Assembly: GCA_002794465.1 (NCBI GenBank)
Contig: MTSL01000146.1
Location: forward strand, 12,628-44,627
DNA length: 32,000 bases
Source of the DNA: Paramicrosporidium saccamoebae KSL3
Taxonomy: Eukaryota; Fungi; Cryptomycota
Reading direction: 5' to 3'
Below, piece after piece: positions 1 to 32,000 of the stretch. The number at the start of each line of letters is the position of its first letter. Positions within the stretch are counted from its first letter, which is position 1. Under the pieces are notes generated by a model that ran no database searches, was not told the DNA's origin, and was given only the letters and a program-made list of their open reading frames with translations. The translations under genes and the position numbers were made by a program.

Positions 1-481
1 AGTTGAATATAGAGGCTCCTTATGGGGGTGTATTAGACGTATATAAATCCTTTCAGATTTGTGCCGTTTATAAATAATTACTCTCAACACATTGAATATT
101 CTGATCAGGATCGCCAATAGGCACAAAGGCAGAGATTGTCGTATTGTAATGTATAGGATTCGCAACCTTGTGTCGCGTAGTGGGATAATACCACGGCCCA
201 GTTTAGGCGAGAAGAGAATTTATTCAGTCAATCCAACGACCCTTTTATAGTCTCCCAAATGGTAAAGATCTTATTATCCTTCATCGATTGTTCTGATTAT
301 CCTTCTCCAAACTAGGGAACTATTTCCAAAAGACATACTAATCAGTCTTCTACGTCACAACATGATGCATTATCCATGGTAACCCAGCTATATCACCCAT
401 GACAACCAAAGACCATAGATACCATCCATGGCAACGCATCGTTGCGTATATTTTCGCATTGTGCGCCATTCGCAAACAACC

Positions 482-1102
482 ATGCTGCTTTTTGCTGCAC
501 TTTTCCTCTTCTCTGTTGTTGTGGGCGAGGAGCAGATTACCAACCCATACCTCATCAACCCGTTGGAATTGCATGGAACGACACAATATCTCGTGTTTCA
601 TGGCAATTTGCGCTCAAACTATACATATGCAAGGACACGCTGCGTTGCCCTCGGCGGCGATCTCGTTGATGTGGACACTTTGGAGAATCTGCAATATTTG
701 ACGGCAAGGATCCACGGACCTGCGTTCATTTCTGGTTTTCTGGGAGACCATTTTGGGGACGAGTGCGCCGCTATTTATCCAGGAGGAGCGGTGGCAATTC
801 CGGAGCACGAGTGCAGATCCCGACTCGACAGTATCTGTGAGGTACCAGTGTTGGGAACCGGTGCGATCCATCTTGGCGCAGTAAGAGACTATTTGGGCGA
901 CAAGGACCACGAGTTGGCCGTACTGCCCGGCACCAAAGCTGATTTTCATGTGGTTCCCAAGGGCTTCTTCCGGCTGGCGGCTGACGGCGGTAATTTTGTA
1001 GTCGCTGCCAAACAGAATGGCGTAGTTACCACGACGATTAACATTTACGGCTCAATTGCTACGAACCCTGTGCTACCGTGTTGCAAGTGCTGCGGTCTAT
1101 AA
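482..1102 (+). CDS. Secreted C-type lectin-like domain protein
   Basis: ATG at 482 gives the signal peptide MLLFAALFLFSVVVG. It is followed by the CTLD pattern NYTYARTRCVALGGDLVDVDTLENLQYL...AFISG...C...C...ICE. The protein ends CCKCCGL. Confidence 0.7.
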   Translation: MLLFAALFLFSVVVGEEQITNPYLINPLELHGTTQYLVFHGNLRSNYTYARTRCVALGGDLVDVDTLENLQYLTARIHGPAFISGFLGDHFGDECAAIYPGGAVAIPEHECRSRLDSICEVPVLGTGAIHLGAVRDYLGDKDHELAVLPGTKADFHVVPKGFFRLAADGGNFVVAAKQNGVVTTTINIYGSIATNPVLPCCKCCGL

Positions 1103-1189
1103 CTACCCGGTGCATATGTCTGGCGCATAGACCCATAACTTTACTAGCTTCGACTAAAGTGTACTAAATCCAACCTTTTTATTCCACCT

Positions 1190-2224
1190 CTAGTTGTAAT
1201 TTACCTCTGGATCCGTCATATGCAGCGCATACGACAGTGCAATATTTACAAATTCTTTCACATAGTCGAAATTGACAGTCTTTGCTAAAGTATGGGAACG
1301 TCTTTTCGTCATGGTTCCTGAAGAGAGCCCTGCCACTGGATATCCGGCAACATGCCAGCTGTAGTAGTCACTACATGCGTATCCACATTTTATGTTTCTC
1401 ACGGGCAGTGTGCTATAAGACCCGATGAGTATTTGAAGGAGCCTGTTCATCCGACGATCCGTGTTATCTCTAATCAGGCCAATGGCTGCCTCTGCGCCCG
1501 AAGCCGTGTGAGAATCAATGTCAGTGTGCAGCACTGCAGCTGAGATGTTCTTCTTTTGGTAATGACGGATGACACTCTGGCTGCCGAGGAGACCGGCCTT
1601 TTCAGCCGAAAAGAAGAGGAATTCGATTGGACGGGTTATTTGTACGGCGGTGGAGGCGACCAGACGGAGGACCTCTAATTGAGCGACCACACTAGCACCG
1701 CCGTTAATAGGGGCGCTCAAAATGACACGATCCATCTTGTCCAAGGACATGTTCTTGTCAGGCGATTCTATTCGACAAGAAATGCTAAATTGAGGTCGCC
1801 CTTTGTGAATGATGCGCTGCGTGGTCACCCTCATGGGCGAATTCTTGGTTAGATGCCTGATCATCCGGAAAAGCCATTCTGTAGGCTCTCTTCCAGTTGT
1901 TGCTTTGCTGCGAGAACTGGCCAACTTGTTAGAATGCTTCTTCATCAGCTCCTTGTCAATGTCATCGATTAGGGTCCGGATCGTTGAGGCACGATGCTCT
2001 CGAAGCTTTGTGGGAAGTTTGGCCTTGGGAAGACTGTCACTTTTCTGCAACTCTGGACCATAGCTGATATCCATAAACGGCGCATTACGTACAATGAGAT
2101 CTTGCACCTCATCATCGTTCAGCTCCAATACTTCAAATTCCGTTTTTATCAGTCTCTTCCCGGGTTCTACCCTTGATGCCACAGTCAAGCAACTGAATAG
2201 TGATAGCAGGCTAGCGGCCCTCAT
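1190..2224 (-). CDS. Secreted M28 (leucyl aminopeptidase-like) homolog, probably catalytically dead
   Basis: Signal peptide MRAASLLSLFSCLTVAS from ATG 2224. M28 motifs IEFLFFSAEKAGLLGSQ and CGYACSDYYSW are recognisable, but the AHxDS and GADDxGSG ligand motifs are missing. Confidence 0.75.
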   Translation of the reverse strand: MRAASLLSLFSCLTVASRVEPGKRLIKTEFEVLELNDDEVQDLIVRNAPFMDISYGPELQKSDSLPKAKLPTKLREHRASTIRTLIDDIDKELMKKHSNKLASSRSKATTGREPTEWLFRMIRHLTKNSPMRVTTQRIIHKGRPQFSISCRIESPDKNMSLDKMDRVILSAPINGGASVVAQLEVLRLVASTAVQITRPIEFLFFSAEKAGLLGSQSVIRHYQKKNISAAVLHTDIDSHTASGAEAAIGLIRDNTDRRMNRLLQILIGSYSTLPVRNIKCGYACSDYYSWHVAGYPVAGLSSGTMTKRRSHTLAKTVNFDYVKEFVNIALSYALHMTDPEVNYN

Positions 2225-2454
2225 CACACAAGTGTCCTTGTCCAATCGCCTCATGTCCATGAAGCATTTTTCATTCCTCGTTACTATTTTTAGTTAGACA
2301 GTCCAATCAAACGGAAGATTTAATTAGCAAATAATAGGACAATAGACGGCAATCTTGACAACTGGATAAAAGTTGAATGCGAGAGACCTTGATGGGTCGA
2401 GGTGGCCCATGTGGATTATTAAACGTGGCTAGCTAGCCCACCACGTATCACTGT

Positions 2455-2913
2455 CTATAGGCCGTGCTCCAAATCCATCTCCATCCAGTCATGGAACCGA
2501 TCGCCGAGGCTTTGTTTGCCCTCTGGAACCACCGCTCTTCCGTTTCCTGATATATTCTTGGTTGTGGCAGGGACCTTTACGTCCTCTTGTAAAGTTGGTG
2601 TCCCGGGACTCTCCTTGGTGAGGCTAGGAACAGTGGCACTCGGCGCGGGTGATGGCGTTGCCGAGCTGCGGGGCGGATACCGCGCCAGTGCAATTTCAAA
2701 CTTGACAGTATCCATTAAAGTACTTTCTCAAAGAGCGTTTTGTGACGTTGGTGTCTCTCTAGTGCCTATCTGAGGTGAATCTGAAACAGTTCTGACGAAT
2801 GAGATATCTTTCAACCTTGGCTTCCGCGCTCCCGATTGGTCACTACGCTGGTCCGGCAACTTTATGGGATTGGCCGCTTGAGCAGTAGTAAGTGCCAAAT
2901 TTGAGTAGAACAT
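2455..2913 (-). other. Hypothetical Pro/Ser/Thr-rich ORF split by one in-frame TGA (2728-2730)
   Basis: ORFs 2728..2913 and 2455..2715 are in the same frame: ...GCT CTT TGA GAA AGT ACT TTA ATG... No family recognised. Confidence 0.3.
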
Positions 2914-3042
2914 TATTGTGTGACCATATAGGCGCTGGATTTAGGTGGAGCATTATTGTGAGACCATATAGGTACTGGATTTGAGTGTAATATTATTGTG
3001 AGACCACATAGGTGCTGAATTTGAGCGGGACATTGTGAGACC
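2892..3042. repeat. 40-bp degenerate tandem repeat, about 3.5 copies
   Basis: cattattgtg(t/a)gacca(t/c)ataggNNctg(g/a)attt recurs at 2911, 2951, 2991 and partially at 3031. Confidence 0.9.
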
Positions 3043-3179
3043 GCCATATCAGCTATCTATGGGCGGCCACTCTCAACACGCCGGATTGGGTATATGGATA
3101 GATATTCTGATTGGGGTTGCCAATAGACAGCGAATATTATCTTACAATAAGATTATCAGATTTCTTTGACAATTCTGTA

Positions 3180-4376
3180 ATGGTGAATTCTTTTCATGGA
3201 AACTCTTTCCCAAAGCTGCCGCAAGTGGGCGACATATTGATATATGACTGCCGGTCTGCGGAACAGAAAAGGATCAAGCTGTCAGCCAAGAAAATCCCCA
3301 TTCCCGTGACCCTAAAGTGCATCCAGTGGAACATTGAGCGTGGTTATAAACTCAATGACGTTATTACGGCGCTAAAGAGCCACCGTGCCGATATCATTTG
3401 TCTCCAAGAACTGGACATTCATTGCGAGCGCTCGGATAATAGAAACTGCGCGTTGGAGATAGCGGAGGCATTGCAGATGAAGTGCGCCTTTGTGACCGAA
3501 TATGAAGAGTTTCATTCTCCGTTACGCAGACCCCATCTCCAGGGCGGCGGCGTACATGGCAACGCGATTCTCAGTCGATTTGACTTTGAGCCGCGTAGCT
3601 GGCCACACCACCACCAACCTGTGGACTGGGACCGAGAAGGCCCCCTAATAGGCGAGCCGCGTCGTGGAGCCCGGGTTGTTCTTGCTGCTGATATACATGT
3701 GCCGGGACTGGATTCGCCCGTGCTCTGCTACTCGCTTCACTTTGAAGTGTTTACTGGCATTTTTGGGAGACTGCGGCAACTGGCTGATGTGTTTGCCCAT
3801 TCAAAGATCAACCAAGAGCGGACTCCAAGGCAGCTTATTTTCGGCGATCTAAATACAATGGCACATGGAATTGCACGACTCTCGTCCATGTACTGTCGCG
3901 ATGGAATGCGGCTGGGATCCCTTGGATATTCTGAGGCGGCCTGGTGGCAGAAGCATATTTTGTCATATACCCAGAATAGTCCCAACTCGGAAAAGTACCG
4001 TGGATCGCCCTTGAGCGATGAGGAAATGTCTTCTTTGATCAACCCCTACTTTTATGATCCATTCAGTGTCACAAAGGATACGACGTTACAGGGATATAGC
4101 GGAACATTTGCTGGTAAATTGGACTGGACAATGTTGAGGGGCTGGCACGTTTTGGGAAAGGGCATGGACAATCATCACTACAAATGGTCCGATCACAAAT
4201 TGCTCTATGTCATTCTGAGACCTGTCCTGGACGATGAAGGCGACATTGGCAAGGTGGCCTATGATGAATATCATGTGCCCCTGGATCATGGTCGAAGAAT
4301 GTCCTATCAGGCGGTCATGTTGGGAGCCGTGCTTGGTATTGCCTCAGTTAGTCTGGTTAGGCTATTTTATAAATGA
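3180..4376 (+). CDS. Endonuclease/exonuclease/phosphatase (EEP) family protein with C-terminal membrane anchor
   Basis: Motifs QWNIERG, IICLQELD, GNAILSRF, IFGDLNT, KLDW and SDHKLL are present. The tail AVMLGAVLGIASVSLVRLFYK is hydrophobic. First ATG is at 3180; the track start at 3111 is TTG. Confidence 0.8.
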   Translation: MVNSFHGNSFPKLPQVGDILIYDCRSAEQKRIKLSAKKIPIPVTLKCIQWNIERGYKLNDVITALKSHRADIICLQELDIHCERSDNRNCALEIAEALQMKCAFVTEYEEFHSPLRRPHLQGGGVHGNAILSRFDFEPRSWPHHHQPVDWDREGPLIGEPRRGARVVLAADIHVPGLDSPVLCYSLHFEVFTGIFGRLRQLADVFAHSKINQERTPRQLIFGDLNTMAHGIARLSSMYCRDGMRLGSLGYSEAAWWQKHILSYTQNSPNSEKYRGSPLSDEEMSSLINPYFYDPFSVTKDTTLQGYSGTFAGKLDWTMLRGWHVLGKGMDNHHYKWSDHKLLYVILRPVLDDEGDIGKVAYDEYHVPLDHGRRMSYQAVMLGAVLGIASVSLVRLFYK

Positions 4377-4631
4377 ACGAGGATTAAAATAAAGACCATG
4401 CTAATGAGCGAGAGCAAAAGTTTTTTACCAGAGTATGTGGCACCTGGCCTACCATTCTCACTTAATGCACCCGATTGTGGGACATGGCACTACTAAGATT
4501 ACCAACCATGAATGAGGGCACTGGTTAACGGAACGTTTATTGGTATATACGATCTATTGTAGATCATTTTTCATTTTTTGCCTTTTTGTACTTCACACTT
4601 TTGCTCTAGATATAAATTTATAGAACACAAA

Positions 4632-5336
4632 CTAGGCCATTGTGGGTAGCGGAAGGATGGTAACGATTGCAGAAATGACACCAAACAGTCCGATGGCGCT
4701 GGCGAAAATTTCAATAATCAGAATCTTGACAAACAAGGACGGATTCTGCGCATCTGCAATCACTGCACTACTGCCAATCAGGCCGACTGCGAGCGCACAG
4801 GAAAACTCGGCTATCCCCACCGTCACACCGGCCCAGAAGATGGCATATCCAATGTGGCAATTCTGGGGCGTTGCACTGGAATATTGTGCCAGCTTGCCGC
4901 TCATGATAACGTTGGTAATAATTCCATAAATAGCCACCGCTTCGCATAGCAAAACGCTGATGAGGTTCTTGGTGCGGACGCGAGGAACTTTGACTGTGGT
5001 GCCGAGCAGGGTGCTACCAATAGTAAAGATGCCCCTAGGGATGAGTAACAGGACGAAAGTGTACCATCCAGCTCCCAAGGCAGACAAGGAGAGGGAAATA
5101 GCCAGTCCTAGGGAGCCCCAAATGTATGGCGAAATTCCTAGGATGAACCGTCCAACTATGAACTGGGTATCCGGGCGGGTCAGCGTGTCCACCGTAATGT
5201 AAACGACCAACGCAATGATTAATATTCCCAGTATCCAGTAGTATAGCGAGTACCAGGAGTAGTATGACTGTGGACTGGGAGCCTCGCTCTCGGGAGCAAC
5301 CATTTCAGCGGGTGGTCTGTATCCAACACCACTCAT
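4632..5336 (-). CDS. VMA16: V-type ATPase proteolipid subunit c'' (21-23 kDa)
   Basis: Motifs RTKNLISVLLCEAVAIYG and LFVKILIIEIFASAIGLFG. Removing the 30-nt GT-AG intron 5035..5064 restores GAGWGIF. Confidence 0.93.
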   Translation of the reverse strand: MSGVGYRPPAEMVAPESEAPSPQSYYSWYSLYYWILGILIIALVVYITVDTLTRPDTQFIVGRFILGISPYIWGSLGLAISLSLSALGAGWYTFVLLLIPRGIFTIGSTLLGTTVKVPRVRTKNLISVLLCEAVAIYGIITNVIMSGKLAQYSSATPQNCHIGYAIFWAGVTVGIAEFSCALAVGLIGSSAVIADAQNPSLFVKILIIEIFASAIGLFGVISAIVTILPLPTMA

Positions 5337-5373
5337 CCTCGACTTTAACACGTAAATATTTTCGTTTCATTTA

Positions 5374-5717
5374 TTATTTTGGCAGCGCCTTGTCAATGTA
5401 GTCCTGCACAGTCTTGACACACTTGATCTGGGATTTGTTTGCAGTATGTGATACATATGGTTTTAGGGTAAAGTTGGTGAGATCGGGGATCATGAATTGT
5501 CTAATCTTTTTTGGGTCGAGAATGTAATGTGCTCCCTGGTAATGCCCGAGAGAGCCAGTTCCAGAACCTGAAAGTGTCAAACGTATGAGGCAACTCAGAT
5601 ACCCTTATAGTACTGCTTATTTCCATGCTTGGCAGGCATTCGACCCCTCCGCATCCAACGAACAAAAATGTGCTGTGATTTTAACTGTAGACCGTCCAGC
5701 GACTGCAGCAGCTTCAT
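5374..5717 (-). CDS. MRPL41: Mitochondrial large ribosomal subunit protein mL41 (yeast MRPL27-like)
   Basis: PAKHGNKQYYKG joined via the 35-nt intron 5568..5602 to SGTGSLG...FMIPDLTNFTLKPYVS. Start at ATG 5717 is inferred. Confidence 0.85.
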
Positions 5718-5892
5718 AAGATTTCCGAAATGTATTAATGTTAAATTGGCGCGTATCAGGCATAGGTGTTGACGCGCGAGAGTATGAGGTGGAGTTGAAT
5801 TTATCAGTCTCTCAACCATCGTGGGCAAGTTATTGTTGGGCTATAGTATCAATTATCTATCTATTCTAAAGTATCTACCCAATGGCCAGTGT

Positions 5893-6252
5893 TTATAGAG
5901 ACTCGGTTACTATTACATCGCCACTTTGGATTGCCTCATTGATATCGCGGGCACCCATGCTTTTCAATTCAGCTACGCGACGCCGATCGTTATGGCGCCT
6001 TGTCATAAAGTGCTCTGCCTACAAAATCTAGTACAACAGCACAGTTACCCATGAACTTGGACAGGCTTCTTTTAGCATTGATTTTAGTTCAGCACAAGCT
6101 GACACATCTTCCCCAGCTTCCCCGCCTTCTCCAGCTTTCCCATTCTGAACTGTATCATCAAGACACGCGAATAGTTTGTCGCGCACTGCCCAACATTTCT
6201 GTCGACTGGCTTTGTCCAAAGGACGATAATTCAAGTTGTCCGGGTCGGACAT
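5893..6252 (-). CDS. COA6: Cytochrome c oxidase assembly factor 6 (COX6B-like twin-Cys)
   Basis: RQKCWAVRDKLFACLD...CAELKSMLKEACPSSW. The 30-nt intron 6019..6048 joins AEHFMTRR...ESL*, with the stop at 5893-5895. Confidence 0.8.
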
Positions 6253-6366
6253 TCCAACAAACCACGCCAGCCAATCAAATCATCAGCCAGGGTTTCCGAG
6301 GAATTTACCAGCTTTCTTAGTCCCGGGGGCCAGTGAGGTCAATTAGCGCTAAATCTCCATCTCATA

Positions 6367-7314
6367 ATGACCGTTGCCACTATCCTCCCCTCTAACCTGA
6401 AAAAGCAGCTGCGTGACGTAACCCGCCTGCTCTCACGGCCCAACCTATCCGCAGACATCCGCCAACAACAGGAGCGTAAGCTACAGCACATCAACAGTTT
6501 GGTGCAAGAGCGCACTGTGGAGGAGAAACAGCGCAAAATGCGCTCCAAGTACGCCAAGGTGCGATTCTTTGAGAGCACCAAAGCACGTCGCCATCTCCGT
6601 CAGGCCGCAAAGGCGTTGGTCGCTGAACCGACTGAGGAGAATTTGCAAAAGTGGATGGAGGCCAAGAGGGACGTGATCTATGTCCAGGCCTTCCCTGAGA
6701 CTTCCAAATATATCAGTCTCTTCCCAAGCACGCCCCTTACTGAGGAAAAGGTTCTTGCCAAGCGCACTCAGATTCGCACCGAATTGGCGGAGAGGAACGA
6801 CTTTGCCACCTCTCTGCGTCTGGACGATGCTGTAGCCATGGCCCGTGCTGAGCTTAACGCCGAAGCGCCAAGCAAAGTTGACCAGGAAACTGCTGAAGCT
6901 GTTGAAACGTCAGAGTTGAAGCTGAGCATGGCCCTTGCACCCGGTAGTGGACGTGGTCGTGCTGACGATGACGAGGAAGATGATGAAGAAGATGAGGAAG
7001 ATGATGAAGAGGATGACGAAGAAGAGGAAGATAATGACAACGACAATGACAATGACGATGAGGACGGAGTGTCTGGTGATGACGGCGAGGAGGATGATGA
7101 CGAAGATGACGACGAGGGTGAAGACGACGAGTCTGACGATGAAGATGATGATGACGAAGATGACGACGACGAGTCTGATGACGATGAAGATGATGATGAA
7201 GATGACGAGGAAGAGTCATACTACGATTCTGACGATTCTGATGATGGCGAGGAAGCCGAAGGCAGTGATGACGATGAGAAAGATGAACCTCGCAAGAAAG
7301 CTCGTCATAACTAA
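6367..7314 (+). CDS. EFG1: rRNA-processing protein Efg1 with long acidic tail
   Basis: LKKQLRDVTRLL, KYAKVRFFESTKARR and DVIYVQAFPETSKYISLFP match the Efg1 pattern. Confidence 0.8.
   Translation: MTVATILPSNLKKQLRDVTRLLSRPNLSADIRQQQERKLQHINSLVQERTVEEKQRKMRSKYAKVRFFESTKARRHLRQAAKALVAEPTEENLQKWMEAKRDVIYVQAFPETSKYISLFPSTPLTEEKVLAKRTQIRTELAERNDFATSLRLDDAVAMARAELNAEAPSKVDQETAEAVETSELKLSMALAPGSGRGRADDDEEDDEEDEEDDEEDDEEEEDNDNDNDNDDEDGVSGDDGEEDDDEDDDEGEDDESDDEDDDDEDDDDESDDDEDDDEDDEEESYYDSDDSDDGEEAEGSDDDEKDEPRKKARHN
6964..7285 (+). repeat. GAN-codon low-complexity tract (poly-Asp/Glu) in EFG1
   Basis: About 105 codons dominated by gat/gac/gaa/gag. Confidence 0.9.
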
Positions 7315-7457
7315 GAGTTGAATAAAATTTCGAGATTGTTTTACCTGAGCTTTGAGAAGAGCATAACACGACGACACGGTTCCAAGCTAAAAGTTGAGAT
7401 TGTCCCCTCCGATACTAATGTCATGATAGTAGCCGTTGGACCCTGCCCTGGTAGCCA

Positions 7458-9356
7458 ATGACTGAACAAGTTGCAGAGTCTGCGCCCGTTATGGAGAGTG
7501 CCCCTAAAAAGTCAAGAACCGACGGATATGTACACTACGATGATATTAAGAGAGAAAATGCAGTGTTGGAAGATTATTATCGACGCCAAGAAATTATTCC
7601 GGACGAGGAATGGCCCCAGTTTCTGGCCGTTTTGGGACAAAATTTGCCCATTACGTTTCGTCTGACTGGTCATCGTGACGAAGCTGCATCCATCAACCGT
7701 CAGCTCCACGACGTCCTCCTCCCAACTCTTGGGACTGCAGCTCGCTCTTTGCCTTGGTATCCAGAGGGATATGCCTTTCACTTGGATACGGATCGCAAGT
7801 CGATGCGCACGCAGGAAGGCTACTCGGCCTTTCATAAATGGCTAGTTGCAGCCACTGAAAATGGAGACATTAGTAGACAAGAGGCAGTCAGTATGGTGCC
7901 TCCGTTGTTGATGGATATCAAGGCGGAGCATTTGGTATTGGACATGTGTGCTGCCCCAGGATCAAAGACGGCACAGCTCGTAGAGTATATGCATGCAGAC
8001 GCACAAAAGATGGACGTTGAGGCTACCGGATTGGTCATTGCCAATGATTCTGATCAACAGCGCGCATATTTATTATACCATCAGGTAAAGAGAATTCTGT
8101 CGCCAGGCCTGCTGGTCGCCAACAATGACGGTACCTCATTCCCCACACTGGTTGCAGCGGCCAATGGGAACTTTGAGCGCGTCTATTTTGATCGTATCCT
8201 GGCTGATGTCCCATGTAGTGGCGATGGAACCCTAAGAAAGAATGCCAACTTGTGGAAAACTTGGACACCCCATCTGGCACTTGGTCTGCATCCCCTGCAG
8301 ATTCGACTTTTGGATAAGGCAGTGAGATTGCTAAAAGTTGGTGGTAGACTTGTGTATTCTACGTGCAGCATGAATCCCGTCGAGAATGAGGCAGTACTTG
8401 CGTACATTCTGCATCAATACTCCCATGCTCTCCATCTGGTCGATGTTTCTTCTGATTTGGCTGGCTTGGAACGTCGTCCTGGCAAGTCCGGATGGAAGGT
8501 TCTTACCAAGGACGGAGCAGAGTATGAAAAGGCTGAGGATGTGCCTCAGGATCAACGAAAACGCTTCCCACCATCTCTATTCCCAAAGCCGGAATATTCT
8601 CAGCTGAATCTGGACCGCTGTCTTCGCATCTATCCCCATTTGCAAAATACTGGCGCCTTTTTTGTTGCAGTCATTGCCAAAACTGCCGATATTGATACTG
8701 TCGCAGCTGAGCCCTCAGCAAATAGCGCACCGCGTCCAGTGAAGAAGGGAAAGCGCAAGTTTGGTGTTCCCAAGACTGAAAGCGAGTTCCGTATTTTGGA
8801 TCCCTCTAATGATCCGGTTCTCGACAACATTTTCGATTGGTTCGGTATTGATAAGGAGCGTCTCATCCAAAATGGCTATGGATTCCTTGTCCGCTCGGAA
8901 CGCGACCCCATCAAAGTCGTCAGTCTCGTCTCGCCATGTGCCATGCCAATTTTCAAGGCCACCGTGTCCTCCCATCGTGTTGAGGGAGAGCAGGAATTGT
9001 ACAATGGATCCCTAAAGATTGTGAATGCGGGAGTGCGCGCTTTTGAAGTATACGAAAGTAACAGACCGGTTCCAGTAGACTGTCCATACCGATTGCTATC
9101 CGAATCAGTGGCCATCCTTCGCCCATACATGAACAAGCGCGTCGTCAAAGTCGAAAAAGAAGTCATTTTGCAATTGATTGACTGCCAAGATTCTGTAAAG
9201 ATTGAGATTGAAGGGCTCGACCAAGGAGGTGCTGTTCTCGAGGCAACCAACACTGAAGGAAATATGGTATGCATTCCCGTCTGGATCAGCGAACGAGGCA
9301 TAAAAGCATTTGTACCGAATCCCAATCGACCTGCACTGCGTCTCCAATTGGCATGA
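7458..9356 (+). CDS. NCL1: tRNA (cytosine-5)-methyltransferase, NSUN2/Trm4 family
   Basis: SRQEAVSMVPP, VLDMCAAPGSKT, FDRILADVPCSGDGTLRKN, VYSTCSMNPVENEAV. Both catalytic cysteines are present; no introns are needed. Confidence 0.95.
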   Translation: MTEQVAESAPVMESAPKKSRTDGYVHYDDIKRENAVLEDYYRRQEIIPDEEWPQFLAVLGQNLPITFRLTGHRDEAASINRQLHDVLLPTLGTAARSLPWYPEGYAFHLDTDRKSMRTQEGYSAFHKWLVAATENGDISRQEAVSMVPPLLMDIKAEHLVLDMCAAPGSKTAQLVEYMHADAQKMDVEATGLVIANDSDQQRAYLLYHQVKRILSPGLLVANNDGTSFPTLVAAANGNFERVYFDRILADVPCSGDGTLRKNANLWKTWTPHLALGLHPLQIRLLDKAVRLLKVGGRLVYSTCSMNPVENEAVLAYILHQYSHALHLVDVSSDLAGLERRPGKSGWKVLTKDGAEYEKAEDVPQDQRKRFPPSLFPKPEYSQLNLDRCLRIYPHLQNTGAFFVAVIAKTADIDTVAAEPSANSAPRPVKKGKRKFGVPKTESEFRILDPSNDPVLDNIFDWFGIDKERLIQNGYGFLVRSERDPIKVVSLVSPCAMPIFKATVSSHRVEGEQELYNGSLKIVNAGVRAFEVYESNRPVPVDCPYRLLSESVAILRPYMNKRVVKVEKEVILQLIDCQDSVKIEIEGLDQGGAVLEATNTEGNMVCIPVWISERGIKAFVPNPNRPALRLQLA

Positions 9357-9425
9357 AGGTATGAAGGTATGAGGGTATGAGGGTATGAGGATATGAGGTC
9401 AGGAGGTCAGGAGGTCATGAGGGTG
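9352..9425. repeat. 8-bp tandem repeat (atgaaggt/atgagggt/aggaggtc), about 9 copies, starting at the NCL1 stop
   Basis: Direct reading of 9352-9425. Confidence 0.85.
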
Positions 9426-9578
9426 TATTGGTGCGGTATAACGGCGTGGCATGTCGATAATATCTCAATGGTATATTGACAAAATCTCAGTGATATATTG
9501 ATAATATCCCAATGACTGATAATGTCTTAACAAAGAGTATAGAAAATACATTGAATTTACTTTGGGTTGCTAAAGTGA

Positions 9579-12500
9579 CTATTCCCATCCATCATCATCG
9601 TCAAAGATGATGTCAACGGGGGGCTTTTTGGTTGGCGTGGCATCATCCTGAGGCGTATGGAACCCTTCATCACCCAATTCCACTGGCTCGACATTGTTGA
9701 ATTCATCTTTCTCCTCTGACTCGGCTGGTTCGACTGGTTCGACGGATTTGAATTTGAGAGAGGGGTAATCTTCAAGATGCTTTTCAGGGTGCTCTTCAAG
9801 ATGCTCTTCAGGGTGCTCTTCAAAATGCTCTTCAGGGTGCTCTTCAAGGTGCTCTTCCTCCAGCTCCTGGATAGAGAGTCCTTCTAATCCACGAGATGGT
9901 GGCGCATTGGGGTCTTCTCGTGACTCGGAAATGGAAATCGAGGCAAGATCATCAAGATCATCGGCGCGAATGGAACCATTCCCCACATTAACCTCCATGG
10001 ACATGTGGTCGGAAAAGGCCGTCTCATAGGGACTGATTGGAGGAGGGGCGTAACTGGAACGGCTCAAATCACTAGACGAGACTTCTAAGAGAGGCGCAGG
10101 CGCTTCAAACGATACTGATCGAGACTTTGCCGAATCATAGCCGCCCCTTGCAGAACGGGAAGTGTCCTCTACGGCAATGGCATCGGTGTACTCGGGGAAC
10201 AATTCGGGGTTAGCAAATGGCTCAGCAATAAATGTGGCCGCGCGATGCTTCTTTGCGGCCAATTGCTGTCGCCAAAGGGAAACGGCTCGATCAACGCCGC
10301 TGGGGAGATATGTTCTTGCAAAAAGGGCAGCTTCAGGATATCTCTCCGTCTTGATGAGCAGTTCGAGGCATTCCTCCCGTTTTCCCGTCACAAAATAGCA
10401 GGTAAAGGCAATGTTAAATTGTGCACTTTCCACAGCCATTGACCCCAGGGTCAGCAGACCATTGGCGTTCCCCGACGAGGAGTACAACAACAGCAAACTC
10501 TCCAAGTCGCCACTCTTGAGGTAGCACTTTTCAGCCAAGGCAGTCTTCCACTCTGCAAGAGCCAAATCTCCAAGCTCGCGCCATTTATGAAGCGACTCGC
10601 TGTGGGACACCAACTCGTATGCCAAATCAAGCATTTTTAGCTGAACTGCCAACTCGAATTTGAAATCCGTCTCTGTCGCCAAATCCAAGGCAAGGTTCTT
10701 TAGGCCTCGGCTATCCAAAAAATGTGCAACTCGGTTTAGCTGATCAGAGGGAATCGATCCCACTAGTGCTTGGGCGGCGGCCATGTCTCCCTTGAGAATT
10801 GCACTTTCGTAGGCAATGACATCCATGGACAGCGTGTAGGTAAAGGTGGCGGCATCCTTGTCGACCAGTACAAGACGGTTCTCTTTGGCTAAGAAGCCAA
10901 CTAGATATAGAGGTCGCTCGGAAATTGCAATTTGATATGTTTGACCCCCGACAACGTAGCTGATCCGATTGCGCGAAGTGACATAGACGAAGCAATCGGC
11001 AATCCAGATTCCCGAAACAATCTTTTCATTCACCTCGTCCACAAATTCAAAGGCCTCCTCCAGTCCATCCTCGGGAAGGTACCCGTTGGACTGGATGTAG
11101 CTCTCCACTATATCATTGTTGAATTGGAGGATGTAGAGGGAATCTTCAGTGCAAATGGCCGCCTTTTGCGACGATTCGGACCAAATTACACGCTTTGCAT
11201 CGACATCAATGCGACGCACAAGCTGGCTCGAGTTCCAGTCAAAAAAGCAAAGCTGTCCTCCAGTACAGGCAGCACCCAACAAGACTCCCCCGAAAATCTT
11301 TTCGCAGGAACTTGCGACTTTGATAGATGCCGATTCGACAAAATTTTGAAAGACGGTAATCTTTGAGAGAGATTCGCGCACGGCATATTCGCTGCCACTC
11401 GGCAAAGCCCAAGCCAACTCTAGGCCCTTTCCAAAGGTCTTGTTGCGCCAAGCCAAGGCAGTGTAAATAATGTACTCGCCATCACCGCACACGACAACAA
11501 AGCGACCATTAGGACTGTGCTGCAAAAGCTGGGGATAGACTTCACAATGGCCAAGCTCTTTGTTGGGCAGCATAACACGCTGACCATCTGGAACAGGCTC
11601 ATTCATTTCGACGCATTCCTCTAATGTCTGCTTAATGTTGCCGGTGAGAATTTCATTGTGGCGTGCCCAGATTAGCTTGCCATTGGAATCCATAGAGGCA
11701 GCGGGTTCTCCCTTACCCAATTGAAACACGACTGAGCCTTCGTCAAAGCCAACGGAAATCTCGGTGGAGCCCTTTCTAATAGCCAAAGCCCAGACGCGGT
11801 CCAGAGAAAAATTAAAGACGGCTTCGGAGCGGAATGTATTGGAGCTCCACACCTTGACTGATCCATCTTCACTACCCGAAAGAATGAGGGGGAGATCGGG
11901 GTGGAAAAGAACGGCAGAAATGTTCTGAACATGTCCTTCCATGACGCGAACGCAAGATTTGGTCTGGTAGTCCCAGACACGAACGGTGGCATCGTCGGCG
12001 CCACTGACAAGGTAGGGACGCTCTCCACCGGAATAGTAGTCAATGCAGTTTACCCCCTTATCGTGCCCTTCCAAAGTATAGTTTGCAGTCGCAGAGCCAA
12101 TGTTCCAAATCTTTATCGTCCTGTCCAGCGAGGCTGTAGCAAAAGTGTTGGTATCTTTGGGGTTAAATGTCACAGCCATGACATAATGGACATGGCCCTC
12201 GTAGGTGGTCACGCAGTTCCATTGCTTTTCCCAATCCCACAACTTGACGGACATGTCGTCTGAGCACGACAGTACGTATGGTCTGGTAGGATGGATGGCA
12301 AAACTGCGGATATAGTCGCTGTGGCCTTCAAATTGAGTCACCTTTTCCAGCGTATTGTAGTTGTAAACCCGGATAATCAGGTCGTCGGCGCCAGTGATGA
12401 TCCAATTCTTGCGAGGAATAAACTTTGAGGTGCGAATAGGCATGTCGCTGACTTCAATTGTCTTTACGACAGTTTGCGTCTCATAGTTCCAAATGGTCAC

Positions 12501-12649
12501 GACGCCACTGTACAAACTGGCCAACATCCATGGCTCGGTGGGGTGAAAGTCGACACACTTGACGCGGTCCGAATGCGCAGTCAAAAGAGTCTATAGAGTG
12601 AATATGGGGGGAAGGAAAGAGTTACTCGACGTTCAAGTGTCAGTCCCAT
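9579..12649 (-). CDS. SEC27: Coatomer subunit beta' (COPI)
   Basis: WD40 N-terminus AHSDRVKCVDFHPTEPW. Exon 1 (MGLTLERR, 12626..12649) is joined by the 35-nt intron 12591..12625. Acidic C-terminal tail. Confidence 0.96.
9785..9860 (-). repeat. 12/24-bp coding tandem repeat (EEHL-EEHP) in the SEC27 tail
   Basis: The + strand gggtgctcttca/agatgctcttca units encode EEHLEEHPEEHFEEHPEEHLEEHPEKHLE. Confidence 0.85.
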
Positions 12650-12749
12650 TGCGTCAAACGTTCTGATATTGGCACGGGTTATTTAAAGAATAATTCCCGT
12701 TTGGTTGTGAGATTACAGTAAAGAATAATTCGAAATTTTACTCTAGTCG

Positions 12750-13570
12750 ATGCCACTCCCAAAGTCCAAAGCGTTTTGGGCATTTGCATCAACAGTTTCC
12801 ATTTCAGTGGTAGCTGTTCTTTATGACCGGCAGAGGTTGAAGGCCGTTAGAAGCCGTTATATTGAAGAAGCAACTGCCATGGGACTGCAGCCTTTGTTGC
12901 AAGCACCTAGAAAAGTTACGCTAGTCTCCTTTGCCAATGATAACATTGAGGCTCGCAAGATTAGAAAGCTTTGGCGCTCTTATGCCGTTGATCTCTTTAC
13001 TTTTGCTGGATGCGATTACCAACTGATTGAATGCAATGCGGTAGCGCTGGATAAAGAGCTTGACAAGCGTCTTCCAGTGCCAGAGGGTGAAGCGCCACCC
13101 GAGGAAAAGACTATTGCAAAGTTGGTTACGCCGGATAATTGGATACGCCCTATGATGCTAGAGTGGATGCAGAGAATTAATGGAAAGAGCGCGCTGTTTC
13201 CGCTTCCCTCGGACACTACTGAGGCAACACTACTAAAGATGCGGCAGGAGATGCGACCTGAGCCAAAGAGTCTAACATTCTTTGAGGACGGGATTGTTGC
13301 CCTAGAAAGAAACTCTTATGGCTCCATGATAGACGGCGTAAGGGATTTCGATAGCGATGTAGGCACAAAGAGTGTGCCTCAACTGGGCTACATTCCTTGT
13401 GACACTGTTAAATCTTGGAGGTCGAGCATTTATTACGTACGATTGGGTTTGGTATTTTATATTTCTAGTTTTTCAGAAAGTCTGAATTGGCAGAGAAAAT
13501 TGGCCATGCTACTATGGATGTTTTGCGTGAAAGGGTCCGTCCCGACGGATACCATAAGAGTTATCATTAA
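12750..13570 (+). CDS. TIM54: Mitochondrial inner-membrane translocase TIM22-complex subunit Tim54
   Basis: LPKSKAFWAF-TM-YDR...PRKVTL...LWRSYAVDLFTFAGCDYQLI matches the Tim54 N-terminus. The 32-nt intron 13437..13468 gives IYYFFRKSELAEKIG...SYH*, with the stop ending at 13570. Confidence 0.75.
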
Positions 13571-13588
13571 AGCATTTTCTTTGTTCTC

Positions 13589-14364
13589 ATGGAATCATCA
13601 ACGGAGCTACGGAGCTTACTGGTAGACAATGCTGTTAAATTTTTGCAGGATCCCCAGGTGCGCAGTAGTAGCGTGGAGAGGCAGTTGACGTTTCTCAAGA
13701 GTAAGGGTCTAACTGAGGCTGAGATTGATGAGGCTATGAAGCGGGCAGGAAGCCTGATTAGCGCGACTGGCACTCCGCCGCCCTTGCCCTCAGGTCCGCC
13801 GCCAAGTCGAGCCATGGCACAGGCCAAGTTTGACTGGGGGAAACTTTTCCTTGTGCTTGCCTTCATCGGGAGCACTGGGGCGGCCTTGTCTCAGACAATA
13901 TTGGGGGTATGTTTGATCGGATTGCCTAATGCTAGAAATCGCTACTGGATTGGTGGAAGAGGATCAGAGCCAAAGTATCCGAATCGACTGGCATTAAGGA
14001 AGAGTTGGAAAAGATACGTGAAACGCAGGCTGCACTAGAAGTGAGTCTACAGAGTGTCGCTCAGCTACGTGAGACGCAGGCTGCATTAGAGGTGAGTCTA
14101 CAGAGTGTCGCTCAGATACAAAAGACACAGGCCGTGTTGGAGGCAAGCCTGCAGAATGTCTCTCAGATACAAAAGACACAGGGAACATTAGAGACAAACT
14201 TGCAAAATGTCAGTCAAAAGCTCACTGCGGACATTGAGGGACTAAAAGCCTCTCAAAACTATTTGTACCAGGATTTGGTTCGTGAACTTGAGGATTTGCG
14301 CGAAGAGGCCATCGCCACTGTGCCAATCAACGTCAATGATGATCAAGAAAAGGTACAAGTGTAA
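13589..14364 (+). CDS. PEX14: Peroxisomal membrane docking protein Pex14
   Basis: LVDNAVKFLQDPQV...FLKSKGLTEAEIDEAM (Pex14_N), a Pro-rich linker and a TM segment. The 29-nt intron 13907..13935 joins the coiled-coil ORF 14005..14364. Confidence 0.9.
14020..14217 (+). repeat. 51-bp (17-aa) coding tandem repeat x4 in the PEX14 coiled coil
   Basis: Units start at 14020, 14071, 14122 and 14173: ETQAALEVSLQSVAQLR / ETQAALEVSLQSVAQIQ / KTQAVLEASLQNVSQIQ / KTQGTLETNLQNVSQ. Confidence 0.9.
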
Positions 14365-14470
14365 ATAATGGGTTATACCGAACCAGACAGTAAGGCGATA
14401 AAGGTCCTTTAATGTTTAACACCAAACCCTTATCGAATTAATCTTTGTCATAATCCCTGCTACGGCTGCG

Positions 14471-15284
14471 ATGGCAAACTACATAGACGTTGGTCAGCCC
14501 AACTCGACCTTATATATACAGAACCTGAATGAAAGAGTTACTCCAAAAAGTCTGTGTAGTCAGTTGAAAAAGACATTTGGAGTGTTTGGAGAGATTCTTG
14601 ACGTTGTCGCGAAACGACGTGTGGCCTTGCGGGGACAGGCTTTTGTTCTGTTCCGAGACATGGAGGCGGCTCGCCAGGCCATAGAGACCCTTCAGGGAGA
14701 TAGATTATATGGAAAATCAATGGTGATCAAATATGCAAAATACAAGTCAGACGTCATCAGCAAAGCTGATGGCACATATGAGATTGAGAGGCGTCGACGC
14801 GAGCAGGACAGGAGTAAGCCGTTGGGGATGATTCGCTTACTTTTTAGTTGAACGGTCGCGTCATCCCCGCATGACCCGGAGACAAATGCTAGCGCAAATG
14901 GCCGCTAACCCGGGAATGCAAGGAATGTCAAGTTTGCCCATGGCCGGCTTGCCAATGCACATGGGACCTGGAATGGGCGGATTTGGGATGAGTGGGCCTG
15001 GAAGTGGTCCCTCCCTCGGGCCTCAAATGGTGGGAGGAGAGCTGCAGCTTCCAAACAAGGTCTTGTACTTGCAGAATCTGCCGGAAGGAACTACTGAGAA
15101 ACAACTTGTGGAAGTGTTTAAAAAATATCCAGGATTTGTAGAGATGCGCCTTGTGCCGAATCGTCCAGATGTAGCCTTTGCTGAATACGAGAGTGAGGCA
15201 CAGGCGGTTGTTGCTCGCCAGGCTGCCGAAACACACGAAATTCAACCCGGAGTCAATCTGCGGGTGGCATTTGCACGTCGCTGA
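14471..15284 (+). CDS. U1A/U2B'' family snRNP protein (two RRMs)
   Basis: PNSTLYIQNLNE...LRGQAFVLF...MVIKYAKYKSD and PNKVLYLQNLPE...FVEMRLVPNRPDVAFAEY. 34-nt intron 14814..14847. U1A and U2B'' cannot be separated by eye. Confidence 0.9.
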
Positions 15285-15489
15285 CCACAGAAAGCACAGT
15301 AGATAGCTATCAATGTGAGCTGTGAGATTTGACTTTTGACGTTTGGAATTTGATACTCGACATTTGATATTCGATATTTGAGCTTTGAAGGGCTATACAT
15401 AAACTAATAAACCCTACTCACTGGGGATGCTCGAGTCAACCATGGCAGCTGTCTCAATGTGAGATGTGCTATCTATGGACTAACAAGCT

Positions 15490-15780
15490 TTACTCACTGA
15501 TGACGTTTGGATCAATTTTTACAGATATGAGCCGTCTGTACTTTTCGATAAATTCAGTCCTTGTCTGTATTTCGTCTTGTACCTTTTTTCGGTCTTTCAG
15601 GGCGACAGTCGAATCGTAAGGCTTTTGAATATCTGGCAATCGGTTCATGTACTGTTCAAGAGTATCCATTTTCTGAAGTAGGCCATTGCAAACATTAAGT
15701 ATCTTTCCGTAGTTGTTATGATTATCCAACAACTCTAGGACGTGAATAAGGTCAATGGTTAGCTCGCTATTATCCAACAT
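15490..15780 (-). CDS. Small helical protein, possibly Mediator subunit Med9-like
   Basis: ATG at 15780, 96 aa. LLQKMDTLEQYMNRLPDI...VQDEIQTRTEFIEKYRRL resembles the Med9 pattern (K-x-q...lPGI...l-eqir-k-ell-kY). By-eye match only. Confidence 0.4.
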   Translation of the reverse strand: MLDNSELTIDLIHVLELLDNHNNYGKILNVCNGLLQKMDTLEQYMNRLPDIQKPYDSTVALKDRKKVQDEIQTRTEFIEKYRRLISVKIDPNVISE

Positions 15781-15954
15781 GAACAAGTGAGCGAGTGAGC
15801 GAGTAGCGATATATCAAACCAAGGCAAGAACTGAGGTTTGACGAGCCAAAAAGTCGGTACCTGACGAGTCTACTATTTTCAAAAGTTGAACTGTAACGGA
15901 CCAACGCTTAGTCTTTAAAAACTCGAACTAACAATTCACAGCAACAAAAGTTAA

Positions 15955-16952
15955 TTAATTGTGGTTTGTACCAGATTCTGCTAGAATAAACTGTACAGTT
16001 GCAGCCAAATCAAATTTGGGCGACCATTCCCAGTCTTTTCTGGCATTACTGTCATCAAGTATGTGAGGCCAGCTATCAGCAATAGCCTGTCTATGATCAG
16101 GCTTATAGTTAACAGACATGGTCTTTCCCGTTGCCGTTTCAATTGCGGCCCGTAGTGTTCCAGGATTGAAAGACATTGCTTGAATGTTGTAGACGGACCT
16201 AGTCAGTCTTTCACGAGGCACCGACATTAGCTTGATTATGCCTTCAATACAGTCGTCAATATGAACCATGGGGAGCGTAGTGTCGGCACGCAGGAAACAA
16301 TTATACTCGCCGGAGATGGCGGCACGAACCATCTCGATGGCATAATCTATCGACTATTAGTATTGCAAGACTGAAAAACCTGTGGTTCCAGTCCCAGCAG
16401 ACGCATTGGCAGAGAGAACTCCAGGGAGTCGGATCGATCTAAAGTCGACTCCATATCGGCGATGAAAGTAGTCACCCAAGAGCTCGTTGTATACCTTGGT
16501 CGTTCCGTACAGGAACTGAGGTGCCATGATGGTTGTATCAGAGGCCGTCTTAGGCGTATCAGGTCCGAATGCAGCAATTGTGGACGGGCAGAATAGACGG
16601 AAACGGTACTTTTGCGCCAGCTGCAGCATGTGGACAAAGCTGTCGACATTGACCTTTAGGGTTCTGACAGCAGCAGACCAGTCCTTCTCCGCTGCCCCAG
16701 ATAGGATTGCAGGCAGATGAAAAACCCACTCGGGCTTATAGTCTTCAATAATCTTTTTCGCATTTTTCATAATGGTAATGTCACTTTGTTCAAACGTGCC
16801 AATGTGTTCCGGACCGGTGGCAGAAATGTCCACTCCAACCACAGTGGCGCCTTTGAAGGCTTTGCTCAAGGCTGTCCCAATTTGACCGTTGCATCCTACA
16901 ACGTCATCGTATGTGAAGGTGTGCCTGTGATCAGAACTCGAGATGGCGTCAT
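15955..16952 (-). CDS. TDH: L-threonine 3-dehydrogenase, SDR/NAD-epimerase type
   Basis: The spliced product starts MTPSRVLITGCNGQIG (GxxGxxG) and contains PSTIAAFG, YGTTK (YxxxK), FRSIRLPG, GTTDYAIEM, RQAIADSWP and DDSNARKDW. Introns 16896..16924 (GC-AG, 29 nt) and 16347..16379 (GT-AG, 33 nt). Confidence 0.88.
16896..16924 (-). other. GC-AG intron (29 nt) in TDH
   Basis: gcacaccttc...gttgtag. Removal restores the Rossmann motif VLITGCNGQIG; unspliced, the frame stops at TAG. Confidence 0.75.
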
Positions 16953-17002
16953 TTAGCACTGCAATAAGGACAGGGGGAGTAGGAGTAGAGTCGGGGTTTA
17001 TT
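16953..17002. promoter_or_regulatory. Putative 50-bp bidirectional promoter between TDH and KBL
   Basis: Only 50 nt separate the TDH ATG (16952, -) and the KBL ATG (17003, +). The spacer is purine-rich on the + strand (ggacagggggagtaggagtagagtcgggg). Promoter function is inferred. Confidence 0.55.
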
Positions 17003-18296
17003 ATGTTGGGAATCTTTCGACCATCATTGCAGCTATTGTCCCGTAGCCAATTTTACAAGAGGCTAGTGCAAGATTTGGATGCCATGAAAGCATCTGGGCT
17101 GTACAAAGACGAGCAAGTCATTGCCTCTCCCCAATCCAACAGTGTAAAGGTGCAAGGGGAAAATTTGATTAATTTCTGTGCCAACAACTATCTCGGTCTT
17201 TCAAACCATCCTGGTAATATTGAAAACGCCATGTAATTCCCGTAGAGCTTGTTGAGGCTGGAAAGCATGCCTTGGAGTCTCGTGGGGCGGGGATGAGCTC
17301 GGTGAGATTTATTTGTGGTACGCAAGACCTTCACAAGAAGCTGGAGGCAAAAATTTCCGAATTCCATGGAACCGATGACACAATTCTCTACACGAGTTGT
17401 TTTGATGCAAATGCAGGTATTTTCGAAACATTGCTGGGAGCAGAAGATGCAGTCATTTCTGATGCCCTAAATCACGCATCCATAATTGATGGAATACGAC
17501 TTTGTAAAGCGCAAAGATTGCGTTACAAGCACAATGATATGGATGACCTCGAGAGATTATTGAAGGATAATCGAGAAAAGGCCCGGACCATGCTTATCGC
17601 AACTGATGGCGTATTTAGCATGGATGGCGACTTGGCCAAGCTGCCCGAAATCTGTCATTTAGCTCGAAAATACGATGCGCTTGTGTTTGTAGATGACAGT
17701 CACGCCACTGGGTTCATTGGTTCTACGGGTCGCGGAACGGCAGAGCATTTTAATCTCGAAAAGGAGGTGGACATTATCTCTTCCACTCTTGGAAAGGCGC
17801 TTGGAGGCTCGTCCGGTAAGTCACTTTGGGAGCGTTGGTTCATCTTCTAGGCGGGTATACCACAGGACGATCTGAGGTCATATCTACTCTTCGACAGCGC
17901 AGCCGGCCATATTTATTCTCCAACAGCCTTCCTCCGGTGATTGCCTCGTTTGCGCTGAAAGCACTGGAGCTCGTATCTTCTCGGCCGGAACTTTGTATTG
18001 CTGTAAATGAAAATGCGGTGCATTTCCGAAAAAGCATGACAGCCAAAGGATTCAAGATTATGGGAAACGCCAGTCATCCCATTTGTCCAGTACTGATTGG
18101 CGACGCCGTGATTGCCGGCAAGATGGCCGCAGAACTGCGAGCTTGTGGCATATTTGTGATTGCATTTAGCTACCCCGTGGTGCCTCACGACCTTGCTCGA
18201 ATCCGCGTCCAATTATCGGCTTCTCACACCAAAAAGCAAATTGACAATGCTGTTGCAGAATTCGAGCGTATAGGCAAGAAATATAATGTTATCTAA
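17003..18296 (+). CDS. KBL: 2-amino-3-ketobutyrate CoA ligase (glycine C-acetyltransferase)
   Basis: [63 protein letters not shown] (PLP Lys), [20 protein letters not shown]. Introns 17214..17245 (32 nt) and 17816..17850 (35 nt). N-terminus [15 protein letters not shown] resembles a presequence. Confidence 0.93.
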
Positions 18297-18579
18297 AGTG
18301 AATAATGTGATTGTGCGATTAGGCGATTATGCGGTGAGGCGATTGGGGGGCTGTGGGCAGTCTTACGAAGCGGTAGTAAAAGTGTGCAACGTGACACCTG
18401 TGTAGTGTGATAAAGTCTGTTTTTGCACCTATCAAGGAATCTGGTAATAAGAGAGGCCCCTTGAAAGTCCGTGATATGTTCTTTGTGACTGGTGAGCGAT
18501 GAACAGGTTTTGTATTATGCGAACATTAGTTGCCCATAACAACATTATCACTATCCGAGACGTGTATATTTCCACAATC

Positions 18580-19569
18580 CTACTGGCTTACAATGCTGTC
18601 ATGTGTTCCAAAGAGTTTGTGGACTGAATCATATATCCAGGTGGGGAACAGTCGTGCGATTGAAATAATCATCATGAATCGGGGTAGCCAAACCTCTATG
18701 CGTCCGGTCTCAATAGCATCTACAATCTGTTGGGCCACAAAAGATACTGTGAGGGTGGGTAGTAGACTTTTAAAATTCCACTTTACCTTGCCGCGGAACA
18801 TGGCAGTATCTACATGAAATGGGCATATAATTGTTGTTGTCACACCCGAGCATCCATCTGCCTGCAGCTCTAATCTTAGGGATTCATTCATCCCATACAA
18901 TGCAAATTTGCTGGCACAGTAGTCGGCTACAAGTAAATGTGCAAAAAGTACCTAGTACTCATTTTTGCCACTCCCCCAATACCCAAGATGGACGAAATGT
19001 TGACAATGCGTCCAAAATTCTTCTCAATCATTTGGGGAAGGAATTTTTTGATGAGTCGGAATGGTCCCATTACATTCACATTCAAGACATTTTGAATTTC
19101 CTGATCTGACAGTTCGCCTATTCGTTTCCCCCTGTTCCAAATTCCCGCATTATTGACAAGGATTGTCGGGGCTACGTTCTAGATATTGAAAAGTGTATCA
19201 CAACACGTACCTTTGACACGAGAGCGGCTGCCAAGTTGTCGATACTTTCTGCATCACCAACATTGCACTCGATGTATTGTACATCTATGGCTGGAATCTA
19301 TATAAACAATGTGCATACTTTTTGGCAGTTCCCAGTCTGGCCGAGCTATGTCAGCGATTATTATTTTAGAGCATCCGCGTTTAGCACAAATATTAACAAC
19401 CATCTGCCCAATTCCTTGAGACCCTATCGTGAAAATGAAATGTACAAATTGTACCTCCGGTAACTAGCAGAGTTTGCTCCTCCCATAGAAACGCCCTGCG
19501 GGTAGAGTTCTTGTAGTGTAGGATGCAATAGGACACTATGAAGACTACCGGAGCCAGCAGGAACAGCAT
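18580..19569 (-). CDS. Membrane-anchored short-chain dehydrogenase (RDH10/17beta-HSD11-like)
   Basis: The spliced product has an N-terminal TM (MLFLLAPVVFIVSYCIL), VTGGSQGIG, LVNNAGI, NISS and DYCASKFA. Four GT-AG introns: 19424..19454, 19291..19318, 19179..19210, 18927..18958. It is absent from the ORF track except for the last exon. Confidence 0.85.
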
Positions 19570-19860
19570 GTGGAAAACGGAAAACTATAAAGTATGGTTT
19601 TTAGTAATAAGAGTTTTCTTTCCATCTGGCAAGGTGTGTGTAGTTTGAGATGATAAGGGATTCATGCATAAAAGCTGTTTATCAAATCCATGAACCTTAC
19701 AGTTACGAGAGTACGTTGTGTAACATGCTATGAAATTGTATATTATGTCATGATGTCATTCAGACCGCGCTATAACACACTATACCATAGTACACGAAAC
19801 TCCGACGACCCCCGCAGCGTGGGCTTCCCCCCATCCCTGGTCGACTCATAGTGGCTGTGG

Positions 19861-21048
19861 ATGATCGTCTCTCTAAAGACCTTTGGTGTATTTTGGAGTT
19901 TTGGCTTCTTTCTGGTTGCATACAGCAAGGAAGCAGATGAACCCTTTCTGAAAGGGAATAAGACGGCCATTCCGGAACCCCAAAGGCCTGCGGACAAAGT
20001 ATCTGCAAAGTATGAATATGTATACACTTATGAAGATTCGGAGGAAACAAAGGACGACAAGAGGACTGACAAGAGGACTGGCAAGAGAACTGGCAAGAGA
20101 ACTGATAAACGAACGGATAGAAGGGCTGGAAAAAGAGAGCCGCCGCCAGCAAACGAGTACTCTTATCCGTATCGTCCAAAGTTTCCGGCCCACCCGTCGT
20201 TGGGGTACTGCAAACTGCAAGACTTTAAATTTGGCGAGTCGGATCGACTCGGAAAGGGGGGCTTTGGCCAGGTGTACAAGGCTGTCCATAAGAGTGGAAA
20301 GACGGTAGCCATCAAGCATACACTTGCACAGTCGATAAAGGACAAGCCAAATCATGTGGAGAATGAGGAAACTATTCATAGAATCCTGCAAAATGCCTTT
20401 ATTGGCCAGTTGTTGTGCACGATGAAAAACTCGAAAAATGACATTTTCTTTGCTCTGGAATACTTTCCAGGCGGCGATATGTACAAGCAACTCTTGACAT
20501 ACCATCCGTATAGCCAGGCCGTGCTGGCCAAGTATGTCGCTCAGATAGTCCTGGCTCTTCGATACATGCACTCCAACTGCGTTGTGTATCGCGATTTGAA
20601 GGCTGAGAACATTATGATAGACGAGAATGACAACATCAAACTCGGCGATCTTGGACTGGCTAAATACGACTGTGATAATGAACTGTACAACCTAGCCGGC
20701 ACCGTCGAGTACCTAGCCCCCGAAGTTGCTGGCAAACGAAAGTATGGCAGGGCCTGTGATTACTACTCACTCGCTGTCCTAGTCTATTTCCTCCAGTCTG
20801 GCAAGCTTCCTTACAGGCACAAGAAGGATCAGAAAGACGTGTTTATTAAGCAATTGGCAACCGGCAAGCAAAAGATACCGAGTACTGGTAATGCAGCTGC
20901 AGATGAGCTTATTGGCGTTCTTGCTGACTATGATCCTGTACAAAGGTGGTCCAATGTGTATGTAAATTTTGACAAGTTCAAGAAGCTTTCCTACTTTAAC
21001 GGTCTCGACTGGAATATTCTCGAGGAAATTTCGGCCAACCAGCTCTAA
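19861..21048 (+). CDS. AGC-like Ser/Thr protein kinase with N-terminal signal-peptide-like segment
   Basis: GKGGFGQVY, VAIK, YRDLKAEN, KLGDLG, GTVEYLAPE, DYYSL. N-terminus MIVSLKTFGVFWSFGFFLVAYS. Intronless. Confidence 0.85.
   Translation: MIVSLKTFGVFWSFGFFLVAYSKEADEPFLKGNKTAIPEPQRPADKVSAKYEYVYTYEDSEETKDDKRTDKRTGKRTGKRTDKRTDRRAGKREPPPANEYSYPYRPKFPAHPSLGYCKLQDFKFGESDRLGKGGFGQVYKAVHKSGKTVAIKHTLAQSIKDKPNHVENEETIHRILQNAFIGQLLCTMKNSKNDIFFALEYFPGGDMYKQLLTYHPYSQAVLAKYVAQIVLALRYMHSNCVVYRDLKAENIMIDENDNIKLGDLGLAKYDCDNELYNLAGTVEYLAPEVAGKRKYGRACDYYSLAVLVYFLQSGKLPYRHKKDQKDVFIKQLATGKQKIPSTGNAAADELIGVLADYDPVQRWSNVYVNFDKFKKLSYFNGLDWNILEEISANQL
20056..20136 (+). repeat. 12-bp coding repeat (D/G)KRT x7 in the kinase N-terminal region
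   Basis: gacaagaggact gacaagaggact ggcaagagaact ggcaagagaact... encodes DKRTDKRTGKRTGKRTDKRTDRRAGKR. Confidence 0.9.
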
Positions 21049-21370
21049 ATACACTATAAAAGCGTGAGATTGGAGCTAGGAAGATGATAAAAGCACGTTT
21101 TATTGCCAATTCAACAGCCCATTTATAATATCTATAATAGGTTAGAGCAGAGTAGTGTTCTTTCCATAATTGACCCATTTTATGAGGTTTGAGTAAAGAC
21201 CCCTTTATTGGTATTCCTAGCCCGTAGATGTGCAAGAAAAAGCGCGCTTATTATCACTGGTCAACATTTATGGCCTTTACGGTGTGCAGTAGCCAGATTT
21301 AAACGCGGGCTTCAATACATTTCACAAATGTCATACCTTTAAACCAAGCCATTGCATCAAAGGTTGCGGA

Positions 21371-22674
21371 TCAGAAAGAAAGAGGCTTGGGGCGCTCCCA
21401 AGCAAATTCGTCGCGACCAAAGTGCCCATAGCATGCAGTCTGTTGAAAGATGGGCTTGTCCAGGTGCAAATCACGAGCTATTGCGCCGGGTCGCAGGTCA
21501 AAGTTTTGGTGAATCAGATTTACCAGTTGAGGGGTGCTCAGCTTGCTAGTCCCATAGGTATCGACATGGATTGACAACGGCATCACCAGACCGATCGAGT
21601 ATGATAACTGCAAATATTAAAAAGTAGTCTGATATCTACCTGAATTAAGCAGCGGCGTGCGAGACCGGACGCGACTATCGATTTTGCAATCCAACGGGCG
21701 GCATACGCAGCTGAACGGTCAACTTTTGTCCAGTCCTTTCCGGAAAAGGCTCCGCCGCCATGCGCACCCCATCCTCCATATGTATCAACAATGATTTTGC
21801 GACCGGTAAGTCCGGCGTCACTTTGGGGCCCTCCTATTACAAACTTGCCTGACGGCTGTATGTGATAGATGGTATTATCATCGAGATATTGGCGAGGAAT
21901 GACAGCCTTGATCACTGATTCCAGGAGCAATTCTTTCATCTCTGATAGCGACACGTCTTCAGAGTGCTGGGCTGACAAGACGACTGTGTGGACTCGGAGT
22001 GGGACAGTGGCTCCATTTTCCATCTTGTATTCTACAGTGACTTGCGATTTGCAATCGGGCCTTAACCAAGACAGCTCTCCGCTGCGTCGGGCATGGGCCA
22101 GTTTTGCGGCCAATTTGTGTGAAAGGACCAGAGAGAGGGGCATTAGCTCGGGCGTCTCGTCAGTCGCATAGCCAAACATGATTCCTTGGTCTCCAGCACC
22201 GGTATCGACGACATCACCATCCACCTTTGTCAGACTTTGGCTAATATCTGGGCTTTGCTCTTCCACTGCGACGAGCACATTGCATGTTTTGTAATCAAAC
22301 CCTGTGGACATGAGATGTAAGCGGGGTATACCTTTTTGACTGTCATCGTATCCAATGCGCCTAATGGTGTCTCGACAAATCTTTTGAAAATCAAGCTTTG
22401 CAGTCGATGTAATCTCTCCAAAGACCATGACCATTCCCGTTTTTACGGCAGTTTCGCAGGCAACACGACTAAAAGGGTCTTGCTCGAGGCATGCGTCCAG
22501 GACGGCGTCGGAAATTTGGTCGCAAATCTTGTCTATTATTTGGTCATACAGCAACACTGGTGTACCTGGATGCCCTTCTCCAACAGATTCCGAGGTAAAG
22601 AGAAAGTGCCCAGCCTCCAAAACTGGGATCTGAATAGTTGGTAAATGTCCGTTACTCATTATAATGCCGGGCAT
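21371..22674 (-). CDS. SAM1: S-adenosylmethionine synthetase (methionine adenosyltransferase)
   Basis: [54 protein letters not shown]. Introns 22533..22565, 22302..22331 and 21608..21639. Start is 22674 or 22659. Confidence 0.96.
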
Positions 22675-23163
22675 AGGCGAGTGCGTCCGACAGTGACCCT
22701 CGTAGGGGAGGGCCTAATTTACCGTTTTGGGATGTAATGCAATAGAATTTTTCCGTTATCCTGTAACCTAACAGAGGCTGTCGCGTAGTGGGGTGAGACG
22801 AAGCGAGATGGGGCGAGATGAAACAAAATGAAATGAAAACTTGTTCACTGCTAATCCTAAAATTGCAAGGATACAGCTTCCACTGTTCTCAAATACTCGG
22901 CTAATCAATCCTTTACATCACAAGACAGTATTAGCTCTGGTAAGTGTGAGGTTGGTTAATAAGACCCATTATTAAAATTCTTGAGCTTTAGTAATCCCTT
23001 TGCTATGAGACACAATTTACCGCTTTTGGTTGTAATGCTAATGCTATAAATCGCAGGGGGAGCATGCGCTGGAGGTTGCCCATACTGACGCGTCCCCTCA
23101 CCCACTACAAACGTCTTGTACAGAAAAGTGTTATGCGTGGGGTTTGTGCTGTAACTGTTAGAA

Positions 23164-24537
23164 ATGGTTTCAACAGTCCCCAAGATTAGTGTTGAAAATC
23201 CAGTTGTTGACTTGGATGGTGATGAAATGACTCGTATTATTTGGAAAATGATAAAGGACAAGGTAAAAAGTCTATCCATTTCCCAAGTTGTAGCTTATTA
23301 CTCCATTCGTCGATGTGGAAATCTTGTCATTCGACTTGGGCTTACCGAACAGAGATGCCACTAACGACCAAGTTACTGTTGATGCTGCAAATGCCATTCG
23401 CAAGCACAATGTCGGAATCAAGTGCGCCACCATTACTCCGGACGAAGACCGAGTAAAAGGTGCTCTAGGTAGTAGTGCTCATGGTTCCTAGAGTTTAATC
23501 TGAAGAAAATGTGGAAGAGTCCTAACGGAACCATCCGATCTATTTTGAATGGGACAGTGTTTCGCGAGCCCATTGTTCTTGAAAAGATTCCGCGCATTGT
23601 CCCTGGATGGCAAAAGCCGATTATTATTGGGCGTCACGCGTTTGGCGACCAGTACCAGGCGGTTGATCTGGTGATTGACCAGCCCGGAAAGGTGGAACTA
23701 GTTTTCACCCCCAACTCTTCTGGATCAGAGGCCCAACGACACTTGATCCACGATTTTTCCAGCAGTGGGGTCGCACTGGGAATGTTTAACAAGTCTGATT
23801 CAATTGAAGGATTTGCCCGCTCCTGCATGAACCTGGCATTGTCTCGAGGTATGCCTTTGTACATGAGTACCAAGAATACAATTTTGAAAAAGTACGACGG
23901 CCATTTCAAGGACATTTTCGAGGCAGTCTACCAAAAGCAATAAGGACTCTGGCCAGTGCTAACTATTAGGGACTTTAAGCAGAAGTTTGAAAGTGCTGGC
24001 CTTTTCTATGAGCATCGGCTGATCGACGATATGGTGGCTCAGGCTCTCAAGTCTAGCGGCGGTTTTGTTTGGGCTACTAAGAACTATGATGGTGATGTTC
24101 AATCGGACATTCTTGCGCAAGGATTTGGAAGCCTGGGACTCATGACTAGCGTGTTGACCACTCCAGACGGAAAGACTATTGAAGCAGAGGCAGCCCATGG
24201 CACAGTCACCCGTCACTACCGCGAGCATCAAAAGGGCCGTGAAACGAGCACCAACCCGATTGCAAGCATCTTTGCCTGGACCCGTGGGCTGGCGCATCGT
24301 GCAAAGCTCGATAACAATCCTAAACTTGGCGAGTTTTGCCAAGTGTTGGAGTCGGTCTGTCGTGATATCATTGACATTGATGGCAAGATGACCAAAGATT
24401 TGGCCTTGGCGATCCATGGCGCCAAATTGCAACGTTCCCATTACCTGAACACTGAAGAGTTCCTGACTGCCATTGAAGACAAATTGCGAGGGGCATGGTT
24501 ACAGCGAGTGGCCGACCTTGGCATGTCCAAGCTGTGA
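23164..24537 (+). CDS. IDH1: NADP-dependent isocitrate dehydrogenase with C-terminal PTS1 (SKL)
   Basis: [64 protein letters not shown]. Ends GMSKL*. Introns 23263..23293, 23460..23491 and 23937..23969 (GC-AG). Confidence 0.95.
23937..23969 (+). other. GC-AG intron (33 nt) in IDH
   Basis: gcaata...gctaactattag contains an in-frame TAA and a GCTAAC branch point. Removal restores AVYQKDFKQKFE. Confidence 0.85.
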
Positions 24538-25017
24538 GACGAGATGTATCAATTAACGCTAGGCCTTTACATGAGCCTCCAAATTGCGGCGGAGACCAAA
24601 TAAAGGAGCTTTTTAACTGATAGTTGTAGTCGCGCTGATGGACTACCTGTCACATTTTTGGAAAAGATTTTACCAAGGACGCTAGGAAATCCCTGTAACT
24701 AGGCTATAGTGATAACGCGGAGCACTATCCAAGCAGATGGTAGTTGATAACAACTTGCCGCTTGCTATTTATCCAGTCACACAACTGATCTACTCGAGAA
24801 ATTCAAATTTATACTAATCGATTTGGAGACTTTATGGCTATTGCATTATTAGTGCCCAGCACTCTAGGCCGCTGTCGGTATATGCATTTCCAAGATACTC
24901 AATGTTCACGAATCTAGAGTTTATTGAAAGAAAGGTTATCTTGATTTATCAGTGATGTAAGCGCCTGAATTATCAGGGTACTCGAGAGGCATGCCAGTAC
25001 AACTTTTGGTGCAATCC

Positions 25018-25863
25018 TTAGTTGTTACGGCCTCTTAATTGGCGAAAGTAATCGTGGCAGCCAAGTAGAATAGGGTCCATTAGCAGTTGGCAGCATTGGC
25101 AAAACAAACGTGACGCACGGTCATACCAGAAACTTTTTATATCGTGGTGGAAAAATACGATCATGTAATGCATCAGGAATAACTCGCCCTCGGGTCCTTC
25201 CAAGGCGCACATATGCACACCCGAGAACATTCGAGTGCATAACTTTCCATCCAAGAACATTTTTTCTCTCCACAAACCAGGTGGTGCAAAAATAAGGATG
25301 AAAGTTTGTACCTGTACAGCCAGAGCAAACCCCATCATGAAAAATATAATAGTACTGATGCCGAGGAAGCAACCAGTACAAAGCAACGCAGCCAGCATTA
25401 GGAATGGGGCAGCGTCAGTGGACAAGGCGACGAGCCAGCCTAACTGTTTCTTGTACTTAGTTGCATGGCGAAGCTGTACATACCGACTTTTCAGACATCT
25501 CACCTCATCGCGACTGTCATAGTATGCCAAAATCAAGCCATCAGGTGCATCCCAGACGGAAAAAAAGAGACCAAGGTGTTTCAAATCATACCAGCCAAAG
25601 TGCTGAACTTTATCTGTGGGCTGAAACTTGGCGACTGTAAAAGAGCGGAGACTGGCCCGTTCAATGAGCCATGTTAAAGGCACACCGGCAACAAAGCCAA
25701 CCCAGATGAAAGTGTAGCTGATCCAGCCCCAGAAAGGATAACATATATTGACGACGGTCCAGGCGATGAACAGCAGCATTAATGTATCGATGATAATACA
25801 AATGCATTTTACCAGCTTCGGGGCAATTGTGCTTCCCTTGGTGGGCTTGAATGTGAGATACAT
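25018..25863 (-). CDS. Unknown multi-pass membrane protein, family A copy 1
   Basis: About 4 hydrophobic segments in two hairpins; LEGPEGELFL and CQCC motifs. First ATG is 25863 (MYLTFKPTKG); the track start at 25911 is TTG. Confidence 0.75.
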   Translation of the reverse strand: MYLTFKPTKGSTIAPKLVKCICIIIDTLMLLFIAWTVVNICYPFWGWISYTFIWVGFVAGVPLTWLIERASLRSFTVAKFQPTDKVQHFGWYDLKHLGLFFSVWDAPDGLILAYYDSRDEVRCLKSRYVQLRHATKYKKQLGWLVALSTDAAPFLMLAALLCTGCFLGISTIIFFMMGFALAVQVQTFILIFAPPGLWREKMFLDGKLCTRMFSGVHMCALEGPEGELFLMHYMIVFFHHDIKSFWYDRASRLFCQCCQLLMDPILLGCHDYFRQLRGRNN

Positions 25864-26235
25864 TGTCAAGCGGAGAAGTTGGTGCAACTCTTTGGATGTA
25901 TTTTTGTCCAATGGGAGTGACTCCTGAATGATAACGTGAGATGGCTATTTGTAGAACAAGGCGGCGATTAGTCCATTGAGTAACAACGACTTGATGTAAT
26001 TTTGTGATCCCAGTCATTTAAATCACTATTGTCTACATAGATACAGTGCAATGGAACACTGTATGGTTACGGAACTGTAGAAGAAGGACCAATAGACTTT
26101 CTTGATCCTCTCATCTGATGCGCATGGCCAATCATCAAACTTGCCTATGGTGGTTGCCATGGTGACGGCTATTTTTAGGATCTTGATTATTTTCTATAAA
26201 TACCTTGACTCAGCCACTGTGTCATCATCGACACG

Positions 26236-27424
26236 ATGCAAACCATTGCTACCGTCTTCACGATCATGGGCGCGATTGCTGCTGGTCTGCTACTCTGTCT
26301 GGAAGGCCTAAAGGAACTTGTTGGGCATCACAAATGGCTCAACGCACTCAAGTTTATGCTGTGTCTCGTTGTGCTATTTGGAGGACCGGTAGCAGCGGCG
26401 GATGCGGCCGTTTGGTCTTATGTGGTGGGAGGAGTGTTGGTTCTTGTTGCTTTCGCACTCCTTCTTGGGCGCCATCTGCGCAAATATCATCAGAGGAAGA
26501 AGCTTGTCGGGCATCTCACCAACTTGCGCTCCGGAATTACAATGTGGGATGCCTCGATGAGTTTCGACCAAGCCCTATCGGTTTGCCATGCTCCGATTGT
26601 ACTTATGGTTATAGATTGCTGTTGAGCGTTATCCGGGAGTTGGTCCAGAACTCATTGCCCAACTGCCCATTCAACTTTTGAGAAGGGTCTTTGAGACGCG
26701 CTTGGCCGAGTGCCAGCAACTCACCTTTGAGGACTTTAAAGCAGAATGCCTCTGTGACATGTCGTTCTACGATATGAGCGGTTTTGGCAGGAACGCCGCC
26801 TTGCTGCTCTTTGTAGAACCATCGCAAGTTGCAGAATGTTGCCAATGGTTCGTTAAATGTACCGTCATATGGAAGGCATACAAGAAAGTTAAAGGCGCGG
26901 GGAGAGTTAGTATTCTCCGGTATATGTGGACGAACAGCGTCTTTAATGCGGACATTAGAGCAAGTTGCACCCTGCACTCCATCAGCAACATGAACTTGGA
27001 GCTGCAAGATAAGCTCTATCGAGCTTTATTTACCGAGAACCCTAAAGACCCATGGATAATGGCCAACCTACCCAAGCCATCAGATATCTATAACAGCCCC
27101 CTATGTGGAGATGCCGAATCCCCCGTGTCTTCGGACAGGGAAAACACCCAGCGGCCCGTGACTGTTTCACTGGAGGACTGGTATGCTATGGGTGTGTATG
27201 CAGAATGCCGGTTTTGTAGGTTCTGTCCACCCGATATAAAAATTGTCCCACATGCCATCGGCAAGACTATGAGGCATTTGTATCCATGGGCCCGACACTG
27301 TGGTGCATGTGGATATAATGTCATGAAATTTGGTCTGGTGGAAGGTTCAATATCCGTGGTGGCTGTGGATGAAGTGGCGCAGAGTACTGCCGGTACAGAC
27401 AATCAGATCCGTGAAGATAAGTGA
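26236..27424 (+). CDS. Unknown membrane-anchored Cys-rich protein, family B copy 1 (about 385 aa spliced)
   Basis: The 34-nt intron 26581..26614 (gtttgc...ttatag) joins ORF 26236 in frame to ORF 26678. Three N-terminal hydrophobic segments; C-terminal CRFC...CGAC. TATAAATA at 26195. Confidence 0.65.
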
Positions 27425-28012
27425 GATTGTAACAAAAAACCGACCAAGTTAGTGTACTAATGATAGTTAGAAAGAGGCATTTACTGAATAGAAATAGCTG
27501 TTATCGTACGCTGTCCAAGTTTTGCCAAAGGAGTTATTGTGGGCTTTGGCCGTGAGAATATAGCGTGCCAGTCCATAATGCATAGCTTGGTAGGTGATCT
27601 TTTACCAATATTTATGGCCAGAGCCTAATTGAGTCCAGATTTCAAATGGATGAGTCAAGTAAAATATTTAATATTCGAGTCACTTCAGATGGGCCGGATC
27701 GTGTGGGCATAGCCTAACCGCACACAGGGATGTTCTCATTGTGATGCATAGGAATGATTAGTAGGTATGGAAGAAGTAAAATTTCATTCCCCCAATTCGA
27801 AAGTTTTGTGTCAGATTTACAATAGCCGATGGCCGATCTTCCACAGAAAATTGCAACTCCACAGGTGTCGATTGGCTATATGACACCAGAACTAACGAAA
27901 CGTGTTCACCTGATGGCCAATGGATTTGATGGGTTGCAGCCAGTCCTTTCAGCTCTTTTGTACTAGTCTCTGTTCAGTTGCGCTACAATTAGCGGATGGT
28001 ATTTACGGCAAG

Positions 28013-28828
28013 CTACGGGTTCAGAGCAAGTAGAATGGGATCCATTAATAGGTGGCAACACTGACAGTGCGCTCTCGCCGCCAATTCGAACCAGGATCTT
28101 CTTTCATAGTGATCAAATATGACCACCTTGAGGACTGTCAGGAACAGTTCACCCTCTGGTCCCTCTAGAACACACGTCATTATACCAAGAAATTTCCGTG
28201 TGCACATTTTCCCATCCAGGAACATCCTGTCCTTCCATAGAAACATTGCCATAAAGCGGAGGCACACTGTGCGCACCTGTCCTGCCAGCACAAAGCCCAT
28301 CAGAAAGAATACGATAACGCTGACGCCGAGGAAATAGCCCGCGCAGAGAGATGCAGCCAATAGCGCAAACGGGATGGCATCGGTGACCACGACGATGAGC
28401 CAGCCCAGCCATTTCTTGTACTCTTCTTCGTCGCCAAGAAAGACATGACGTTTCCTCAGACAATCCACTTCATCAAATTTATGATACTTTCCCAAAACCA
28501 ATGTGTCGGGTTTCTCCCAGACCGAGAAGAGAAACCCGAGATGTTTCAAATCATGAAGACCGTTGGACATGAGTTTGTCTCCAGGACGAAATCGGGCAGA
28601 CATGAAAAAGTAGATGCGAAAATATCTGATAATGTAAGTAAAGAGGGCGTAGGGAATAAAGCCGACCCAGATGGAAGCATAGATGATCCATCCCCAGAAA
28701 GGATAGCACATGTTAACAATGGTCCATGCCATGAGTAGTAGCAGTAATGCATCGATGATAATACAGAGACAGTTTACCAGTTTTGGGGCAATTGTGCTTC
28801 CCTTGGTGGGCTTGAATGTGAGATACAT
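28013..28828 (-). CDS. Unknown multi-pass membrane protein, family A copy 2
   Basis: Paralog of copy 1. ATG at 28828; TATAAATA at 28911-28918 on the - strand. Confidence 0.75.
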   Translation of the reverse strand: MYLTFKPTKGSTIAPKLVNCLCIIIDALLLLLMAWTIVNMCYPFWGWIIYASIWVGFIPYALFTYIIRYFRIYFFMSARFRPGDKLMSNGLHDLKHLGFLFSVWEKPDTLVLGKYHKFDEVDCLRKRHVFLGDEEEYKKWLGWLIVVVTDAIPFALLAASLCAGYFLGVSVIVFFLMGFVLAGQVRTVCLRFMAMFLWKDRMFLDGKMCTRKFLGIMTCVLEGPEGELFLTVLKVVIFDHYERRSWFELAARAHCQCCHLLMDPILLALNP

Positions 28829-28910
28829 GGCCGAACGGAGAAGCTGATGTGGCTCTTTGCTTGTGTTGTTGTCCAATGGGAGTGACTCCTGAATGGTAAC
28901 GTGGGATGGC

Positions 28911-28918
28911 TATTTATA
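28911..28918 (-). promoter_or_regulatory. TATA box (TATAAATA) of family A gene, with CCAAT about 20 bp upstream
   Basis: The - strand reads gggccaatcgccaccttgttctataaatagcc. The equivalent sites are 31318-31325 (TATAAATA) and 25946-25953 (TACAAATA). Confidence 0.55.
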
Positions 28919-29188
28919 GAACAAGGTGGCGATTGGCCCATTGAGCAGCAGAGACTTGTTATAATCTTGTTTTATTCGTCAGAACTATTATTGTTTGCGT
29001 AGGCATAGCGCATTGAAATACTTGATGGCCACGGGACTGTAGAAACGGGACCAATGGATTTCCTTGATCCTCTCACTCTAATGCATGTGCGATCAATCAT
29101 TAAATTTCCCTACGGTCGTTGCTATTTTTAGAATATTGATTTTTTTCTATAACCATGTCGACTCTGCCCCTGGACCATCTTTGACGCG

Positions 29189-29949
29189 ATGCAAACTATC
29201 GCTACTGTCTCTGCGGTCACGGGCGCAATTGCTGCTGGCCTGCTACTCTGTCTGGGAGGCCTAAAGGATCTTGTAGAACCATCACAAATCGCGGGATGCT
29301 GTGATTGGTTTGTCGAATGTGCCACCATCTGGAAGGCATGCATCACATTCAAAGGCAAGAAACTGGTCAAAGCGCTTCGCTATATGTGGAATAATGACGT
29401 CCTCAATGAGGAAACTCAATCAAGCCTCGCATTAAGTGCCATCAGCCGCATGGAACTTGAGCGGCAGGAGGCGCTCTATTGGGCCCTTTTCATCGAGAAT
29501 CCAAAAAATGCATGGATAATGGCTAACTTGCCCAAACCCCCAGATCTCGATAGCGACCTCCCGTGTGGAGATGCTGAGTCTTCTGTGCCTACAGAGAGGG
29601 AAAACACCCAGCGGCCCGTGACTGTTTCATTGAGGACTGATATGTTAAGGGTGCGCATGCAGAATGTCGGTTTTGCGGTTTTCGTCCTCCCGATATAAAA
29701 ATTACTTTGTACGCCATCGGTAAGAAGATGAAGCACATGTATCCATGGCCCCGATGTTGCAGTGCTTGTGGGTATGATGCCGTGAAATTTGGACTGGCGG
29801 AGGGTTCAGCGCTCGTGGTTGCTGGCACAGACAGTGATGCTAAGACCGACAATCAGATCCGTGAAGACAAGCGAGACTGTAACGAAAGACCGACGTCAAG
29901 TCAGTGTAATAATGGTAGTTCAAAAGAACCATTTACTGGGTACAAATAA
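29189..29949 (+). pseudogene. Family B copy 2, internally deleted and frameshifted
   Basis: Lacks 493 bp of copy 1 (junction ttgt at 29271-29274). Has a 1-nt deletion near 29632 (ctggagg vs ttgagg) and TGG>TGA at 29638-29640. Confidence 0.8.
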
Positions 29950-30431
29950 CTGTTATCGTACATTAAGTTTTGCCAAAGGAGCCATTGCAGGCTTTGGTTG
30001 TGAAAATATTGAGAGCCATTCTACAGTACATAACTTGTCAGATGATCCCTTACCAGTATGTATGGCCAAAGTCTGCTTGGGCCCATATTTCAAATGGATG
30101 AATCAAGTAAAATTTCTAGTATTTGAATCACTTTAGATGGGCCGGATTGTGCGGGCCTCGCTTAACCATATATAGAGCAATGGTTAGAAAATATAGGATA
30201 AGTAAAATTCCATTCCCTCAATTCGAAATTTTCGCGTCAGATTTACAATAGCCGCTTGCCAAAAGCGCCGGTTGATTAGATGATACTAGAACTGAGATGA
30301 ATATACTCACCCGATGGCCAATGAGCTTGATGGGATGCAGTCAGTCCTTTCAGCCCGTCATTCAGCTCTTCATATGGGCCTCTGCTTGGTTGTAACGCAA
30401 TTAGCAGAATGGTATTTACGACACACTACAG

Positions 30432-31235
30432 TTAAAGTAGAAGGGAATCTCTTAATGAGTGGCAGCACTGACAGTGTACTCTCGCTGCTAACTCGAACCA
30501 GGCTCTTCTTTCATAGTGATCAAACATGACCACCTTGAGGACTGTCAGGAACAGTTCACCCTCTGGTCCCTCTAGAACACACGTCATTATACCAAGAAAT
30601 TTCCGTGTGCACATCCTTCCATCTAGAAACATCCTGTCCTTCCATAGAAACATTGCCATAAAGCGGAGGCACACTGTGCGCACCTGTCCTGCCAGCACAA
30701 AGCCCATCAGAAAGAATACGATAACGCTGACGCCGAGGAAATAGCCCGCGCAGAGAGATGCAGCCAATAGCGCAAACGGGATGGCATCGGTGACCACGAC
30801 GATGAGCCAGCCCAGCCATTTATTATACTCGTATTCATCGCCAAGAGAAATATATCGGCTCCTCAGACAGTCCACTTCATCGTCCTTGTCATAATAGCCA
30901 AGAATCAAAGAATCGGGCGTTTCCCAGGTCGAAAAGAGAAACCCGAGATGCTTCAAATTATGAAGATCGTTGGACATGAGCTTGTCTCCAGGACGAAACT
31001 TGGCGATCACGAAAGAACGGATACAAAAACGTCTGATGACCCAGGTAAAGAGTGCGTATGAAATAAAGCCAGCCCAGATGGAGGAGTAGATGATCCATCC
31101 CCAGAAAGGATAGCACATGTTAACAATGGTCCATGCCATGAGTAGTAGCAGTAATGCATCGATGATAATACAGAGACAGTTTACCAGTTTTGGGGCAATT
31201 GTGCTTCCCTTGGTGGGCTTGAATGTGAGATACAT
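30432..31235 (-). CDS. Unknown multi-pass membrane protein, family A copy 3
   Basis: Paralog; ATG at 31235; TATAAATA at 31318-31325 on the - strand. Confidence 0.75.
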   Translation of the reverse strand: MYLTFKPTKGSTIAPKLVNCLCIIIDALLLLLMAWTIVNMCYPFWGWIIYSSIWAGFISYALFTWVIRRFCIRSFVIAKFRPGDKLMSNDLHNLKHLGFLFSTWETPDSLILGYYDKDDEVDCLRSRYISLGDEYEYNKWLGWLIVVVTDAIPFALLAASLCAGYFLGVSVIVFFLMGFVLAGQVRTVCLRFMAMFLWKDRMFLDGRMCTRKFLGIMTCVLEGPEGELFLTVLKVVMFDHYERRAWFELAARVHCQCCHSLRDSLLL

Positions 31236-31518
31236 GGCCGAACGGAGAAGCTGATGTGGCTCTTTGCTTGTGTTGTTGTCCAATGGGAGTGACTCCTGAA
31301 TGGTAACGTGGGATGGCTATTTATAAAACAAGGCGGCGATTAGTGCATTAAGTAACAACGATGATGCAATTTTGTGATTCCGTTCATCTAAATTATTATT
31401 GTCTGTATAATACTAGGAAAGTCCTTGAGTGTCGCGGTTAATCCAGGGCATGGCTAAAATTGTACCATTGTAATTTTGTGCCATTGGGAATTTAGATGGG
31501 CTGTGCCATAGGGTGCTA

Positions 31519-31600
31519 ACTAGGCCTGTACCATAGCCAGGACATTCAACTAGGCTTGTAGCATAGCCAGGCCATTCGACTAGGCTTGTGCCATAGCCAG
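31519..31600. repeat. 30-bp tandem repeat x3 (actaggcYtgtNNcatagccag...)
   Basis: Units start at 31519, 31549 and 31579; degenerate gtgccat copies extend leftwards to about 31460. Confidence 0.85.
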
Positions 31601-31651
31601 TTCGAGTCAATTAATGCACTATTGTATAGTAATTGACTAGGACTGGCTATG
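31592..31651. repeat. Inverted repeat / hairpin: 22-bp arms with 2 mismatches, 16-nt loop
   Basis: catagccagttcgagtcaatta (31592-31613) pairs with taattgactaggactggctatg (31630-31651). Confidence 0.85.
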
Positions 31652-32000
31652 CTACATGTATTCTGACTATCTTTCTATTTAGGCCAGCGCATGTAGGGGT
31701 ATGGAACGAGATCAAATAGCCCAGAGAATCATACCACCATTGCGCGTAGCAGAAGTCATAAACACACAGACTAACAGCAAACTAGCGATATACATGCCTC
31801 GTGTTGACCGACGAGTTCTGTTGATCCGCAGTGTTCATCGACTCTTCATTTCTGTTGACCTGATCCTCAATTTGTACTGGCTTTCAGTGTTCGCTGACTC
31901 GCAGCTCCTACTTTAACTTGATACCGGAGGATCATTCTGAGCTTTGTAAGTCCTACTATTGCCTACCTGTATATGAAAAGTCTGTAAGAGGCATGGTATC

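Follow-up and report, generated by a model that had tools for sequence, protein, structure and literature searches.

TDH and KBL, predicted to encode consecutive enzymes of threonine breakdown, lie head-to-head in the amoeba parasite Paramicrosporidium saccamoebae with their start codons only 50 nt apart. As judged from sequence, this divergent pairing is conserved in five uncultured relatives and is not visible in the public annotation. The window analysed here is the final 32 kb of contig MTSL01000146.1. We consider it probable that both genes descended vertically, became linked in a rozellid ancestor and share a minimal bidirectional promoter. No description of this pair was found in our searches of the literature, and the Paramicrosporidium genome paper (PMC5701793), which reports expression data, does not mention threonine, introns, intergenic distances or this locus.

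TDH is predicted to be an SDR-type L-threonine 3-dehydrogenase (EC 1.1.1.103). Its 311-aa product matched 18 TDH structures over residues ~2-304 with E-values of 1.8e-76 to 6e-50. Full-length matches were obtained to 6jyg (1.8e-76) and to the T. brucei and mouse TDHs (~1e-73), and the best non-TDH structure was GalE at 2.9e-12. Pfam assigned the Epimerase family PF01370 and did not find zinc-ADH domains, and in NCBIfam no model for SDR-type TDH reached its cut-off. In an alignment with 11 prokaryotic TDHs, L7, T9, G10, G13 and G16 of the N-terminal Rossmann fold are invariant. The same is true of the catalytic residues S114, Y139 and K143 (Ser...Tyr-x-x-x-Lys) and of T180-T181-D182 and S273-W274-P275 within the TDH-specific motifs G(G/T)GTTDYA and IADSWP, all of which are also kept in the rozellid alignment. 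The 408-aa product of KBL is predicted to be a glycine C-acetyltransferase. It scored 605.8 bits on NF005394 (cut-off 460) and 602.7 bits on TIGR01822 (cut-off 493), and all its scores on the BioF, SPT and ALAS models were under their cut-offs. It matched E. coli KBL (1fc4) at 8.8e-151; the motifs of the PLP-lysine and of the active-site His and Asp align, a 16-residue stretch and the sequence DDSHA corresponding residue for residue. The roles of these residues are those in the 1fc4 structure. Together, the structure matches and the KBL equivalog scores bear out both gene identities proposed in an earlier, sequence-only reading of this DNA. The genes flanking the pair are typical eukaryotic genes, and scans of the locus for Rfam families, tRNAs and significant repeats were empty or trivial.

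The short distance between the two genes depends on the 5' structure of TDH, which was read from the sequence on the minus strand as three exons (16952-16925, 16895-16380 and 16346-15955). The ATG at 16952-16950 has an in-frame TAA directly upstream. Exon 1 is only 28 nt long (ATG ACG CCA TCT CGA GTT CTG ATC ACA G) and encodes MTPSRVLIT and the first base of Gly10. It is followed by a 29-nt GC-AG intron at 16924-16896 (GCACAC...TTGTAG), which interrupts the Gly codon of ITG in phase 1. Exon 2, which opens with GA TGC AAC GGT CAA ATT GGG, encodes the Rossmann fold and the catalytic residues. Only removal of intron 1 forms the TGxxGxxG motif, VLITGCNGQIG; without splicing, the exon 1 frame meets a stop after 18 codons and the exon 2 frame has no ATG. 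Intron 2 (16379-16347, 33 nt, GT-AG) lies in phase 1 in the Asp codon of GTT/DYA and holds the sequence TACTAAT, and exon 3 includes the stop codon. The GC-AG intron has comparative support: a phase-1 intron in the same Gly codon occurs in TDH of five relatives (L001, L004, L005, L007 and L013) and of Dissophora ornata (L011), and one relative, L007, also has a GC donor (GCATAT). In the five relatives, exon 1 is 19-70 nt long and ends in (L/I)ITG. The 28-nt exon, the GC-AG intron and the 50-nt spacing described in the sequence-only reading were thereby confirmed from the sequence, with support from the relatives.

The public models of both genes are wrong, as is a neighbouring fused model. The TDH model, PSACC_02134, begins antisense within KBL and is fused to an unrelated downstream ORF, and the KBL model is truncated; the structures given here improve on both. 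The opposite reading, in which the public start is correct and the tight spacing is a splicing artefact, takes up the fact that the exon 2 reading frame is open through intron 1 and far upstream, which is the frame used by the public annotation. However, PSACC_02134 is missing 38 conserved residues (VYNELL...GTGTT) as well as L7, T9 and G10, which are invariant in the Rossmann beta1-Gly motif, and it joins TDH to the unrelated ORF, while the short exon 1 and its intron recur in five relatives. In L013 the corresponding read-through frame contains a stop and has no ATG. We regard this reading as barely credible. Metabolic reconstructions of Paramicrosporidium built on the public models would mis-score threonine catabolism.

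KBL, on the plus strand, also has three exons (17003-17213, 17246-17815 and 17851-18296). Exon 1 starts with a stretch of 13 residues and runs to GLSNHP, exon 2 contains a 16-residue stretch and the lysine motif STLGKALGG, and exon 3 includes the stop codon. Both introns are GT-AG and in phase 1 (17214-17245, 32 nt; 17816-17850, 35 nt), and the spliced product of intron 1 aligns without gaps to NF005394 and E. coli KBL. Position 17003 is predicted to be the conserved start, because the upstream in-frame stretch has no ATG in the four relatives checked (L001, L005, L007 and L013) and because KBL of the closest relative, L005, starts MLGPIRPSL, compared to MLGIFRPSL at 17003. An alternative in-frame ATG at 16943-16945, opposite TDH exon 1, was rejected on the same absence of upstream ATGs. 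That ATG would be usable only with transcription starting inside TDH, and it would overlap the TDH start codon.

The two start codons thus define a divergent arrangement at less than 1 kb with a spacer at 16953-17002. At 50 nt it is the shortest among the eight divergent pairs in the window and at least four times shorter than any other. The remaining pairs are separated by 222-1030 nt, not by the roughly 100 bp that the sequence-only reading had supposed. The spacer is free of ATGs on both strands; the first ATG upstream of TDH on its own strand is ~62 nt away and opens a short uORF. Read in the KBL sense, the spacer has G-runs, which are C-runs in the TDH sense. When the spacers of the five lineages were aligned, no conserved nucleotide motif was found in them.

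The presumed function of this spacer is that of a minimal bidirectional promoter. Two vertically inherited eukaryotic genes would have become immediate divergent neighbours in the ancestor of Paramicrosporidium-like rozellids, and the arrangement would have been retained afterward. A 50-nt spacer (23-66 nt in four relatives and 167 nt in one) seems too short for two separate promoters, so a single nucleosome-free region may drive both genes, whose 5' ends would be very short or overlapping. Such a region would couple the expression and the inheritance of TDH and KBL, and the pair would be co-regulated and co-expressed from a common promoter. By sequence assignment, the two enzymes perform consecutive steps with a reactive shared intermediate: TDH would convert threonine and NAD+ to 2-amino-3-ketobutyrate, and KBL would convert this to glycine and acetyl-CoA. 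The intermediate is unstable, and several bacterial phyla have conserved tdh-kbl operons (PMC9814548). Balanced expression could limit its build-up and its decay to aminoacetone, and selection against the reactive intermediate may have kept the genes together. Such a benefit is what the toxic-intermediate model proposes for linked genes in fungi (McGary et al. 2013, as cited in PMC3914699).

Conservation of the pair was examined on environmental contigs of relatives. Both genes were visible in five relatives, and in all five they are head-to-head, with spacers of 66 nt (L001-3), 167 nt (L004), 23 nt (L005), 56 nt (L007/8) and 50 nt (L013/14). Two further loci, L006 and L009, have TDH at the contig end, which places the KBL side outside view, and they are not part of this count. 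Since the spacer of L004 is 167 nt, extreme tightness is not obligatory. A metagenome scan with the rozellid TDH alignment did not recover more rozellid loci and returned only intron-less matches of ~40% identity, which are presumably prokaryotic. The TDH loci of Dimargaris, Dissophora and Fonticula had no KBL within 10 kb, and none was present on the Tieghemiomyces contig, which is 15.7 kb long with <4 kb downstream of TDH. Of the two alternatives in the sequence-only reading, a conserved bidirectional pair is supported by the synteny in the five relatives.

The same contigs bear on a neutral explanation, in which TDH and KBL became neighbours by chance during compaction and were kept by a generally conserved gene order, with the short spacer reflecting deletion bias. 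The window, L001, L004, L013 and L006 share a collinear block around the pair in its entirety (IsoDH, SAM synthetase, kinase, adh_short, KBL, TDH, small gene, RRM, Pex14, Tim54, WD40). Since this neighbourhood of ~12 genes is collinear in four of the five pair-bearing relatives, the conservation of the TDH/KBL adjacency is not special there, and the pair outlasts its flanks only in L007, where these are rearranged on both sides and the pair is intact, and at an insertion in L013, where a peptidase gene lies beside TDH. P. saccamoebae has ~3,750 genes (PMC5701793). With this number, the chance that a named gene lies head-to-head with another named gene is ~1.3e-4, and over a few hundred consecutive-step enzyme pairs we estimate the chance of one such adjacency per genome at ~0.1-0.3. 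One chance adjacency per genome is therefore not very unlikely, and the weight rests on the shortest spacer, the conservation in five relatives and the linkage in prokaryotes. The absence of a conserved motif in the spacer also fits neutrality. On the other side stand a spacer far below the range of its divergent neighbours, the survival of the pair in L007 despite the change of both flanks, and the recurrent linkage of the same two genes in prokaryotes, which argues for a functional benefit. We consider neutral adjacency a possible but rather unlikely explanation.

The second alternative of the sequence-only reading was a relic of a horizontally acquired bacterial kbl/tdh locus that gained spliceosomal introns later. 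TDH contradicts this. Its intron 1 has the nucleotide position and phase of an intron in Dissophora, and its intron 2 those of introns in Dimargaris (L010), Tieghemiomyces (L015) and Fonticula (L012), so that both introns sit exactly where other Holomycota have theirs. In NJ trees built from Kimura-corrected distances, the rozellid TDHs formed a clade (100%/86% bootstrap) outside a prokaryotic clade supported at 93%, with the backbone unresolved, and their best named matches were to fungi, Fonticula, Capsaspora and animals.

For KBL, the NJ tree did not resolve the position of the rozellids relative to bacteria or other eukaryotes (44% for bacteria versus the rest; 31%), and no fungal KBL was among the 120 matches listed. 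The mean identity of the window KBL is 60.7% to bacterial and 60.1% to other eukaryotic KBLs, an equality that a transfer would accommodate. At 11 columns that separate eukaryotes from bacteria, a weak substitute for a tree, the rozellids agree with eukaryotes at 5 and with bacteria at ~4. The origin of KBL leans eukaryotic on these columns. Transfer could also draw on a TDH N-terminus as short as the prokaryotic ones and on the linkage of kbl and tdh in many prokaryotes. Among 80 prokaryotic SDR-TDH loci, kbl was within 4 kb at 27; 17 of these linked loci are co-directional and 9 are divergent, the latter mostly from Cytophagales (Bacteroidota). However, identity to the divergent Bacteroidota loci is 38-39% for TDH and 51-56% for KBL, so that closer homologues exist elsewhere, most bacterial pairs have the other orientation, and the genes around the pair are of eukaryotic type. 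A bacterial relic is highly improbable in our judgement, and the evidence indicates that the pair arose inside the rozellid/fungal lineage, not by transfer from bacteria.

The closest functional parallel is the bacterial kbl-tdh operon of E. coli and Cupriavidus necator, which combines the same two activities, adjacent genes and the unstable intermediate (PMC9814548). The C. necator TDH is of the SDR type, as here (PMC9814548), while that of E. coli is of the zinc alcohol-dehydrogenase type. The bacterial operon is mostly co-directional and polycistronic, in contrast to the divergent arrangement here, in which each gene has two spliceosomal introns and would be transcribed separately. The TDH tree and the shared TDH introns indicate that the linkage in rozellids arose independently of the bacterial operon and was not inherited from it.

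Among fungi, divergent pairs with a shared promoter include niiA-niaD of Aspergillus nidulans (nitrite and nitrate reductase) and GAL1-GAL10 of yeast. Like TDH and KBL, these genes are head-to-head, act in the same pathway, which has a harmful intermediate, and share one intergenic region. Their intergenic regions measure ~0.7-1.2 kb and have mapped activator sites, whereas TDH and KBL are separated by 50 nt, or by 23 nt in L005, with no recognisable conserved element. A further parallel is the bidirectional pairs and overlapping transcription reportedly found in compacted microsporidian genomes. Microsporidian pairs are said to have very short spacers and C-rich runs just upstream of their start codons, as here, and very short 5' UTRs, as predicted here. 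The microsporidian neighbours are generally unrelated in function, whereas TDH and KBL are consecutive enzymes and their spacer is exceptional within its own neighbourhood. Animals and trypanosomes have orthologous enzymes of the same pathway in their mitochondrial TDH and GCAT (mouse TDH 4yr9; T. brucei TDH 5k4q), and the mouse and T. brucei genes are on different chromosomes.

If the pair is indeed inherited and shares its promoter, it would be a clear eukaryotic case in which both genes of a two-step catabolic route through an unstable intermediate were physically coupled independently of the bacterial operon, and an early-diverging fungal example of selection linking genes with a shared reactive intermediate. 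The 23-66-nt spacers would mean that a bidirectional promoter in a fungus-related genome can work at an unusually small maximum size, and they would be a convenient test object.

The animal and protist enzymes also differ from those of the window at their N-termini. TDH here has no presequence before the glycine motif and KBL has only ~12 extra residues, whereas in the other eukaryotes compared (fungi, Fonticula, Capsaspora, animals and protists) the glycine motif of TDH is preceded by 18-108 residues and KBL is extended by 25-56. The mitochondrial presequence of TDH has apparently been lost. With no presequence on TDH and a short one on KBL, the enzymes may or may not be located in the same compartment. 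Host threonine is a plausible source of acetyl-CoA and glycine for the parasite, an idea that the apparent loss of the presequence complicates. A bolder account holds that the pair has converged, in a eukaryote, on the role of the bacterial tdh-kbl operon and is obligatorily co-expressed from a shared 23-66-nt core promoter with overlapping 5' ends. Compaction would have removed the TDH presequence, and TDH would either ride into mitochondria bound to KBL or the pathway would have moved to the cytosol. We consider this account unlikely. Were its cytosolic version true, the parasite would gain cytosolic acetyl-CoA and glycine directly from host threonine.

The spliced model of the SDR-type L-threonine 3-dehydrogenase (TDH) gene, on the minus strand, comprises exons 16952-16925, 16895-16380 and 15955-16346, encodes 311 aa and has introns of 29 nt (GC-AG; 16896-16924) and 33 nt (GT-AG; 16347-16379). 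The glycine C-acetyltransferase (KBL) gene on the plus strand comprises exons 17003-17213, 17246-17815 and 17851-18296, encodes 408 aa and has introns of 32 nt (17214-17245) and 35 nt (17816-17850). These models match what the sequence-only reading described, and its observation of a head-to-head pair was confirmed as a whole and is better than the public annotation. An in-frame TAA lies directly 5' of the TDH ATG (16952-16950), and the 28-nt exon 1, if left unspliced, runs into a stop after 18 codons. The motif VLITGCNGQIG arises once GCACAC...TTGTAG is spliced out. In protein searches, the top matches were P. saccamoebae PSACC_02134 for spliced TDH and the P. saccamoebae '2-amino-3-ketobutyrate coenzyme A ligase' for KBL; the public models of both genes are wrong. 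PSACC_02134 (15490-17232, minus strand, 396 aa) starts antisense within KBL exon 1 and treats the first TDH intron as coding; it omits 38 conserved residues and runs on, as a fusion, into a small downstream ORF (15490-15786). The public KBL model (17293-18296, plus strand, 317 aa) is truncated and begins at Met86 (about 17293). A further public model of 655 aa (12750-15284, plus strand) merges the genes for Tim54, a Pex14_N-domain protein and an RRM protein, which are called separately in relatives. Introns are very short, at 29-35 nt in the window and 36-49 nt in relatives (loci L001, L004, L005, L007 and L013), with loose donor sites (GTTTTT, GTAATA, GCACAC). Because several have a length divisible by three and contain no stop codon, they are read straight through by prokaryote-style gene callers.

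Both enzymes appear to be catalytically intact. TDH contains a PF01370 domain (Pfam) and matched, along its full length, eighteen SDR-type threonine dehydrogenases of solved structure (6jyg, 1.8e-76; T. brucei and mouse, about 1e-73), with GalE as the next family at only 3e-12. When TDH was aligned with eleven prokaryotic TDHs, TGxxGxxG, S114, Y139, K143, the TTD of TTDYA and SWP were invariant. KBL scored 605.8 bits (cut-off 460) and 602.7 bits (cut-off 493) against curated equivalog models for glycine C-acetyltransferase. Its alignment with E. coli KBL (8.8e-151) runs from end to end and keeps the PLP-lysine motif, NHASIIDG and DDSHA in register.

With the KBL ATG at 17003, the start codons are separated by 50 nt (16953-17002). 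An in-frame ATG at 16943 would add 20 residues and overlap the TDH start, but was rejected as the KBL start. No upstream in-frame ATG was present in the four relatives checked and the KBL of the closest begins MLGPIRPSL, indicating that 17003 is the conserved start. The spacer is by far the shortest among the divergent pairs of the window. The other seven measured 919, 1030, 222, 291, 834, about 316 and about 360 nt from ATG to ATG, values that are approximate because some first exons are possibly mis-assigned; the earlier suggestion that other divergent pairs lie about 100 bp apart thus did not hold here. The spacer contains no ATG on either strand. The nearest upstream ATG on the TDH strand lies about 62 nt away and begins a uORF of 9 codons, and that on the KBL strand is the in-frame codon at 16943. 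At the locus, searches found neither an RNA family nor a tRNA, and no meaningful repeat. Inspection of the 80 nt upstream revealed runs of four to six C within about 60 nt of several start codons: TDH 16952 (minus), a kinase 19861 (plus), SAM synthetase 22674 (minus), NSUN2 7458 (plus) and Efg1 6367 (plus). These runs are reminiscent of the CCC-like signal that precedes microsporidian genes.

Protein searches recovered environmental relatives, on contigs from Logan, ENA and JGI assemblies, whose proteins are much closer to those of the window (TDH 47-73%, KBL 59-78% identity) than any from a named organism. They share its short introns and gene neighbourhood and are therefore Paramicrosporidium-like rozellids. 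KBL and TDH are head to head in every relative with both sides visible, representing five lineages; in L006 and L009 the contig stops beside TDH. After exon 1 and the KBL start were located, the spacers were 66 nt (L001-3), 167 nt (L004), 23 nt (L005), 56 nt (L007/8) and 50 nt (L013/14), and comparison across lineages found no conserved nucleotide element. In L004 (4649-4817), the conserved part of KBL is immediately preceded by a short out-of-frame ORF (MPLSQLF*) similar to the N-terminus of KBL in other lineages, suggesting a frameshift, an assembly error or a tiny intron at the 5' end of KBL on that contig. A phase-1 intron occupies the Gly codon of (L/I)ITG in all five relatives' TDHs. Four of these introns have a GT donor; the GC donor of the fifth, in L007, supports the one in the window. 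The window, L001, L004, L013 and L006 share a collinear block (IsoDH, SAM synthetase, kinase, adh_short, KBL, TDH, small gene, RRM, Pex14, Tim54, WD40), so conservation of the KBL-TDH adjacency is not special in these loci. Two loci set the pair apart from its background. A peptidase M3 gene is inserted between TDH and RRM in L013, and in L007 the pair is retained with its 56-nt spacer despite changed flanks, a PigN-like membrane protein gene following TDH and the kinase/adh_short order being swapped beside KBL. The sequence-only interpretation is right in part: its proposal of a conserved bidirectional pair is supported in structure and synteny, and the co-regulation and use of host threonine that it suggests are putative.

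The pair belongs to a known class, divergently transcribed metabolic gene pairs. A literature search found no description of such a TDH-KBL pair in a eukaryote. In Dimargaris cristalligena, Dissophora ornata and Fonticula alba, tblastn located no KBL closer than 10 kb to TDH, and it located none on the 15.7-kb Tieghemiomyces parasiticus contig, where under 4 kb is available downstream of TDH. These results from other Holomycota place the origin of the linkage inside the rozellid lineage. Of the 80 best prokaryotic SDR-TDH loci, 27 carry a true kbl no more than 4 kb away; the two genes are co-directional in 17, divergent in 9 (mostly Cytophagales) and convergent in 1. In many of the others, the gene directly downstream is a more distant Kbl/BioF-like one. 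The linkage of tdh and kbl thus evolves repeatedly, and the rozellid pair is convergent with the bacterial operon. The window genes have closer homologues than those at the divergent bacterial loci. In these Cytophagales and other Bacteroidota (Hymenobacter, Cyclobacteriaceae, Pontibacter, Roseivirga; L060, L063, L067, L070, L075, L076, L082, L087, L096), SDR-type tdh and kbl lie 90-1839 nt apart and form no operon.

The alternative that the pair is a relic of a horizontally acquired bacterial locus was not supported. In a neighbour-joining tree of 120 TDHs (200 bootstraps), 39 prokaryotic sequences formed a clade (93%) with the rozellids outside; support was 100% for the core rozellid clade and 86% for the core plus the L007 group, and the backbone had no resolution. 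Intron positions are stronger evidence than the tree. TDH intron 1, in the Gly codon of VTG|, is at the same nucleotide in Dissophora, and the site of intron 2, after the first base of an Asp codon (GTT|DYA), matches to the nucleotide that in Dimargaris, Tieghemiomyces and Fonticula. Both are therefore old Holomycota introns, differentially lost elsewhere, which contradicts a bacterial gene that gained short introns later. The KBL tree, from a sample in which fungal KBLs were absent, recovered the rozellid clade (100%/75%), and the bacteria-versus-rest split reached only 44%, leaving the position undecided. Eleven columns split the sampled eukaryotic from bacterial KBLs; rozellids have the eukaryotic residue at five and the bacterial at about four, which leans weakly towards a eukaryotic affinity.

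Core rozellid TDHs have 5-9 residues before the glycine motif (TGxxGQxG), compared with 9-15 in prokaryotes and 18-108 in other eukaryotes, and KBL is extended at its N-terminus by only about 12-15 residues, versus 25-56 in other eukaryotes. L007 TDH (3172-3241) has 22 residues before the motif, with a presequence-like MTLLLPRVRSYATATKDK, and keeps an 18-residue basic extension. The mitochondrial presequence seems to have been lost from core rozellid TDH, which makes the compartment of the pathway uncertain.

Fifty nucleotides would be too little for two independent promoters. Provided the conserved starts are used, we infer that both start sites would lie within roughly 16946-17012, with one open region giving 5' ends that are very short or overlap each other. 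The benefit may be that the two enzymes, one handing 2-amino-3-ketobutyrate to the other, are coupled in dosage and inherited together; this intermediate otherwise breaks down to aminoacetone (PMC9814548). The same logic has been put forward to explain why metabolic genes are linked in fungi (McGary et al. 2013, as cited in PMC3914699).

Elsewhere in the window, 25000-31300 holds a tandem triplication with a unit of about 2.4-3.0 kb (copy starts 25063, 28028 and 30435; 61-94% identity). Every copy carries a minus-strand ORF beginning MYLTFKPTKGSTIAP, which has no Pfam match and in the first two copies is paired with a divergent plus-strand ORF.

What the first reader, a model, noticed from the sequence alone, without database searches (positions are those of the whole stretch)
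19861..21048. Signal-peptide-bearing AGC-like kinase: candidate secreted effector
Seen: the N-terminal 22 aa (MIVSLKTFGVFWSFGFFLVAYS) look like a cleavable signal peptide, followed by a charged linker and a kinase domain with the Gly loop, VAIK, YRDLKAEN and APE intact. The DFG motif is DLG. The activation-loop residue equivalent to PKA Thr197 (TWT-LCGTPEY) is Asn (LYN-LAGTVEY). The protein ends just after YFNGLDW, before the AGC C-terminal tail and hydrophobic motif. The gene is intronless among intron-containing neighbours. Established: ordinary AGC kinases are cytosolic and need activation-loop phosphorylation and their C-tail; secreted kinases are known parasite effectors (e.g. Toxoplasma ROP kinases). 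Inference: a deregulated kinase exported to act on host proteins.
Basis: partly seen in the sequence, partly recalled or inferred. Interest (0 to 1): 0.75.

Follow-up and report, generated by a model that had tools for sequence, protein, structure and literature searches.

The report
Signal-peptide AGC-like kinase of a rozellid parasite
This gene of the amoeba-nucleus parasite Paramicrosporidium saccamoebae encodes an intact PKA-like protein kinase that has lost its regulatory tail and carries a secretion signal; the same design is kept in a whole family of relatives from Paramicrosporidium-like organisms, so it very probably works outside the parasite's cytoplasm, possibly on host proteins.

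Summary
Window 19861-21048 (+) is an intronless 395-aa ORF in Paramicrosporidium saccamoebae contig MTSL01000146.1. It reads, in order: a signal-like N-terminus, a disordered basic linker, a conserved 26-aa extension, and an intact protein kinase closest to PKA, RSK, Akt and PDK1. DFG is DLG, the PKA-Thr197 position is Asn, and the AGC C-tail is missing.

New here: the gene belongs to a discrete family of about 37 proteins, none from another named organism. 34 of 38 carry an N-terminal hydrophobic segment whose sequence is not conserved, against 4 of 27 unrelated kinases. Three relatives lie in the same gene neighbourhood, so this is a single-copy, vertically inherited gene under purifying selection (dN/dS 0.09). 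It is not an expanded, fast-evolving effector family.

Two distant relatives add a C-terminal membrane helix with a basic tail, which puts the kinase on the exoplasmic side. One cysteine pair is invariant. A second pair is present together or lost together (29 both, 8 neither, 1 single), as a disulfide would be.

Secretory targeting is well supported. Export to the host nucleus is plausible, because rozellids grow as naked protoplasts, but it is unproven. Verdict: a new variant of a known kind (secreted parasite kinases).

The parts
19861..21048 (+). Whole gene: intronless ORF, 395 aa plus stop
   Evidence: dN/dS is 0.087 against the 82%-identical ortholog P0001/L012.
19861..19926 (+). Predicted cleavable signal peptide, residues 1-22
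   Evidence: n-region charge +1, 16-aa uncharged hydrophobic run, Ala(-3)/Ser(-1). A comparable segment is present in 34 of 38 family proteins, against 4 of 27 unrelated kinases and 6 of 120 Dbp5 proteins.
19927..20154 (+). Disordered, basic and dibasic-rich linker, residues 23-98; a possible pro-region
   Evidence: pLDDT below 50 for residues 21-93. Length and sequence vary across the family. Dibasic pairs: 62 observed, 47.7 expected; N-glycosylation sequons: 16 observed, 11.7 expected.
20047..20105 (+). 12-bp tandem repeat (about 5 copies) inside the linker, encoding a repeated four-residue T-[D/G]-K-R unit
   Evidence: TRF. The closest ortholog P0001 has a 19-residue gap relative to the query, which the alignment places in this part of the linker.
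20155..20232 (+). Family-specific N-terminal extension, residues 99-124, with invariant Tyr104, Pro106, Cys117 and Phe122
   Evidence: Conservation. pLDDT is above 90, with short beta bridges at 110-111 and 115-116.
20233..21018 (+). Protein kinase catalytic domain, residues 125-386, AGC-like
   Evidence: Pfam, PDB sequence search, Foldseek hits to Aurora A, PKG, PKA, Akt, PDK1 and RSK2 with TM 0.72-0.87 normalised to the target.
20569..20724 (+). Catalytic loop to APE, residues 237-288. Contains Cys240 just before beta6, YRD, DLG, Cys271 two residues after beta9, and Asn277 at the PKA Thr197 position.
   Evidence: Cys240 and Cys271 are both present in 29 proteins, both absent in 8, and only one is present in 1.
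21019..21048 (+). Nine-residue C-terminal stub and stop codon. No AGC tail, no H/KDEL, no hydrophobic C-terminus.

Best explanation
Shown: the gene encodes a catalytically intact, tail-less, PKA-like Ser/Thr kinase with an N-terminal secretory signal. It is a single-copy, syntenic gene under purifying selection in Paramicrosporidium-like Rozellomycota. Inferred mechanism: the protein enters the ER and the signal peptide is cut after about Ser22. The disordered basic linker may be trimmed at dibasic sites. The compact module (residues about 99-395) folds in the oxidising lumen. The conserved N-terminal extension packs on the N-lobe beside edge strand beta4, tied by Cys117-Cys186, where AGC kinases normally dock their own C-tail. 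Cys240-Cys271 ties the start of the activation segment to the strand before the catalytic loop, so the active conformation would not need T-loop phosphorylation (Asn277 replaces the phospho-Thr). With no ER-retention signal, membrane anchor or GPI signal, the kinase follows the default route out of the cell. The parasite grows as a naked protoplast inside the host nucleus, so a secreted protein would meet host nucleoplasm, where ATP and substrates are available. The most likely role is phosphorylation of proteins at the host-parasite interface or of host nuclear proteins.
For: The kinase is intact and AGC-like. The start codon is secure, and five orthologous loci show the same arrangement of first ATG after an in-frame stop. 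The N-terminal hydrophobic segment is conserved as a property but not as sequence, often ending in Ala-x-Ala-like sites: 34 of 38 family proteins against 4 of 27 and 6 of 120 controls. Distant relatives P0185 and P0192 have a signal segment, the kinase, a C-terminal TM helix and a basic tail, which places the kinase on the exoplasmic side. P0192 lies on a rozellid contig: its neighbouring Dbp5 is 74% identical to P. saccamoebae Dbp5, and the best other named fungus reaches 59%. Cys117 and Cys186 are invariant in all 38. Cys240 and Cys271 are co-present in 29, co-absent in 8 and single in 1, Fisher p 1.8e-7, uncorrected for phylogeny, with at least three separate double losses inside the core family. 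In the AF2 model the extension is ordered (pLDDT above 90), Cys117 follows a beta bridge, Cys186 lies in beta4, Cys240 precedes beta6 and Cys271 follows beta9. The family has no C-tail, no Pkinase_C hit and no H/KDEL. Synteny holds in L002, L005/L006 and L007. dN/dS is 0.087 overall and 0.06-0.08 in the linker, extension and kinase. [quoted passage not shown] Kinases are among the predicted host-exposed proteins of microsporidia (PMC5423893).
Against: No dedicated signal-peptide predictor could be run and there is no experimental localisation. A canonical PKA-like outgroup (P0190) also aligns Cys at the 117 and 186 columns, which weakens that pair as a marker of an oxidising compartment. N-glycosylation sequons in the linker are not clearly enriched (16 vs 11.7). 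The gene evolves at a middling rate compared with its syntenic neighbours (56% identity vs 46-78%). It is single-copy, which is unlike typical host-directed effectors and would equally fit a housekeeping role in the parasite's own secretory pathway. Disulfides would be exposed to a reducing environment in host nucleoplasm. Four family gene models lack the hydrophobic N-terminus; their starts may be miscalled, but this was not checked.
Confidence: 0.6

Rival explanations
1. The kinase enters the secretory pathway but works for the parasite itself. It would phosphorylate the parasite's own secreted cargo (spore wall, polar filament or surface proteins) in the ER/Golgi lumen or at the cell surface. 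This is the role Fam20C-type Golgi kinases play in animals, here taken by an AGC-derived fold.
For: All the evidence for secretory targeting applies equally. Single copy, conserved synteny, low dN/dS and a middling evolutionary rate are what a conserved cell-biological function would show. The TM-anchored relatives would stay on parasite membranes. The spores have a polar filament whose proteins are unidentified (PMC5701793).
Against: There is no ER or Golgi retention signal or membrane anchor in the query or the core family. No family member was found in any other named organism's annotated proteome, fungal or microsporidian, which is odd for a general secretory function. There is no similarity to Fam20, FJ or VLK families.
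Confidence: 0.25
2. The N-terminal hydrophobic segment is an uncleaved membrane anchor. The protein would then be an ordinary signalling kinase tethered to a parasite membrane rather than a soluble secreted enzyme.
For: Signal peptides and signal anchors cannot be told apart with certainty from sequence heuristics. A few family members have long uncharged runs of 21-31 aa.
Against: The query's hydrophobic run is only 16 residues and ends with small residues at -3 and -1. Many relatives end in Ala-x-Ala-like sites. The flanking charges (+1 before, net negative after) would orient even an uncleaved segment with the kinase on the exoplasmic side. Relatives with a real C-terminal TM still keep the N-terminal segment, as type I proteins do. 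The Cys covariation points to an oxidising compartment.
Confidence: 0.1
3. Annotation artefact: the true protein starts elsewhere, through an upstream spliced exon or another start, or the gene is a decaying duplicate of the parasite's PKA, so the 'signal peptide' has no function.
For: No transcript evidence for this gene could be inspected. An AG dinucleotide lies between the upstream stop and the ATG, so an upstream exon cannot be formally excluded.
Against: dN/dS is 0.087, with all catalytic residues intact. The first-ATG-after-stop arrangement is seen in five loci. The next Met is inside the kinase domain. The hydrophobic N-terminus is kept across orthologs at 39-82% identity although its sequence changes.
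Confidence: 0.05

Closest known systems
cAMP-dependent protein kinase catalytic subunit (PKA C-alpha, yeast Tpk1) and other AGC kinases (RSK2 N-terminal kinase, Akt, PKG)
   Same: These are the best sequence and fold matches: about 30% identity, E about 1e-38, TM 0.72-0.76 normalised to the target. Shared signatures are the Asp-Phe before beta1, YRDLK.EN, G-T-x-E-Y-L-A-P-E, and the F-x-x-x-D-W motif that closes the kinase domain.
   Different: This protein has an N-terminal secretory signal and no C-terminal tail (no turn motif, no hydrophobic motif, no Pkinase_C). Asn replaces the T-loop Thr, DLG replaces DFG, and it has a family-specific N-terminal extension and conserved cysteines.
PDK1 and Aurora A (kinases without a hydrophobic motif of their own, whose N-lobe pocket is filled by a partner)
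   Same: Both are among the best fold matches, TM 0.84-0.87 normalised to the target. Like them, this kinase has no hydrophobic motif of its own.
   Different: Here a conserved segment of the same chain, the N-terminal extension, is proposed to fill that role. This is an inference, because the docking site could not be measured. PDK1 and Aurora A are cytosolic or nuclear and are regulated by T-loop phosphorylation (established knowledge).
Secreted kinases of intracellular parasites: Toxoplasma ROP and WNG kinases, Plasmodium FIKK kinases, the Phytophthora CRN8 kinase effector (named from my own knowledge), and the predicted host-exposed kinases of microsporidia (PMC5423893)
   Same: The architecture is a signal sequence followed by a kinase domain in an obligate intracellular parasite. 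Family-specific N-terminal extensions are also a feature of ROP kinases (established knowledge).
   Different: There is no specific sequence relationship: none of them appears among the 60 best sequence matches or the 50 best fold matches. This is a single-copy, syntenic, slowly evolving gene rather than an expanded polymorphic family. It is AGC-derived.
Secretory-pathway kinases of animals (Fam20C, VLK/PKDCC, Four-jointed)
   Same: They are signal-bearing kinases that fold with disulfides and act in the lumen or outside the cell (established knowledge).
   Different: Their fold families are unrelated or very distant, and there are no Pfam hits to them. This protein is a canonical eukaryotic protein kinase of AGC type.

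Membership tests
Eukaryotic protein kinase, catalytically competent | Gly-rich loop, beta3 Lys, alpha-C Glu, catalytic Asp and Asn, metal-binding Asp of DFG, APE | tested here: met
   G131-G136, K152, E169, D245, N250, D263 and E288 are all present. K152, E169, D245, N250 and D263 are invariant across 39 aligned sequences. The DFG Phe is Leu here and is F, L, Y, V, M or W across the family.
AGC kinase group | Catalytic core most similar to the AGC kinases PKA, PKG, Akt, RSK and PDK1 | tested here: met
   The top 60 PDB sequence hits are all PKA, RSK2 N-terminal kinase or Tpk1. The top fold hits are Aurora A, PKG, PKA, Akt, PDK1 and RSK2.
AGC kinase group | C-terminal tail (AGC C-terminal domain) with turn motif and hydrophobic motif F-x-x-F | tested here: not met
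   The protein ends 11 residues after Trp384, where PKA continues for about 45 more. There is no Pkinase_C hit in the query or in nine relatives. The PKA-like control P0190 also gave no Pkinase_C hit, so the Pfam test alone has little power.
AGC kinase group | Phosphorylatable Thr/Ser in the activation loop at the PDK1 site (PKA Thr197) | tested here: not met
   Asn277 aligns with Thr197. Across the family this column is mostly Asn, sometimes Ser.
Secretory (signal-peptide) proteins | N-terminal positive n-region, 7-15+ residue hydrophobic core, small residues at -3 and -1 | tested here: met
   Heuristic only: K6, a 16-aa uncharged run, A20 and S22. The property is conserved in 34 of 38 family proteins, against 4 of 27 and 6 of 120 controls. 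SignalP and DeepTMHMM were not available.
Secretory (signal-peptide) proteins | Experimental evidence of translocation or secretion | not testable with these tools
   No localisation or proteomic data are available. The P. saccamoebae genome paper reports no secretome analysis.
ER-resident lumenal proteins | C-terminal H/KDEL-type retrieval signal | tested here: not met
   The query has no H/KDEL-type C-terminus. None of the family C-termini is K/HDEL-like.
Toxoplasma ROPK-type secreted kinases | Specific sequence or fold relationship to ROP2, ROP5 or ROP18 | tested here: not met
   None appears among the 60 best sequence matches or the 50 best fold matches, all of which are AGC or Aurora kinases.
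Microsporidian predicted host-exposed kinase families (Reinke et al. 2017) | Homology to those families; expansion to at least 10 paralogs with signal-peptide or TM enrichment | not tested
   Their sequences were not at hand. The family here shows only one syntenic copy per examined locus, and no named microsporidian protein appeared among its relatives.

The most novel reading that the evidence does not exclude
An undescribed lineage of exoplasmic AGC-derived kinases, confined to Paramicrosporidium-like Rozellomycota, in which the two classical AGC control devices have been replaced by built-in structural ones. A covalently tethered N-terminal extension would take the place of the C-tail and hydrophobic motif, and a disulfide across beta6 and beta9 would take the place of T-loop phosphorylation. 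The result would be a constitutively active kinase that the naked intranuclear parasite releases into the host nucleus, or displays on its surface in the TM-anchored relatives.
Probability: 0.3. Interest if true: 0.75.

Novelty: new variant of a known kind. Interest (0 to 1): 0.55.

Why it matters
Almost nothing is known about how rozellids, the deepest fungal relatives of microsporidia, manipulate their hosts. The P. saccamoebae genome paper contains no secretome or effector analysis, and four literature searches found no description of this family. A conserved, single-copy kinase addressed to the secretory pathway gives a concrete, traceable candidate for the host-parasite interface of an intranuclear parasite. 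It would also show how an AGC kinase can be rebuilt to work without its tail and without T-loop phosphorylation, which bears on kinase regulation in general. If instead it serves the parasite's own secretory pathway, it would be a fungal-lineage counterpart of animal Golgi kinases built on a different fold.

Tried and rejected
1. N-glycosylation sequon enrichment in the linker, as a sign of ER translocation: 16 observed against 11.7 expected, not convincing.
2. Dibasic-site enrichment: 62 against 47.7, modest. The Kex2-type pro-region idea stays an inference.
3. A remnant AGC tail in the family members that carry about 45 extra C-terminal residues: no Pkinase_C hit, but the PKA-like control gave none either.
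4. Paralogs in P. saccamoebae: neither word search, with the query or with the distant relative P0192, returned another protein named as P. saccamoebae. The whole genome could not be scanned, so paralogs are not excluded.
5. Identity of assemblies GCA_047514055.1, GCA_041443045.1, GCA_020047435.1 and GCA_020049755.1: no paper mentions them.
6. Expression data: the supplements of PMC5701793 are small tables without per-gene expression.
7. RNA structure as the cause of the unusually conserved 5' end: z-score 0.01, rejected.
8. Measuring Cys-Cys distances: the structure tool returns no coordinates.
9. A classical monopartite nuclear localisation signal in the linker: by eye the repeat does not fit K-K/R-x-K/R, and the repeat is absent from the closest ortholog, so no NLS claim is made.
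10. The intronless state as a sign of retroposition or transfer: the orthologs are also single-exon and sit in conserved synteny, so this is an old resident gene.

Full report
**Origin of the window**

The exact protein is encoded on NCBI contig MTSL01000146.1 of assembly GCA_002794465.1. MTSL is the accession of the Paramicrosporidium saccamoebae genome, a 7.3 Mb, 47% GC genome of an intranuclear parasite of Saccamoeba in the Rozellomycota (PMC5701793). The window's GC content of 43-52% fits.

**Checking the observation**

- ORF 19861-21048 (+) encodes 395 aa. An in-frame TAG lies four codons upstream. The next Met is residue 188, past the catalytic Lys.
- Pfam Pkinase covers residues 127-364 (E 3e-52), with no Pkinase_C hit.
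- The best solved-structure relatives are PKA C-alpha, the RSK2 N-terminal kinase and yeast Tpk1 (E down to 5e-38). The aligned region runs from residue about 123 to 387.
- That alignment places Asn277 opposite PKA Thr197. It ends where PKA still has about 45 tail residues; the query has nine.
- All catalytic residues are present, and DFG reads DLG.
- The gene model has one exon, while its neighbours have introns.

**A discrete family**

- The word-index search found 24 relatives at 39-82% identity (E 1e-73 to 1e-214), followed by a drop to E 1e-16.
- A profile of these, run against 1.84 billion representatives, added P0047, P0048, P0050, P0051, P0052, P0054 and P0073.
- At about the score of an ordinary PKA-like protein (P0190, 237 bits), it also added a set of more distant single-domain proteins: P0129, P0133, P0148, P0171, P0185 and P0192.
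- All members come from metagenomes, Logan assemblies or unannotated NCBI assemblies. None carries an organism name from nr or UniRef.

**Common architecture of the family**

1. An N-terminal hydrophobic segment.
2. A linker that varies in length and sequence and is rich in Ser, Lys, Pro, Thr and Arg.
3. A conserved pre-kinase extension with invariant Tyr104, Pro106, Cys117 and Phe122.
4. The kinase domain.
5. A short C-terminal end.

**The signal segment**

- In the query, K6 gives a +1 n-region. Residues 7-22 form a 16-residue uncharged hydrophobic run. Ala20 and Ser22 occupy the -3 and -1 positions, and the following residues are acidic overall.
- Across the family the sequence of this segment is not conserved, but its character is. 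34 of 38 proteins have a 10-residue Kyte-Doolittle mean of at least 1.6 near the N-terminus, many ending in Ala-x-Ala-like sites.
- The same measure is met by only 4 of 27 unrelated kinases and 6 of 120 Dbp5 helicases.
- Five orthologous loci all start at the first ATG after an in-frame stop.
- Against the 82%-identical ortholog (P0001, L012), dN/dS is 0.087 overall and 0.06-0.08 in the linker, extension and kinase. The whole ORF, including the linker, is therefore translated and constrained.

**Independent evidence on topology**

- P0185 and P0192 keep the N-terminal segment and the pre-kinase motif. They add a C-terminal hydrophobic helix (19-residue KD mean 2.2-2.6) followed by a basic tail. 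That is the layout of a type I membrane protein with the kinase on the exoplasmic side.
- The P0192 contig is rozellid. Its neighbouring Dbp5 is 74% identical to P. saccamoebae Dbp5, while the next named fungi reach at most 59%.
- The query and the core family have no such helix, no hydrophobic C-terminus and no H/KDEL. Default secretion is therefore expected.

**Cysteines**

- Cys117 (in the extension) and Cys186 (in beta4) are invariant in all 38 proteins.
- Cys240 and Cys271 are both present in 29 proteins, both absent in 8 and singly present in 1. Fisher p is 1.8e-7, not corrected for phylogeny.
- P0018, P0051 and P0052 are separate double losses within the core family.
- In the AF2 model (mean pLDDT 81.9; residues 101-395 mostly above 90; residues 21-93 below 50), the positions fit two disulfides:
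  - Cys240 immediately precedes the two-residue beta6 strand.
  - Cys271 follows the beta9 strand by two residues.
  - Cys117 follows a beta bridge in the extension.
  - Cys186 lies in beta4, the edge strand of the N-lobe sheet.
- One disulfide would tie the extension to the N-lobe. The other would tie the start of the activation segment to the strand before the catalytic loop.
- The tool gives no coordinates, so this remains an inference.
- The PKA-like outgroup also aligns Cys at columns 117 and 186, which is a caveat.

**Orthology and evolutionary rate**

- P0002 (56% identity) lies in a JGI metagenome contig with the same gene order as the window: Tim54, Pex14_N, RRM, epimerase, aminotransferase, short-chain dehydrogenase, kinase, SAM synthetase, dehydrogenase.
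- P0012 (assembly GCA_047514055.1) and the distant P0022 (45% identity) keep parts of the same neighbourhood.
- Kinase identity between the window and L005 is 56%. The neighbours range from 46% (Tim54) to 78% (SAM synthetase).
- The gene is thus an old, single-copy resident of this clade evolving at an ordinary rate. It is not an expanded, diversifying effector family.

**Fold and classification**

- Foldseek returns Aurora A, PKG, PKA, Akt, PDK1 and RSK2, with TM 0.72-0.87 normalised to the target.
- The core is AGC-like by sequence and fold. It carries AGC signatures at both ends of the domain.
- The defining AGC tail and the T-loop phospho-acceptor are both missing.
- I therefore call it AGC-derived and tail-less, not a regular AGC member.

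**Mechanism**

- Shown: an intact kinase, a conserved secretory signal, no retention or anchor signal, purifying selection, and type I relatives.
- Inferred: cleavage after Ser22, possible trimming of the dibasic-rich linker, two disulfides, the extension standing in for the C-tail, and activity without T-loop phosphorylation.
- Further inferred: because rozellids grow as naked protoplasts inside the host, and P. saccamoebae lives in the host nucleus (PMC5701793), a secreted or surface-displayed kinase would face host nucleoplasm, where ATP is available.
- Kinases are among the predicted host-exposed proteins in microsporidia (PMC5423893). A secreted kinase candidate has also been listed for Rhizophagus clarus (PMC4746824). 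The idea has precedents, but I found no description of this family.

**Rivals**

- A role on the parasite's own secreted cargo (0.25) fits the conservation pattern at least as well. It can only be separated from the effector reading by localisation.
- An uncleaved anchor (0.1) would still put the kinase outside, given the flanking charges.
- An annotation artefact (0.05) is contradicted by the selection and start-codon evidence.

**Limits**

- No SignalP or DeepTMHMM was available.
- No model coordinates were available.
- No whole-genome paralog scan was possible.
- No per-gene expression table was held.
- The environments and hosts of the metagenomic family members are unknown.
The gene is intact and belongs to a parasite of amoebae.

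**Verdict**

This is a new variant of a known kind. Interest 0.55.

Noticed in passing
window 18613-19169, minus strand: A short-chain dehydrogenase (adh_short) gene with an intron lies between the aminotransferase and the kinase. It is 58-59% identical to two adh_short ORFs at the same position in L005. It is absent from the genes called for this contig.
   Followed up: partly
window about 19800-19917, compared with L012 1-122: The roughly 60 nt upstream of the ATG and the first 57 coding nt are about 90% identical to the 82%-identity ortholog, while synonymous divergence in the rest of the gene is about 0.5. There is 1 synonymous change in 14.7 synonymous sites of the signal-peptide codons. 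No RNA structure signal was found (z 0.01), and the region is not conserved in more distant orthologs. The cause is unexplained.
   Followed up: partly
window 20047-20105: A 12-bp tandem repeat of about 5 copies inside the linker encodes a repeated four-residue T-[D/G]-K-R unit. The closest ortholog has a 19-residue gap in the linker and lacks the repeat, so this is a recent in-frame expansion.
   Followed up: yes
window 12750-15284 (+): The called gene here is one 655-aa product with Tim54, Pex14_N and RRM_1 hits. In the syntenic metagenome contig L005 these are three separate genes, so the P. saccamoebae model may be a fusion of neighbouring genes.
   Followed up: no
window about 12750-24540; L005, L006, L002, L007: A conserved microsynteny block is shared, with local inversions, by several Paramicrosporidium-like genomes known only from metagenomes. 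Its order is Tim54/Pex14/RRM, epimerase, aminotransferase, adh_short, kinase, SAM synthetase, Iso_dh.
   Followed up: partly
L007 12355-15678 (+): A 1107-aa ORF with endonuclease (Exo_endo_phos) and reverse transcriptase (RVT_1) domains lies two genes downstream of the kinase ortholog, in a Paramicrosporidium-like contig. This is the domain set of a non-LTR retrotransposon.
   Followed up: no
P0185, P0192 (L008 3428-4621), P0148: These distant signal-bearing relatives have His-Leu-Asp or His-Gly-Asp in place of the H/Y-R-D motif, making them non-RD kinases. They also lack the Cys240/Cys271 pair. Two of them carry a C-terminal membrane helix.
   Followed up: partly
Hits P0049, P0053, P0055, P0061, P0094, P0112 and others: Very long proteins (about 1,000-7,000 aa) with 3-10 separate kinase-domain matches rank high against the family profile because their domain scores add up. 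Their origin and nature were not examined.
   Followed up: no
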